Assembly: GCA_963826115.1 (NCBI GenBank)
Contig: CAWGVS010000005.1
Location: 1,088,001 to 1,152,000, forward strand
DNA: 64,000 nt
Source of the DNA: an uncultured Candidatus Rokubacteria bacterium
GTDB lineage: Bacteria > Methylomirabilota > Methylomirabilia > Rokubacteriales > DASRDR01
Reading direction: 5' to 3'
Shown piece after piece: positions 1 through 64,000 of the stretch. The first letter of the stretch is position 1, and each line of letters begins with the position of its first letter. The notes under the pieces are model-generated. The model was not told the origin of the DNA. It saw only the letters and a list, made by a program, of their open reading frames with translations, and ran no database searches. A program made the translations under genes and the position numbers.

Positions 1-130
1 CGCTGCGCGCGGCGTCGTACGCCCGTCGTCCGACGTCGGTCAGCGGCGCGGCGCCCGCCGGCCCCGCCGTCAGCGCAAGCGCGAGGCCGACCGCGAGGAG
101 ACCGGGTCGACACCTCGCGCGCGGCGTCAC
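1..130 (-). CDS. Secreted protein, N-terminal part (runs off window start)
   Basis: GTG at 130 reads VTPRARCRPGLLAVGLALALTAGPAGAAPLTDVGRRAYDAARS, a signal-peptide-like sequence; the start overlaps a TGA (GTGA). Not in the ORF track. Confidence 0.55.
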   Translation of the reverse strand, partial: MTPRARCRPGLLAVGLALALTAGPAGAAPLTDVGRRAYDAARS

Positions 131-376
131 TCTGGTGTCTCCGCCACGCGCTCCGCGATGTCAGCCTCTTGGTGGGGAGCGCTGCTCCCCCTCCCACCCT
201 CCCAGCGGCCAAGCGTCCGCGTCCCGCCCGCCGTCACTCGAGGGCCTCCGCCGAGAGCTCCGCGATGTCAGCCTCTTGGTGGGGAGCGCTGCTCCCCCCC
301 ACACCCCCCCAGCGGTCCGGCACCCGCGTCCCGCCAGCCGTCACTCGAGGGCCTCCGCCACGAGCTCCGCGATGTC
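126..376. repeat. Tandem 107-bp repeat (two full copies plus a third partial copy that is the 3' end of the Fe-S oxidoreductase gene), each full copy with a GGGGAGC-GCT-GCTCCCC hairpin
   Basis: gtcac...ctccgcgatgtc recurs at 126, 233 and 340; the two intervening ~70-nt segments are near-identical. Confidence 0.9.
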
Positions 377-2356
377 CTTCACCTGCAGCGTGTCCTCGGC
401 GCCCTTGACCTTGCGGCCGAGATCGACCATGGCGAGGCAAAACGGGCAGGCGGTCCCCACGGTAGTCGCCTTGGTCTCGAGGAGCTCGGCCACGCGGATC
501 TCGTTCACGCGCTCCTTGCCCCGGATCTCCATCCACATGTGACCGCCCCCGCCGCCGCAGCAGAGCCCCTTGTTGCGCGCGCGGGGCGGGTCGATGACCT
601 CGAGCCCCGGGATCGCGCGGAGGCTCGACCGGGGCGCGTCGTAGATCTCGTTGTAGCGGCCGATGTAGCAGGAGTCGTGGTACGCGAGGAGCTCCTCGCG
701 AGGACGGGTCAGGCGGAGCCGGCCGTCCCGGACCAGCTGGGCGATCAGGACGGAGTGGTGCACGACCTCGAACTCGCCGCCGAACTGCCGGTACTCGTTC
801 CCGATGGTGTTGAAGCAGTGGGGGCAGGCGGCCAGCACCTTCCGGAACCGGTAGCGCTTGAGGTTCCCGACGTTCTCCTTGGCGAGCGTCTGGTAGAGGT
901 ACTCCTCGCCGAGCCGCCGCGCGGCGTCGCCGCTGCATCGCTCGCCCTGCATGACCGCGAAGGAGACCCCCGCGGCCCGGAGCACCTTCACCACCGCCTT
1001 GGCAATGCTCTGGTTCCGCCGATCGTAGGAGGCCGAGCACCCGACCCAGTAGAGGTACTCGACCTCCTGCCCCTCCTGGATCCTCGGCACCTCGAGCCCC
1101 TCCGCCCAGGCCAGGCGGTCCTCGGCGGCCAGCCCCCACGGGTTGCCCGCGCGCTGCATGTTCTGGAGGCTCATCCCCGCCGTGCCCGGAAGCGCGCCCT
1201 CGGAAAGCGCCAGGTAGCGCCGGAGGTCGACGATGGTGTCCACGATGTCGATGAACGCCGGGCACGCCTCGACGCACGCCATGCAGGTCGTGCAGGCCCA
1301 CAGCTCCTCGGCCGTGATCGTCTCGCCGTGGATCGCGCGCCCGTTCCCCTCGTGCATCAGGCCGCGGAGCTTCAGGATCACCTGCTTCGGCGACAGCGGG
1401 GTGCCCGCGAGATGGGCCGGGCAGACGTCCTGGCAGCGGCCGCACATGGTGCAGGCGTCGAAGTCGAGCCGGCGCTTCCAGGAGAACTCCTCGAGCTTCG
1501 AGACGCCGAGGGACTCCGCCTCCTCGATGTTCAGGATCGGCGTGAGCTCCCCGCGCGGCGTGAGCTTCACGAGGAACGTGTTGAGCGGCGTCGTGATCAG
1601 GTGGACGAAGTACGTGTGCGGGATCAGCGCGATGAAGCCGAAGGAGATCGTGAAGTGGAAGAGCCAGGTCCCCAGGTGGAGGCCGCGGAGGGCGCCCTCG
1701 CGCATCCCGAGGCCCAGGAAGAACTGCCCGAGCGCCCAGCCGACCGGCGACCAGGGCGCCCACCAGGGTTTCACGACCGCCAGGCGGCAGGCCTCCAGCA
1801 CGAACCCCGTCACGTTGATGGCGAACAGGAGCGCCAGGAGCCACGCGAAGGACGGCGTCGGGTCGATCCGGGCGGGCCGGACGACGAACCGACGGTAGAG
1901 CGCGAGCCCGAGCCCCACCACGAAGAACAGGCCGAACAGGTCGAGCGAGAGCTCGTAGAAGAGGTAGAACGGGCCCTGGAGCAGCTTGAAGTCGAGCCCG
2001 AACGGGAGGCGCACCGTGATGTCGTAGTCGATCGTCGCGAGGATCGTCCCGAGGAGGAGCGCGCAGAACCCCCAGAACATGAGGGCGTGCATCACGCCCG
2101 GGTAGCGCTGGGTCAGGATCCGCCCCTGGAGGAGCCCGTGGCGGACGAGGAACGCGAGGCGCTCCGGGATGCGGTCCCACCGCGCCTCGGGCTTGCCCTC
2201 CCGCCACAGCGCGATCCGCTGCCACATGCCCAGGAGGAAGACGCCGACGGCGACGACCGAGAGCGCGTACAGCAGGAACTGCGCCCACGGTGGGACGTTC
2301 CAGAAGGTATCGCGGAACGGGACGTCGGAGAGGGCCAACCCGGCGGGGGCGCTCAC
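341..2356 (-). CDS. Membrane-bound heterodisulfide-reductase-like Fe-S oxidoreductase (FadF/HdrD type: TM domain, 2x4Fe-4S, two CCG domains)
   Basis: N-terminal TM helices; CTMCGRCQDVCP and CTTCMACVEACP; YWVGC, YHDSC, CCGGGGG, TACPFC. Confidence 0.9.
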   Translation of the reverse strand: MSAPAGLALSDVPFRDTFWNVPPWAQFLLYALSVVAVGVFLLGMWQRIALWREGKPEARWDRIPERLAFLVRHGLLQGRILTQRYPGVMHALMFWGFCALLLGTILATIDYDITVRLPFGLDFKLLQGPFYLFYELSLDLFGLFFVVGLGLALYRRFVVRPARIDPTPSFAWLLALLFAINVTGFVLEACRLAVVKPWWAPWSPVGWALGQFFLGLGMREGALRGLHLGTWLFHFTISFGFIALIPHTYFVHLITTPLNTFLVKLTPRGELTPILNIEEAESLGVSKLEEFSWKRRLDFDACTMCGRCQDVCPAHLAGTPLSPKQVILKLRGLMHEGNGRAIHGETITAEELWACTTCMACVEACPAFIDIVDTIVDLRRYLALSEGALPGTAGMSLQNMQRAGNPWGLAAEDRLAWAEGLEVPRIQEGQEVEYLYWVGCSASYDRRNQSIAKAVVKVLRAAGVSFAVMQGERCSGDAARRLGEEYLYQTLAKENVGNLKRYRFRKVLAACPHCFNTIGNEYRQFGGEFEVVHHSVLIAQLVRDGRLRLTRPREELLAYHDSCYIGRYNEIYDAPRSSLRAIPGLEVIDPPRARNKGLCCGGGGGHMWMEIRGKERVNEIRVAELLETKATTVGTACPFCLAMVDLGRKVKGAEDTLQVKDIAELVAEALE

Positions 2357-2364
2357 GCCCCGAG

Positions 2365-2394
2365 ATTACAGCACGCCGCCGAGACGAGGGTCAA
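2365..2394 (-). promoter_or_regulatory. Sigma70-type promoter TTGACC-N18-TGTAAT with extended -10
   Basis: -10 lies 8 nt before the GTG at 2356; no SD visible. Confidence 0.6.
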
Positions 2395-2414
2395 GGCGCG
2401 CGACCGCGCCGCCC

Positions 2415-3429
2415 TCACGGTGACGTCCGCGGGTCGAGCCTGATCCGCGCCGCGATCGCTCCGGACCGCCGTGTAGGGATCCGTTCGGCCGGCCTCCACG
2501 TCGCCGAGGAGCGTCTCGAGCGCACCGCCGTCGCCGAGCGCGCGGTCCACCGCCTGGCGCAGCTCGGCCTGGATGAGCTCGCGGAGCTCGCGCGCCCGCC
2601 GCGCCTGGCGGCGGCGCTCCAGCGTGCCGCTCGCCTCGAGCGCCGCGCGGTGGCGCCCGACGACCTCGAGGAGCTCGGCGACCCCGACGTCGTGGACCGC
2701 TTCCGTCGACAGGATCGGCACCTCCCAGTCGAGGTCCCGCGAAGCCTGCTGGCCCTCCCGGTGGAGGTGGACCATGTACTTGAGCTCGGTGAGAAGGCGC
2801 GCCGCCCCCTCGCGGTCGGCCTTGTTCACGACGAGGATGTCCGCCGCCTCGAGGAGGCCCGCCTTCATGGTCTGGATGCCGTCACCCGACTCCGGCACCA
2901 GCACCACCACCGTGGTGTCGGCCAGCCGCGCGATGTCGAGCTCCGTCTGCCCCACGCCCACGGTCTCCACGACGATCCAGTCGAACCCGGCGGCGTCGAG
3001 GAGCTTCTGAGTGTCGGCGGTGGCGCGAGAGAGCCCGCCCAGGCTCCCGCGCGTCGCCATGCTCCGGATGAACACGCCCGGGTCGAGAGTGTGGGCCTGC
3101 ATGCGGATCCGGTCGCCCAGCACCGCGCCGCCGGTGAAGGGACTCGTCGGGTCGACCGCGATGATGCCGATCGTGGCGCCGGTCTTCCGGATCGCGGCCG
3201 TGAGCCGGTCCACGAGGGTGCTCTTCCCCGCCCCCGGGGGCCCGGTGATGCCGACCGTGTACGCGCGTCCGGTCCGCGGGTGAGCCCGGCGCATCATCTC
3301 GCCGAGGCCAGGCTCGCGGCTCTCGACCCGCGTGATGAGTCGCGCGAGTGCCCGGCGGTCCCCGGCGAGCATTCGCTCGACGAGCGCGCCCGTCTTGGCG
3401 TCGAGTGCGCGGTCCCCGGCCTCGCTCAC
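2415..3429 (-). CDS. meaB: Methylmalonyl-CoA mutase-associated GTPase MeaB/ArgK (apparent +1 indel near 2460)
   Basis: GITGPPGAGKST, AVDPTSPFTGGAVLGDRIRM, ETVGVGQ, NKAD. Start GTG 3429 overlaps the upstream stop; removing one base gives ...AIAARIRLDPRTSP* ending at 2415. Confidence 0.9.
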
Positions 3430-4613
3430 GCGACGACCCCATCTCGCCGAAGCGCCGCGATCGCGGCCGCGTCGTAGCCGAGCTCGCGCAGCACCGCGTC
3501 GGTGTGCTCGCCCAGCTCCGGCGGCGCCGACTCGACACGCGCGGGCGTGCCCGACATCCGGACCGGGAACGCGACCTGGGGCACCCGCCCGAGCTTCGGG
3601 TGCTGGACCTCGGTGAAGAGGCCGCGGTGGACGAGCTGCGGGTCCTGGACCACCTCGTCCAGCGCGAGCACCGGGCCGGCGCACACGTCGCCCCGCTGGA
3701 GGAGCTCGACCCACTCCGCGCGGGTGCGGGTGCGGAACAGCCCGCGGAGCTCCGACTCGACCCGATCGCGCTCGGGCCCCTCGGCGTGCTGGCGCGACTG
3801 GAGGTCCTCCCGCCCCGCGAGCCGGCAGAAGTTCGCCCAGAACTGGGGCTCGAGCGCTCCCAGCGTCACGTGCCCGCCGTCCGACGTCTCGTAGACGCCG
3901 TAGCTCGGCCACCCGCCGTTCAGGCGCTCGCGCCCGCGCTCGGGCACGTGTCCGGTCGCGAAGTACGCGGCGAGGTGCGGGATCAGCCAGGACACGACGC
4001 CGTCGGTCATCGACACGTCGACGAACTGCCCCTGGCCGGACTCGTGCCGGTGGTGGAGGGCCGCGGCGATGGCGAACGCCGCCATCAGGGCGCCGCCGCC
4101 GAGGTCCGCCGCCTGGACGCCCGGCGTCAGCGGCGGCCCGTCGCGCGGGCCGGTGACGGACAAGGCGCCCGCGTAGCCCATGTAGTTCACGTCGTGGCCG
4201 ACGAGGTTCCGGTACGGGCCGTCCTGCCCATAGCCGGAGACCGCGCAGTAGACGAGCCGCGGGTTCTCGGAGCGGAGCGCCTCCCAGCCGAGGCCGAGAC
4301 GGTCCATCACCCCTGGGCGGAAGCTCTCGAGGAGGACATCCGCCGTGCGGACCAGGCGGCGGAAGACCGTCTTGCCGGCCTCCGTCTTGAGGTCGATCGA
4401 CACGCTCTTCTTGTTCCGGTTGAGCAGGAGGAAGTAGGCGCCCACGTCGGACCCGCCCCAGAACGGCGGCGTCCGTCGCGCGTAGTCGCCACGTCCCGGT
4501 TCCTCGACCTTGATGACCTCGGCGCCGAGGTCGGCGAAGAGGAGCGAGCAGTACGGCCCGGGCAGGAGGCGCGAGAGGTCGAGCAGCCGGAGCCCCCCGA
4601 ACGCGCCCACCAT
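3426..4613 (-). CDS. CoA-transferase family III (CaiB/BaiF)
   Basis: LLDLSRLLPGPYCSLLFADLGAEVIKVEEP, NRNKKS, ESFRPGVMDRLGLG, GHDVNY. Confidence 0.93.
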   Translation of the reverse strand: MVGAFGGLRLLDLSRLLPGPYCSLLFADLGAEVIKVEEPGRGDYARRTPPFWGGSDVGAYFLLLNRNKKSVSIDLKTEAGKTVFRRLVRTADVLLESFRPGVMDRLGLGWEALRSENPRLVYCAVSGYGQDGPYRNLVGHDVNYMGYAGALSVTGPRDGPPLTPGVQAADLGGGALMAAFAIAAALHHRHESGQGQFVDVSMTDGVVSWLIPHLAAYFATGHVPERGRERLNGGWPSYGVYETSDGGHVTLGALEPQFWANFCRLAGREDLQSRQHAEGPERDRVESELRGLFRTRTRAEWVELLQRGDVCAGPVLALDEVVQDPQLVHRGLFTEVQHPKLGRVPQVAFPVRMSGTPARVESAPPELGEHTDAVLRELGYDAAAIAALRRDGVVA

Positions 4614-4711
4614 GGGGCGATTATAGACTCAGACGCGCGGAGTCGGGTGGGGCGGCGACGCCGCCGAGGCGCCCGATGGCCGCCCCAGACGGCGCGGTGG
4701 TGGCCGGATGG

Positions 4712-5185
4712 CTAGTTCATCGGCTTCCGGAACGCGTTGTGGCAGGCTGCCGCACGTCGTGCGGCCGAAGTCCTTCATCAGGGCCTCGACCTTCGGCCTG
4801 GTCCTTCGCCCGGGCGGCGTCGCGGATTTCCTCGGCCTTTGCCTGGAGCGTCTTCGCCGCCGCCTCGAAGTCCGCCGACTTCTCCCAGATCTCGGCCTTG
4901 GCGTTCGACTTGTCGGTCATCGAGCCCTTCGGGAACAGCGACGGGAATGTGCTGGGCGTTGATCGCGATGGTCTCGGCGTTGACGGCCATCGCCTCGACG
5001 TTCCCGGCCTTGAGCTTGTCGTTCAGGTCCTTGGCGTTGGCGCCGTTGAGCTTCATGAGTCGCTGGCGGTCGGCGACCGGGTCGCCGGACCCAATGTGCA
5101 TCTGAGCCTGGCTCACGACGACCCCGAGGAGCAGAGCGACGAGGCCAACGGCGAACACGCTGGCACGAGTGACGAAGCGCTTCAT
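4712..5185 (-). CDS. Cytochrome c' (class II), split by three apparent single-base insertions
   Basis: Signal peptide, RQRLMK, ...FPKGSMTDKSNAKAEIWEKSADF, C-terminal TTCGxCHNAFRK after removing extra bases near 4940, 4795 and 4747. Confidence 0.8.
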
Positions 5186-5243
5186 CGAGCCTCCTTCGAC
5201 GGGCCGGCCGGCGTGGTCCCGGCCCGATGTGGGGTGGACGAGG

Positions 5244-6173
5244 TCACTGCTTGGTGACCTTGTTGCGCACGGCGGGAATCGTCTTCAGGTACTTCGCGAT
5301 CGCGAGCCGGTCCTGCTTCGTGAGGTGCTTGTAGCCGGCGGCGGTGCCCTCGATCACCTCCGACATGAGCCCGCCGGCCACGTCGCCGTCCGGCTTGTTC
5401 CCCGTCTCGAGGTACTCGGCGATCTCGTCCTCGGACCACGTGAGGCCGGTGTCCTTGTCGGGCGTGATGTTCGGAACGGGGTCGCCTTCGGGCCCCTTCT
5501 CCGTTCCCCCGAGAAACCGCGTGTTGTCGGTCGCCTGAGTCACCCCGCGCGGCGTGTGGCACTCCCCGCAGTGCCCCACCGCGCGCACCAGGTACTCGCC
5601 GCGTGCCACTCCGCTGGTGGGCGCCGAGGCCGGGGGCGTCTCGCGCGGAGCGAAGGCCGTCAGCCACGTCGGCAGAAAGACGCTTTCGAACAGCGGCATC
5701 GTGATCTTCTTCGGCGTGTTCGGACGGTTCACCGCGGGCAGGCTCCTCAGGAACGCCACGAGCGCGCGGAGGTCCTCGGCGGCCATCCCGTTGAAGACCG
5801 TGTACGGATGCACCGGGATGAGCCGCTCACCGTTCGGCCTCCGGCCGAGCCGGATCGCCGTGACGATCTGCTCGTCCGTCCAGTCGCCGATCCCCGTCTG
5901 CTTGTCGGGGGTGATATTCGAGGAATACACGGTCCCGAAGGGCCCCTCGTACTTCCGTCCGCCGCTGTTCACGGGACGGTCCTTCTCGGTGTGGCAGCCG
6001 CAGCCCCCGGTGGCGCCGAACACATACTTGCCGCGGGCCACCAGGTCGCGGTTCGCCGGCGCCTGGGCGGCCGCGGGCCGGGCCGCGGCCACGCCGAGGC
6101 CGAGCGCGACGCACGCGAGGGCCAGGGCGCGGACACCCTGCCGACGCCGTCGGGACTCGGTGAGCACACCCAT
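5244..6173 (-). CDS. Periplasmic diheme cytochrome c (alcohol/gluconate dehydrogenase cytochrome-subunit-like)
   Basis: Signal peptide; ARGKY..GGCGCHT and ARGEYL..GHCGECHTPR; NITPD..TG repeated twice. Confidence 0.9.
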   Translation of the reverse strand: MGVLTESRRRRQGVRALALACVALGLGVAAARPAAAQAPANRDLVARGKYVFGATGGCGCHTEKDRPVNSGGRKYEGPFGTVYSSNITPDKQTGIGDWTDEQIVTAIRLGRRPNGERLIPVHPYTVFNGMAAEDLRALVAFLRSLPAVNRPNTPKKITMPLFESVFLPTWLTAFAPRETPPASAPTSGVARGEYLVRAVGHCGECHTPRGVTQATDNTRFLGGTEKGPEGDPVPNITPDKDTGLTWSEDEIAEYLETGNKPDGDVAGGLMSEVIEGTAAGYKHLTKQDRLAIAKYLKTIPAVRNKVTKQ

Positions 6174-6194
6174 GGGTCTAACTCCTAGAACGCG

Positions 6195-6731
6195 TCAACC
6201 GGCGGACGGGTTCCACTGGCCCGGGTGATCCGCCCGCGCGTCCTCCGCGAACGGCGCCCCGTCGAGGCGCGCCTCGAGGAGGAGCGCGTCCTCCCCCGTG
6301 TCGACGTAGTAGCCACGGCGCCGGCCGACCTCGTGGAAGCCGAGCCCCTCGTAGAGCCGGCGCGCCTCGACGTTGTCCGGGCGCACCTCCAGGAAGGCCC
6401 GGCGGGCGCCGGCGGCGCGGTGCCGGACGAGCAGGGTGCCGAGGAGCAGCCGGGCGATCCCCTCGCCGCGCCACGCCGGGTCGACGGCCAGGTTCGTGAC
6501 GTGGACCTCGTCGGCCACGGCCCACAGGCAGAGATAGCCCACCACCGAGGCCGCCCCCGCCGCATCGCCGGGGCGCTCCGCCCGGGCCACCCAGAGGCTC
6601 GCGACGCGGTTCCGCTCGAGCTCGTGGACGAACGCCTGGCGCGACCACGGCGTGGGGAAGGACGCGCGCTCGATCTCCAGGACCGCGTCGAGATCCTGGT
6701 GCCGCATCGGCTCAATTCGGACGTCCGGCAT
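6195..6731 (-). CDS. rimI: Ribosomal protein S18 alanine N-acetyltransferase
   Basis: IERASFPTPWS, HVTNLAVDPAWRGEGIA, LEVRPDN..ARRLYEGLGF, RRGYY..GEDA; directly downstream of tsaB; ATG at 6731. Confidence 0.92.
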   Translation of the reverse strand: MPDVRIEPMRHQDLDAVLEIERASFPTPWSRQAFVHELERNRVASLWVARAERPGDAAGAASVVGYLCLWAVADEVHVTNLAVDPAWRGEGIARLLLGTLLVRHRAAGARRAFLEVRPDNVEARRLYEGLGFHEVGRRRGYYVDTGEDALLLEARLDGAPFAEDARADHPGQWNPSAG

Positions 6732-7431
6732 CCTGTCGTCGCTCACGCGCGAGCTCGGCCTCCGACGGACGGAGGTACAGGGGGACGAGGCTCGCCACGT
6801 CGACGGCCTCGCCCCGGGCGAGGGCCTGGCTGCCGAGCTCGCCCACGGTGACCGCCGACGGGAGCCGCAGGTCCGCCGGCCCGAGGCACGCGCGCGCACC
6901 GAGCACGTCCTGGAACACCGACCCGTACGGCACGACCGCGTCGCCCACGAAGACCACCGGCCCGGGGACGGCGGCGCCGAGCTCGTCCGCGAGAGTCGCG
7001 GGCGCGATCGCACGCGGGGCCTCCAGCACCTCGAGCCGCCCGTCCAGCGTCCGGTAGAGCCCCGCGTAGACCTCGTTCTTCTTCGCGTCCAGGACGGGGC
7101 AGACGGGATACGCGCAGTACGGGAGCCGCCACGCCAGCGCCTCGAGCGTGGGCACGCCCGCGACCGGCTTGCCGGTGGCGAACGCCAGGCCCTTCACCGT
7201 GCTGAGACCGATCCGGAGACCGGTGAACGAGCCGGGACCCAGCGCAACGGCAAATGCGTCGATCTGCGGAAGCTCCCACCGGGCCGCCCGGAGCACGCCG
7301 TCGATGGCGGCCATCAAGCGCTCGCCGTGGGTCACGGCGATGCTGACCCGGGACTCCGCGACCACGGCGCCGGAGTCGAGAACCGCCACCGCCCCGGTCA
7401 CCGTGGACGTCTCGATCGCAAGGACACGCAC
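6712..7431 (-). CDS. tsaB: tRNA threonylcarbamoyladenosine biosynthesis protein TsaB
   Basis: VLAIETST, GPGSFTGLRIG, DAKKNEVY, PLYLRPSEAE. Confidence 0.95.
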   Translation of the reverse strand: MRVLAIETSTVTGAVAVLDSGAVVAESRVSIAVTHGERLMAAIDGVLRAARWELPQIDAFAVALGPGSFTGLRIGLSTVKGLAFATGKPVAGVPTLEALAWRLPYCAYPVCPVLDAKKNEVYAGLYRTLDGRLEVLEAPRAIAPATLADELGAAVPGPVVFVGDAVVPYGSVFQDVLGARACLGPADLRLPSAVTVGELGSQALARGEAVDVASLVPLYLRPSEAELARERRQDAGRPN

Positions 7432-7545
7432 CCTCGCAGTCTAGCGACCGGTGGGAGAGAGCGTCAAGGAATGGGGCGCAACTCCACGTCCCGGTTGACA
7501 TGCGCGGTCCTCGGAGCCACGATAGTCCCCACCACCAGCGGGGCC

Positions 7546-7737
7546 ATGCAGAGGCGTCCGAGCGCAGCAGTCCGGTTCTGCAACAACCCCGCGTGCGAGC
7601 GCTGTGACCTGCATCTCCGCCCGGGGGAGATCCTCCGGAAGGACGGCCGCGAGGTGTGCCCCGCATGCCACGAGGACCTGGTGATCCAGGAGCGACGGAT
7701 CCGCGCCGTCCGCTCGAGCGGAAGGCCTCGGCGGTGA
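7546..7737 (+). CDS. Small 63-aa putative zinc-ribbon protein
   Basis: MQRRPSAAVRFCNNPACERC...CPACHEDL; TTGACA at 7495; stop overlaps the next start (GTGA). Confidence 0.6.
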   Translation: MQRRPSAAVRFCNNPACERCDLHLRPGEILRKDGREVCPACHEDLVIQERRIRAVRSSGRPRR

Positions 7738-8477
7738 CGGAGCGCCGGAGCGTGCCCTCTCGCTCGCGCCCGACGCCGCCCGCGGGACGCCCCGAGCCCG
7801 CCGCGCCGGTCACCGCTCCGGGCCCGGGCGCGCGTGAGCGGATCCACCTCGACATCCTGCGCCGGACCGGTGCGTATCGCACCGGGGACCACTTCCTCCT
7901 GCCGTCGGGACACCACGCGCCCGAGTTCATCGACAAGGCGCTGGTCACCACCGAGCCCTCGTTCACCGAGGGGCTCGGCGACGTCATCGCCAAGCACTTC
8001 GCGCCGTGGCCCGCCGACATCGTCCTGTCGACGGGCCCGGGCGCCCTGATCCTCGCCCACTGCGTCGCGCGGGCGCTGCCGTCCCGCCCGATCCTCGTCT
8101 ACGCGACCAAGGGGTTCACCGAGCAGGGACGCCGGGTGCGCCTGCCGGACGAGTTCACGCGCTTCGTCGTGAGAGGCAGCAAGGTCCTGGTCGTCGAGGA
8201 CCTCATCACGACGGGCGAGACGATCCGGCTCCTGATCCAGATGGTCGAGGCCGCGGGGGGATCGGTGGTCGGGATCGGCTGCCTCTGGCAGCGGGCGACG
8301 AAGGTCGACCTGGGGACGGACGTCTTCAGCCTGGTGAAGCGGGACTTTCCCACCTACGAGCCGGCGAGCTGTCCCCTGTGCGCCCGGGGACTCGCGCTGA
8401 ACGCGGAGTTCGCGCGCGCCGAACCCCCGGTCGAGGAGTCGCTCGAGCCGCCGCGCGCGCGCCGGCGACCGTCCTAG
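7734..8477 (+). CDS. pyrE: Orotate phosphoribosyltransferase-like PRTase
   Basis: HFLLPSGHH, PRPP loop VLVVEDLITTGET, C-terminal CPLC as in Thermus-type PyrE. Confidence 0.7.
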   Translation: MTERRSVPSRSRPTPPAGRPEPAAPVTAPGPGARERIHLDILRRTGAYRTGDHFLLPSGHHAPEFIDKALVTTEPSFTEGLGDVIAKHFAPWPADIVLSTGPGALILAHCVARALPSRPILVYATKGFTEQGRRVRLPDEFTRFVVRGSKVLVVEDLITTGETIRLLIQMVEAAGGSVVGIGCLWQRATKVDLGTDVFSLVKRDFPTYEPASCPLCARGLALNAEFARAEPPVEESLEPPRARRRPS

Positions 8478-8532
8478 CCGAGCCGCGCGGCACCGGCCCT
8501 GACGGGCCAGCCGGGCCGCAGAAGAGCCCGGC

Positions 8533-10659
8533 TCAGGACGCGACCGACTCCCTGGACTCCGCCGGCTGCGGCGTCGGCACGAGCGCGGCGTCGACCGCCT
8601 TCTCGAAGGCGTCCCGGAGGCGCTCCAGCCGCCGCGTGAAGGTGAGGCCGATCCTCGCGAACGCCTCGAACACGGCCTCGCGTCCCCCGTCGATCGACAG
8701 GTGGACGACCCGCGGCAGCTTGTCGAGGTCCATCTGGACGCGCTCCTGGAGCTGCTGGAACACCTGCTGCACCTCTTCCTTGCCCTTCCGAACCGAGCCG
8801 AAGATCGGCAGGACGAAGAGGTCCGCGCGCCCGCGCAGCCGCGACAGCGCCGCGGTGGCCACGGGGATCACCTCGACGCCGAGCTCGTCCAGGTAACGCC
8901 GGAGGCACTCCCCCACCCGCTCGGTGAGGAACGCCTCGGGCACCGCCACCGCGCGCCGGAGCCCAGGCCGGAACAGGGCCGCCCACGGGGTCCGCCACGC
9001 GCCGCCGGCGTTGACCTCGCGGCGAAGGCTCTCGAGGTAGGCCGGGCCGAACTCGCCCTCCCACCAGCGCTCGAGGGACGTGTCCGCGAACGGCGACTGG
9101 GCGGCCACCGTCTCCGGATCGCCGTGGACCTCCTTCACGTACTCGTGGAAGTGCTTGTGGGCGATCATGTACGAGATCGAGTCCACCAGCCGCTCGGGGG
9201 ACCACTTCCCGCCCATCGACTCCCTGAGCGTCCGGATGAACGCCCGCCGCCTGACACCGTCCGTCGTCAGGATGAAGTGCCGGATCACCTTCAAGGCGAT
9301 CCGGGCCAGCTGCCAGTCGAATCGTCCAGCCGCCCGCTGCTCCCGCTCGGGACGCTCCTGGAAGGGTCGGAGCGCCTGCATCACCCGCGCGCTGTAGTTG
9401 TCGTACCGGTAGAGCGACCGGATGAGCCAGTTGTAGCCCCGCTGGACCTCTTCCACCGTCATGAGCTTCGGCGTGAAGTTCAGGTCGGCGGCGCCGTGAC
9501 CGAGGACCGTGGCCGAGTCGTACGGCAGGAGCCGCCCCTCCTTCTGGAGCCGCGCGTGCAGCGGCGTCTTCTCGATCGCCGTCAGGACGCCGCAGGTCGT
9601 GAAGGGGATCCCGGCCTCCATCAGGAAGTCGAACTGCTCCTCGAAGATCCGGTGGTCGTCGTGGTCGAATCCGACGATCATGCCGGCCACGATCATGAGG
9701 TTGTGGGACTGGATCAGCCGGACGCTGTCCAGCAGCGGCCGGTGGGCGTTCTGGCGCTTCTTCGACTCCATGAGGCTGTCGATGCGCGGCGACTCGATTC
9801 CCACGAAGATGCTGGTGAAGTTCGCCTCGCGCAGGAGCTCGAGCAGCCTCGGCCGCTCCGCGACCGTGATGGTCATCTCGGCGGAGAACTGGATGGGGTA
9901 GTTGTTTTTCCGGCCGAACTCCCCGAGCGCCTCCAGGAGCTGCTCCGCGAACTTCTGGTTCCCGATGAGGTTGGCGTCGGAGAAGCTGATGTACTTCCCA
10001 CCCAGGGCGGCGATCGTCTCGATCTCCTTGAGGACCTGGGGAATCGACTTGAGCCTCGGGACCCGGCCGTCGGTGACGATGATGTCGCAGAACTCGCACG
10101 CGAACGGGCAGCCCCGCGTCGTCTGGATGAAGTGGTAGAGGTAGTCGTCCTTCTTGATGAGGTCGAAGCGTGGGATCGGCGACTTCTGCATGTCGATGTT
10201 GCCGACCTGCTTGTACACGGGCTTGGGAGTGCTGCCCTTGAGGAGGTCCGCGCAGTACTCGGGCCAGGTGTACTCGGTCTCGCCGTCGAAGACCACGTCG
10301 AACGTGCCGTCGACGAACCGCTCCGGGCAGAGGGTCGGGTACGGCCCGCCGACGACGACCGTCTTCCCCCGGCGCCGGAACTCCTGGGCCAGCTCGCGGG
10401 CCCGGATGTACTGCGGGCTCCAGCACCCGATCGCGACGATGTCGGCGTCCGTGTCGAAGTTGACCGGCTCGACGTTCTCGTCCTGGAGCTCGACCGGGAT
10501 CTCGCGCGGCGTCAGGCCGGCCACCGTGGCGAGCCCGAGCGGCGCCTGTCCGCACTTGACGCCGACGATGTCGTGAATCCCCTGGAATCCCCACAGCGAG
10601 CGTGGGAACTGCGGGTTCACGAACAGGATCTTCGGAATCTTTCGGGCCGAGGCGATCAT
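8533..10659 (-). CDS. B12-binding radical SAM protein (DUF4070-like) with extra C-terminal domain
   Basis: PLGLATVAGLTP, VVGGPYPT, RGCPFACEFC, GMIVGFDHD; SD GGAGG before ATG 10659. Confidence 0.9.
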   Translation of the reverse strand: MIASARKIPKILFVNPQFPRSLWGFQGIHDIVGVKCGQAPLGLATVAGLTPREIPVELQDENVEPVNFDTDADIVAIGCWSPQYIRARELAQEFRRRGKTVVVGGPYPTLCPERFVDGTFDVVFDGETEYTWPEYCADLLKGSTPKPVYKQVGNIDMQKSPIPRFDLIKKDDYLYHFIQTTRGCPFACEFCDIIVTDGRVPRLKSIPQVLKEIETIAALGGKYISFSDANLIGNQKFAEQLLEALGEFGRKNNYPIQFSAEMTITVAERPRLLELLREANFTSIFVGIESPRIDSLMESKKRQNAHRPLLDSVRLIQSHNLMIVAGMIVGFDHDDHRIFEEQFDFLMEAGIPFTTCGVLTAIEKTPLHARLQKEGRLLPYDSATVLGHGAADLNFTPKLMTVEEVQRGYNWLIRSLYRYDNYSARVMQALRPFQERPEREQRAAGRFDWQLARIALKVIRHFILTTDGVRRRAFIRTLRESMGGKWSPERLVDSISYMIAHKHFHEYVKEVHGDPETVAAQSPFADTSLERWWEGEFGPAYLESLRREVNAGGAWRTPWAALFRPGLRRAVAVPEAFLTERVGECLRRYLDELGVEVIPVATAALSRLRGRADLFVLPIFGSVRKGKEEVQQVFQQLQERVQMDLDKLPRVVHLSIDGGREAVFEAFARIGLTFTRRLERLRDAFEKAVDAALVPTPQPAESRESVAS

Positions 10660-10718
10660 CCGGACCTCCGTGGGCAACTCGCAGAGGACGAAGTAGAAAG
10701 GCGTCCGATAGTCGCAAC

Positions 10719-10748
10719 ACGGTAGCACTCGGGCTCGCGGACTGTCAA
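10719..10748 (-). promoter_or_regulatory. Sigma70-type promoter TTGACA-N18-TACCGT for the radical SAM gene
   Basis: Consensus -35; TG before -10. Confidence 0.6.
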
Positions 10749-10855
10749 CGACGCCGGGCCCCCGGAACGGCTCCCGCGCCCCCCGCCGGGACTACCAGAC
10801 CCCCAACCCGTAGGGGGCACTCTGAGCCTCCTCCGCTGCCCGTTGCATTTTCGGC

Positions 10856-10884
10856 TTGACAGCCTGTCGCCCCTCCCCTAGCAT
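10856..10884 (+). promoter_or_regulatory. Sigma70-type promoter TTGACA-N17-TAGCAT
   Basis: Perfect -35, 17-nt spacer, TAnnAT -10. Confidence 0.75.
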
Positions 10885-10946
10885 CCGGCCAGACACGTGA
10901 GCGCGCGCGCGACCGCGCGGGCCGCGAGGGGAGGAGGTGACGGTCG

Positions 10947-10982
10947 ATGGCGAAGAAGAAGGCGACGAAGAAGAAGAAGTAA
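10947..10982 (+). CDS. Lysine-rich micropeptide MAKKKATKKKK (11 aa)
   Basis: ATG GCG AAG AAG AAG GCG ACG AAG AAG AAG AAG TAA, preceded by GGAGGAGGTG; has its own promoter and downstream hairpin. Confidence 0.7.
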   Translation: MAKKKATKKKK

Positions 10983-11002
10983 GCGCGGCAACCACTCCAC
11001 CT

Positions 11003-11043
11003 CGGAGGCCCCGCAGCCACACTGGCGGGGCCTCCGCGCGTTT
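11003..11043 (+). terminator. 12-bp GC hairpin after the micropeptide (probable terminator, weak U tail)
   Basis: cggaggccccgc (11003-11014) pairs with gcggggcctccg (11025-11036), followed by cgcgttt. Confidence 0.6.
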
Positions 11044-11095
11044 CGGGCGGCGGCCGGCCCGCCGGGCCCGGAGGAGCCTCTGGTAGGGTAACCCC

Positions 11096-12043
11096 GTGCC
11101 TTCCCCCGAACGCGAGCTTCGCGAGCACGAGGCCTACGGCCTCCTCTTTCTCACGAGCCTCATCTGGGCCGGCAACTTCATCGCCGGCAAGATCGCGTTG
11201 GAGGTGGTCGGCCCCATCACGCTGACCGCCCTCCGGACCGTCCTCGCCACCGGCGTCCTTCTCTGGTACGTGCGGTTCAGCTACCAGACCTGGCCGAGCG
11301 TCGCCTCGGGGGACCTCCGGATCTTCCTCACCCTCGCCCTCACCGGCCTCGTGACCAACACCACCCTCTGGTACTACGGCCTCCACCGGACGCTGGCCAT
11401 CAATGCCGCCATCCTCGGGGCCATGGGCCCGGTGTTCGTCGCCCTGCTCTCCGCCACGTGGCTCCGCGAGCGGCTCTCGCGCCTCAACGTCCTGGGCATC
11501 CTCGTCTCGTCGGCGGGCGTCGTTCTGACCGTGACCCGCGGCTCCCTCCGGGCCCTCCTGGACCTCGATCTCCACACCGGCGACTTCTTCGTCCTGGCGG
11601 GCCAGAGCATCTGGGCGGTCTACTCCGTCTACGCCCGCCAGGTGTCTCGCCGATATCCCCCGACCGTGATCACCACGGGAACGTACATCGTCTCGGCCGC
11701 CTTCCTGGTGCCGCTCTCGCTGTTCGAGCGCCCCTGGACCCAGCTGCCTCACCTGACGGTCGGGGCGACCCTGGCCATTCTCTACGCGGCCACCCTGGTG
11801 ACCGTCTCCCACATCTGGTTCTACTGGGGGATCCGCGTCGTCTCCGCCGCCGTGGCGTCCCTCACGGTGAACCTGATCCCCTTCCAGGTGCTCGCGGTGT
11901 CGTGGCTGCTCCTCGGCGAGCCCGTGACCTGGGCCCACGTGGTCGGCGCGCTGGTGGTGATCGCGGGCGTCCTGCTCGCCACCCGCAAGAGCGCGCCCGC
12001 TCCCGTGGCGCCCGAGACGTCCGGGACGGCGGAGCGCGCCTAG
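11096..12043 (+). CDS. DMT/EamA family transporter
   Basis: LIWAGNFIAGK, ~10 TM segments, two EamA repeats, LLLGEPVTW. Confidence 0.92.
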   Translation: MPSPERELREHEAYGLLFLTSLIWAGNFIAGKIALEVVGPITLTALRTVLATGVLLWYVRFSYQTWPSVASGDLRIFLTLALTGLVTNTTLWYYGLHRTLAINAAILGAMGPVFVALLSATWLRERLSRLNVLGILVSSAGVVLTVTRGSLRALLDLDLHTGDFFVLAGQSIWAVYSVYARQVSRRYPPTVITTGTYIVSAAFLVPLSLFERPWTQLPHLTVGATLAILYAATLVTVSHIWFYWGIRVVSAAVASLTVNLIPFQVLAVSWLLLGEPVTWAHVVGALVVIAGVLLATRKSAPAPVAPETSGTAERA

Positions 12044-13800
12044 GTGCGACGCCCCGGCCGCGAGACGCCCGCCGGCCGAACGAGGGCCGCGATCGCTCGA
12101 GAGAGCGGCGCGAGACCGAGGAGCCGCCGCACGTAGGGCCCCTCGCCCCGGCCCCCCTTCGCCCGGATCATCCCGGCCACGCGCGCCCGGGTCGCGGGCG
12201 ACCACCCCTCGAGCCCCGGTACCAGCGCGATCGCGAGCGCCCACTGGCGGAAGGCCCGGCGCTCGGCCCCGGTCCACCCCGCGAGCCGGCCCACCCCGAG
12301 GGCCCGACTCGCGCGCCGGACCGCGCGGCGCGTGGCCGCCTGCCGGTCGCCCCCGTGCCGCCGCGCCACCTCGCGGGTGACCAGCGCGGCCAGATCGCGC
12401 GCGCGAACCCGGCGCTCCGGCTCCGCGCTGCCCCCGGGCAGCGTGAGGCACGCCTCGTCCCGCGCCAGTCGACGGAGCACGGAGAGGGGCGAGCGGTACC
12501 GCCGGTCGCGAGCGATCTTCGCCCGCTCGGCCTCCAGCACGCGGCGCACCGCCTCGCTCCGCGGATGGAATCCGAGGTGCTCGTAGAAGTAGAACGCGCC
12601 CGACCGCAGCGCCTCCGGGTTGTCCGTCCCCAGCTGGTAGGGGTCCACCACGACGGTCCGCATGCGGAAGACCTGGTGGTACGTGCGCAGGACCTGGCCG
12701 AGGATCCAGGCCGACTCCCCCTGCCGGAACGACTCGAAGATGTTGAACCCGAACTCCAGCGTCTCGAACAGGCACCAGCCGCCGCCGTAGCCCACCGGGA
12801 CGCCGTTCTTGATCGCGAGGAACGCGTAGTAGCCCTCGAACGGCAGCCGGAATTCCGGCTGGAGCCCGATGAGCACGCCCCGGAGGCCCCGGCCCATCTC
12901 CGCCACCAGCACGTCCTCCGGGTTGGGATAGGAGAAGGCGTGCAGCTCCCGGGAGCGCGTGGCCATCGCGACGCGGGCCGTCTCGATGAGCTCCGCGGCG
13001 AGTCTCGGCGGCGCGCGGCGGAGCGACGGCAAGGGGCGCGTCGCCTCCCGCCGGAGGTCGATGCCGGCGCGCCGGAGCGCCGCCCCCTGCAAGAACACGC
13101 GGGCCGGGGCGTGCTTTGCGCCCGTCCGCGCGACGCGGGAATCCAGGCGGAAACGGACCGGGAGCGCGAGGCTCTCGTAGAGCCAGTCCCGGAAGCCTGC
13201 GTCGAGTGGTCCGCGGTCGAACGCCTCGACCAGCACCTGGAGGTCCGTGAGGCGCCGCCCGGCTCGCGCGACGTCGAGCCACTGGCGCACGGTGAACCCG
13301 CCTTCGCTGAAGGCGTCGCTCTCGGACGGCGTCACCAGGAGATCGAGCGCGTCGGCGAGCTTCTCCGGCTCGGCCACCGACGGCCAGCCGATGTCCGCGC
13401 GCCCGCCGAGACGGTCCGCCAGCCACCGGCTGAGCGGAAGTCCGTACGGATACTCCGCCGTCGTGCCCGCAACGCCGGTGTCGTGGAGCCGCGCCAGAGA
13501 CCGCGCGGGGAGAGTCCGGACGCGCTCCGGGAAGCGTCGCAGGAGGTCGTCGACCCGGCCGAGGATCTCCCGGTCGTCCGGGTAGGCCTGAAGAAAGCAG
13601 AGCGATTCGTGGAGGCGGAGGAGCGACGCGGGCTCGGGAACGGGCGCCGTCCGGAGCGCCGCCAGGAGCCGTCGCTTCTCGGCGCGGGCCTCGGGCGTGA
13701 ACCGCGGGGTGAGGGCGGCCAGCGCGGCCACCAGCCCAGCCCCGTCCGGAGACGATCCCACGGGGCGACGCGCCCGCCGAGGGTTGCCCGCGCGCGCCAT
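12040..13800 (-). CDS. Hypothetical ~585-aa protein with probable GNAT-like C-terminal domain
   Basis: Long ORF with genome-typical codons downstream of nrdR; FNIFESFRQGESA and AFYFYEHLGF resemble GNAT motifs A and B. Confidence 0.7.
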   Translation of the reverse strand: MARAGNPRRARRPVGSSPDGAGLVAALAALTPRFTPEARAEKRRLLAALRTAPVPEPASLLRLHESLCFLQAYPDDREILGRVDDLLRRFPERVRTLPARSLARLHDTGVAGTTAEYPYGLPLSRWLADRLGGRADIGWPSVAEPEKLADALDLLVTPSESDAFSEGGFTVRQWLDVARAGRRLTDLQVLVEAFDRGPLDAGFRDWLYESLALPVRFRLDSRVARTGAKHAPARVFLQGAALRRAGIDLRREATRPLPSLRRAPPRLAAELIETARVAMATRSRELHAFSYPNPEDVLVAEMGRGLRGVLIGLQPEFRLPFEGYYAFLAIKNGVPVGYGGGWCLFETLEFGFNIFESFRQGESAWILGQVLRTYHQVFRMRTVVVDPYQLGTDNPEALRSGAFYFYEHLGFHPRSEAVRRVLEAERAKIARDRRYRSPLSVLRRLARDEACLTLPGGSAEPERRVRARDLAALVTREVARRHGGDRQAATRRAVRRASRALGVGRLAGWTGAERRAFRQWALAIALVPGLEGWSPATRARVAGMIRAKGGRGEGPYVRRLLGLAPLSRAIAALVRPAGVSRPGRRT

Positions 13801-13831
13801 CACCCGGGTCGGCGGATCCCGGCGCCCTGTC

Positions 13832-14329
13832 CTACAGGCGCGCCTTCCGCCGCTTGGCCTTCTCCGGCTCCTTCGGCTCCTTCTTGATGAGGCCCTTCAC
13901 CTCGTCCATGAACTGGGTCACGTCGTTGAACTGCCGGTAGACGGAGGCGAAGCGGACGTAGGCCACCTGGTCCAGCTGCTGGAGGCGCGCCATCACGAGC
14001 TCCCCCAGCTCTCGGCTCGAGACTTCCTTCTCGGCTCGCTCGTGGAGCTTCGCCTCGATGTCGCTCACGACGTCGTCAACGGCCTGGACGCCGACCGATC
14101 GTTTCTCGCAGGCCTTCAGGACCGAGTTCCGGAGCTTGGCGCGGTCGAAGGGCTCCCGCCGGCCGTCACGCTTGACGACCATCGGGAGGATGTCCTCGAT
14201 GTACTCGTAGGTCGTGTAGCGGCGGTTGCACTTCAAGCACTCGCGGCGGCGCCGGATGAACTCCCCGTCGCGGCCGACGCGGGAGTCGACGACCCGGTCC
14301 TCCGTGTGCCCGCAGAACGGACACTTCAC
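13832..14329 (-). CDS. nrdR: Transcriptional repressor NrdR
   Basis: [37 protein letters not shown] cone, [10 protein letters not shown]; GTG overlaps the glyA stop. Confidence 0.97.
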
Positions 14330-15579
14330 CCGAGGCGCTCCGGGTAGAGCGGGAACCGGCCCGCGAGCGAGGCGACGTCGGCCCGCACGGAGGCCTCCGC
14401 CTTCTGGTCGCCCTTCGCGCGCAGGACGCGGTCGATGAAGCCCGCGATGGCCTCCATCTCGGGCTCCTTCATCCCCCGGGTGGTGACCGCGGGCGTGCCG
14501 ACCCGGATGCCGCTCGTCACCATGGGGCTCCGCGTCTCGAACGGGATCGTGTTCTTGTTCACGGTGATCCAGGACCGGTCGAGCGCCTCCTGGGCCTCCT
14601 TGCCGGTGAGCCCGGTCGCCGTGAGGTCGACCAGCATCAGGTGAGTGTCGGTGCCCCCGGTCACGAGGCGGTGCCCGTGCTGCATCAGCGCGGCGGCGAG
14701 CGCCTGGGCGTTCGTCACGATCTGGCGCTGGTACGCGCGCCAGTCGGGCGTCAGGGCCTCCCGGAAGCCGACGGCCTTGGCCGCGATCACGTGCATCAGC
14801 GGGCCGCCCTGCATGCCGGGCATGACGACCTTGTCGAGGGCTGGGCCGTGCGCGGCGCGGCACATGACCATCCCGCCCCGCGGCCCGCGGAGCGTCTTGT
14901 GCGTGGTCGAGGTCACGAAGTCGGCGTACGGGACGGGCGTCGGGTGGAGCCCTGCCGCGACCAGGCCGGCGGGGTGGGCGATGTCGGCCATCAGGAGGCA
15001 GCCGACCTCGTCGGCGATCTCCCGGAAGGGCTTGAAGTCGATCGCCCTGGGGAACGCCGAGCCACCCGTCACCAGCAGCTTCGGGCGATGCTCACGGCAG
15101 AGGGCCCGCACCTGGTCGATGTCGATCCGCTCGTCCTCGCGCCGGACCCCGTACGGGACGATCCGGTAGAGCTTGCCCGAGAAGTTGATCGGGTTGCCCA
15201 TGGTGAGGTGGCCGCCGTGGGAGAGGTTCGGCGCGACGATGGTGTCGCCCGGCGTCAGCACGGTGAAGTAGGCGGCCATGTTGGCCTGGGATCCGGAGTG
15301 CGGCTGGACGTTCACGTGCTCGGCGCCGAAGAGCTCCTTGGCGCGCTGGATCGCCAGCTCCTCCACCGTGTCGACGTTCTCGCAGCCGCCGTAGTACCGG
15401 CGGCCCGGGTACCCCTCCGCGTACTTGTTGGTCATGACGGAGCCGACGGCCTCGAGCACCGCCTCGGAGACGAAGTTCTCCGACGCGATCAGCTCGAGGT
15501 TCCGGGACTGCCGCTCCGTCTCGAGCCGGATGGCCTTCGCCACCTCGGGATCCGTCTGTTCGAGCCACCGCATGGGCAT
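14326..15579 (-). CDS. glyA: Serine hydroxymethyltransferase
   Basis: [36 protein letters not shown]; SD AGGAG before ATG 15579. Confidence 0.98.
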
Positions 15580-15676
15580 TCGTCTCCTGTCGCCGGGGTC
15601 AGATCGCCCACAACCGTACTGGGCCCCCCTAGGGAGTGTCAAGGCGCGCCGCGATCGCGCCGCTATAATGGGCGCC

Positions 15677-15985
15677 GTGGCCCGCCTGGTCCGCGTCGCG
15701 ACGGTTGGGGAGATCCCGGTCGGCCGGGGCAAGTCCGTCGAAGTCGACGGCGTTCCCCTCGCCGTCTTCAACGACGGCGGCGAGTACCGGGTGCTGGAGG
15801 GCTCGTGCCCGCACGAGGGCGGTCCCCTCGGGCACGGCGCCCTCCTCGGAAACAGCATCGTGTGCCCGTGGCACGGCTTCGACTTCGACGTCCGCACCGG
15901 CGCCTGCGACGTCGCGCCCGACCTTTCCGTGACGGTGTACCCGGTGCACGTCACGGGCACCGACGTCCTCGTCGAGCTGCCCTGA
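15677..15985 (+). CDS. Rieske [2Fe-2S] ferredoxin
   Basis: CPHEGGPL and CPWHGFDFD; TATAAT 7 nt before GTG. Confidence 0.92.
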
Positions 15986-15992
15986 CCCGCCC

Positions 15993-17243
15993 GTGCGCCG
16001 CCGCCTCCTGCCGATCGGGATCGGGCTGGCAGTCGCCGCCGCCGTCGCGTACGGCACCTGGGCGTGGGTCGCCTCGCGGCACCGCGTCTCCACCGAGGAC
16101 GCGTACGTCGAGGGCGCGGTGGTGGCGATCAGCGCCCGCGTCCCCGGCCCCGTCGCCCGCGTTCACGTGCGGGACAACGAGCGTGTCCAGGTCGGCCAGC
16201 TCCTGATCGAGATCGACCCGCGCGATTTCGAGATCCGCGTCGCGCAGGCGCGCGCGACCCTCGCCATGGCGGTCGCCGATGCGCGCGGCGCGCACTCCGA
16301 GGTGCCGCTCGCCCGCGAGAGCACGCAGAGCCGGGTCCAGCAGGCGCGCGCGACCCTGGCCGCGTCGCGGGTCGCGGTGGACGTGAGCCGCGCGGAGGCG
16401 GACGAGGCACGGGCGCGCGCCCAGAGTCGCCGCGCCGCCGTGGCCGCCGCGCACGCGGAGGTCGGCCTCGCCGAGTCGACCGCGGACCGCACGCAGCTCG
16501 ACCTCGACCGCGCCAGCCGGCTGGTGTCCGGCGGGCTCATCGCGCAGCAGGAGCACGATGCCGCCCGCGCCGCGCACCGCGCCGCCGTGGCGACTCTGGA
16601 GGCCGCCCACCGGAGGCTCGCCCAGGCGGAGCGCGACGCGGAGGCCGCGGAGGTCGAGACCCACCGTCGCACCCTCTCCGTCCAGCAGGCCGAGCGGCGG
16701 GTCGAGGAGGCGGAGGCCCAGGTGGCGGACGCCCAGTCCCAGCAGACCCAGGTGCCCGTCAAGGAAGCCGCGGCCGGCCGCGCGGGCGCCAGCGTGGAGC
16801 AGGCGCAGGCCGAGCTGGCGGCGGCCGAGCTCCAGCTCACGAAGACGCGGATCGTGGCGCCGGCCGCCGGGCTCGTCGCGAAGAAGACCGTGGAGTCCGG
16901 TCAGATGGTCCAGGTCGGCCAGCCGCTCCTGGCCATCGTGCCGCTCGAGGGCGTCTGGGTGGTCGCGAACCTCAAGGAGACGCAGATGGGGCGCGTTCGC
17001 GCCGGTCAGCCCGCCACCATCCGCGTGGACACGTTCCCGGACCGCGTCTTCCGCGGCCGCGTGGAGTCGATCAGCGCGGGCACCGGCGCTCGCTTCAGCC
17101 TCCTGCCGCCGGAGAACGCGTCGGGCAACTGGGTGAAGGTGGTCCAGCGGGTGCCCGTCAAGATCGTGCTCGAGGACTACCAGGCCAACCCGCACCTCCT
17201 GCGGGCCGGCATGTCCGCCGTCGTCACGATCGACGTCCGCTAG
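15993..17243 (+). CDS. emrA: EmrA/HlyD family efflux periplasmic adaptor
   Basis: STEDAYVEG, long coiled coil, [22 protein letters not shown]. Confidence 0.9.
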
Positions 17244-17282
17244 TGCGGACGGGCTCCGGCTTCCCGACGGGTCGCGGCGGGC

Positions 17283-18887
17283 GTGGCCTCGCAGCCTGAC
17301 GCGTACGCCGGTCAGGGCATGACCCCGACGCAGCGCTGGGGCGTCACCGCCGCCGTCATGCTGGTGGCGACCATGCAGATCCTCGACACCAGCGTGACGA
17401 ACGTCGCGCTGCCCCACATGCAGGGCAGCCTGTCGGCGTCCCTGGACGAGATCACCTGGGTCCTCACGTCCTTCATCGCGGCCAACGCCGTCATCCTCCC
17501 GGTCACGGGCTGGCTCGTCGCCCAGCTGGGCCGCCGGCGCTTCTTCCTGATCGCGACCGCCACCTTCATGGTCAGCTCGCTCCTCTCGGGCGCGGCCCCG
17601 AGCCTCGAGCTCCTGGTCGGCGCCCGGCTCCTCCAGGGCCTCGGGGGCGGCCCGCTGATCCCGCTCGCGCAGGCCATCCTGCTCGAGATCTTCCCGCCGC
17701 GTCAGCGCGGGACGGCGATGGCGATCTGGGGTCTCGGGATCATGGTCGCGCCCATCGCGGGGCCCACCGTCGGCGGCTGGATCACGGAGAACTACTCCTG
17801 GCGCTGGATCTTCTACATCAACCTCCCCTTCGGCGCGCTCGCCCTCGCGCTCGGCAGCATCTTCCTCGCGGACCTGCCCGCCGCGTCGCGGGACGACGCC
17901 GCGCGGGTCCGGTTCGACGGCGTCGGCCTCGCGCTCCTCGTGGCGGGGATCGGATCGCTCCAGGTCGCGCTCGACCAGGGCGAGCGGCTCGACTGGTTCG
18001 ACTCGTCCTTCATCACGACCCTCGTCGTCGTGGCCGTGGTCGCCCTCGCCGCGTTCACGCTGTGGGAGCTCCGCGCGGCCTCCCACCCGCTCGTCGACCT
18101 CCGGGTCCTCGCCAACACCACGTTCGCCGTGGGCACCCTCCTGATCACCCTCGTGGGCTTCGGCCTCTTCTCGAGCTTCCTCCTCCTGACCTTCTACACG
18201 GAGCACCTCCTCCGCTACGACGCCCTCACTGCCGGCTGGGTGCTGGCGCCCGGCGGCGTCGGCTCGCTGATCTCGCTGAGCATCGGGGGACGCCTGGTCG
18301 ACCGCCTCGACCCGCGCTGGCTCGTCTCGACGGGCACGGCGATCATCGCCTACTCCCTCTACCTCATGGGCACGCTGAGCCTCGGCGCGGACTTCTGGGC
18401 GGTCCTCTGGCCCCGCTTCGTCCAGGGGTTCGGCATGGGGCTCGTGTTCGTCCCGCTGACCACGATGTCCCTGACCGCGGTGTCGGCCGCGGAGCTGCCC
18501 ACGGCCAGCGGGCTCTTCAACGTGGTCCGGAACGTCGGGGGAAGCGTGGGAATCGCGGTGACGACGACCTGGCTCGCGCGCCAGACCCAGGTGCACATGA
18601 AGACCCTGATGGGGCACGTGACGCCCTGGAGCGCGGCGACCGCGGAGCGCCTCGGCCGGCTGCAGGACATCTACCTCGCCGGAGGCGCCGACGCCGAGAC
18701 CGCCCAGCGCCAGGCCCTCCGGCACCTCTACGACGAGGTGCAGCGCCAGGCCTCGATGAACGCGTTCGCCGACGACTTCCTGTTTCTCGCGGCGGTCTTC
18801 ACCCTGATGGTCCCGCTCGTCTGGGTGATGCGCCGGCCGGCCGACGTGCCGCGGCCGCAGCAACCCGTCGAGGTCGAGGCGGTCTGA
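17283..18887 (+). CDS. emrB: DHA2 family MFS efflux permease (EmrB)
   Basis: ILDTSVTNVALPHMQGSL, WRWIFYINLP, ~14 TM segments. Confidence 0.92.
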   Translation: MASQPDAYAGQGMTPTQRWGVTAAVMLVATMQILDTSVTNVALPHMQGSLSASLDEITWVLTSFIAANAVILPVTGWLVAQLGRRRFFLIATATFMVSSLLSGAAPSLELLVGARLLQGLGGGPLIPLAQAILLEIFPPRQRGTAMAIWGLGIMVAPIAGPTVGGWITENYSWRWIFYINLPFGALALALGSIFLADLPAASRDDAARVRFDGVGLALLVAGIGSLQVALDQGERLDWFDSSFITTLVVVAVVALAAFTLWELRAASHPLVDLRVLANTTFAVGTLLITLVGFGLFSSFLLLTFYTEHLLRYDALTAGWVLAPGGVGSLISLSIGGRLVDRLDPRWLVSTGTAIIAYSLYLMGTLSLGADFWAVLWPRFVQGFGMGLVFVPLTTMSLTAVSAAELPTASGLFNVVRNVGGSVGIAVTTTWLARQTQVHMKTLMGHVTPWSAATAERLGRLQDIYLAGGADAETAQRQALRHLYDEVQRQASMNAFADDFLFLAAVFTLMVPLVWVMRRPADVPRPQQPVEVEAV

Positions 18888-18909
18888 GCGCCGGCGCCCG
18901 CGACCTCCG

Positions 18910-19170
18910 TCAGGCGGGGCCGCGCCGGGTCACGATCGTCCACGACCCGTCGGCCGACGTCAGGACCTCGAGCACGGCGTGTCCCGCGCCGGCGAGGCTC
19001 CGCGGCACGTCGCGCGCCGACGTCTCGTTGTCGACGATCACGCGCAGGAGCGCGCCCGCCGGCAGTCCCTCCAGCGCGAGCCGCGCCTTGAGGAACGTGT
19101 AGGGGCAGACCTCGCCGCGGAGATCCAGCGCCTCGACCGCGTCGCCGCCGGGAACCGTCGCCTCCGTCAC
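18910..19170 (-). CDS. TusA/SirA family sulfur carrier
   Basis: LDLRGEVCPYTFLKARLALE; GTG 19170 lies 7 nt after TACGAT. Confidence 0.88.
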   Translation of the reverse strand: MTEATVPGGDAVEALDLRGEVCPYTFLKARLALEGLPAGALLRVIVDNETSARDVPRSLAGAGHAVLEVLTSADGSWTIVTRRGPA

Positions 19171-19259
19171 GTCTGGAATCGTAACTCGCCACGAGCGCCC
19201 GGGCGGCGTAAGATAGGCCGTCGACGCCGATCCCGAGCTCCACACAAAGGAGACCCCGC

Positions 19260-20480
19260 GTGAGCACCCAGCATTGGCGACGTGGACTCGACCGCCCCAT
19301 CCTCATGATCCCCGGTCCGACCGAGGTCCCCTGGCGCGTCATCCGCGCCATGGCGCAGCCGGCGATGATCCAGTACGAGCCGCCGTTCGACGACGAGATC
19401 CTCGAGCCCGCGTGCCTGGACCTGCGGCAGATCTTCCAGACCTCGGGCGAGGTCCTCGCGATGCCCGGGTCGGGACGGACCGGGCTCGAGGCGGCGACCA
19501 TCTCGCTCGTCGAGCCGGGTGACCGCGTCGTCGTGGTCGTCGCCGGCGTCTTCGGGAGCCTGATGAAGGAGGTCATGGAGCGCGCGGGCGCGGCCGTGAC
19601 CGCCTTCGACGTGGAGCTCGGCCGGCCGATCGACATGGAAGGCCTGGAGCGGACCGTCGCGAAGGTGCGGCCGAAGATGGTGACGCTCGTCCACAACGAG
19701 ACGTCGACCGGTGTGACCTACCCGGCGGGCGCGGTCGGCGAGATCACGCGCCGTCACGGCGCGCTCTTCCTGCTCGACACGGTCTCCTCGCTGGCGGGCC
19801 TCGACGTCCAGACGGACGCGTGGCACGTCGACGTCAACATGACGGGCTCCCAGAAGTGTCTCGCCATGCCGCTCGGCCTCGCGATCGTCTCGGTGTCGCC
19901 GCGCGCGTTCGAGGCGATGGAGCGGCGGAGCCGCCCCTCGGCGAGCTACGCGAACGACCTGGTCCGCTGGAAGCGCCAGTGGGTGCCGGCCTCCCGGGGC
20001 GGCGGCGTTCCGGAGGGTGGCCGCCGCAACCAGCCCGTCTCCATGCCGACCCACCTCGCCCAGGCCATGCGCGAGGCGGTCAGCCTCATCCTCGAGGAGG
20101 GCATGCCCAACCGCATCCGGCGCCACCGGATCGCGGGCAAGGCGTTCCGCGCCGGGCTTGCGGCGCTCAAGGTCGACCTCTTCGGCGATCCGTCGATCGC
20201 CTCGGACAGCGTGTCGGCCTTCCGCGTCCCCGGGGGGCTCCAGGCGACGGCGGTCGTGCGGCGAATGCGGGATGCCTACGGCATCCTCATCTCGACCGGC
20301 ATCGAGAAGATGCGCGAGACGATGCTCCGAGTCGGAACCATGGGCATGACGGCGAGCCCGCTGTACGTGCTCCCCACGCTCTCCGCTCTCGGCATGGCGT
20401 TCCGGGACCTCGGGTACCGGGCCGAGACGGGTGAGGCGCTGGGCGCCGCGCAGGCCGTCTTCGACGCGGAGACGCCCTGA
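19260..20480 (+). CDS. Class V PLP aminotransferase (alanine-glyoxylate/serine-pyruvate type)
   Basis: LMIPGPT, VHNETSTG, DTVSS, GSQKCL; SD AAGGAG. Confidence 0.92.
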   Translation: MSTQHWRRGLDRPILMIPGPTEVPWRVIRAMAQPAMIQYEPPFDDEILEPACLDLRQIFQTSGEVLAMPGSGRTGLEAATISLVEPGDRVVVVVAGVFGSLMKEVMERAGAAVTAFDVELGRPIDMEGLERTVAKVRPKMVTLVHNETSTGVTYPAGAVGEITRRHGALFLLDTVSSLAGLDVQTDAWHVDVNMTGSQKCLAMPLGLAIVSVSPRAFEAMERRSRPSASYANDLVRWKRQWVPASRGGGVPEGGRRNQPVSMPTHLAQAMREAVSLILEEGMPNRIRRHRIAGKAFRAGLAALKVDLFGDPSIASDSVSAFRVPGGLQATAVVRRMRDAYGILISTGIEKMRETMLRVGTMGMTASPLYVLPTLSALGMAFRDLGYRAETGEALGAAQAVFDAETP

Positions 20481-20557
20481 TCGGCTAGCTGGAGGGGGGC
20501 GCCCCCGGGAGTCGGATCGACCCCGGCCGCGCGGCCGGGGAGCCGGTCGGCCGGCGC

Positions 20558-21391
20558 CTATTGGCTGCGGGGAAGCTGCCCGGCCTGGAGGTTCACCAGG
20601 CGAGCGGCGAGGAACGTCGCGCGAGCCGCGCCGGGGCTGACGCTCGACGCGTAGACGGACCGAATCGCGTCGAGATCGAGGGCTGTCAACGTCGACGCGC
20701 CCGAGCCCGGTGGCGCTCCGGGACCCCCGGTCATCAGCGAGCCCTCGGGCCCGCCGATCAGGCGCGCGTCGATGTGGCAGAGCCCCAGCACCGCGTGGCC
20801 CGCCACGTCGTGAGCGTAGGCCGAGACGTTGCGGCCCCGGCCCTCGACCACCCGCACGCCCATCAGGAGTCCGCGGCCCGCGAACCGGTACTGGACGCAC
20901 CCCGCGTCCGACGAGCATCCCGCGGCCCGCGGCGACGTGACCTCCGTGACCGTCACCTCGTTCACGCCCGGCTGCGGGTCGATCTCCGGCGTGACCTCGA
21001 GGACGACGGTCATCGCGCCGCCGGTCACGCCCTCGAGCTGACCGAGCGTGGCCGCGAGCGCGCCCTGCATCTGGCCGGGCACGGTGGTCGACGCGCGCAC
21101 CCTCACCTGCGCCCCGCGGGGAAATCCGCTCCAGAACCCCTGGAGAGGGCACTCGGTGGCGCCGTCGCGCGGGATGAGCGGGCCCGCCCCGAGGAAGAGG
21201 GCGTCCACCACGTCGGGCGTGCGGGTCGCCTCGGCCTCCGCGCGGCGGTTCTCGGCGAGGCGGGCCGCCTCGGTGGGCGACTGCCCCTGCCCGCAGCCCG
21301 CCAGCAGCCACACGGCGGCAGCGCCGACCCCGATCTGGCGCACCCACGCGCGGGCGCGGAGCACGCCAACACCCTCCCCATTCGGCCACAT
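20558..21391 (-). CDS. Hypothetical lipoprotein with degenerate metzincin-like His motif
   Basis: Lipobox LLAGC; AHDVAGHAVLGLCH followed by SLM; ATG 21391 lies 7 nt after TATGAT. Confidence 0.65.
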   Translation of the reverse strand: MWPNGEGVGVLRARAWVRQIGVGAAAVWLLAGCGQGQSPTEAARLAENRRAEAEATRTPDVVDALFLGAGPLIPRDGATECPLQGFWSGFPRGAQVRVRASTTVPGQMQGALAATLGQLEGVTGGAMTVVLEVTPEIDPQPGVNEVTVTEVTSPRAAGCSSDAGCVQYRFAGRGLLMGVRVVEGRGRNVSAYAHDVAGHAVLGLCHIDARLIGGPEGSLMTGGPGAPPGSGASTLTALDLDAIRSVYASSVSPGAARATFLAARLVNLQAGQLPRSQ

Positions 21392-21597
21392 GTGTCCGAT
21401 CATACCTCAAACCGAGGCGCCACTGGAGCGCGGAACCGGCGCCCCGCTCGGCCCGGACGGGATAGGATGCCAGGACGGGCCCGGGAGGTCGGCCGGGCCG
21501 CGGGACATCGTCGCGGCGGTGCATGCAGAGCCGCAACCCGCCCCTGGAGCGGATGAGATTGGACGACCCGCTGCACCGGAAAGCCAGCCGCTTTGCG

Positions 21598-22595
21598 ATG
21601 GTGGGCTCGGGACGAGCCTGGCTCGCGTCCTTCGCTGCCTTCGTCCTGGCCTCCTTACCCACAGCGCCGCCGACCTCCGCCCAGCCCGGAAAGGTCTACA
21701 CGGTCGGCCTCGTGACCTCGGGAACTCGGGATCAAGCCGCGCCGTTTCTGAGCGCGCTCGAGGGCGCTCTGGAGAAGCTGGGCTACGTGGAAGGGCAGAA
21801 CCTCGCCTCGAGTATCGGTTCACGGGCGGGAACAGCGAGCGGCTCGCCGAGCTGATGGCCGAGCTCGTCCGCCTGAACGTGGACGCCATCGTCGCCGGCA
21901 GCAACCAGACGGTGGCCGTCGCGAGACGGGCGACCGGCTCCATCCCCATCGTGATGGCCCTCGCGGCCGATCCCGTGGGCGCCGGCTTCGTGGCGAGCCT
22001 CGCACGGCCCGGAGGGAACGTGACGGGGCTCTCCGTCGACGTCAGCCCCGACATCGCGGGCAAGCGCCTGGCCCTGCTGAAGGAGATCGTGCCCACCGTA
22101 TCCCGCGTCGCGGTTCTGTGGGAACCCGCCTCGCCCGAATCGTCCGCGTACTGGCAGGCCGCGCAGCGGGCGGCCGTCCCTCTCCAGCTCGGTCTCGCCT
22201 CGTTCGAGATCAGGCGGCCGGGCGACGTCGACGCCGCGCTGGAAAGTGTCGGCCGCGACGGTGCGAACGGTCTCTCGGTTTTCTTGTCATCCCTGACGTT
22301 GCGGCACGTGTCCAGCGTGACGGCCTTCGCGCTCCGCCGTCGGATCCCGGCCATCTACGGCAACCGGGCCTTCGCCGAGGGCGGCGGTTTGATCTCCTAC
22401 GGCCCCGACCTGACGGACTCTTATCGCCGCACCGCGACCTACCTCGACAAGATCTTCCGTGGAAGCACGCCGGCCCAGTTGCCTGTGGAGCAGCCCACGC
22501 GCTTTGAGCTCGTGCTCAACCTCAGGACGGCCAGGGCGCTGGGCCTGACGATTCCGCCCGCGGTGCGGGCCAGGGCCGACGTGGTCATCGAGTAG
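21598..22595 (+). CDS. ABC_sub_bind-type substrate-binding protein (apparent -1 indel near 21806)
   Basis: LGYVEGQNLA|LEYR, DPVGAGFVASLARPGGNVTG, LPVEQPTRFELVLNLRTARALGL; one C missing in GCC-CTC. Confidence 0.88.
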
Positions 22596-22657
22596 CGGCG
22601 CGTTCGGGGCGCCCGCCGGCACCGGGTTAAGATGTATTGGACAGGAGGAGGCGACAA

Positions 22658-23407
22658 GTGGCCGACAAGAAAGCGATTCTCTACCACCGCCCCGGCTGAA
22701 GCTCCTGCGCCAAGACGAGAGAGTTGCTCTCGTCATGGGATGTCCCCTTCGACTCGGTCGACATCCAGGCCGTGCCGGAGGCGCGCGCCGAGCTGGCCCG
22801 CCTCGGCGTGCCGGGGGTCCCTGCCGTCGTCACGGCCCGGGGCGTCGTCCACGGCTGGAACCCGAAGGCGGTCGCGGACCTGGTGGGCGTCCAGTACGAC
22901 GGCGGTGAGCGCCTGTCCCCCGCCGCGCTGGCCGCGCGGCTCGACCAAGTGCTCGGCGCGGCCGGCCGGGCGGTCCAGACGGTCGAGCCCGAGCACCTCT
23001 CGCTTCAGCATCCCGGCCGCGACCGCTCGCTCCACCAGCTCGCCTATCACCTGTTTCGGCTGAGTCTCGCCTTCCGCGACGCGATGGTCGAGCGCCGCCT
23101 GCTCAAGGCGTGGAACGACGAGCTGGCCCCCGCGGGGCTACCCGACGGGCCCGCGCTGGCAGGCTACGGCGCCGCCGTGCGAGGCGCGCTGCGCGCCTGG
23201 TTCGAGACGGAGGGCGCGATCGAGGGGACGGTCGAGACCTACTACGGTTCCCAGAGCGCCCACGAGCTGCTCGAGCGCACCACCTGGCACGCGCTCCAGC
23301 ACCTGCGCCAGATCCACGCGCTCCTCGATGACGCGGGCGCCTCGCCGGGCGAGCCCCTCGACCCCGCGCTCCTGGACAGACTGCCCCTGCCCAAAGCGAT
23401 CTGGTAG
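22658..23407 (+). CDS. Probable selenoprotein: UxxC glutaredoxin domain fused to a DinB-family domain
   Basis: SD AGGAGG, GTG 22658, ADKKAILYHRPG-TGA(22697)-SSCAKTRELL, in frame with ORF 22724; GVPAV; LAYH and WHALQH. Confidence 0.85.
22700..22740 (+). promoter_or_regulatory. Bacterial SECIS-like hairpin
   Basis: gacgagag-AGTTG-ctctcgtc (22714-22734); loop starts 22 nt after the TGA with GU in it. Confidence 0.7.
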
Positions 23408-23438
23408 GCGCCGCCGCGCGGCGCGCGACGCCGGCGGG

Positions 23439-26333
23439 CTAGTGCGGGAGCGCCTCCCAGAGGAGCTCCGCGGGATGCTTCGCCACCCGGCCCGTGGTGT
23501 GCTCCACCTGCTGGCGGCACGAGATGCCCGGCGCGCAGACGGCGACGTCCGCCGCCGCGGCACGCACAGCCGGCGCCAGGCGGCGCTCGGCGATCTTCAC
23601 GGACAGGTCGTAGTGCTCCGCCTCGAATCCGAACGAGCCCGCCATCCCGCAGCAGCCGGCGTCGACCTCGGTGACCTGGTAGCCCGCGGCCTTCAGGACG
23701 GCCACGGTCGGCGCCGTCCCGACCATCGCCTTCTGGTGGCAATGGCCGTGGAGGAGCGCCGGCCGGCCGTTGGCGGCGAACCGGGGCCGCTCGCCCTTCG
23801 CCCACTCCCGCTGGAGGAACTCCTCGAGCAGGAAGCTCTGCCGGGCGACCAGCCGGGCGTCCTCGGTGCGGACCAGCTCGGGATACTCGTCGCGGAGCGT
23901 GAGGAGACACGACGGCTCGAGGCCGACGATCGGCCGCCCCTGGCGCGCGGCGGGCGCGAGCCGGGCGACGTTGTCGGCCGCCACGCGGCGCGCCTCGTCG
24001 AGCATCCCCTTCGAGATCATCGGCCGCCCGCAGCATCCGCGGTCGGCGAGGCTCACGCGGTACCCGAGCGTCTCCAGGAGCCGGGTCGCGGCAATGGCGA
24101 CGTCCGGCGTCTGGTACGTGTTGAACGTGTCGTGGAAGAGCACGACCTCGCCCTTGGTTCCGGCCCCCTCGGGCCGCCGGCGGCCGAACCACCGCTCGAA
24201 CGAGCGCGACGCGAAGGCCGGGAGCGGGCGCCGCCGGTCGATGCCGGCCACCCGCTCGAGGAGCCAGCGGTGGGGCGCCGACCGCACGATCCAGTTCGAG
24301 ACCGGCGCGAGCGCCGATCCCACCCGCGCGAGCGCGTGAATCCGCCCGAACAGGCGGTTGCGGAGGGGCAGCCCGTTGGCCCGGTAGTAGTGGGCGAGGA
24401 ACTCGTACTTGATCTTCGCCATGTCGACGTTGGCCGGGCACTCGGCCTTGCACGCCTTGCACTCGAGGCACAGATCCAGCACCTCGTAGAGCCGGCGGCC
24501 AGTGAACTCCGAGCGCGGCACCTTGCCGGAGAGCACCGCGCGGAGCGCGTTGGCGCGCCCGCGCGTCGAGTGCTCCTCGTCGAGCGTCGCCATGTACGAG
24601 GGGCACATCGTGCCCTCGAGCTTCTTCCGGCAGACGCCGATCCCGTTGCACATCTCGATGGCGCCGGCGAATCCTCCGGCGCTCGAGAAGTCGAGGAGGG
24701 TGTCCGGCTGCCACGCCCGGTACTCCGGCCCGAAGCGGAGGTGCTCGGTCATCGGCGGCGCGTCGACGATGTTCCCCGGGTTCAGGATGCCCTTCGGGTC
24801 GAACGCGCGCTTCACCTGCCGGAAGGCGTCGTAGAGGCGGGGCCCGTAGAGCGTCTCGTTGAACGGGCTCCGCGCCCGGCCGTCCCCGTGCTCGCCCGAG
24901 AGCCCCCCGCCGAACTCCATGACGAGGGCCGTGATCTCCTCGGCGATCGCGCGCATCTTCCGGATCTCGCCCGCGTCCTTCAGGTTGATCAGCGGGCGGA
25001 TGTGGAGGCAGCCGACCGAGCAGTGGCCGTAGTAGCCCGCGCGCGCGCCGTGCCGGTCGAGCACCGCGCGGAACCGCTCGATGAACGGGCCGAGCTTCGC
25101 CGGCTCGACGGCCGTGTCCTCGACGAAGGCAATGGGCTTCCGGTCGCCCTTGGTGCCGAGGAGCAGCCCCAGGCCCGCCTTCCGGAGCTTCCAGATCGAC
25201 TGCTGCTCGGCCGGGTCGTAGGCGATGTGGGCCGCGTAGCCGATGCGCTTCCGCGCGCGGAGGTCCTCCAGCGCCTCGACCTTCGATCGCACCTCCGCCT
25301 CGGTCTCGCCGGAGTACTCGACGATCATGATGGCCGAGGGGTCGCCCTGGACGAAGCCCATGCGCGCGCGCTGCTCGATGTTCTCGCGCGCGAGGTCGAG
25401 GATCATCTTGTCGGTGACCTCGACCGCGTACGGACCGGTGGTCAGGAGGTCGACCGACGACTCGAGGGCCGCCTGCAGGTCGTCGTAGTGGATCACGTCG
25501 AGCGCCGTGAACTTCGGGCGACGGACGAGGCGCATCTTCATCTCGACCACCGCGACGAGCGTGCCCTCGGACCCCACCGCCAGCCGATGGAGCCCGAACG
25601 GCTGCGGCTTCACGAGCTCGTCCAGGTTGTAGCCGGACACGCGGCGCATCAGCGTCGGGTAGCGCGCGCGAATCTCGTCGGCGTGCTGAGCGACCAGCCG
25701 GCGCACCTCGCGGTAGATCTGCCCCTCGAGGCCGTCGGCGCGGCACTTCGCCTCGAGCTCGGCCGGCGACAGGTCCCGCAGCGTGATCTCGGACCCGTCG
25801 GCGAGGAGGCAGGTGAGCTCCAGCACGTGGTCGATGGTCTTCCCGTACGCGATGGAGTGGGAGCCTGCGGAGTTGTTCCCGGACATCCCGCCGATCGTCG
25901 CCCGGTTGGACGTCGAGGTGTCCGGCCCGAAGAGCAGGCCCATCGGCCGCACGTGGTGGTTCAGCTCGTCCTGGATCACGCCGGGCTGGACGCGGCACCA
26001 GAGCTCCTCGCGGTTCACCTCGAGGACCTGGTTCATGTACTTCGAGAAGTCCAGCACGACGGCATGATTGACGGTCTGGCCGATCAGGCTCGTGCCGCCG
26101 CCCCGTGGGAGCACCGGGACGTTGTAGCGGTTGGCCAGCTCCAGCACCGCCTGGACGTCGCCCTTCGAGCGGGGCAGCACCACGCCGATCGGCTCGACCT
26201 GGTACATCGAGGCGTCGGTGGAGTAGAGGAGGCGCGAGTAGTCGTCGAAGCGCACCTCGCCCTCGACGACGCGGCGGAGCTCCCGCTCCAGGTCGCTCCC
26301 GATCTTGCCGTTGACCGTTCCGGTTCCGCCCAC
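23439..26333 (-). CDS. FAD-binding/Fe-S oxidoreductase (GlcD-GlcF fusion, YdiJ-like 2-hydroxyacid dehydrogenase)
   Basis: YSTDASMY, RGGGTSLIGQ, SGEHGDG, CNGIGVC, CLECKACKAECP, CCG motifs. Confidence 0.92.
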   Translation of the reverse strand: MGGTGTVNGKIGSDLERELRRVVEGEVRFDDYSRLLYSTDASMYQVEPIGVVLPRSKGDVQAVLELANRYNVPVLPRGGGTSLIGQTVNHAVVLDFSKYMNQVLEVNREELWCRVQPGVIQDELNHHVRPMGLLFGPDTSTSNRATIGGMSGNNSAGSHSIAYGKTIDHVLELTCLLADGSEITLRDLSPAELEAKCRADGLEGQIYREVRRLVAQHADEIRARYPTLMRRVSGYNLDELVKPQPFGLHRLAVGSEGTLVAVVEMKMRLVRRPKFTALDVIHYDDLQAALESSVDLLTTGPYAVEVTDKMILDLARENIEQRARMGFVQGDPSAIMIVEYSGETEAEVRSKVEALEDLRARKRIGYAAHIAYDPAEQQSIWKLRKAGLGLLLGTKGDRKPIAFVEDTAVEPAKLGPFIERFRAVLDRHGARAGYYGHCSVGCLHIRPLINLKDAGEIRKMRAIAEEITALVMEFGGGLSGEHGDGRARSPFNETLYGPRLYDAFRQVKRAFDPKGILNPGNIVDAPPMTEHLRFGPEYRAWQPDTLLDFSSAGGFAGAIEMCNGIGVCRKKLEGTMCPSYMATLDEEHSTRGRANALRAVLSGKVPRSEFTGRRLYEVLDLCLECKACKAECPANVDMAKIKYEFLAHYYRANGLPLRNRLFGRIHALARVGSALAPVSNWIVRSAPHRWLLERVAGIDRRRPLPAFASRSFERWFGRRRPEGAGTKGEVVLFHDTFNTYQTPDVAIAATRLLETLGYRVSLADRGCCGRPMISKGMLDEARRVAADNVARLAPAARQGRPIVGLEPSCLLTLRDEYPELVRTEDARLVARQSFLLEEFLQREWAKGERPRFAANGRPALLHGHCHQKAMVGTAPTVAVLKAAGYQVTEVDAGCCGMAGSFGFEAEHYDLSVKIAERRLAPAVRAAAADVAVCAPGISCRQQVEHTTGRVAKHPAELLWEALPH

Positions 26334-26354
26334 GCCGCCCTCCGGGCCCGCCGC

Positions 26355-26819
26355 CTACTTCTTGGCCTTCTCGATCGCCTCGCGGAGCTCCGCCGCCTCC
26401 TTCTTGTCGAGCGGCTCGAGCCGCGTGAGCACCGCGCGGGCCTCGTCGAGCTTCCCCATCTTCACGTAGGCCTCGCCCAGGTACTCGAGGGCTTCCGCGT
26501 AGTCCGGCCGGAGCTTCAGCGCGCGGTCGTACGCCTTGATCGCCTCCGGGTACTTGCCCTGCTGGCGCAGCGAGTACCCGAGGCCGTTCCACGCCTCCGG
26601 GAAGGCCTCGCGCTGCTTGATCGCGGCTTCGTACGACTGGGACGCTTTCCGCCAGTCCTTCTTCTTCTGGGCGTCGAGTCCCTCCTGGAACAGCCGCTCG
26701 GCCGACGTCGGCACGCCCGGCGGCGGCGCCGCCGGCGTCGGACCGTCCGCCCACGCCGAGGCCGCGAGGCAAAGGAGCCCCGCGCCGATCACTCGTCCGA
26801 TCCACGCTCGTCGCATCAT
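26355..26819 (-). CDS. Secreted TPR protein
   Basis: Signal peptide; AWNGLGYSLR, ALEYLGEAY; SD GAGGAGG. Confidence 0.85.
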   Translation of the reverse strand: MMRRAWIGRVIGAGLLCLAASAWADGPTPAAPPPGVPTSAERLFQEGLDAQKKKDWRKASQSYEAAIKQREAFPEAWNGLGYSLRQQGKYPEAIKAYDRALKLRPDYAEALEYLGEAYVKMGKLDEARAVLTRLEPLDKKEAAELREAIEKAKK

Positions 26820-26871
26820 GCCGCCTCCTCGTTCCGTCCAGTCTTCCGCCGCCTGGCCGGCGTTCCGGCCG

Positions 26872-28086
26872 TCATTGTCGCACAGCCTCGGTAGCGCCTT
26901 CCGCCCGCGCGTAGCCAACGAGCTCGACGTACCCCCCACCCCCGACCGGGCGCCCCTCCGCCCGGCCCTCGACGCGGACCGCGCCCTCCCAGTAGCGGAC
27001 CGCGACGTCGAGCTCCTGGTCCACGAGGAGCGGCGTCACGACGAGATCGAGCCCCGCGATCGGCACGCGGAGCCGCCAGCGCATGGGATAGCGCGTCCCG
27101 CCCCGCGGGCTCGTCCATCGGTCGAGGACCTCCACCTCGACGGCGTCGCGCTCGAGGAGGCGTGTCGCGCCGTCGCCGGCGACCAGGGTGCCCTGGCTCG
27201 TCGACGCCACGCCCCCGTCGCGCTGGCGCAGGCGATAGAGCATCAGCTCGCGGCCATCGTCGAGCTGGAGCGCGAACCAGTCCCAGCCCACCAGATCGGC
27301 GCCGAGAGCGCTCGTGCTCCACTCCCGGTCCATCCACGCGACCCCGTCGACGGAGACGGCGGCGCCACCCGCCCGCACCGTTCCCGAGACCGGCATCCGC
27401 GTCAGCGAGTAGTAGTAGGAGGCGTTGCCTGGCTCGGCGCTCTTCCGGGAGAGCCCCCGGTCGCCGTGAAGCACCGGCGGCTTCCCCGGGGACAGCGCGA
27501 GGTCGAGTCCGAGCTCGCCGTCACCCGCGTGGAGCCGCAGCGGCCAGCCCCCCGGCGACGCCTCCGCGCTCCAGTCGCCGACCCACACCCGGAGCGGCTC
27601 CCCCGCCGAGCCCGCCAGGTCCAGGGCGCCCCGCCCCCAACGGTCACGCGCCCGGAAGCGGGCGCCGTCGACATCCGTCAGCGCGAGGTGGGCCATGTAG
27701 ACGTCGCGCGTGGCCCACGCGGAGCGACGCGGCGCGATGGTCGGCGCGAGGGCCGTGCGGAAGAACGTCAGCTGGAAGCCGAACCGTCGCGCGGTGCCCG
27801 GCTCGCCGGGGGTCCGGAGGTGCCCCGTCCAGTACCACCACTCGGAGCGGAACGCCGGATGCGGACCGTGGTCCACCGGGAACGCGAGCGGCCGGGGAGC
27901 GAGCGCGCGCTCGAAACCCTCGACGCCGGTGCCGCCGAGGGCCTCGCTCACCGAGACCGTGGCCCGGAGCGCGGGCGCTGCGCGCCCGGTGTCGAGGCGA
28001 ATCACGAGCGCGAGCCCCGCGCCCAGGACCAGGACGGCAGCCAGCACGCCCGCGAGCAGCCCGACGCCCGGTCTCGGCGAGATCAC
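26872..28086 (-). CDS. AttH/CrtC-like lipocalin-domain protein
   Basis: FPVDHGPHPAFRSEWWYWTG, SYYYSLTR, WMDREWS, YWEG. Confidence 0.9.
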   Translation of the reverse strand: MISPRPGVGLLAGVLAAVLVLGAGLALVIRLDTGRAAPALRATVSVSEALGGTGVEGFERALAPRPLAFPVDHGPHPAFRSEWWYWTGHLRTPGEPGTARRFGFQLTFFRTALAPTIAPRRSAWATRDVYMAHLALTDVDGARFRARDRWGRGALDLAGSAGEPLRVWVGDWSAEASPGGWPLRLHAGDGELGLDLALSPGKPPVLHGDRGLSRKSAEPGNASYYYSLTRMPVSGTVRAGGAAVSVDGVAWMDREWSTSALGADLVGWDWFALQLDDGRELMLYRLRQRDGGVASTSQGTLVAGDGATRLLERDAVEVEVLDRWTSPRGGTRYPMRWRLRVPIAGLDLVVTPLLVDQELDVAVRYWEGAVRVEGRAEGRPVGGGGYVELVGYARAEGATEAVRQ

Positions 28087-28090
28087 GCCC

Positions 28091-30643
28091 TCACTCCTCA
28101 CGCAGCGCGGGCGCTGGCGGGGTCCGCGCCATGCGCCAGGCCGGATAGGCGCCGGCCGCGAGGGCGGCGAGGAGCGCCAGCCCGACCGCCTGGAGCAGGA
28201 CGTCCGCGGGCACCGTCGTCTCGATCGACCAGCCGAACGCCCGGCGGTTGATGACGTGGATCAACACGAGGGCGAGGCCGATCCCCACGGGAACCGCGAG
28301 CAGGCCGGCGACGCCTCCGAGAAACCCGGTCTCGGCCAGCACGAGCCGCCACACCTCTCGCGGCGTCAGCCCCTGAGCGCGGAGCACGCCCAGCTCGCGC
28401 GCTCGCTCGAGCTGGAGCGCCAGGAGGGCGCTCAGCACGCCGACGATCGCCACCACCGTCGCGACAAGACGCAGCACCGCCGTGATCGCGAAGGTGCGGT
28501 CGAAGACCTCGAGCGACGCCTCGCGGAGCGCTCGGTTCGAGCGGATGAGGAGGTCTTGCGTCTCCCCCGCCCGCGCGCGCAGCGCCTGGACGGCCGCCTC
28601 CCGGTCCGCTCCGGGCGTCAGCACGATTCCCAGGGACGAGACCCCTCGGTCCTCCCAGTTCGCCTCGTAGGTCCGCCGGCTCACCATGACGACCCCTTGA
28701 TCCGAGCCGTAGTCCGCGAACACGCCGGCAACCGGGAAGCCGCGGTCGCCCCGGTCGGTGCGGAGGGTCAGCGTGCTGCCGACCGCGAGACCGTGCCGGT
28801 AGGCGTAGGGCTCCGACACGATCGCCGCGCCGCCCTCCTGGAAGGCGGGCCACACCTCGTCCGGCGAACCCGCGCGGAAGCGGAACTGGCGGTAGGTCCC
28901 CGGACCGATGCCGAGCGCCACGAGCTGGGTCGGCCCGAACGGCGAGCCGACGCGCACCCCCCGGTAGGTGCCGACGGCCTCCACGCCTGGCGCGTCGCGA
29001 AGCCGCGCGATGACCGCCGGGTCGAGAGCGGAGTCGCCGCCCCGGCCCGCTCGGAGAGTCGGCGCGGCCACGTAGACGTCGGCGGCGAGCGACGTCTCGA
29101 GCCAGCGCTCGACGGTGGCGCGGAAGCTCCGGATCATCACGCCGACCCCGACTGTCGCCGCGACCGCCACCATCAGCGCCGCGACCGCCACGCCGGTCCT
29201 CGACAGCCGGGCGACGACGCCGCGCGCCGCCATCCGGCCCGGCAGCCCGAGGAGCCACCCGAGCCCCGGCGCCGCCGCCCGGGCCGCGCCCACCATGACG
29301 AGCGGCGTGAGGAGCGCGGCGCCCAGGATGCCGGTGAACAGTCCGACGTAGCTCCACGCGAGGCTCCGTCCGGCTAACGCCACCACGACGCCCCCCACCG
29401 CGAGCGCCGCGGCGCCGGCGAGCGCGGCCCGCGGCGCCGCCCCTCGCGCGCGCGCCTCGAGGGCCACGCGCCTCAGCGCGGCGCCGGGAGGCGTGACGCT
29501 CGCCTCCGCCGCGGGGACAAGCGCCGCGAGGAGCGTCGCCCCGATGCCGAGCGCCGCGCCCTTCGCCAGCACGCCGGGAGACAGGGCCAGGTCGCGGACG
29601 ACGACCGTGAAGTAGAGGTCGTTCATGGTCCGGGTCACGAGGCGCACGAGCCCGCCCCCGAGCCCCACACCGGCGCCGAGCCCGATGACCGTCGCGGCGA
29701 GTCCGAGGAGGAGCGCCTCGACAAGGACGATCGCGACGATCTCCGCCCGCGTGACGCCGAGCGCCCGCAGCATCCCGATCGTCGCCCGGCGCTGGACCAC
29801 CGAGAACGTCATGGTGTTGTAGGCGAGGAACAGCCCGACCATCAGCGCCAGGAGCGACAGGGCCGTCAGGTTCACGTCGAAGGCGCGCGTCAGCTCCTCG
29901 ACGAACTCGCTCCGTGCGGCCGCGGTCACCACCTCGACCCCAGGCGGCAGCACGGCGCGGACCCGGGCCAGCGTCGCTTCCCCGGCCGCGCCGAACGGGA
30001 GCGCGAGGTCGATGCGCGAGAGGCGCCCGGGACGGCCCAGGATCTCCTGGGCCGTCGACACGTCCGCGACCACCAGCCCGCGGAGGGCCTGGCGGCTCCG
30101 CGAGTCCGCGGGCTCGATGAGCCCGACCACGCGCGCCGGGCGCGCCTGGCCCGCGACGCGAAGGACCAGCGAGCCGGATACGACAACGCCCAGGTCGGCC
30201 GCGGTCTCGCGGCTCACCAGCACCGCGCCCGGCTGGGTGACCAATGCCGTCAGGGCCCGAGCGCCTCCGGCCGCCGCGCGGCCGAGGTACGGGCGAAACG
30301 GCGCCTCGCTGAACGGGTCCACGCCGAGGAGCTGGAGCGCCCGATCGGGCGCGCCCTCGACGCCGACCCACGCCTCCACTGCCGGCGCGATCGGCTCCAC
30401 GCCGACCTCGCGGGCGAGGCGTGTCACCACGCGCTCGTCGAGGCCGGCCGGGCCCCCCACGACGTGATGGGTCGCGCGCCCGGTGACGCCTTCCGTGGCG
30501 AGTCCGAAGGCTCGGCGCGCGCTCGCGCTCGCCAGGTCGATCGACACGACGACCGCGACGCCGAGGGCGATCCCGAGGACGGCCAGCGCCGCCTGCCACG
30601 GGTGGCGCGCGAGATGCCGCGCGCTGGCGCGGAACAGCGTCAT
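28091..30643 (-). CDS. FtsX/MacB-type double-domain ABC permease (AttFG-like)
   Basis: [47 protein letters not shown]. Confidence 0.9.
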
Positions 30644-31359
30644 CGGAACCCGGGCGCCGCCGCTTGGGCCTCGACGACGTGGCCGTGATCGAGACGCAGC
30701 ACCCGGTCCGCGAACCCCGCCACCTCGGGACTGTGCGTCGCAATGACCATCGTGCGCCCGGCGCGCCGGGTGAGCCGGTCGAGGAGATCCAGCACCTGCC
30801 GACCGGTGTCGACGTCGAGGTTCCCCGTGGGCTCGTCGGCCAGCACGAGCACGGGCTCGTGAACCAGCGCCCGCGCGACCGCGACCCGCTGCTGCTCGCC
30901 GCCGGAGAGCTCCTCGGGGAACGCACGCGCCCGATCCCCGAGCCCGATCTCGTCGAGGAGGGCTCCGGCCCGGGCGCGCACCGTGTCGCGCGGCTTGCCG
31001 ATCAACTCGAGGGGCAGGTGGAGGTTCTCCTCCACCGTCAGCGTGGGAATCAGGTTGAAGAACTGGAAGACGAAGCCGACGTGGCGGCGACGGAACAGCG
31101 TGCGGGCCGCCTCCGACGCCTCGGCGAGCGAGAGGCCGTCGACGACGACCTGGCCCGCCGTGGGCACGTCGATGCCGCCGATCAGGTTCAGCAGCGTGGA
31201 CTTGCCCGAGCCGCTCCGGCCCACGAGGGCGCACAGCTCGCCGCGCGGGATCGTCACGTCGACGCCGCGCAGGACCGCGCGATCGGCGTCGCCTTCCCGG
31301 TAGGCCTTCGTGACCCCGCGAAGCTCGACGAGGGGCGTCGCGGGGGACGGCGACCTCAT
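30640..31359 (-). CDS. ABC transporter ATP-binding protein (LolD/AttE-like)
   Basis: [33 protein letters not shown]. Confidence 0.93.
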
Positions 31360-32135
31360 TCGGCCGCGGTGAGCGCCCCGAAGTGGCAGAGCCGGATGTC
31401 GAGCCGTTCCACGGTCGCCCGGGCCTCGCGGTCGCACAGCGCCGCCAGCTCGACGTCGCGCTGGCGCCCGTAGCGGCTGTAGGCGAGGTCGTCGTCGAAG
31501 ACGCCCGGGTGGCACATGAGCTCGGTGACGCCGAGGGGCAGCGTCGCGAGCTGGTCCAGGAGGCGCTCGGTCGTCCAGTACGGCTCGACCTGCGCGTCGC
31601 CGATGAACGCGTCGGTGGTGGCGATGTCCCGGCGCCGCAAGCCGTCGCGGAAGCCCGGGTCCTGGCTCCGGAGCGGAAGCCTCGCCGCCAGGACGACGTC
31701 GACGACCGCGTCCATCACGCGCGGCAGCCGGTGCGCGTGATGGTGGCTGTCGAGGTGCGTGGGCCCGCGCCCGAACCGGCGCGTGAAGAGCTCGATCTGC
31801 GCCTCGCACTCCCGCCGGACCTCGTCCGGGCGGGCGCGCGCCCCGAGCGCCGTCAGGTCCCGCCCGAGCCGGCCCTCGTCGTCGACCAGCGAGGGGACCG
31901 TGTCCGGCGATGACACCGGGCGTCCCCACGTGAGGTTGAAGTGGAGGCCGAGCCCCAGACGCGGCAGCGCCGCGGCCTCGGCGTCGAGCTCCGGCTGCGG
32001 CGGGAGGCTCGCGAGGACGGTGGTGCTGGTCACGAGGCCCTCGCGGTGGGCCCGCAGGATCCCGCGGCTCACGCCCCCCGTCAGCCCGAAGTCGTCCGCG
32101 TTGACGATGAGCCGGCGCGCGGCCATCTCGCCCAT
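31356..32135 (-). CDS. YdjC/ChbG family carbohydrate deacetylase
   Basis: [31 protein letters not shown]. Confidence 0.92.
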
Positions 32136-32148
32136 CACCGGGCCCCGC

Positions 32149-32460
32149 CTAGTGGCCGAGCGTGCGCCGGATGTACTGGCGCACCTCCTCGGTCAGGAGC
32201 GCCTGCCGCCCGCTGTCGGTCACCGCGTCCTCGAGCAGCTCGAGGTCGAGGACGAGCGGGGTCGGCGCCTTCTTCCCGCCGTCGAGCTCCACGGTGAAGA
32301 CGCACTGCTCGTCCGACTCGGTGAAGACGGCCTTCGCGCGGGTGAACGAGCTGTCCTCGAGCGCAACCGTCTCCAGCGCGTGCTGCAGCACCCGGAGGAT
32401 CCCCTCCTGGGCGTCGCGGGGCACGGTGCCGAAGGCGCTCATCATCCGGATGTCCGCCAT
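32149..32460 (-). CDS. Hypothetical 103-aa acidic protein
   Basis: SD GGAGGAG, ATG 32460, genome-typical codons; fills the gap between ggt and the YdjC gene. Confidence 0.7.
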   Translation of the reverse strand: MADIRMMSAFGTVPRDAQEGILRVLQHALETVALEDSSFTRAKAVFTESDEQCVFTVELDGGKKAPTPLVLDLELLEDAVTDSGRQALLTEEVRQYIRRTLGH

Positions 32461-32474
32461 GAGGTCTCCTCCGC

Positions 32475-34178
32475 TCAGAATCCCATCGCCGTCGCGGGGC
32501 GCAGGTGGTCGACCCCGGCGGCCAGTCCGCGGCGGGTGACCTCGATGACCTGCGGGCGCGCGAAGTAGAAGCTCGAGTACGTCTCGGTCAGGGGCACCAC
32601 CTCGTGGCCGCGCCGCCGAAGCCCCGCGATGGTCGCCGCGCCCACCGCGTCGTCCACCTGGAGCGGCCCGCCTTCCGTGTGGAGCCGGGGCGCCTCGACG
32701 GCCGCCTGCGGCCCCATCCCGAAGTCGATGAGGTTCGCCAGCACCTGCGGCACGGCGGACACGATCTTCCGGCCACCCGGCGCGCCGGCGGCGAGATACG
32801 GGGCGCCGTCCCGGAGCGCGAGGAACGGCGTCATGTTGACCAGCGCGCGCTTGCCCGCCTCGATCGAGTTCGGCCGGCCGGGCTCCGGGTCGAACCAGAT
32901 CATCCCGTTCGAGAGGAGGAGCCCGGTGTCGGGCACGACGACCTTCGAGCCGAAGAGGCTGACCGCGGTGTGCGTCAGCGACACGAGCGTCCGGTCGCGG
33001 TCGACCGCGCACACCTGCGTCGTGCAGTCCCCGCTCGGCCCCGGCGCTGCCGCGCGGGCCGGCCGCCCGCGCCCGCGCTCCCAGCGCCACGGGTCGATGC
33101 GGCGCCGCGCGTGGCGGCTGCCATCGGGGCGGATCCCGGCCGCGACCGCGCGTGCGTAGTCCTTCCCCGCGAGCGCCCTCCACGGCGCCTTGATCCGCGT
33201 CGGGTCCCCGAGCCAGCGTAGCCGGTCCTCGAACGCGACGCGCAGCGCCTCGGCGCGAAGGTGGGCCGTCCGCTCCCCGCTCGGCCCGCCGCCGGCTTCG
33301 AAGCACTCCAGCACGTTCAGCATCTCGAGCGCCGTCAGCCCACCCGCCGCGCCCGGCATGCCGAGGAGCGTCACCCCGCGGTACTCGCCGGCGAGGGGCT
33401 CGACGACGCGCACGCGATAGCGTCCGAGATCGGCGCGGTCCAGAATGCCCCCGCCGCGCCGGATCTCCGCCTCGATCGCCTCCGCGAGCTCGCCGCGGTA
33501 GAAGACGCTCGGACCCTCCTTGCCGATCAGCGCGAGGCTCCGCGCGAGCGCCGGATAGCGCACGACGTCCCCGCCCTCGAGGTGCGGCGGCCGCGGAGCC
33601 CATCGACCGCCACGGAGATACGTCCGCGCGGCCTCGGGGAAGCGGGCGAGCTCCTCCACGTAGGTCGCCGTGACGCCCGCCAGATACCAGTCCATCGGCA
33701 CGCCCCGCCGGGCAAGCCGGACCGCGGGCGCCACCGCGTCGCGAAGGTCGAGCGTTCCCCATCGCTCCAGCGCCAGCGCGAGCCCGGCGACCGACCCCGG
33801 CACCGCGACGGCGAGGTGACCGTGCACGTTCGCGTCACCCTCGACGGCACGCCACGGGAACAGGTCGCCGGCCCGGCCCGCCCCGAGGCGGTACATCCGC
33901 GCGTGGGCGCGGCGGGGCGCCTCGACGTTGAAGTCGAGCGCGATCGACGCCCCGGTCCGCGCGCGGTGGATCAGCATGGAGCCGCCACCCGCGAGGCACG
34001 ACATGAACGGCTCGACCACCGCCATGGCGAACGCCGTGGCGACGGCGGCGTCGACGGCGTTCCCGCCGCGTCGCAGGATCTCGGCGCCGACCCGGGCGCC
34101 CAGGGGGTGGCCCGCGGTGACGCAGGCGCGCGGCACCTCGAGCTGGCTCTTCGTGACGGCGAGACGGGAGGCCTTCAC
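32475..34178 (-). CDS. ggt: Gamma-glutamyltransferase family protein
   Basis: GGNAVDAAVATAFAMAVVEP, VAVPG, nucleophile TTQV, GAPGGRKI. Confidence 0.9.
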   Translation of the reverse strand: MKASRLAVTKSQLEVPRACVTAGHPLGARVGAEILRRGGNAVDAAVATAFAMAVVEPFMSCLAGGGSMLIHRARTGASIALDFNVEAPRRAHARMYRLGAGRAGDLFPWRAVEGDANVHGHLAVAVPGSVAGLALALERWGTLDLRDAVAPAVRLARRGVPMDWYLAGVTATYVEELARFPEAARTYLRGGRWAPRPPHLEGGDVVRYPALARSLALIGKEGPSVFYRGELAEAIEAEIRRGGGILDRADLGRYRVRVVEPLAGEYRGVTLLGMPGAAGGLTALEMLNVLECFEAGGGPSGERTAHLRAEALRVAFEDRLRWLGDPTRIKAPWRALAGKDYARAVAAGIRPDGSRHARRRIDPWRWERGRGRPARAAAPGPSGDCTTQVCAVDRDRTLVSLTHTAVSLFGSKVVVPDTGLLLSNGMIWFDPEPGRPNSIEAGKRALVNMTPFLALRDGAPYLAAGAPGGRKIVSAVPQVLANLIDFGMGPQAAVEAPRLHTEGGPLQVDDAVGAATIAGLRRRGHEVVPLTETYSSFYFARPQVIEVTRRGLAAGVDHLRPATAMGF

Positions 34179-34251
34179 GGCGCGCTCATTCTCCCACGGG
34201 GTCCGCGCGGCTGCCAGCGCGGGAGGCCTCGCCGGCGGGGGACGAGCGGAA

Positions 34252-34803
34252 TCAGAAGCGGACCTGCGGCACCGCGCGGTCGGCCGGGTCCTCGATCTCG
34301 AAGAACTCGCGCCGCGTGAAGCCGAAGGCGCCCGCCAGGAGGTTCGTGGGGACGCTCTCGATGCGCGTGTTGAGGTCGCGCACGGCGGCGTTGTAACCCT
34401 GACGCGCCCCGGCGATCATCCCCTCCGTGTCGGCGAGGGACTGCTGGAGCGAGAGGAAGCTCTGGTTCGCCTTGAGGTCCGGGTAGCTCTCCGCCACGGC
34501 GTAGAGCCCGCGGAGCGCCTGGGTGAGTAGACCCTCGGACTGCGCGACCTGCCCCGGGGTGCCGGCGCGCATCGCCTGGCTCCGGAGCTCGGTCACCTTC
34601 TCGAGGACGCCCTTCTCGTGGGTGGCGTACCCCTTCACCGTCTCCACCAGGTTCGGGATGAGGTCGTGGCGGCGCTTGAGTTGCGTCGAGATGCCCGACC
34701 AGGCCTCGTCGACGCGGACGCGAGCCCGCACGAGGCCGTTGTAGAGGGCCACGCCCGTGAGGGCCAGGACGACGACGATCCCCAGCACCACCAGTCCGAT
34801 CAT
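34252..34803 (-). CDS. lemA: LemA family protein
   Basis: YNGLV, LKRRHDLIPNLVETVKGYATHE, ESYPDLKANQSF. Confidence 0.93.
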   Translation of the reverse strand: MIGLVVLGIVVVLALTGVALYNGLVRARVRVDEAWSGISTQLKRRHDLIPNLVETVKGYATHEKGVLEKVTELRSQAMRAGTPGQVAQSEGLLTQALRGLYAVAESYPDLKANQSFLSLQQSLADTEGMIAGARQGYNAAVRDLNTRIESVPTNLLAGAFGFTRREFFEIEDPADRAVPQVRF

Positions 34804-34920
34804 CCCGATCTCCCTTCGCGCGCAGCTCGCTCGGCCCGATGGTAGCCGAACCCCGCGAGCCCCGGAAGCGGGGGATTCTGCTACCATACCCGCAAGCGCC
34901 CCGGGCACCCGGGTATTCCC

Positions 34921-36294
34921 ATGCGTCAACGAGTGCTGATCGTCGAGGACGATGCCCCGGCCCGACGGGGCATGGCCGACCTGCTGTCCCTCTGGGGTTA
35001 CGAGGTCGCGACGGCGGGCGACGGCGCCGAAGCGCTCGAGCGAGCGGCCGAGGAGCCGCCCGCGGTCGTGGTGAGCGACCTCGTGATGCCGGGCATGGAT
35101 GGCCTCGCGCTCCTGACTGCCCTCCGCGTCGACCATCCCGACGTCCCCGTCGTCATGCTCACGGGCCAGGGCTCGATCGAGACCGCCGTCCAGGCGATGA
35201 AGGAAGGCGCCTACGACTACCTCACGAAGCCGCTCGATCCCGCCCGCCTCCAGATGCTCCTCGAGCGAGCGCTCGACCGGGCGGAGAGCGCGCGCGAGGT
35301 CCGTCGGCTCACCGGTGAGCTGCGCCGGCGGGGCGCCTTCGGTCGTCTGGTCGCCGGCGCGCCCGCGATGCAGAACGTGACCCGACAGATCGAGCAGGTC
35401 GCGCCGACCGACGCGACGGTGCTCGTGCTCGGGGAGAGCGGCACCGGCAAGGAGCTCGTGGCCCGCACCATCCACGATCATTCCGCGCGCCGGCGGGGAC
35501 CGTTCGTCGCGGTCAACTGCGCCGCGATCCCCGAAACCCTGCTGGAGAGCGAGATCTTCGGCCACGAGAAGGGGTCGTTCACGGGCGCCACCCAGCGCCG
35601 CCCCGGGTGCTTCGAGCTGGCCGACGGAGGGACGCTCTTCCTCGACGAGATCGCCGAGATGAGTCCCGCGACGCAGGTGAAGTTTCTCCGGGTCCTGCAG
35701 GACGGGCGGTTCCGCCGGGTGGGCGGCCAGGCCGAGATCGGCGTCGACGTCCGCGTCATCGCGGCCACCAACAAGAACCCGATGAAGGCGCTCCAGGACG
35801 GGGCGCTCCGCGAGGACCTCTACTACCGCATCGCCGTCTTCACGCTGACGCTCCCCCCGCTCCGCGAGCGCCCCGAGGACGTCGGCGAGCTGGTCCGCGT
35901 GCTCCTGGAGGAGCTCGACGAGCGCCACCAGCGGAACGTGCGGGGCATCGACGAGCCGGCGCTCGCCGTCCTCCGCCGCTACGCCTGGCCGGGGAACGTT
36001 CGCGAGCTGCGCAACGTCCTCGAGCGCGCCGTGATCGTGTGCCCCGGCGAGCTGATCGGCGTCGCCCATCTGCCATCGCCCCCGGCTGCCGCGGCGCCTC
36101 CCGCCGAGCCGGGCGCGGACCCGGGCAGCGACGACGTGCGCCTCCACGTCGGCACGACGGTGGACGAGGCCGAGCGGCGTCTCATCCTCCGCACGCTCTC
36201 GTACACCGGCAACAACAAGACCCGCGCCGCCGAGATCCTCGGCATCAGCCTCAAGACCCTCCACAACAAGCTGAACCGCTACAATCGGCCGTGA
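34921..36294 (+). CDS. Sigma54-dependent response regulator (NtrC family)
   Basis: REC domain, [14 protein letters not shown], Fis-type HTH. Confidence 0.95.
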
Positions 36295-36331
36295 GACCCG
36301 CCGGCGGCGCGGTGCGGAGCCTCCACCCCCG

Positions 36332-38134
36332 ATGGCTCTGAACGCCCGCACGCGCGAGCTGCTCGGCCTCACGCTCGTGGTGCTCCTGGTGGTCGCGGTC
36401 GCCACCGCCGGACACCTCGCCACGCTCGCGCGCCTGACCCTCGGGAGCGCGGCCGACGAGGGACGTCTCCTCTCCCGCCAGCTTCTCCACCAGGCCTCCC
36501 ACGTCCTCCAGGCCGCGGGCGCCACCGGTCCGGTCGCCTTCCGCGATGACCCGAGCCTCCGGGCCCTCCTCGACGGGCTGGTGGGCTATTCCCGGGTCGT
36601 CGTCTACGGTGCGATCGTCGACGCGAGCGGCACCACGCTCCTCCACAGCGACCCGACGCTCCAGGGCCGGACGCTGCCCGACCGGCCGCTCCTCGACGAC
36701 GTGCTCGGGGCCGGCCTACCGCAGATCGCGCGCCTGCTCCTCGGTCCCCCCCAGATCTACGAGGTGCGGCTCCCGGTCAGCGTCGGAAACCGGCCGTTCG
36801 GCACCATCCAGGTCGGCGTGTCCACGAGCCTCCTGCGACAGACGCTCCGGGACGCCCTCCTTCGCAGCGTCGCGTTCGGCGCCGGCGCGCTCGTCCTGGC
36901 CATCGTGCTGGGCCTCGGCACCGGGCGCGTCCTGCTCGGATACCTCCGGCGCATCGCGCGCCGCGTCGAGCGCCTGGCTCGCGGCGACGCCACGGTGGAT
37001 CTCGCTCCCGGCGACGACATGGGGCGACTCGCCGAGCGCATGCGGGGTCTCGGCGAGCGCATCCAGGCGAGCGCGGGCCCCGCGGGCCAACCCGGCCAGG
37101 ACGGCGCGGAACGTCTCCAGAATGCGGTGGTCCTCCTCGGGTCCGACGGCGTCGTCCTCTTCGGCAACGCGGCGGCCGAGCGGCTCCTCGGTCGCGTGCC
37201 GGCCGGGCGGCCGCTCGCCGAGGCCCTGCCCGCGTCGCATCCCCTCGCGAGCCTGGCCGGGAGCGTCCTCGACGGCTCCCAGCCGCCGCGACACGAAACG
37301 ATGATCCTTCCCGGCGGCAGCGGCGAGCCGCGGGAGTGGGCCGTCTCGGGGTATCCTCTCCGCGATGACCCCAACGTTCGCGGCGCGCTCCTGGTCCTCC
37401 GCGACCTCGAGCCGGCGCGCGCGGTCGAGTCGCTACTGAGCTACTCGCAAAAGCTGGCGGCGCTCGGCCGCCTCACGTCCGGCGTGACCCACGAGGTCAA
37501 GAATCCGCTGAACGCGATGCGCATCCATCTCGAGCTCCTGCGCGCGCGGCTCGCGCACACCGGCTCGCCCACGCCGCCGGAGATCGCCGAGAACATCGAC
37601 GTGATCGCGCACGAGATCCAGCGCCTGGATCGCGTGGTGCAGGGCTTTCTGCGGTTCGTCCGCCCGCAGGACCTGCGCCTCGCCCCGGTCGACATCAACG
37701 CGGTCCTGACCGACGTCGCGCGCGTTGCCCGCCCCGAGGCCGCGCGGGCCGGCGTGGAGATCGTCCTCGAGCCCGGGCGTGGCCTCCCCCGCGTCACGGC
37801 GGACTCGGGCCTCATCGCCCAGGCGAGCGCGAACCTGGTGAGCAACGCCGTCCAGGCGATGCCCGGTGGTGGCACGCTGGTCGTCGCCGCCCGGCGCGCG
37901 GCGCTCGGCGGGGTCGAGATCCGCGTCGCCGACGCGGGAGTCGGCATTCCCCCGGAGAACCTCGACAAGATCTTCCGCCTCTACTTCACGACGAAGGCCG
38001 GCGGCTCGGGCATCGGGCTCGCCATGGTGTACCGCATCGTCCAGATGCACGATGGACGGGTGGACGTGGAGTCGACGGTGGGCAAGGGCACCACCGTCAC
38101 GCTCACGCTGCCCGCGGCCCCGGACGCCCGGTGA
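36332..38134 (+). CDS. Membrane sensor histidine kinase
   Basis: Two TM segments, HAMP/PAS-like linker, HEVKNPL, DAGVGI, GSGIGL. Confidence 0.93.
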   Translation: MALNARTRELLGLTLVVLLVVAVATAGHLATLARLTLGSAADEGRLLSRQLLHQASHVLQAAGATGPVAFRDDPSLRALLDGLVGYSRVVVYGAIVDASGTTLLHSDPTLQGRTLPDRPLLDDVLGAGLPQIARLLLGPPQIYEVRLPVSVGNRPFGTIQVGVSTSLLRQTLRDALLRSVAFGAGALVLAIVLGLGTGRVLLGYLRRIARRVERLARGDATVDLAPGDDMGRLAERMRGLGERIQASAGPAGQPGQDGAERLQNAVVLLGSDGVVLFGNAAAERLLGRVPAGRPLAEALPASHPLASLAGSVLDGSQPPRHETMILPGGSGEPREWAVSGYPLRDDPNVRGALLVLRDLEPARAVESLLSYSQKLAALGRLTSGVTHEVKNPLNAMRIHLELLRARLAHTGSPTPPEIAENIDVIAHEIQRLDRVVQGFLRFVRPQDLRLAPVDINAVLTDVARVARPEAARAGVEIVLEPGRGLPRVTADSGLIAQASANLVSNAVQAMPGGGTLVVAARRAALGGVEIRVADAGVGIPPENLDKIFRLYFTTKAGGSGIGLAMVYRIVQMHDGRVDVESTVGKGTTVTLTLPAAPDAR

Positions 38135-38718
38135 CGAGTCTCGCGCTGGCCGCGGTCCTGCTCGTCCTCTCCGGCTGCGCGGCGTTCCGCCCGAACCTTC
38201 CGCCGTGGGCCCGGCCCGTGCCCGGGCCGCCCAGCCCGGCGCCCGTACCCGTGCAGGAGGAGCCGGCGCCCGTCGTGGCCACGCCGGCGCCACCGCCTGC
38301 GGCGCCCCCGGCACCGGTCCCCGCAACCTCGCCGCCGCCCGCCTCCCCGCCGATCGCAACGCCCGCGCCGGCGCCCGCCGCCCGGCCCGCCCCGCCCCAC
38401 GTTGCGGCGCCCGCACCGGCAACGCCCGCTCCGCCGCCCACGCCCGCGGGCCCCGGTCCTCAGCTGACCGCGAGCCTGCCTCCCGCCGAAGTCCGTCGGC
38501 TCCAGGACGAGGCCCAGAGGGGGATCGACGACGCCGAGCGGCTCCTGCGCCAGCTCGACAGCCGGGCCTTGACGCCCAAGGACCTCGAGACCCTGCGGCT
38601 CGCTCAGGGCCTCGTCGAGCAGGCCCGGCGCGCACTGGGCGGCCAGGAATACGAGCGGGCGGCGAACCTGGCGACCAAGGCCCGGACGCTCGCGGACGAC
38701 CTGACCGCACACCGCTAA
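38131..38718 (+). CDS. Proline-rich lipoprotein
   Basis: Lipobox LSGC, long Pro/Ala linker, helical C-terminus; coupled to the kinase by GTGA. Confidence 0.75.
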   Translation: MTSLALAAVLLVLSGCAAFRPNLPPWARPVPGPPSPAPVPVQEEPAPVVATPAPPPAAPPAPVPATSPPPASPPIATPAPAPAARPAPPHVAAPAPATPAPPPTPAGPGPQLTASLPPAEVRRLQDEAQRGIDDAERLLRQLDSRALTPKDLETLRLAQGLVEQARRALGGQEYERAANLATKARTLADDLTAHR

Positions 38719-38734
38719 AGCCCCGCCCCGGCAA

Positions 38735-38784
38735 GTAACTTTTTACATCGGGCCGGCGCGACCTCCGTGGTAACTCTTACATCG
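38735..38784. promoter_or_regulatory. Pair of putative enhancer (UAS) sites GTAA-N3/4-TTACATCG
   Basis: GTAACTTTTTACATCG at 38735 and GTAACTCTTACATCG at 38770; AT-rich dyads 110-160 bp upstream of a -24/-12 site. Confidence 0.65.
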
Positions 38785-38895
38785 CGTCAGGGCTTTGTCG
38801 CGCCCGGACGGGGCGGGCAGGATCCACGCGGCAATGCTCAAGTCGCCCATAGATGGCGCTGAGAGCGTCGCGGGCAGGCCTCCACGGGAGATACC

Positions 38896-38911
38896 CGGCA
38901 CGCCCTTTGCG
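38896..38911 (+). promoter_or_regulatory. Sigma54 -24/-12 promoter CGGCAC-N5-TTGCG
   Basis: Exact GG-N10-GC spacing upstream of the OmpA-family gene. Confidence 0.72.
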
Positions 38912-38974
38912 TGGGCAAAGGACGGACTGATCCGTCACATAGCGGGGACTGTCCCGCACAGAGGAGGAACTGGT

Positions 38975-39727
38975 ATGCGGATACGCTCGCTGGCCATCGT
39001 GGTGGCCTCCCTATCCCTCGTGACCGTGGGCTGCGCCACGAAGAGTTTCGTGCGCGAGGAAGTCTCCAAGAGCGAGGCGAAGGTCGGCGCGGACGTCGGT
39101 CGCGTCGACACCGCGCTCAACGAGGAGAAGGCGCGCACGACCGCGATGAATGAGGAGCTCGGCCAGACCAAGGTCGCGGTCGAGCAGGCCGACAAGAACG
39201 CGACCGAGGCGACGAACCTCGCCAAGACCGCCCAGGGCCGCGCCGACGAGGGTGTGACCAAGGCCACGGCGGCCCAGACCCGCGCGGACGAGGCCCACGC
39301 CGCCGCCGGTCAGGCCATGGCCAAGGCGGACGAGACGAACACGCGCCTCACGCGCCTCTGGGCGAACCGCAACAAGCGCGTGCCCGGCGACACCGTCGCC
39401 ATCCTCTTCCGGTTCGACAAGGCGGAGCTCGACGACCGCGGCCAGACCGCGCTCCTCGACGTCGCCAAGCAGCTCCAGGACAACCCGACCCTCGTGGTGG
39501 AGCTCGAGGGCTTCACGGACAGCGTGGGCGCCTCGCCCTACAACATCCAGCTGAGCCAGCGCCGGTCCGAGGCTGTGCGCCGCTTCCTCGTGGAGAAGGG
39601 CATCGAGCTGCACCGGATCCACTCGATCGGCCTCGGCGACATCCGGCCGACCGCGGACAACACCTCGCCGAAGGGTCGAGAGCAGAACCGCCGCGTGATG
39701 GTGAAGTTCTTCGCGCCGGCCGAGTAG
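38975..39727 (+). CDS. OmpA-family lipoprotein with alanine-rich coiled coil
   Basis: SD GAGGAGG, lipobox TVGC, FRFDKAEL, LEGFTD, LSQRRSEAV, NRRV. Confidence 0.92.
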   Translation: MRIRSLAIVVASLSLVTVGCATKSFVREEVSKSEAKVGADVGRVDTALNEEKARTTAMNEELGQTKVAVEQADKNATEATNLAKTAQGRADEGVTKATAAQTRADEAHAAAGQAMAKADETNTRLTRLWANRNKRVPGDTVAILFRFDKAELDDRGQTALLDVAKQLQDNPTLVVELEGFTDSVGASPYNIQLSQRRSEAVRRFLVEKGIELHRIHSIGLGDIRPTADNTSPKGREQNRRVMVKFFAPAE

Positions 39728-39745
39728 CGCCGGCTCGAGTCCGCG

Positions 39746-42451
39746 CTAGATCAGCGCGGACTCGAGCACGATCCCCCGGTCCAACACCCGGGCGGCGGCG
39801 CTGGCCGCGCTGGCGACGCCGCCCGGGACCTCCGGACCCTCCCCGATCTGACGCAAGAGGTCGATCAGCCGCCGCATCACGCGGATCAGGTCGCCCTCGT
39901 GCCCCCCGAAGGACTGGGCAACGATGCGCGCCCAGTCGTCGTCGCCCGACGCCCACCGGAAGACCGCGGCGACGAAGCCGCTCTGGACGCGCGCCGGCCG
40001 GTGCAGTCCGACCCGCCGCTGGACGGCCTGGATCGCCTCGGCGGCCTCCTCCATTTGCCGGACGCGGCGACGGAGCCGCGGTCGGTCGCGGAGGAGTCGG
40101 CGCGAAGGCCCGTCCTCGGCGGACCGCGCCTCCTCGATCAGGCAGGACACGAGCGCGGCCACCTCCGCCGGGGGTGCGTCGTCGAAGACGCCGCGGTGGA
40201 CGACCTCCGCGACCAGGAGCTCGTGGTCGTGCCGCAGCGAGGCCACCAGCTCGCCCTTCGGCCGGAGCACGCCCCCCTGGACCGCGTCGAAGGCGTCGAG
40301 CACCTCCAGCACTCGGCGGTACTCTTGCCAGATCGCGTCGCGGATCAACTCGAGCGCCGTACGCCGATGCTCGACGTGGCCCCGCGCCTTCTCGAGCGTC
40401 TTCCACGCCGCGTCGCACTGGGGTCGGGCCTCCCACGGGCAGGTGTGACACTCGATCCGCTCGAGCAGGTCCTCGGGGTCGCCCCGTCGCTCGCGATCGA
40501 CCAGCGCCTGGAGGTCGAGCTCGTTGAGCCGAGCGAGGAGCGGTCCCCCGTCGCGCGCCAGGACCTCCCGGAAGTCGCGGCCCCATCCCTTGTGGTGCGC
40601 AGACAGGTCCCGGACCGCGGGCGGCAGGAGCAGCGGCGGCGTCGCCCAGAAGACCCGCTTCACGTTGCCCGCCTTCGTCCGGACGAGCGACCCGTGCGGG
40701 AGGAGCGTGTCGAGGAGGACCCGGTGTCCGCGGAGCCGGTGGACCCCCACGACCACGCCGAGCCCACCGCCGCTGCCGCGCTGGCGCAGCAGGACCACGC
40801 GGCCCGGCTCGACGTCGTCGAGCGCCCGGGCCCGGGCCGGCCGCGAGCGCGTGCCGGCCGCCCGGCGCCGAGCCTCGACCTCCGCCCGTAGCTGCCGGTA
40901 GCGCCCGATGCGGTCGAAGTCGCCGCAGGGCGCCTCGTAGCGCTCGACCTCGGCCAGGGCCGCCTGTCCCTCCGCGACCTCGCGCTCGAGGTGCCGGATC
41001 CGCTGAAGGCTCTGGTACTGCCCAAACGAGGACTCGACCACCCGCCGGATCGCGGTCTCGTCCCGGACCGTCTCCACCAGGAGGGCCACGGAACCGAAGC
41101 CCAGCCGAAACTGGCTCACGATCGGCTCGGGCGCCCCGTCCACCACCGAGAGCGTCTCCCGGAGACTGTCCCGGGCGTCGATGGCGATCACGCACTGGCC
41201 CTCGGGATCGATGCCGCGCCGGCCCGCCCGGCCCGCCATCTGGGTCAGCTCGTTCGTCGTCAGCGCCCGGAACCCGCGGTCGGTCCGCTTCGTGAGCCCC
41301 TGGAGGACGACGCTGCGCGCGGGCATGTGGATGCCGAGGCTCATGGTCTCCGTCGCGAAGACCACTCGAACCAGGCCTCGCTCGAACAGCACCTCGGTGA
41401 GACGCTTCAAGCTGGGAAGGATCCCCGCGTGGTGAAGCCCGACGCCGGACCGGAGCGCCTCGAAGATCGATTGGTTTAGCGGGGAGGCCGCGAGCGCAGG
41501 GCTCTCCTCGATCGCGTCGGCGATCGCCTGGTCGACCTCCTTGCGGCGCGACCGGTCGAGGAGCGAGCGCCCCTCTTCCAGGACTTCGTCCATCGCGCGC
41601 TCGCACCCGGCGCGGCTGAAAATGAAGTAGATCGCGGGGAGCCAGCTACGCGTCTCGAGCTCCTCGAGAACGGCGGGGACGGCCGCGACGCGGCGGGCGT
41701 AGAAGCGTCCGCGTCCCTCGTCGCCACCGCCCTCGACCCCCACCAGCGTCGCCCGACCCGCGCGGACCGCATCGAGCGTGTGGAAGCCCGCGGCCAGGTC
41801 GGCGACGTGGTACCGGAGTGGCACGGGCCGGTGCGGGTGGACGATGGCCTCGATGGGCCGGTGGACCAGCCCGATCCAGTCGGCGATCTCGCGCACATTC
41901 GCGACGGTGGCGGACAGCGCCACCAGCGTCACGTCCTTGGGCGCGTTGACGATGATCTCCTCCCAGACCGTGCCGCGGCTCTCGTCGCCCATGTAGTGGC
42001 ACTCGTCGAGCACCACGTGCCGCAGCCCCTCGAGGGTGCCCGTGTAGAACATGTTCCGCAGGATCTCCGTCGTCATGACCAGGACCGAGGCCCGCGGGTT
42101 GACCTTCACGTCGCCCGTCAGAATGCCCACCTCGGCCACACCGAACTGCCGGCAGAAGTCCGCGTACTTCTGGTTGGAGAGCGCCTTCAGCGGGGTGGTG
42201 TAGGCGACCCGTCGCTTGGTCGCGAGCGCCGCGTGGATGGCGAACTCCGCCACCAGCGTCTTCCCCGAGCCGGTCGGCGCGGACACGATGACCGAGGACC
42301 CCTCCAGGATGGCGAGGATCGCCCGGACCTGGAAGTCGTCAAAGGGGAACGTGTACCGGCGCGCGAACGCCCGGAAAAGGTCGACGGCGTCCTCGGAGAT
42401 GCGGCCGGCATCGAGGGCTGCCTGGATCGCCGCGGGGGGCTGGTAGGACAA
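39746..42451 (-). CDS. Ski2/HelY-like DEAD/DEAH RNA helicase
   Basis: APTGSGKT, PLKALSNQK, DECH, LSAT, QMAGRAGRRG, DSHCT-like EGDLIR; probable TTG start at 42451. Confidence 0.9.
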   Translation of the reverse strand: MSYQPPAAIQAALDAGRISEDAVDLFRAFARRYTFPFDDFQVRAILAILEGSSVIVSAPTGSGKTLVAEFAIHAALATKRRVAYTTPLKALSNQKYADFCRQFGVAEVGILTGDVKVNPRASVLVMTTEILRNMFYTGTLEGLRHVVLDECHYMGDESRGTVWEEIIVNAPKDVTLVALSATVANVREIADWIGLVHRPIEAIVHPHRPVPLRYHVADLAAGFHTLDAVRAGRATLVGVEGGGDEGRGRFYARRVAAVPAVLEELETRSWLPAIYFIFSRAGCERAMDEVLEEGRSLLDRSRRKEVDQAIADAIEESPALAASPLNQSIFEALRSGVGLHHAGILPSLKRLTEVLFERGLVRVVFATETMSLGIHMPARSVVLQGLTKRTDRGFRALTTNELTQMAGRAGRRGIDPEGQCVIAIDARDSLRETLSVVDGAPEPIVSQFRLGFGSVALLVETVRDETAIRRVVESSFGQYQSLQRIRHLEREVAEGQAALAEVERYEAPCGDFDRIGRYRQLRAEVEARRRAAGTRSRPARARALDDVEPGRVVLLRQRGSGGGLGVVVGVHRLRGHRVLLDTLLPHGSLVRTKAGNVKRVFWATPPLLLPPAVRDLSAHHKGWGRDFREVLARDGGPLLARLNELDLQALVDRERRGDPEDLLERIECHTCPWEARPQCDAAWKTLEKARGHVEHRRTALELIRDAIWQEYRRVLEVLDAFDAVQGGVLRPKGELVASLRHDHELLVAEVVHRGVFDDAPPAEVAALVSCLIEEARSAEDGPSRRLLRDRPRLRRRVRQMEEAAEAIQAVQRRVGLHRPARVQSGFVAAVFRWASGDDDWARIVAQSFGGHEGDLIRVMRRLIDLLRQIGEGPEVPGGVASAASAAARVLDRGIVLESALI

Positions 42452-42494
42452 CGCGCGGGCTCCCCTCCCGCCGCGCATTGTACACTGAGGCGTG

Positions 42495-42932
42495 ATGCCG
42501 AGTGTCCGGGCCGCGGCGCGCGCAGCCGTCTCGTGGCTGGGACCGGTCCTCCTGGTCCTCGTCGCGGTCGTCGCTGCCGACGCCACGCACCTACCCGATC
42601 ACCGCTTCCTGGTGCTCGGCTTCGTGACGGACGCCGAGGGGCGTCCCGTCTCCGGCGCCCCCGTGGTGGTGACCCGGCTCAAGACCGGGCTCGAGTACCC
42701 GACGAAGACCGAGCGGGACGGCTTCTACCTGGTCGTGCTGCACGTGCACGACGAGGACCAGGGCGAGCGCCTCGGCCTCGACGCGAAGGGCGTGAAGGGC
42801 GAGCTCCGCGCGGTGTTCGACGTCCGCGAGAAGAAGGTCGAGCGGGGCACGCGGGTGGACGTCCGCGCCAACCGCGTCGTCGAGAACCGCTCGGCCTTTG
42901 CCGAGACGCTCCGCGCCTACCTGGCCCGGTAG
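42495..42932 (+). CDS. Secreted protein with carboxypeptidase-regulatory-like beta domain
   Basis: Signal peptide; GFVTDAEGRPVSGAPV, TERDGFY. Confidence 0.75.
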   Translation: MPSVRAAARAAVSWLGPVLLVLVAVVAADATHLPDHRFLVLGFVTDAEGRPVSGAPVVVTRLKTGLEYPTKTERDGFYLVVLHVHDEDQGERLGLDAKGVKGELRAVFDVREKKVERGTRVDVRANRVVENRSAFAETLRAYLAR

Positions 42933-43029
42933 CGGTCGGGACGCGAGGGGCGATGCCTTGTGAGCTCCGCGGTCCGTACGGTGTGATGTAATGAGCCAAA
43001 GCCAGAGCCGCCGACGAGGAGGTGTCGTG

Positions 43030-43275
43030 ATGAAGGCATACGTGCTCGTCGAGACCAATGCCGGCAAGACGAAGTCGGTCAAGCGGGTACTGGGGAAGCT
43101 CAAGCCCGGCAAGTGCCGGATCGCATCGCTCGACGCGGTGACGGGACCGTTCGATTACATCGCCGTCGTGGAGGGCCCCTCGCTCGACGACATCGGCCAG
43201 CTCGTGACCGAGGGGATCGGCGCGATCGACGGCGTCACGCGCACGACGACCTGCCTCGCGGTGTCGATCGGATGA
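43030..43275 (+). CDS. Stand-alone Lrp/AsnC ligand-binding domain protein
   Basis: KAYVLVET, VTGPFDYIAVVE, IDGVTRTTT; SD GAGGAGGT. Confidence 0.85.
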   Translation: MKAYVLVETNAGKTKSVKRVLGKLKPGKCRIASLDAVTGPFDYIAVVEGPSLDDIGQLVTEGIGAIDGVTRTTTCLAVSIG

Positions 43276-43688
43276 GCCGCCGTCCGTCCCGTCCGGCCCT
43301 CGGCGCGCTCGTGGCGTGCGCCCTGCTCGCCGGCGCCGGGGCATGGGCCCAGGCCCCGCAGGCGCCGAAGCCGCAGTACCTCCCCTTCGCGGAGTTCGTG
43401 TCGAGCGACACCACCGCCCAGGTCTCCGTCAAGCAGGGCTACAACGACGCGGTCGAGCGCTACAACAAGGGGCTCTACGACTACCACGTGACGCTCGGCC
43501 AGCACGACCAGCTCGTCGACGCGTACAACAAGGGCGGGACCCCCGCCGAGCAGGAGAAGGCCCGCGCCGACGCGGTGGTCCTCCGGGCCAAGCTCGAGAC
43601 GCTGCGTCGCGACGTCACGGCGCTGGCGGGAGCCGTCGACCAGGCGCGGCGGAAGGCCATCCAGGCTGGGGTCACCCTGACCCGCTGA
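43272..43688 (+). CDS. Secreted coiled-coil hypothetical protein
   Basis: ATGA overlap, signal peptide ending AWA-Q, genome-typical codons. Confidence 0.7.
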   Translation: MSRRPSRPALGALVACALLAGAGAWAQAPQAPKPQYLPFAEFVSSDTTAQVSVKQGYNDAVERYNKGLYDYHVTLGQHDQLVDAYNKGGTPAEQEKARADAVVLRAKLETLRRDVTALAGAVDQARRKAIQAGVTLTR

Positions 43689-43805
43689 GTCCGTGGCCGG
43701 CGGACCCCGCCAACTCCGCCGAATCCGGCCGGGAACCGCGCCCTTGGCCAGTTTCGTGACACTTTCTGCGCGGTTATCCCGCGCCCCGTGGTATTATTCA
43801 CCCCA

Positions 43806-44756
43806 ATGCCGTCGAAGGGTCCGGCCTCTGTCCTGGTGTACCACCCGGACGAGGCCCAAGCCTACGCGCGGCTCGTCCGGGCCCCTCGCGGGCAGATCCG
43901 GCTCCGCGTGGCCGCCACCCCAGAGGCGGCGATGCCCTTCGTGGAGGAAATGGACGTCCTCTACACGTGGGGCTTCCCCGCCGAGCTTCTCCCGATGGCC
44001 CGGCGGCTCCGCTGGGTCCAGGTCATGGGCGCCGGGGTCAACGCGTTCCTGGACGTCCCCTTCCCGCCCAAGGTCGTGCTCACCCGTGTCGAGGGAGTGT
44101 TCGGCCCCTGGATGGCGGAGTACGTCTTCGGCTGGCTCCTGTGGGCCTCCCAGCGGACCGAGCTCATGCGGGGCGCGCAGCGACTCCGCCGGTGGGAGCC
44201 CCTCAACCCCTCCCTGCTGCGCGGCAAGACGCTGGGCATCGTGGGCGTGGGGTCCATCGGGCGCGTGATCGCCAACATCGGTCGCGCGTTCCAGATGCGG
44301 GTGCTCGGCCTGTCGCGGACCGGAAAGCGCATCGCGGAGTGCGACCGCGTCTACCGGCGCCCCGCCTTCCACGAGTTCCTGGCGGCGAGCGACTACGTCG
44401 TGCTGGTGGCGCCCCTCACCCCGGAGACCCGGGGCATGCTCGGCGAGCCGGAACTGCACACGATGCGGCCCGAGTCGTGGCTGGTGAACCTGGGTCGGGG
44501 CTCCCTCATCCAGGAGCCTGCCCTGATCCGCGCCCTTCAGGAGCGCTGGATCGCGGGCGCGGTCCTCGACGTCTTCTCCGAGGAGCCGCTGCCGACCGAG
44601 CATCCCTTCTGGGGCATGACGAACGTGGTCGTGACCCCGCACATCTCGGGGCCGAGCCTCCCGGAGGAGATTGCCCCGATCTTCAACGAGAACCTCAAGC
44701 GGTTCCTGACCGGCCGTCCGCTGCACGGCCGGGTCGACATCCGCCGCGGGTACTGA
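43806..44756 (+). CDS. D-2-hydroxyacid dehydrogenase (GhrA-like)
   Basis: GIVGVGSIG, VNLGRG, LDVFSEEPLP, VTPHISG. Confidence 0.93.
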   Translation: MPSKGPASVLVYHPDEAQAYARLVRAPRGQIRLRVAATPEAAMPFVEEMDVLYTWGFPAELLPMARRLRWVQVMGAGVNAFLDVPFPPKVVLTRVEGVFGPWMAEYVFGWLLWASQRTELMRGAQRLRRWEPLNPSLLRGKTLGIVGVGSIGRVIANIGRAFQMRVLGLSRTGKRIAECDRVYRRPAFHEFLAASDYVVLVAPLTPETRGMLGEPELHTMRPESWLVNLGRGSLIQEPALIRALQERWIAGAVLDVFSEEPLPTEHPFWGMTNVVVTPHISGPSLPEEIAPIFNENLKRFLTGRPLHGRVDIRRGY

Positions 44757-44783
44757 ACGCGGGAGCCCCCGGGGCCCCCGCGT
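44757..44783. terminator. GC hairpin between convergent genes
   Basis: acgcggg-a-gcccc...ggggc-cccgcgt inverted repeat. Confidence 0.45.
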
Positions 44784-44788
44784 CCGTC

Positions 44789-45313
44789 CTACCGCTTCGC
44801 GAGCGCCTGCACGATCTCCCGGCAGAACGCCGGCAGGTCGTCGGGCTTCCGCGAGGTGATCAGGTTACCGTCGACGACGACCTCCTGATCGACCCACGTC
44901 GCGCCCGCGTTGACCATGTCGTCCTTGATCGAGAAGAAGCTCGTGGCGCGCTTCCCCTTGAGAATGCCCGCCGACGCAGGCATCCAGCCGGCGTGGCAGA
45001 TGGCCGCGACCACCTTGCCCTCGGCGAACGCGTCGCGCACCAGCTTCACCATCGCGGGTGACCGGCGCATCAGGTCCGGGGCGAAACCGCCCGGGATGAC
45101 CACCGCGTCGTACTCCACGGCGTTCGCCTGCTCGGCGTAAACGTCGACGGTCACGGGATAGCCGTGCTTGGAGGCGTACGTCTTGGCGCCTCCGCTCCCG
45201 ACCACGTGGACCTCGGCCCCTTCCTCCTTCAGGCGGTAGTACGGCACCCAGAGCTCCATCTCCTGGTAGAGGTTCTCCGCCAGGATCGCGACCCGCTTGC
45301 CCCGTAGCTGCAT
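44789..45313 (-). CDS. PfpI/DJ-1 family protein
   Basis: YQEMELW, IPGGFAPD, AICHAG, ITSRKPDDLPAF. Confidence 0.93.
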   Translation of the reverse strand: MQLRGKRVAILAENLYQEMELWVPYYRLKEEGAEVHVVGSGGAKTYASKHGYPVTVDVYAEQANAVEYDAVVIPGGFAPDLMRRSPAMVKLVRDAFAEGKVVAAICHAGWMPASAGILKGKRATSFFSIKDDMVNAGATWVDQEVVVDGNLITSRKPDDLPAFCREIVQALAKR

Positions 45314-45434
45314 CGCTCCTCCTCGTGACGCGGGCGTCGCCCGCGCGTTCGTGTTCGGGGACAGGATACACGGCGGCCGGCGGTCCGGGGGGACCGGGCC
45401 GGTCAGAGCGCGGCGGAGACGGGCGGACGGGAGC

Positions 45435-45836
45435 CTAGCGGGACTGGAGCACGCCCAGGGCCTTGGCCACGACCGCCTCGAGGCGCTCGGGGTCCACCGG
45501 CTTCTGAGCGTAGTGCAGGATGCCGATCTGCCGGGCGCGCACCTCGAACTCGGGCCGGTAGTCGCCGGCCGTCATCAGGACCTTCACGCGCGGATCGATC
45601 TCCTTCAGGCGGGCGACGAGCGCGTGCCCCGACATGTCCCGGAGCGCCACGTCGACGATGGCCGCGCGGAGACGCCCGGCGTGGGCGAGGTCCAGCGCGT
45701 CCTGCCCCAGCGTGGTGTGGGCCGCGCGGAAGCCCCGCTGCGAGAAGTGGTCGGCCAGGACTCGCCCGGCCTCGTCGTCTGTGTCCACTACCAGGAGAAG
45801 CGCGTCGTCCCGTTCGGAGCTCTCTGGATACGCCAT
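45435..45836 (-). CDS. Single-domain response regulator
   Basis: LLVVD, AIVDVALRDMSG, KP; no output domain. Confidence 0.82.
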   Translation of the reverse strand: MAYPESSERDDALLLVVDTDDEAGRVLADHFSQRGFRAAHTTLGQDALDLAHAGRLRAAIVDVALRDMSGHALVARLKEIDPRVKVLMTAGDYRPEFEVRARQIGILHYAQKPVDPERLEAVVAKALGVLQSR

Positions 45837-45849
45837 GACCGGACGTCGG

Positions 45850-45865
45850 TGCAAGGCCGGTGCCA
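45850..45865 (-). promoter_or_regulatory. Consensus sigma54 promoter TGGCAC-N5-TTGCA
   Basis: Minus strand reads TGGCACCGGCCTTGCA. Confidence 0.85.
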
Positions 45866-46025
45866 CAGGAGGGCGTCTCGGGGCCCACAACCGTGGCCCA
45901 CCGTCAGGGGGGCAGAATCCGACACCTGGGACAGCGTCTGCCAACAAGCTCCAGCCTGGAGGCCTCTAGCCCTTCGAATCGGCCTTTCGAGGGCACCAGG
46001 CCATGTCACTTTGGCAGGATTCGGT

Positions 46026-47399
46026 TCAGTTGATCCCGTACTCCTTGAGTCGCCGGTAGAGCGTCCGGCTCGAGAGACCGAGCGCCCGTGCCGCTTTGGC
46101 ACGGTCGTTACCGTGAATGTCCAGGGCCCGCAGGATGAGATCCCGCTCGGCCTGCGCGAGCGTCGGGACTGCGCCGGTCGCGGCGCCCGCCGCCACGGGC
46201 ACCGGCGCCGCCGCCACGGGTGCGGCCGCTCCGCCCAGCGCCGGAAAGTCGGCCAGCCGGAGCTGCTCGCGCGCCCCCAGCGCGTACGCCCGCTCGATCA
46301 GATTCTCCAGCTCGCGCACGTTGCCCGGGAACTCGTAGGAGACCAGCGCCGACATCGCGTCGGGCGCGATGCCCTTGATCTCGCGGCTGAAGCGCTGGTT
46401 GAACTGCCGGACGAACGCGGTGACCAGGGCCGGGATGTCCGGCTTCCTGTCGCGGAGCGGCGGCACGTGGAGCCGGACGACGTTCAGGCGGTAAAACAGG
46501 TCCTGCCGGAGGCTTCCGTCCTTGATCGCGCTTTCGAGGTTCTTGTTCGTGGCAGCGATGACCCGGGTGTCCACCGAGTAGCTCCGCGTCGACCCGACCG
46601 GCCGCACTTCCTTCTCCTGGAGGACCCGGAGGAGCTTCACCTGGAGGGTCGTCGGCAGCTCCGCGACCTCGTCGAGGAAGATCGTGCCGCCGTGGGCGGA
46701 CCGGAACAGCCCGAGGGTGTCGGCCACCGCCCCCGAGAAGGCCCCCCGGACGTGGCCGAAGAACTCCGATTCCAGGAGGTCGGACGGCACCGCCCCGCAG
46801 TTCACGGTGATGAACGGCCCGCTGGCCCGCGCGGAGAGCCGGTGGATCGCCGCCGCCACGAGCTCCTTCCCCGTGCCGCTCTCACCCTCGATCAGGACCG
46901 GCGAGTCCGACGGGGCGACTCGCACGATCATCCCCTTCACCGCTTCCATGGCCGGGGAGACGCCGACCAGCTCGGTCATCCGGAGCTGCTCGCCCAGACG
47001 GCTCCGGAGGGCGTTCACCTCCTGGCGCAGCAGGCGGCGCTCCAGGATGTGGTCGAGGAGGTGCCGGAGCTCCTCGAGGACCAGCGGCTTCGTCAGGTAG
47101 TCGTACGCGCCGAGCTTCAGGGTCTCCACCGCGGTCGCCACGGTGGGGTCCCCGGTCATCATCAGGACCTCGATCGACGGGTCGTGCCGCTTGAGGTGCC
47201 GGAGGAGCTCCACCCCGTCCATCTCGGGCAGGTGGATGTCCACGACGGCGACCTCGAAGAGCTGGGTCTCGAGCAGCTCCACCGCGCGGGCGCCCGACGG
47301 CACCACCACCGTCTGGTAGCCCCAGCCGCCCAGCACCTCGGCGAGGAGCTCCCGCAGGGTGTCGTCGTCCTCCACCACCAGCAGGTGCAGGCGCTTCAT
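46026..47399 (-). CDS. Sigma54-dependent response regulator (AtoC/ZraR-like)
   Basis: REC domain, [17 protein letters not shown]. Confidence 0.94.
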
Positions 47400-48151
47400 C
47401 AGGGCCTCGTCGGCTGCGCGGGCGGCAGCGTGAGCGCGAGCGTCCCGCCGTCTCGATCGACCCGGAGCCGGATGGCATCGCGGAGGTAGAGGTCCTGCAA
47501 GCGCTGGCGGAACGCCTCCACCGAGCCGACCCCGACGTCGTTGACCGCCAGGATCCGGTCGCCTGCGCGCAGCCCGCCCTGGGCGGCCGAACTCCGCTCG
47601 GCGACGCCCGCGACCGTGGGCGCCATCGAGCCCCGGGGCTCGGGCACACGCGGCGGGCCGCTACCCACCGGCAGATCCTCGCTCCCGTCGCGGACGTAGA
47701 AGCCGAACTCGAACGCGACCCGGTCGGCGATCACGTCCGCGGGCATCCGGCCGACCCGCACCTTCACCTCCTGGCGCTCGGTCTCCCGGAGGACCATGAC
47801 GCCGAGCTCTCGACCGGCGGGCGTGGCTCCGACGAGGCGCTGGAGGGCGCGTGTCTCGACGATCGGGCGCCCGTCGATCGCCACGACCAGATCACCCTCG
47901 CGGAGCCCCGAGGACTCCGCCGGGGCATCCTTCATGACCTGGGCGATGAGGACGCCGTAGCCCTCGCTCACCCCGACCTTCTTCGTGATCTCCTCCATCT
48001 CCTGCTCGGTCAGGTCGCGGATCCGGACGCCGAGCCAGCCCCACTGCTCGCCCGCCGCCACGCCGGTCGAGAGGAGCGCGAGCATGAGCGCCGCCATCGC
48101 GGTCACCCAGCCGGCCGAACGGCGACGCGAGCGTTCCGGCTCACGCGTCAT
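47399..48151 (-). CDS. Exported tandem-PDZ protein without a protease domain
   Basis: Signal peptide, [28 protein letters not shown]. Confidence 0.85.
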
Positions 48152-48812
48152 CCGACTCTTCCTCCTCGTCGTCGCCTTCCCGGCCCGCGACCATTGTCAG
48201 GAGCTCGCCCAGCGCCCCCACCGCGAGGTCCAGACGCTCGCTGAGGTCGGTCGCCTCGAGAAGGCGCTGCCGCACCTCCGAGTCCGGCACGACCGCCGCG
48301 ACGATCCGGTCGATCACGGCGCCCGGCGAGGCACCCGCGACCGTGAGTCGCCCGACGACGTCGGGATGCGACTGGCCGAGCGCCATGAGGAGCTGGGCGT
48401 GGGCCGTCCGGAGCTCCTGGAGCCGTCCCGGGAACGTCCGGTCGGCGGGGCTCGGCCCCTGATCCTCGATACGCTGCGCCCGTACCACCCGGTAGAGCCG
48501 GCCGTTCGGCGCCTCCTCCTCCAGGATGCGGATCCGCGCGCGACCGTCCAGCAGGATGTTGTAGCGGCCGTCGGCGAGCACCTCGGCCTGGATCACCTCG
48601 CCGGCTCCGGCGATCGCGTGCACCGGCGGCCGACCCTGGTAATCCTTTTCCCATCCGGGCTGCAGCATCACCACGCCCAGCCAGCCGTCGCCGTCCAGGC
48701 AATCCTTGATCATCTGGCGGTAGCGGGGCTCGAACACGTGGAGCGGCAGAATGGTCTCCGGAAAGAACACGACCTCGGGCAGCGGGAAGATGGGGACGCG
48801 AAGCTCGCGCAC
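48141..48812 (-). CDS. LON substrate-binding domain protein
   Basis: PIFPLPEVVFFP, PLHVFEPRYRQM, DGRYNI. Confidence 0.9.
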   Translation of the reverse strand: MRELRVPIFPLPEVVFFPETILPLHVFEPRYRQMIKDCLDGDGWLGVVMLQPGWEKDYQGRPPVHAIAGAGEVIQAEVLADGRYNILLDGRARIRILEEEAPNGRLYRVVRAQRIEDQGPSPADRTFPGRLQELRTAHAQLLMALGQSHPDVVGRLTVAGASPGAVIDRIVAAVVPDSEVRQRLLEATDLSERLDLAVGALGELLTMVAGREGDDEEEESDDA

Positions 48813-48876
48813 GGCGGCACGCTTTACGCGGGAGCGTCCCGGCCCGGAATGGTCCTCCGCTCCGCAGCCCCCGGCA

Positions 48877-50007
48877 TCAGCTGATCAGCGGCAGCTTGGG
48901 CGCCGCGGCCTCGGCCAGACGGTCCCTGACGCCCGCCGCGACACGCCGGAACGCGGCCGCCTGGGGCGACGACGGCCGGGCCACGACGATCGGCTCCCCG
49001 GTGTCGCCGCCGATCCGCATCTCGGGATCGATCGGGATCGAGCCGAGCACGGGCACCTCGAACTCGCGCCCGAGCTTGGCGCCGCCCCCCTCGCCGAAGA
49101 TCGGCGTGTCATGGCCGCAGTGCGGGCACGCGAACCCCGCCATGTTCTCGACGATACCCAGGACGGGCACGTTCATTTTCCGAAACATCTGAAGGCCCTT
49201 CCGGACGTCCAGCAGGGACACGTCCTGGGGCGTCGTCACCATCACCACACCCGAAAGCGGGAGCGTCTGGGAGAGCGACAGCTGCGCGTCTCCGGTCCCG
49301 GGCGGCATGTCGAAGAGGAGGTAGTCGAGCGGACCCCACTCCACGTCCTTCAGGAACTGCTGGACGGCCGAGTGGATCATCGGCCCGCGCCAGATGACGG
49401 GATCTCCCTCCTTCACGAAGAAGCCGATCGACATCACCTTCACGCCGTACGCCTGGACCGGGACGATCCGGTTCGCGACCATCGCCGGACGCCCGCGCGC
49501 CCCGATCATCAGCGGGACGTTCGGCCCGTAGACGTCGACGTCCACGATCCCGACCTCCGCCCCGTCACCGTGAAGCGCGAGGGCCAGGTTCACGGCGACC
49601 GTGGACTTCCCGACGCCGCCCTTCCCGGAGGACACCGCGATCGTGTGCTTGACCTCGGGGATCAGGTCCGCTCCGGCGGGGGCCGCCCCGTGGCCGTGAC
49701 CCTGGGCGTGTCCCGCCCCGTGGCCGCCGGCAGCACGCGACGCGATGGTTGCCTTGACGTCGGAGACGCCCGCGAGCGCCTGGACGGCCTTCCGCGCCCG
49801 GTTGTGGATCTCCGCGCGGGCGAGCGGCGGTTGCTCCCCGGTGAACTGGAGCGTGAAGGCGACCTGGCCGGCCTCGACCGTCAGCCCCTCGACCAGGCCG
49901 AGGGTCACGATGTCCTTCCCGACATTGGGATCGACTACGCCGCGGAGCGCCGTCAAGACGGCATCCTTCGTGATCCCGCTCGCCTTCCCACCACCGAAAA
50001 GACCCAT
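48877..50007 (-). CDS. mrp: Mrp/ApbC Fe-S cluster carrier ATPase
   Basis: SGKGGVGKST, WRGPM, DMPPGTGD, CPHCG. Confidence 0.95.
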   Translation of the reverse strand: MGLFGGGKASGITKDAVLTALRGVVDPNVGKDIVTLGLVEGLTVEAGQVAFTLQFTGEQPPLARAEIHNRARKAVQALAGVSDVKATIASRAAGGHGAGHAQGHGHGAAPAGADLIPEVKHTIAVSSGKGGVGKSTVAVNLALALHGDGAEVGIVDVDVYGPNVPLMIGARGRPAMVANRIVPVQAYGVKVMSIGFFVKEGDPVIWRGPMIHSAVQQFLKDVEWGPLDYLLFDMPPGTGDAQLSLSQTLPLSGVVMVTTPQDVSLLDVRKGLQMFRKMNVPVLGIVENMAGFACPHCGHDTPIFGEGGGAKLGREFEVPVLGSIPIDPEMRIGGDTGEPIVVARPSSPQAAAFRRVAAGVRDRLAEAAAPKLPLIS

Positions 50008-50204
50008 CGCGCCTCACTATACGGAAGGGGTCAGAAGGGGTCAAGCAACGCGGCCCGGGAGGAGCGCGGGAACCACGCGATTTGTCGGCGGAATCGGCCC
50101 GGGGTCGAGTCACCGGCCCGGTGCCGACGACGAGGCCCGACCTCCCCGGAACGGCGGGGCCTCGAGGGCGGCCGGGACGAGCGCGTCCTCGCTCTTCGCC
50201 GACC

Positions 50205-51947
50205 TCAGGCGGTCTTCCGGCGCGCCTTGGGCGCCGGAGTCTTCCGGGGACGGAGGTCGCCGAGCACGGCGCGCGCCGCACGCACGCCCTCGGCGGCCGC
50301 GCCCTCCATGAAGCCCTGGAACTCGCTCGACGTGTGCTCGCCCGCGAAGTGGACGTTCCGCTGGCGGACGGCCTCGTAGCCGCCGAACGCCTGGTATTGC
50401 CCGACGCGGTAGTACGAGTAGGAGCCGTTCAGGTTCGGGTCGAGGAACGGCACCGACAGGGTCGCGAGCCCGTTCCACTCCGACGTGACCCCGGGCCACA
50501 CGGTCTCGAGCGCCGCCAGAGTGGACCGCGCCACGTCCCCAACCTGCGCGTGCGCGCCGGCGTCGCCCCAGGGCAGCGGCGCCGCCACGGCCCCCGAGGC
50601 CTCATCCAGCCCGTAGCAGACCACGAGACCGCTGTCGCCCCCCTGGCCACGGGACGACTCCCACGTCACGAGAGGTCCGCGGTCCGTGGCCACCGCGCCG
50701 GTGCCGGGCCGCGCGAGCTCGGGCCGCCGCCAGGCGCGGCTCCGGAGCTGGACGTGGAGTTTCGAGTTCCGTCCCATGCCGAGCTCCTCGATGGCGCGCC
50801 GCTTGAGCGGGTCGAATCCCGCGCGCGCGTAGTCCAGGCCGCGGAGCACGGCGAAGGGAAGCGCGAGGATCACGTGGTCCACACGCGTGGTCTTCGGCCC
50901 GTCGGGCGTCTCGAAGTCGAGCGTCACGCGGCCGTCGCTCTCCCGCGCGATCGCGCGGAGCCGCCAGCCGAGGCGCACGGCGTCCCTCGGCAGCTTCGCC
51001 GCAATGGCCTGCGGCAAGCGGTCGTTCCCTCCCGCGATCCTGAACCGCTCGTCGGACATCCCGGTGAGGGCGAGGCGTCCGCCGGGCGGCTGCTCGCCGA
51101 GGAGGTACACCAGGTTCAGCGCCGACTGGTCCGCCGTCGGCGCGCCGTACTCGAGCGCGTAGGCGACGTCGAGCAGCCGGCCGAGGCGCGACGACGCGCC
51201 GCCGGGCACGCGAGCCTCGATCCACTCGCGGACGCTCATGCGGTCGAGCGCGACCCCCGCAGGCGTCTGCGTCTTGTGCGTGGTCTCCTCGCCGGCCGCG
51301 TCGAGGTCCCGGCGAAGGAGCGGGTACACCGCCTGGAACTCGCGATCGGCCTCGGCGACCGGGTAGCCCGCGCCCAGCACGTGGAAGGCGTCCTCCGCCC
51401 CGGGCGCCTCGGCGGCGTGGAGATCGACCGTGGCCAGGCCGAAGCGCCGGGCGAGGCGGAGCATCGTCTGGTGGTCGGTGTTGATGAGCTCGCCGCACCA
51501 CTCGCTCACCTGTCCGTCGCGCCAGTAGCCGGTCGCGTTGGAGTGGACCCGGCCCCCGACCTGCGCGCTGGACTCGTAGAGCGTCGCGGGAACGCCCGCG
51601 TCCTGAAGCGTGAGGGCGGCGGCGAGGCCGCCGAGCCCGGCGCCGACGATCCCCACCGCGGGCGGGGCCTTCTTCGCCGGCGCTTTCCTCGCCGGGGGCG
51701 GCGCCGACGCCGCGTCGAGACGGCGCGCCCCGAGGACCAGCGCCGCGGCGGCCGCCCCGCCGCCCAGGAGGAGCGCGCGCCGCGAGACGAGGGCCGCCCC
51801 GGACGGGGTCATGCGCCCCTGACGCGCGGCCTCGCGCCGCGGGAGCCAGTCGGCCCGCACGGCGGCCGGCGGCACGCCTCGGCGCCACGCCTCCGCCTGA
51901 ACGGCTGCCAGCACCACGACCGCCTGCCCGATCGGCGTCCGCGTCAC
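50205..51947 (-). CDS. Flavin monoamine oxidase family protein
   Basis: IVGAGLGGL, GGRV, FAGEHT..QGFMEGA; SD AAGGAG before GTG 51947. Confidence 0.9.
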   Translation of the reverse strand: MTRTPIGQAVVVLAAVQAEAWRRGVPPAAVRADWLPRREAARQGRMTPSGAALVSRRALLLGGGAAAAALVLGARRLDAASAPPPARKAPAKKAPPAVGIVGAGLGGLAAALTLQDAGVPATLYESSAQVGGRVHSNATGYWRDGQVSEWCGELINTDHQTMLRLARRFGLATVDLHAAEAPGAEDAFHVLGAGYPVAEADREFQAVYPLLRRDLDAAGEETTHKTQTPAGVALDRMSVREWIEARVPGGASSRLGRLLDVAYALEYGAPTADQSALNLVYLLGEQPPGGRLALTGMSDERFRIAGGNDRLPQAIAAKLPRDAVRLGWRLRAIARESDGRVTLDFETPDGPKTTRVDHVILALPFAVLRGLDYARAGFDPLKRRAIEELGMGRNSKLHVQLRSRAWRRPELARPGTGAVATDRGPLVTWESSRGQGGDSGLVVCYGLDEASGAVAAPLPWGDAGAHAQVGDVARSTLAALETVWPGVTSEWNGLATLSVPFLDPNLNGSYSYYRVGQYQAFGGYEAVRQRNVHFAGEHTSSEFQGFMEGAAAEGVRAARAVLGDLRPRKTPAPKARRKTA

Positions 51948-52145
51948 GGCCGGCTCCTTCCTCGCTCGTCTCGCTCGACGTCGAAGCCCGCTTCCACCGC
52001 GCTGGCCCCCTCCGGCCGGACGGGTCCAGGCCCGCCGGCCCGCCGGCATGCTAGCACATGGGATCGGCACCCGAGGGCCCGCGTGGCCGGCGGCCCCGCA
52101 CGAGTTCCATGACAGGACCGCGCCCGGATTGATATAGTGCCCGAA

Positions 52146-52694
52146 ATGCTCGAACGCTTGCCGAGATGGCTGGGCTGGGCTCGCGACACGGAGCATGCGC
52201 GCCGCGTCGGGATCCTGGGTCGCACGCCGGTCTTCGCCGGCCTCTCGCGGCACCTCCTCGCGCGGCTCGCCGTGCAGCTCTTCGAAAAGGCCTACGCCCC
52301 CGGTGAGGCCGCCTTCCTGGAGGGCGACCCGGGCAAGGGTCTCTTCGTGGTCCTGGACGGTGAGGTCGAGGTCGTCCGCGACACCGGCCAGGGTCCGCAG
52401 CGGATCGTCACCTTCGGCCCCGGGACCGCGTTCGGGGAGCTCGCGCTCATCGACGACCTCCCGCGGTCGGCCAGCGCGCTCGCGACGACGCCCACGCGAC
52501 TCCTCATCCTCTACCGGAGCCACTTCGAGGACCTCGTGGCCGGCGACCGCGCCATCGCGCTCGTCGTGTCCAAGAACCTCCTGCGCCTCCTCGCCGGGTA
52601 CGTGCGCGCCGCCAACGTGACGCGCGCCAAGGCCGAGGCGGCGGCCATCCCCGCGGCCGTCGCCGACGCGCCCGCGGCGCCGCCCACCCGGTGA
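52146..52694 (+). CDS. Stand-alone cyclic-nucleotide-binding domain protein
   Basis: EGDPG, FGELALIDDLPRSASA; no HTH. Confidence 0.88.
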   Translation: MLERLPRWLGWARDTEHARRVGILGRTPVFAGLSRHLLARLAVQLFEKAYAPGEAAFLEGDPGKGLFVVLDGEVEVVRDTGQGPQRIVTFGPGTAFGELALIDDLPRSASALATTPTRLLILYRSHFEDLVAGDRAIALVVSKNLLRLLAGYVRAANVTRAKAEAAAIPAAVADAPAAPPTR

Positions 52695-53857
52695 GCGACG
52701 GCTCCGGGTCCTCCGAGTCCGTCGCCCCGGCGCCCGCCGCGGTCGTCGCGCTGCCCGTGGCTGCCCCGGCTGCCCGAGGCGCCTCGCCGCTCACGTGGCT
52801 GGCGATCATCGGAGCCGTCGTGGGGCTCGGCTTCCTCCTCCGCGGGCTCGTCATCCCCATCGCGCTGGCCGCCCTCCTCGCCTACTTCCTGAACCCCCTC
52901 GCCGCGCGGATCCAGGGACTCGGCATCCGCCGCACCGTGGCGGTGACGGCGCTCTTCGCCGGATTCGCGCTGCTCGTCGTCTTGCTGGCCGCCGTGGTGG
53001 CCCCGCGCTTCCGCGCGGAGGGAGTGGCCCTCATCTCGAATCTCCCCTCGCTTGCCCGGACGCTCGAGGTCGGCATCGACGGGCTCCAGGTGGAGATGGC
53101 CAAGAACTACCCGCAGACGCAGCGCTTCCTGCCGAAGGAGGCGCGGCACGAGGGCTGGCTCCTCGAGCTGATCGAGGAGCGCATGGGCAACGCCTCGGAG
53201 ATGCTCGCCCACGTCGGGCTGATCGCGTTCATCGTGGGGCTCACGCCCATCTTCGCGTTCTTCTTCCTCCGAGACGGCGGCGTCATCGTCGCGTACCTGA
53301 TCGACCGCCTCCGGCCGGCGCACATCGAGACGACCGTCGCCGTCTGGTGCGAGATCGACCGGATCATCGGCAAGTACCTGCGGGGCCTGGCCCTCGACGC
53401 GCTGGTCATCGGGGCGCTGGCGACGCTGGGCCTCTGGCTGGTCGGCGCGCCGTACCCGCTGCTTCTCGGCGCCTTCACGACCCTCGTGAATCCCCTGCCC
53501 TACCTGGGCACGGTGCTCAGCGTCGGCGTCGCCGCCGTCGTGTCGATCGCCAACGGGCAGCCGGTGGGGCGGATCGGGTGGATCGTCGCCGTGTACGTGA
53601 TCATCCGCATCCTCGACGACCTCGTCGTCGCGGCGATCACCATCGGCGGCAGCGTCCACATGCACCCCATGCTGGTGCTGGTGTCGATCCTCGTCGGCGA
53701 GCAGACCCTCGGCCTCCTCGGGATGGTGGCCGCCGTGCCGCTGGTCACGGTGGTCAAGGAGACGGCGCGGCTCCTCCTCGAGCACCGCCGGAACCTCGCG
53801 CGCCCGCACGTGCCGACCGCCCGGGGCGCGGGCCGCATCCCGCAGTATGTCTGCTGA
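52691..53857 (+). CDS. AI-2E family transporter
   Basis: LAYFLNP, YLRG, PYLG, MHP, AVP pattern. Confidence 0.9.
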   Translation: MSDGSGSSESVAPAPAAVVALPVAAPAARGASPLTWLAIIGAVVGLGFLLRGLVIPIALAALLAYFLNPLAARIQGLGIRRTVAVTALFAGFALLVVLLAAVVAPRFRAEGVALISNLPSLARTLEVGIDGLQVEMAKNYPQTQRFLPKEARHEGWLLELIEERMGNASEMLAHVGLIAFIVGLTPIFAFFFLRDGGVIVAYLIDRLRPAHIETTVAVWCEIDRIIGKYLRGLALDALVIGALATLGLWLVGAPYPLLLGAFTTLVNPLPYLGTVLSVGVAAVVSIANGQPVGRIGWIVAVYVIIRILDDLVVAAITIGGSVHMHPMLVLVSILVGEQTLGLLGMVAAVPLVTVVKETARLLLEHRRNLARPHVPTARGAGRIPQYVC

Positions 53858-55034
53858 CCCCGCGCTCCCCACGCGCCTCCTCATGGGATCGGGGCCCACC
53901 AACCCCGACGCCCGGGTCTTGCGGGCGATGGCGACGGGACTCGTCGGCCAGTTCGACCCCTCGTTCACCGCACTCATGACGGACACGCAGGACCTCCTCC
54001 GCCGCGCACTCCGGACGCGGAACCGCGCGACCTTCCCGGTCCCCGGCACCAGCCGCGCCGGGATGGAGGCGGCCGTCGTGAGCGTCGTCGAGCCGGGCGA
54101 GCGTGTCGCCGTCGTGGAGAACGGGCGCTTCGGGCTGCTCTTCGAGCACATCGCTCGCTGCGCCGGCGCCGAGGTCGTCGCGATCCGGGCGCCGTGGGGC
54201 CGCCCCGCGGACCCGGACGACGTGGCGCGGGCCCTCGACGCCTCGGGGGCCGCGATTCTCCTGCTGGTGCACGCCGAGACCTCGACCGGCGTGATGAACC
54301 CCGTGCGGGAGATCGCCGCCGCCGGTCGCCGTCGCGGCGCGACCGTGATCGTGGACGCCGTATGCTCGTTCGCGGGGGCGCCGCTCGAGACGGACGCCTG
54401 GGAGCTCGACGTCGTGGTCGCCGGCACCCAGAAGTGCCTCGGCTGCCCATCCGGGCTGGCCCCCGTCACCTACTCGGACGCAATCGCGGCGCGGATGGCC
54501 CGCCGGCGGAGCCCGATCCGCTCGAACTACCTCGACCTCACGCAGCTCGACCGCTACTGGAGCCCGGAGCGCCTGAACCACCACACGGCGCCGACCACGA
54601 TGGTCTACGGTCTCCACGAGGCCCTGCGACTCGTGGACGAGGAGGGCGTCGACGCGCGGATCCAGCGCCACCGGGCCGCCGGCGAGGCCATGGCGGCCGG
54701 CGTCCAGGCGCTCGGCCTCCGGCTCTACGGCGAGGCGGTGGGACCGACCAAGATGCCGATGCTCGCGCCCGTGGTGATCCCGGACGGCGTCGACGACGCC
54801 GCGTTCCGCGCGGAGCTCCTGGAGGCGCACGGCGTCGAGATCATGGGCGCGTTCGGCGCCCTTGCCGGCCGGATCTGGCGGATCGGGACGATGGCCGGCA
54901 ACGCCCGCCCCGCCCCCGTGGTGCGGACCCTCCGCGCCCTGTCGGACGCGCTCGGCGGCCGGGCCCGGGAAGCGCTACCCGCCGCTCTCGCCGCCGTCGA
55001 GCGCCGCTTCGAAGCGCTCGCGCACGCCGCCTGA
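53847..55034 (+). CDS. Class V aminotransferase (PucG/AGT-like)
   Basis: LMGSGP, VHAETSTG, GTQKCL, SNYLDL, LNHHTAPT. Confidence 0.92.
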   Translation: MSADPALPTRLLMGSGPTNPDARVLRAMATGLVGQFDPSFTALMTDTQDLLRRALRTRNRATFPVPGTSRAGMEAAVVSVVEPGERVAVVENGRFGLLFEHIARCAGAEVVAIRAPWGRPADPDDVARALDASGAAILLLVHAETSTGVMNPVREIAAAGRRRGATVIVDAVCSFAGAPLETDAWELDVVVAGTQKCLGCPSGLAPVTYSDAIAARMARRRSPIRSNYLDLTQLDRYWSPERLNHHTAPTTMVYGLHEALRLVDEEGVDARIQRHRAAGEAMAAGVQALGLRLYGEAVGPTKMPMLAPVVIPDGVDDAAFRAELLEAHGVEIMGAFGALAGRIWRIGTMAGNARPAPVVRTLRALSDALGGRAREALPAALAAVERRFEALAHAA

Positions 55035-55045
55035 GGCGGCCCGGC

Positions 55046-55948
55046 TCAGGACTCGCCCCGCAGCGTCGGGTCGAGGACGTCGCGCAGCCAGTCGCCAGTC
55101 CGACTGACCACGAGCGACGTCAGCATCAAGAGGGCCCCGGGACACACAGAGATCCACCAGGCCGAGTCCAGGTACTCGCGGCCCTCCTGGATCATCCCGC
55201 CCCAGGACGGCGTCGGCGGCTGGATCCCCAGCCCCAGGAACGAGAGCGTCGCCTCCAGCACGATCGCGCGCGCCAGCTCGAGCGTCGCGATGACCATGAA
55301 CGTCGACGCGACGTTCGGCAGGACGTGCCGGATCAGGACCCGCGGCACCGACCCGCCGAGGGCCAGGATCGCGCTCACGAAGTCGCGCTGGCGGAGCGAC
55401 AACACCTGGGATCGCAGGACGCGGGCGTAGGTGACCCAGCCCGACAGCCCGACCACGATGACCAGGTTCGGGAACGACGGACCCAGCACCGCGATGATCC
55501 CGATCGCGAGCAGGATGAACGGGAACGCGAGCTGGGCGTCCGCGACGGTCATCACGACCTCGTCCATCCACCCCCCGCGGAAGCCCGCGACGAGGCCGAG
55601 CAGGCCCCCGACGAGGCCGCCGACCGCGACCGCCGCGAAGCCGATGGTCAAGGACACGCGCGTCCCGAACACCATGCGGGACAGCACGTCCCGGCCCAGC
55701 TGATCGGTGCCGAGGAGGTGCGCCCGACCGTCGGACGCCTCGAGCGTCGGCGCCTTGAGCCGCGCGCGGAGCGACCCGCGCTCGGGGTTGTGCGGGACGA
55801 TCAGCGGCGCCGCCACGGCGATCCCGATCAGGATCGCGACGAACAGCCCCCGCCGCGTAGAGCGGTCCGTGGCCGCGCCGCCTCGCGGCCGGCGGCGCCG
55901 GCAGCTCCACCCCAGTCCGCCCGCCGACACGGCCTCCACGGCCTTCAT
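55046..55948 (-). CDS. Peptide/nickel ABC permease (DppC-like; compensating indels in the N-terminus)
   Basis: LGTDQLGRDVLSR, HVLPN, LSFLGLG..PSWG. Confidence 0.9.
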   Translation of the reverse strand: MKAVEAVSAGGLGWSCRRRRPRGGAATDRSTRRGLFVAILIGIAVAAPLIVPHNPERGSLRARLKAPTLEASDGRAHLLGTDQLGRDVLSRMVFGTRVSLTIGFAAVAVGGLVGGLLGLVAGFRGGWMDEVVMTVADAQLAFPFILLAIGIIAVLGPSFPNLVIVVGLSGWVTYARVLRSQVLSLRQRDFVSAILALGGSVPRVLIRHVLPNVASTFMVIATLELARAIVLEATLSFLGLGIQPPTPSWGGMIQEGREYLDSAWWISVCPGALLMLTSLVVSRTGDWLRDVLDPTLRGES

Positions 55949-56871
55949 GCTCGGGCCCTGGGGTCCAGCACGCCGTAGAAGACGTCCAGGAGGAGGTTGA
56001 TCGCGATGAACATGACCGCCGCGATGAAGACGGTGGACTGCACCACCGGGTAGTCCCGGTTGTAGATCGACTGGATCGCGAGGCGTCCGATCCCGGGCCA
56101 GGCGAAGACCGTCTCCGTGACCACCGCGCCGCCGAGGAGGGTGCCGAACTGGAGCCCGGTGATGGTGAGGATGGGGAGCGCCGCGTTCCTGAGCGTGTGC
56201 TTCCCCACGATCCAGAACTCCGCCACCCCCTTGGCACGGGCCGTGCGCACGAAGTCGGCGCGGAGGACCTCGAGGACCGCCGAGCGGGTGATCCGCGCGA
56301 TCGAGGCCATCGTGAACGCGCCCAGCGTGAGCGCCGGCAGCACGAGGTTCCGCCAGTCGCCGCGCCCGGACGTCGGGAACAGGTCGAGCCGGAGCGACAG
56401 GACCAGGATGAACAGGATGCCGATGAAGAAGGTGGGCGCCGACTGCCCGATCAGCGCGAGGCCCATCGCCACGTGGTCGAGAGGCGAGTTCCGCCGGACC
56501 GCCGACAGCACGCCGATCGGGAACGCGACGACCAGCGCGACCAGCGAAGGCCGCCAGCCCCGAGCTCGAGCGTCGCGCCGCACGTAGGAGCGCGCCACCT
56601 CCATCGCCGGCTGCCGGAAGTGGATCGAGCGCCCGAAGTCTCCGCGCGCGACGTTGGCGAGGAACACGCCGTACTGAACCGGGATCGAGCGGTCCAGACC
56701 CAGGTCGTGGCGCACGCGCTCCATCTCGGAGGGAGGCGCGTCGGGCGGCAGGAGCAGCGGGACGGGGTCGCCGGACAGGCGCATCACGACGAACACGACC
56801 GTCGAGACGAGCCAGAGCGCAACCAGGGTCCGGAACAGCCGGTAGAGGAGAAAGCCGCCGAGGCCGCGCAT
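55945..56871 (-). CDS. Peptide/nickel ABC permease (DppB-like; local compensating indels ~56550-56580)
   Basis: GDFGRS, FVRTARAKG, TETVFAWPGIG, RDYPVVQ. Confidence 0.9.
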   Translation of the reverse strand: MRGLGGFLLYRLFRTLVALWLVSTVVFVVMRLSGDPVPLLLPPDAPPSEMERVRHDLGLDRSIPVQYGVFLANVARGDFGRSIHFRQPAMEVARSYVRRDARARGWRPSLVALVVAFPIGVLSAVRRNSPLDHVAMGLALIGQSAPTFFIGILFILVLSLRLDLFPTSGRGDWRNLVLPALTLGAFTMASIARITRSAVLEVLRADFVRTARAKGVAEFWIVGKHTLRNAALPILTITGLQFGTLLGGAVVTETVFAWPGIGRLAIQSIYNRDYPVVQSTVFIAAVMFIAINLLLDVFYGVLDPRARA

Positions 56872-56927
56872 GGCGCGAGCGGCCGGTCCCGGAGCCGCGG
56901 CCCCGGGACCGGCGAGCTATCGCGGCG

Positions 56928-58562
56928 TCAGGCGCGCCGCATCTTCAGGTTGAACTTCCGCACCTCGAACTGCTGGTTCGGGTTCGGCGTGAAGTCCACG
57001 TACTTCTGGAGCCCGTAGTCCTCGTAGGGCTGCATGATGATGAGCCAGCCGAACGCCTTGTCGAGCATGATCCGCGTCATCTTGCGGTACGCCTCGGCCC
57101 GGAACTTCTCGTCGAGCGAGAAGCGCGCGGCGTTCCCCAGCTCGTCCCACTCCGGATCCCGGTAGTAGTCCTGTGGGCCGTTCGGGGCGAGCAGGCGCCA
57201 CATCATCCCGTCCGGGTCGCGGAGCGTGGAGGTGGGATCGGACCACCAGAGGCCCTTGAAGCTCTTGTTCCGGTTCTTCTCGGAGCGCACCGAGTACTCC
57301 ACGACCTCCACCGCCGCACCGGTCAGGCCGACGTCCTTCCACATGCTCACGATCGCCTCGGACATCGCCTTGTCCTGGGCCAGGTAGCCGACGGACGTCT
57401 CGATGATGATCGGCTCGCCCTTGTACCCCGACTTCTTCACGAGCTCGCGCGCCTCGTTCGGGTCGTACTTGAGGGGCGGGAGCGAGGAGTCGTAGAAACG
57501 GTCGCCCTGCGCGATCGGCCCGTTGGGCACGATCGCCCGGCCGCCGTACATCTCCTTGACGATCGCCTGGCGGTCGACGGCCAGCGCCATCGCCTTGCGC
57601 ACGAGCTCGTTGTTCAGCGGAGGGTTCTTCGCGTTGATCCCGAGGACGTAGAGCCCGGCGTAGAGGGCGCCGACGCCGCGCGTCGTCGCGTTCTGGTTCA
57701 CGCGGTCCCAGTGGTCCGACGACAGCTGCGTGATGACGTCCACCTCGCCCTTGAGGAGCGCCGCCACCCGCGGCGCCGTCTCGGGAATCGGGCGCCACAC
57801 GATCCGGTCGACCTCGATCTTCCCGCCCCAGTAGTCGGCGTTGGCCTCGAAGATGGCCTTGTCGTCCTTCACCCACGAGGCGACCTTGATCGGCCCAGTT
57901 CCCACGGGCTTCGTGTTGAAGGTGTCGGGGCCCACGTCCTCCACGTACTTCTTCGGGACGATCTGCCCGCCGTAGAAGGCGAGCCGGTCGGGGAGCAGCG
58001 GGTCCGACTTCTTGGTGTGGACGACCAGCGTCATGGGATCCGGCGCCTCGATGCGGTCGATGGTCGTGAACACGGTCGCGACCATGGTCTTCGCCGCCGG
58101 GTCGTAGGTCCGCTCGAGGCTGAACTTCGCGTCGGCGGACGTGAACGCGTCGCCGTTGTGCCACTTCACGCCCGGACGGAGCTTGAACGTCCAGGTCGTC
58201 GGCCCCGTCGCCTTCCACTCGGTGGCCAGGCTCGGATAGAGCTTCTGGTCGGGGTGGCGGCTCGTCAGGTTGTCGAAGACGTTGAACGACACCCGGATGT
58301 CGTTGGACGACGTCGAGAAGTGGGGGTCGAACTTCGAGATGTCGCCGCCCTGCGCGACGACCAGCTCGCGCTTCTGGGTCGTCTGCGCCCCGGCGCGCAC
58401 CGGCGCCGCGGCGTCGGCCAGCGCGCCCGCGCCCGCGGCGGTCAGGCCGAGGATACCGGCCCGGCGCAGGAAGTCGCGCCGCGAGACGGCGCCCCTCTCG
58501 AGCGCGTTGACGAGCGCCTCGACCGTCGGGGTCTCCGCGTTTCGCTCCACGTGGTCCATCAT
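56928..58562 (-). CDS. Family 5 ABC substrate-binding protein with Tat signal
   Basis: SRRDFL, FKLRPGVKWHNG, PVGTGP; SD AGGAGG. Confidence 0.92.
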   Translation of the reverse strand: MMDHVERNAETPTVEALVNALERGAVSRRDFLRRAGILGLTAAGAGALADAAAPVRAGAQTTQKRELVVAQGGDISKFDPHFSTSSNDIRVSFNVFDNLTSRHPDQKLYPSLATEWKATGPTTWTFKLRPGVKWHNGDAFTSADAKFSLERTYDPAAKTMVATVFTTIDRIEAPDPMTLVVHTKKSDPLLPDRLAFYGGQIVPKKYVEDVGPDTFNTKPVGTGPIKVASWVKDDKAIFEANADYWGGKIEVDRIVWRPIPETAPRVAALLKGEVDVITQLSSDHWDRVNQNATTRGVGALYAGLYVLGINAKNPPLNNELVRKAMALAVDRQAIVKEMYGGRAIVPNGPIAQGDRFYDSSLPPLKYDPNEARELVKKSGYKGEPIIIETSVGYLAQDKAMSEAIVSMWKDVGLTGAAVEVVEYSVRSEKNRNKSFKGLWWSDPTSTLRDPDGMMWRLLAPNGPQDYYRDPEWDELGNAARFSLDEKFRAEAYRKMTRIMLDKAFGWLIIMQPYEDYGLQKYVDFTPNPNQQFEVRKFNLKMRRA

Positions 58563-58645
58563 CAGCCTCCTGGCCGGCGTGCGCGGCCATCGCGTGGGGT
58601 CGACATGCCAATTGCGTCCGGGTCGCGTCGTTGCGGGGTAGGCCA

Positions 58646-58697
58646 AAGGTAGAGAATGGTCCAACCCTTGTCAAGCCGCGGAGCCGCGTGGTACGGT
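58646..58697. promoter_or_regulatory. Divergent sigma70-type promoters sharing the -35 dyad TTGTCAA
   Basis: Minus: TTGACA-N17-TACCTT. Plus: TTGTCA-N18-TACGGT. Confidence 0.55.
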
Positions 58698-58710
58698 CAA
58701 CGCGGTTCCG

Positions 58711-59225
58711 ATGGCGCTCACCCCGGCCGAGTTCCGCGCTGCGCTGCGGTCCTTCGCGGCGGGCGTCACGGTGGTGACGACCCGCGATCGGGACGGGCGC
58801 CCGTCGGGCCTCACGGCCAGCGCCTTCACCTCCGTGTCGCTGCACCCGCCGCTCGTGCTCGTGTGCGTCGACCACGCCGCCACGGCCTACCCGGACTTCC
58901 GGGCGCACGGCTGGTTCGCCGTCAACGTCCTGCGCCGGGAGCAGGAAGCGCTATCGCGCCGGTTCGCCGCTGACGGGCGGCGACAAGTTCCACGGCGTCG
59001 CGTGCCACGAGGGCGCTGCACGGCCTCCCGCTCCTCGACGACGCGCTGGCGACCCTCGAGTGCCGGATCGTCGAGGCCCACCCGGCGGGAGACCACACCA
59101 TCTTCGTCGGGGAGGTCGAGGCCGCCAAGGTCCGCGGCGGGCACCCCCTCGTGTACTTCCAGAGCACCTACCACAGTCTAGCGACCGACACCGCTCCGCC
59201 GTCAGGCGCCCAGGGCCACTCGTGA
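58711..59225 (+). CDS. Flavin reductase-like protein (two apparent +1 indels)
   Basis: FAAGVTVVT, SVSLHPPLVLVC, then GDKF, LECR..GDHTIFVGEV in shifted frames. Confidence 0.85.
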
Positions 59226-59893
59226 CGGTGGCCGTCGGCGAGCACCGGGAATCGTCATGCCCCCGACCCGCCCGACTCGAGCCGCGCGAGCTAGGCGACC
59301 GGCTGACGGCCGGCGCCATCCTCGTCGACACCCGCGACCCACGGGCGTTCGGCGTCGGACACGTCGCCGGCAGCCTGAACGTCTGGATCGACGGCCCGCA
59401 GTTCGCGGAGCGCGTGTCCTGGTTCGTGCCGGCCGCCGCCTCGCTCGTCCTCCTCACCGAGACCGAGTCCGACGTGGGCCGGGCGGTCCCGGCCCTGGCG
59501 CGGGTGGGGCTCGCGGACGTCGCCGGATATCTCGTCGGTACGGCCTGCGTTCGGGCCGCGGGGCTGCCCGTCGGCACGCTCACCAACGTGACCGTGCAGG
59601 AGCTCGCGGAACGCCTCGCCCGAGAGCCCGATCTGGTGGTCGTGGACGTGCGGGAGTCAGCCGAGTGGGCCGACGGGCACGTGGCGGCAGCCCGCCACGT
59701 CCCCATGCGCCAGGTCGCGGCGCGCATCGCGGAGATTCCCCGGAACCGTCGCGTCGCGATCACGTGCGCGGGCGGGACTCGCTCGAGCCTCGTCGGCAGC
59801 CTGCTCCTGGCGCGCGGCTTCACGGACCTCCTCAACGTCTGGGGCGGCATGACCGGCTGGACGCAGGCTGGCCTCCCCGTCACCCGCGACTGA
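59222..59893 (+). CDS. Tandem rhodanese-domain protein
   Basis: VDTR..GHVAGS, VDVRE..GHV, CAGGTRS, GGMTGW. Confidence 0.88.
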   Translation: MTVAVGEHRESSCPRPARLEPRELGDRLTAGAILVDTRDPRAFGVGHVAGSLNVWIDGPQFAERVSWFVPAAASLVLLTETESDVGRAVPALARVGLADVAGYLVGTACVRAAGLPVGTLTNVTVQELAERLAREPDLVVVDVRESAEWADGHVAAARHVPMRQVAARIAEIPRNRRVAITCAGGTRSSLVGSLLLARGFTDLLNVWGGMTGWTQAGLPVTRD

Positions 59894-59988
59894 GCGGCTC
59901 GTGAGCCGGCTCCGGGCGGCTCCGTAGTCCCCGTCCGCCGACCCGTGCCCCGTCTCGCCGCCCGATCGCCCCGGCGGGTGCCTGCGCC

Positions 59989-61101
59989 GTGAACCTCCTC
60001 CAGATCTATCCGAAGGGAGACTTCTACACCGGCGCCGCCATCCAGCTGCGGGACCTCGCGCGCGGCGCTCGCCGCCCGCGGCCACCGCGTGACCGTCGTC
60101 ACCCGGCCCAGCGAGCGCTGGGCGGACGAGGCCCGCGCCGCCGGCTTCGCGCACCTGGGCTTCTTCCGCGGGCCCGCGGACCCGGCCGGCGCGGCCCGCC
60201 TGGCGGGCCTCCTCCGGCGCGACCGGATCGAGGTCGTCCACGCGCACAAGGGCGGCGGGCGCACCCTCACACTCCTCGCCCGCGGTCTCGCCGCCCGCCC
60301 TCCCCTGATCGTCAACCGGGGCGTCAGCTTCCCGATGGCGCCCGTGAGCCGCTGGCTCGACGGGAGTCGCCTGGTCGCCCGCATCGTGGCCGTCTGCCAG
60401 GCGATCAAGGACGACCTCGTGCGCCAGGGCCTTCCCGGCGGCAAGATCGAGGTCGTCTACTCCGGAACGGACACCGACCGCTTCGATCCGGCGCGCGCGG
60501 GCGGCGACGCTGTCCGGCGGGAGCTCGGCATCGACGCCACCACGCCGCTCGTGGCCCAGATCGGCGTCCGCGAGCCCAAGGGCAACGACGACCTCCTGCG
60601 GGCCTTCGCGCGGATCCGGGCCGCGCGCGGGGACGCCCGGCTTCTCCTCGTCGGCGCGCGGCCGGAGAAGCGGGCCCCGCTCGAGGCGCCTGGCGCGCGC
60701 GAGCGGGCTCGGCGACGCCGTCACGATCTGGGGTTACCGCGACGACATCCCCGAGGTGCTCGCCGCCGCGACCGTGTCCGTCGACGCCTCCCACGAGGGT
60801 CTCGGGATCACCGGCACGCTCCGCGAGTCGCTCGCGATGGAGACGCCCGTCGTCGCGACCCGGGCGATGGGCAACCCCGAGCTCGTCGGCCACGAGGAGC
60901 ACGGCCTCCTCGTGCCGCCGCGGGACCCCGAGGCGCTCGCAGCCGCCGTTCTCCGGCTCCTCGCCGACCCTGCCTGGGCCCGGAGCCTCGGCCGCGCGGG
61001 CCGCGCGCGCGTCGTCGCCGGCTTCTCGACCCGGGCGAAGGTGGAGCGGCTGGAGCGCCTGTACGCCCGCGAGGCCAATCCCCGCGCCGCGCGGCGCCTG
61101 A
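59989..61101 (+). CDS. GT4 glycosyltransferase (three apparent +1 indels)
   Basis: TGAAIQLRDLA, VYSGTD..RF, KGND, EGLG..LRESLAMETPVVAT, stitched across frames. Confidence 0.85.
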   Translation: MNLLQIYPKGDFYTGAAIQLRDLARGARRPRPPRDRRHPAQRALGGRGPRRRLRAPGLLPRARGPGRRGPPGGPPPARPDRGRPRAQGRRAHPHTPRPRSRRPPSPDRQPGRQLPDGAREPLARRESPGRPHRGRLPGDQGRPRAPGPSRRQDRGRLLRNGHRPLRSGARGRRRCPAGARHRRHHAARGPDRRPRAQGQRRPPAGLRADPGRARGRPASPRRRAAGEAGPARGAWRARAGSATPSRSGVTATTSPRCSPPRPCPSTPPTRVSGSPARSASRSRWRRPSSRPGRWATPSSSATRSTASSCRRGTPRRSQPPFSGSSPTLPGPGASAARAARASSPASRPGRRWSGWSACTPARPIPAPRGA

Positions 61102-61214
61102 TCCACCCGCGGCTGCGCCCCGCAACCGCCCGCCTCCCGCGCACCTGCGGCGCCGCGCCGGAATCGGGGCGCCCGGCCCGACGCCCCTTGCTACAATACG
61201 CTCACGGATTCGCC

Positions 61215-62960
<1,746 letters not shown>

Positions 62961-62987
62961 TCAGGATGCGCTGAGGCCGTACCCGCC

Positions 62988-64000
62988 GTGGATCTCGCCG
63001 CCCCCCGTCCACTACCGCTCGGCCGGTCCCGCGACTGGCTGGCCGTGGCCCGCGACGGCGTCCTCATGGGGTTCTTCGTCGCGATGGCGTGCTCGATCAG
63101 CGTCTCGCAGGGCCTGCTCGCGGCGCTCTGCGTGCTCGTCGTCGTCTCGTCGCGACTCGGGCGGACGGGCGGCGCCGGGGCGGTCGCCGCCTTGCCCTGG
63201 ACGGATCTCGCCTCGCTCCGGCAGCACCCGCTCACGCCACCCTTCCTGGCCTTCACCGCCCTGACCCTCGTCTCGTCGGCGTTCTCGGGCAATCCCGGCT
63301 GGAGCTTCTGGATCGCGCGAGACCTCCTCCGGATCGCGACCTTCTACGTCGTCCTCGCGTGCACGCGGGAGCCGCGCCACGCCGTGCGGCTCTGGCAGGC
63401 GTTCCTGACGGCCTTGAGCCTCATGGCCGCCTACGGGCTCGGCCAGGCCTACCTCTGCGGGGTCCGCCCGGGCTGGGTGCCGGCCGCCTGGCTCACCGAG
63501 ATATGCACGCACGCCCAGCGCGTCCGCGGGCCCTTCAGCATCTACATGACGTTCGGCGGGGTGCTCTTCCTCGGTGTGCTGTTCTTCCTGGCCTACCTCG
63601 CCAACGTCCCCTGGCGCCGCGCGTGGTGGATGCTCCCGGGCGTGGCGGTGACATCCGCGGCCCTGGCCTTCACCTACTCCCGGAACGCATGGCTGGGTCT
63701 CGCCGCGGGAGCGCTCGGCCTCGTGCTGACGGCGCGACGCACGCTGCGCATCGTCCTGGTCCTCGCGGCGGTGCTGACGCTGGGCGCGATCGCGATGCCA
63801 GGGGGCGTGACAGAGCGCGTACGGTCCGTCGTCAACCTCGAGGACCAGACCCTCCGGGACCGGGTGGCGATGTGGCGCTCGGGCCTCGCGATGATCGCCG
63901 ACCACCCGCTCCTCGGCGTCGGCCCCGGCGAGGTCCGGACGTGGTATCAGCAGTACCGCCGGCCCGAGGCCGTGCGCCCCAGCACGGGCCATCTCCACAA
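62988..64000 (+). CDS. O-antigen ligase family protein (runs off window end)
   Basis: Multi-TM; TYSRNAWLG, RVAMW, HPLLGVGPG, GHLH at the edge. Not in the ORF track. Confidence 0.85.
   Translation, partial: MDLAAPRPLPLGRSRDWLAVARDGVLMGFFVAMACSISVSQGLLAALCVLVVVSSRLGRTGGAGAVAALPWTDLASLRQHPLTPPFLAFTALTLVSSAFSGNPGWSFWIARDLLRIATFYVVLACTREPRHAVRLWQAFLTALSLMAAYGLGQAYLCGVRPGWVPAAWLTEICTHAQRVRGPFSIYMTFGGVLFLGVLFFLAYLANVPWRRAWWMLPGVAVTSAALAFTYSRNAWLGLAAGALGLVLTARRTLRIVLVLAAVLTLGAIAMPGGVTERVRSVVNLEDQTLRDRVAMWRSGLAMIADHPLLGVGPGEVRTWYQQYRRPEAVRPSTGHLH

Follow-up and report, generated by a model that had tools for sequence, protein, structure and literature searches.

The question raised by this locus is whether a TGA triplet inside a frame that otherwise runs on for 249 codons marks the end of translation or encodes selenocysteine (Sec) and, in the latter case, what kind of protein is made. 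The locus lies in a stretch of 64 000 nucleotides (hereafter the window) from a contig of an uncultured Candidatus Rokubacteria bacterium. The original prediction, made from the window alone, was of a hidden selenoprotein that joins a UxxC glutaredoxin (Grx)-like domain to one of DinB type. On the sequence comparisons reported below, it is very probable that positions 22658–23407 (forward strand) form one gene and that its product is a real Sec-containing Grx-DinB fusion; this assessment concerns the identity of the protein and not its mechanism.

Organization of the gene and its signals

The features of the locus are collected in Table 1. The in-frame TGA is the sole interruption between the GTG codon and the TAG codon that delimit the gene. 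In a mechanically generated list of open reading frames, the frame begins at a TTG codon (position 22724) and codes for 227 amino acids. In related loci, the start codon is ATG or GTG and is found 8–13 codons 5' of the TGA. Translation from the GTG gave the predicted length of 249 residues, and all the sequence features that had been named at the outset were found where they had been placed; the motifs in the translation are P12-G13-U14-S15-S16-C17, V54-P55-A56-V57, L-A-Y-H131 and W-H211-A-L-Q-H215. The suspicion that standard annotation truncates the gene proved justified: of the 120 database homologues listed, nearly every one is called as a protein of 221 or 227 amino acids.

Scans of the region 22400–23600 detected neither a promoter matching the sigma-70 consensus nor a terminator. 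The hexamer TAAGAT recurs 5' of the start codon in same-genus loci (L018–L023 and L025–L027; a contig end cuts L024), and its designation as a candidate promoter element is drawn solely from this recurrence within the genus.

Table 1. Coordinates of the features of the Grx-DinB locus within the window
Feature	Position	Strand	Basis or remark
Full coding sequence, predicted Grx-DinB selenoprotein, 249 codons	22658..23407	+	GTG start, TAG stop 23405–23407; from translation
-10-like hexamer TAAGAT, candidate promoter element	22628..22633	+	Inferred; sequence read
Shine-Dalgarno AGGAGG, six bases 5' of GTG 22658	22646..22651	+	Read directly
UGA, predicted Sec14, first position of the U-S-S-C redox motif	22697..22699	+	Codon 14
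SECIS-like hairpin (putative)	22708..22740	+	Covariation and folding of related loci
NrdH/glutaredoxin-like thioredoxin-fold domain, residues 1–77 (fold about 5–77)	22658..22888	+	Pfam PF00462, structure matches
DinB/YfiT-type four-helix bundle, residues 88–249 (bundle about 88–225)	22919..23404	+	AlphaFold2, Foldseek
His131 codon, second bundle helix, His-triad member 1	23048..23050	+	Alignment
His211 to His215, H-x3-H, fourth helix, triad members 2 and 3	23288..23302	+	Alignment

Decoding of the UGA codon

The 110 best matches in a search of 201 genomes from the phylum (E <= 5.7e-62) included 108 that were full-length with exactly one in-frame TGA (106 of 108 if the two unpublished genomes, G058 and G101, are set aside); of the two exceptions, one runs off its contig and the other is a Cys paralogue. 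The TGA is found at the same site in all 29 fetched loci that retain the N-terminus, and in each of them it is embedded in the motif Y-[HY]-R-[PQ]-G-U-[ST]-S-C. Across related loci, positions 1 and 2 of the codons 5' of the TGA are fixed while position 3 varies, which is the substitution pattern of coding sequence. U14 aligns with the first Cys of CxxC in solved glutaredoxins, and natural homologues carry Cys at the Sec position (P0101 and the paralogue in genome G178), CxxC being present in 49 of 50 full-length representatives.

The genome is equipped for Sec insertion. Profile searches identified selA, selB and selD, all above curated cut-offs, and a tRNA-SeC(tca) gene found with ARAGORN adjoins selA. 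The selD gene has an in-frame TGA of its own; selA, selB and other matched genes of this genome contain no internal TGA under translation table 11. The TGA is unchanged in the spanning contigs of two public DNA runs, and positions 22680–22739 are covered by contigs from two RNA libraries. No differing base at 22697–22699 is listed in the assembled contigs of four public runs, one of which (X1) may be the source sample.

Taken together, the conservation of the TGA, the Cys homologues and the Sec genes bear out the proposal of a selenoprotein with TGA in place of the first Cys of a Grx motif, and the UGA at 22697–22699 is almost certainly decoded as Sec by SelA, SelB, SelD and tRNA-Sec, judging from these genomic data. 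The sequence-based checks proposed with the original prediction pointed the same way: homologues with TGA and with Cys at the site exist, selA, selB, selD and tRNA-Sec are present in the genome, the codon recurs in the assembled contigs of public runs and the sequence upstream of the TGA, whose lack of conservation would have counted against the idea, is conserved in the manner of a coding region.

Were the TGA a true stop, the product would be a protein of 227 amino acids initiated at TTG 22724, or of 221 amino acids if the following ATG were used, and the similarity found further upstream would be a relic. The agreement among gene callers is compatible with this, as is the unexceptional energy of the downstream hairpin when a single sequence is folded (see below). 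However, residues 5–13 and the TGA are kept in 29 of 29 loci across the order with a coding substitution pattern, unlike what a relic would display, the shortening would leave the thioredoxin fold without strand 1, without its active site and with helix 1 incomplete, and the Cys forms are full-length proteins; a true stop is thus very improbable. An assembly or sequencing error, or the reading of TGA as another residue (e.g. Trp) under a deviant code, can be practically dismissed, given that the same codon is present in more than 100 independently assembled genomes and in contigs of other runs, that the absence of internal TGA from selA, selB and other matched genes speaks against a deviant code and that homologues show Cys, not Trp, at the site. 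No point in support of an error or a deviant code came to light.

A hairpin downstream of the UGA

The region 3' of the UGA can form a hairpin in which nucleotides 22714–22721 pair with nucleotides 22727–22734 to give the core stem, capped by the apical loop AGUUG (22722–22726) and extended by a lower stem with a bulged A. The stem begins 15 nt 3' of the UGA, and G/U is present in the apical loop. In an alignment of 27 distinct sequences, 95.4% of the cells were paired; shuffles gave 90.0 +/- 1.0% and reached the observed value in 0 of 500 cases, and a control in which the pairing partner was slid gave 31–60%. Compensatory changes were found in two pairs (AU to CG and GC to AU); both of these variable pairs also occur disrupted, in 4 and 5 of the 27 distinct sequences, and for the five such loci that were folded the prediction is a longer lower stem. 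Folding of the 39 nt that follow the codon is stronger in Sec forms: the median energy is -18.8 kcal/mol for 29 Sec loci and -10.3 kcal/mol for 64 Cys loci with comparable G+C content. When folded as a single sequence, the hairpin region is unremarkable for G+C-rich DNA (z = -1.33; 20 of 200 shuffles as stable). The hairpin sits within the codons for a conserved peptide (K-T-R-E-L-L-S-S), and part of its conservation is therefore due to constraint on the protein. No Rfam family matched between 22500 and 23500. The hairpin at 22714–22734 presumably guides Sec insertion.

A glutaredoxin-like head

The Pfam Glutaredoxin model (PF00462) matches residues 7–58, across the TGA, with 46.9 bits (cut-off 22.9; E 3.3e-12), which confirms the UxxC glutaredoxin-like domain. 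The domain has a candidate cis-Pro (P55) and the motif H-G-W-N-P at residues 65–69. Among solved structures, sequence matches were obtained with 7c10, 4hs1 and 1h75; the best of them, glutaredoxin 7c10, has its CxxC aligned to U14 and C17. Foldseek retrieved NrdH 1h75 (TM 0.86) and 3zit (TM 0.90). In NCBIfam the best neighbours are TIGR02194 and TIGR02196, with 35.6 and 41.2 bits against cut-offs of about 86–89. The head thus falls outside the NrdH-redoxin family TIGR02194 (35.6 bits versus 85.75) and also outside the UXX-star family NF041212 (32 bits versus 66); at most it works like NrdH, of whose family it is not a member.

A DinB-type body with a His triad

A short linker connects the head to the body, which ends in a conserved C-terminal tail (L-P-L-P-x-x-x-W). 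The AlphaFold2 model of the full protein (mean pLDDT 87.8, pTM 0.79) places the bundle helices at residues 88–107, 125–145, 164–182 and 201–225. For this bundle, Foldseek retrieved YfiT 1rxq, DR0053 6iz2, 3dka, 2p1a and 2f22 with a probability of 1.00 and target TM values of 0.65–0.80; identity to BstA/YfiT-type structures is 14–18%. The Pfam DinB_2 model (PF12867) scored 22.2 bits, just below its cut-off of 24.8, so that the DinB assignment rests on the fold and the His triad; a precomputed PF12867 hit is recorded for many close homologues.

H131, H211 and H215 are invariant in alignment A2. The family-wide alignments A3 and A5 retain H211 and H215 without exception and H131 in at least 90% of sequences; CxxC, like the triad, is near-invariant family-wide. 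The bundle also has five invariant arginines (R121, R123, R134, R207 and R217). The fold match and the conserved histidines bear out the prediction that the head is joined to a DinB-type domain carrying a His triad. According to the description of BstA/YfiT in PMC5815605, metal is bound via H67, H160 and H164 and activity is abolished by EDTA, and the spacing of H211 and H215 equals that of H160 and H164. By analogy with the BstA pattern, H131, H211 and H215 are probably metal-binding histidines.

When docking of the two domains was predicted on the alignment of natural Cys forms (A5), the score was 0.26, the mark being 0.32, a value that counts neither for nor against contact between them. 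Two distant Sec members (L129 and L130) have altered triads and representative P0267 has SxxS with the triad intact, observations that make a close dependence between the active sites of head and body less likely.

Distribution and gene neighbourhood

The Grx-DinB fusion family is large and uncharacterised. An atlas search with the Cys homologue P0101 returned only unnamed 'DinB/Glutaredoxin domain' clusters. Outside the phylum, TGA is present in 24 of 31 Burkholderiales matches, and selA lies 0.2–1.7 kb downstream on the same strand in three of five Burkholderiales genomes checked (G207, G319 and G363). This adjacency suggests that the Grx-DinB gene may be among the proteins that justify the upkeep of the Sec machinery. 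In the source genome the gene is on contig 5 at about 1.11 Mb, selD on the same contig at 0.56 Mb and selAB on contig 8. A family tree was also built (quick tree with midpoint root; the truncated calls P0116, P0120, P0102 and P0099 were dropped, and P0199, P0203 and P0267 are outside its alignment). We withdrew a 'single origin' of Sec, since this tree has no Burkholderiales Sec sequences and hence cannot count origins.

The convergent neighbour, an FAD/Fe-S oxidase gene, is kept within the genus only, and an enoyl-CoA-hydratase-like reading frame (named from sequence alone) is upstream in 7 of 30 loci. A short-chain dehydrogenase gene ends directly upstream in 16 loci, mostly from one alphaproteobacterial clade (L054–L071); the 16 belong to a 30-locus cluster among 80 loci, and six members of the cluster were Pfam-checked. 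No partner gene conserved across the order was found in the loci compared, and function was therefore not drawn from gene context.

Possible function

In the genome (99% complete), no gshB, E. coli-type gshA, mshC, bshC or egtD was found above cut-off, a result that falls short of proving the absence of low-molecular-weight thiols, as the gshA model is narrow and among controls matches E. coli alone. Consequently, there is no obvious co-substrate here for a transferase that depends on such a thiol, and the missing gshB and gshA hits argue against disulfide reduction with glutathione in this organism. A trxB gene is present. No activity test of a Grx-DinB fusion was found in the literature searched, in agreement with the earlier remark that no characterised example is known.

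We tentatively suggest a mechanism in four steps, which is possible but has less than an even chance of being correct as a whole: (i) the metal/arginine pocket of the DinB domain would bind the substrate (a disulfide, a sulfenyl or selenenyl species, an electrophile or an oxyanion), (ii) the selenolate of Sec14, in the N-terminal attacking position on the tethered head, would attack the bound substrate, (iii) Cys17 would resolve the adduct, leaving a selenenylsulfide, and (iv) the U-C pair would be re-reduced by thioredoxin reductase or thioredoxin, as in NrdH, and not by a low-molecular-weight thiol.

Another reading, the one originally put forward, is that of a classical DinB/STL thiol S-transferase, whose DinB metal would activate a diffusible low-molecular-weight thiol while the Grx-like head takes care of the mixed disulfide or supplies the thiol. 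It accords with the resemblance of the bundle to BstA/YfiT in fold and His triad, and with the Cys forms being common in Pseudomonadota, a phylum that mostly makes glutathione. It sits poorly with the lack of the thiol-pathway genes listed above and with a head that is closest to NrdH/YruB-type redoxins, which are reduced by thioredoxin reductase and not by glutathione; moreover, the glutathione-binding region of glutaredoxins (G-G-x-D-D) is presumably replaced by H-G-W-N-P in this protein. On the basis of statements in PMC5815605, all eight DinB-type proteins of Bacillus subtilis are metal-dependent bacillithiol transferases and multi-domain members are said to carry out thiol transfer via the DinB domain. 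All things considered, we regard a classical S-transferase as unlikely.

A role in selenium handling, in which the protein would reduce or traffic selenite, selenopersulfide or selenide towards SelD, appears quite improbable. It would explain why the gene travels with Sec-insertion genes, as the frequency of TGA and the position of selA in Burkholderiales indicate, and the invariant arginines of the DinB pocket would suit an oxyanion. Nevertheless, the gene is far from selAB and selD in the source genome, and selenoprotein genes of many kinds adjoin sel genes simply because the trait moves as a unit.

With the tethered-selenolate mechanism, the protein would combine in one chain what 'thiol plus DinB transferase' systems divide between two parts. 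It is conceivable, if somewhat unlikely, that the fusion represents a new self-contained type of thiol transferase/reductase whose DinB metal centre is served by a tethered selenolate or thiolate in place of the diffusible low-molecular-weight thiol. The DinB/STL superfamily would thereby gain its first selenoenzyme, and glutathione S-transferases a counterpart arisen by convergence, whose gene in some lineages would move with the Sec-insertion genes and help to pay for them.

Implications for annotation

The gene is widespread in soil Rokubacteria-type bacteria and is also found in some Burkholderiales. As public gene calls truncate it exactly at the active site, one selenoprotein family is absent from catalogues and hundreds of proteins are wrongly labelled as short 'DinB family' proteins. 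The fusion links selenium to the DinB/YfiT (STL) superfamily, a very large one for which over 30,000 predicted members are given in PMC5815605. In addition, the fused redox head offers a handle on the function of at least one DinB branch, and Cys forms exist in cultured Proteobacteria, one natural example being that of Pseudorhodoferax sp. Leaf274 (locus L105).

Comparison with known systems

Like the Sec-containing Grx (PF00462, UxxC), which is entered as experimentally verified in a 2026 inventory (PMC13188914), the head has a thioredoxin fold and a predicted Sec in the leading position of UxxC. The terms 'DinB' and 'YfiT' are absent from the main text of two selenoprotein inventory reviews, PMC13188914 included. 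Glutaredoxins are small single-domain proteins (about 80–90 residues in the matched chains), whereas here a DinB domain of 160 residues is added and the motif is U-S-S-C. The NrdH-redoxin/YruB-type families (TIGR02194 and TIGR02196) are nearest to the head, yet the scores are far below their cut-offs, and here there is no nrd context and a DinB domain is fused. We take G-W-N-P to resemble the S-G-F-R-P motif of NrdH. The UXX-star Grx-like selenoproteins (NF041212, NF041211 and NF047338) and the HUGP/GUXX-star fusion likewise have a Grx-like fold and Sec in a G-U context, but gave weak hits far below cut-off; judged by their names, UXX-star families end two residues after U, whereas 235 more residues follow U here.

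On the side of the body, the four-helix bundle, to which helix 2 contributes a single His and helix 4 the H-x3-H motif, is as described for BstA/YfiT and other DinB/STL S-transferases (PMC5815605, PMC10950700). The present protein differs from BstA/YfiT in having a Sec redox domain covalently attached and in coming from a genome in which a low-molecular-weight thiol pathway was not found. Canonical glutathione S-transferases, many of which appear in the Foldseek list, also have an N-terminal thioredoxin fold followed by an all-helical domain. However, the alignments have an rmsd of 12–17 A and TM values below 0.4, and the helical domain is of a different fold, so that the resemblance is one of analogy, not homology. 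EgtB and LmbV, as presented in PMC5815605, likewise combine a DinB domain with a second, specificity-giving domain; there, however, the partner is not of the thioredoxin fold and the proteins contain no Sec, whereas here it is a thioredoxin-fold head with a predicted Sec at its active site.

A TGA-interrupted reading frame

The gene genuinely encodes a selenoprotein and has been mis-annotated; its new feature is the fusion of a glutaredoxin to a DinB domain. The original prediction placed a -10-like hexamer, a Shine-Dalgarno sequence and a GTG start ahead of a 249-codon frame with a single TGA, and on re-reading of the sequence all of them were found where it had put them. Standard annotation truncates the gene, as it had supposed. 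The mechanical ORF list starts the frame at TTG 22724, giving 227 amino acids. The read-through product contains the motifs P-G-U14-S-S-C17, V-P55-A-V, L-A-Y-H131 and W-H211-A-L-Q-H215. Upstream, an ABC-type substrate-binding gene (21523-22595, +) seems to be divided over two frames, its signal-peptide N-terminus reading in 21523-21855 and the remainder in the frame ending at 22595, which points to a frameshift, or else to misassembly, around 21800-21855.

Sequence features of the selenoprotein gene
Feature	Position	Strand	Basis or remark
TAAGAT, -10-like hexamer	22628-22633	+	read from sequence
AGGAGG, Shine-Dalgarno	22646-22651	+	read from sequence
Full coding frame	GTG 22658 to TAG 23405-23407	+	translation, 249 residues read through
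TGA, sole in-frame interruption, codon 14	22697-22699	+	translation
Hairpin	5' arm 22714-22721; 3' arm 22727-22734	+	starts 15 nt after UGA; loop AGUUG; lower stem with bulged A

Decoding of the TGA

The selenocysteine machinery that this reading needs was found in the genome, which is 99% complete: contig 8 has selA and selB as neighbours, each scoring above cut-off, with a tRNA-SeC(tca) next to selA, and selD is on contig 5 (561687-562604, outside the window). This selD has an in-frame TGA of its own, so SelD is probably itself a selenoprotein; an in-frame TGA in selD was likewise seen in four Burkholderiales genomes.

When 201 genomes of the phylum were searched in six frames, 172 gave a match at E <= 0.001. 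Among the 110 best rows (E <= 5.7e-62, counted by hand), 108 run the full length and contain a single TGA (106/108 without the two from genomes flagged as unpublished, G058 and G101). Of the remaining two, one (in genome G169) is cut off where its contig ends and the other is a second copy in genome G178, which reads R-R-G-C-S-S-C. Conservation extends upstream of the TGA, a point on which the original prediction had staked itself: the N-terminus is kept in 29 of 30 fetched loci, all 29 of which read Y-[HY]-R-[PQ]-G-U-[ST]-S-C. Over the eight codons 5' of the TGA the first and second positions show, for the most part, little or no variation in these related loci, synonymous variation falls mostly at third positions (e.g. 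CGC/CGG/CGT/CGA, CCC/CCT/CCG), and an ATG or GTG lies 8-13 codons 5' of the TGA.

Cys forms occur as well. Among 1.84 billion representatives, a profile search turned up 2420 relatives at E <= 0.001, of which 199 reach E <= 1e-30; CxxC occupies the Sec site in 49 of the 50 full-length representatives fetched (SxxS in one), and a natural homologue of 258 aa (P0101) carries C-S-S-C. The TGA stands at the first Cys of a glutaredoxin motif, as predicted.

Contigs assembled from public runs (assembled contigs, not raw reads) agree with the TGA. Those of runs X1 (possibly the source sample; 0 differences over 22550-22881) and X2 span it, those from two RNA libraries cover 22680-22739 as assembled contigs, which are no measure of transcript ends or expression level, and at the TGA itself no differing base is listed in contigs of the four runs.

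The codon is followed by a hairpin in which 95.4% of cells are paired over 27 distinct sequences, as against 90.0 +/- 1.0 in shuffles (0/500 reach the observed value) and 31-60% with slid partners. Two pairs show double-sided changes (AU to CG, GC to AU), one via a synonymous switch between Leu codons. For the 39 nt that follow the codon, the median folding energy is -18.8 kcal/mol over 29 Sec loci versus -10.3 over the 64 Cys loci, out of 81, in which the motif could be placed (G+C 0.61 and 0.59, respectively), a comparison given no probability because the sequences are related and so not independent. The single-sequence fold is unexceptional (z = -1.33), the hairpin overlaps codons of a conserved peptide, and of its two variable pairs one fails to form in 4 and the other in 5 of the 27 sequences; when five such loci were folded, a longer lower stem was predicted instead. 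No Rfam family matched at 22500-23500. With machinery, conservation, Cys forms, RNA structure, assemblies and these caveats weighed together, the TGA is very likely read as selenocysteine.

Protein architecture

The predicted pairing of a UxxC glutaredoxin with a DinB domain bearing a His triad was borne out. Pfam Glutaredoxin covers residues 7-58, across the TGA (46.9 bits, cut-off 22.9), and DinB_2 residues 96-219 at 22.2 bits, slightly below its cut-off of 24.8. NCBIfam gave sub-threshold matches alone (YruB, NrdH, Uxx-star), which leaves the protein outside all of its curated families. In an AlphaFold2 model (21-row alignment; mean pLDDT 87.8, pTM 0.79) a thioredoxin fold spans residues 5-77, followed by four long helices at residues 88-225. 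Foldseek matched the bundle to YfiT (1rxq), DR0053 (6iz2), YjoA (3dka), 2p1a and 2f22 (target TM 0.65-0.80), and the head to NrdH (4hs1, 1h75, 4fiw) and BC3987 (3zit). The closest solved chains by sequence are glutaredoxin 7c10 (E 1.2e-11) and several NrdH, with their CxxC aligned to U14/C17. The head is NrdH/YruB-like, not a classical glutaredoxin.

Invariant in the close family are H131, H211, H215, R121, R123, R134, R207 and R217, together with H-G-W-N-P at 65-69 and the tail L-P-L-P-x-x-x-W; in the wide family CxxC, the cis-Pro candidate P55, H211, H215, R207, R217 and Q218 are invariant or nearly so.

Distribution

In the species-representative genome collection, relatives are encoded by at least 527 stretches, some of them from cultured bacteria (Pseudorhodoferax sp. 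Leaf274, Burkholderia sp. L27). Source annotations label these proteins 'glutaredoxin', 'hypothetical' or 'DinB family protein'. Among the Alpha-, Beta- and Gammaproteobacteria the Cys form is common. Sec forms also occur outside the phylum, in Burkholderiales, where the family was found in 23/201 genomes and 24/31 rows have one TGA; one locus reads Q-P-G-U-S-S-C-L-K-T-K-E-F-L. Several Burkholderiales genomes (G363, G207, G268, G216, G324 and G368) have two to four separate TGA-containing copies.

In a quick tree the phylum's 18 Sec rows group in a single clade (SH-aLRT 93), inside which two Cys rows also fall; the number of Sec origins is not readable from it, because it has a midpoint root alone and no Burkholderiales Sec rows. 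Two distant members from other families of the class (L129 in G140 and L130 in G051; 28-32% identity) keep U at the same site, in R-P-G-U-F-T-C and R-P-G-U-T-N-C, with an altered His triad (e.g. H211 to Q in L130).

Gene neighbourhood and possible function

Among the loci compared, no partner gene conserved across the order was found. A 964-aa protein (23439-26333, -), which from its translation looks like an FAD-linked oxidase with an Fe-S domain, is encoded convergently, with 31 bases between the two stop codons, and is kept in the ten loci of the same genus and no others. In seven sister-family loci (within L034-L046) an ORF that by its sequence resembles an enoyl-CoA hydratase/crotonase ends just upstream, and five loci have a convergent formylglycine-generating-enzyme-like ORF farther downstream.

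Because no partner gene is conserved, trxB is present, low-molecular-weight thiol genes were not found and the head is NrdH/YruB-like, we tentatively favour a redox enzyme. A substrate would be held at the metal/arginine pocket of the DinB domain, where the tethered Sec14/Cys17 pair would act on it before being recycled by thioredoxin reductase. Two distant Sec members with an altered triad, and one SxxS member with an intact triad, argue against tight coupling of the two sites. A 721-aa metagenomic relative (P0199) has an MmgE/PrpD-like domain (2-methylcitrate dehydratase family) ahead of the Grx-DinB unit, a triple fusion that may hint at a carboxylate substrate. A thiol S-transferase using a diffusible thiol, as originally proposed, is unlikely, none of gshB, E. 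coli-type gshA, mshC, bshC and egtD having scored above cut-off in this genome (the gshA model is narrow, so this lack of hits is no proof). A role in selenium handling, to which a same-strand selA located 0.2-1.7 kb downstream in 3/5 Burkholderiales genomes checked would point, is more doubtful still.

Comparison with known systems

Full-text literature searches combining selenoprotein or selenocysteine with DinB or Rokubacteria found nothing relevant; 'DinB' is absent from the main texts of the 2026 inventory (PMC13188914), the 2022 review and the deep-Sep paper, and 'YfiT' from those of the first two. An earlier listing, for instance in a supplement, may exist. Glutaredoxins that contain Sec are already known, as are many selenoproteins with a UxxC motif in a thioredoxin fold: PMC13188914 has Grx (PF00462, UxxC) as a verified selenoprotein and a Methylomirabilota genome predicted to hold 63 selenoproteins. 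Within this otherwise familiar class the Grx-DinB fusion is a solid and useful find. Glutathione S-transferases are alike in domain logic but different in fold (Foldseek rmsd 12-17 A). The histidines are arranged as in BstA/YfiT, where H67 lies on helix 2 and the pair H160 and H164 on helix 4, and in BstA, according to passages of PMC5815605 and PMC10950700, these three are the sole fully conserved residues and EDTA abolishes activity.
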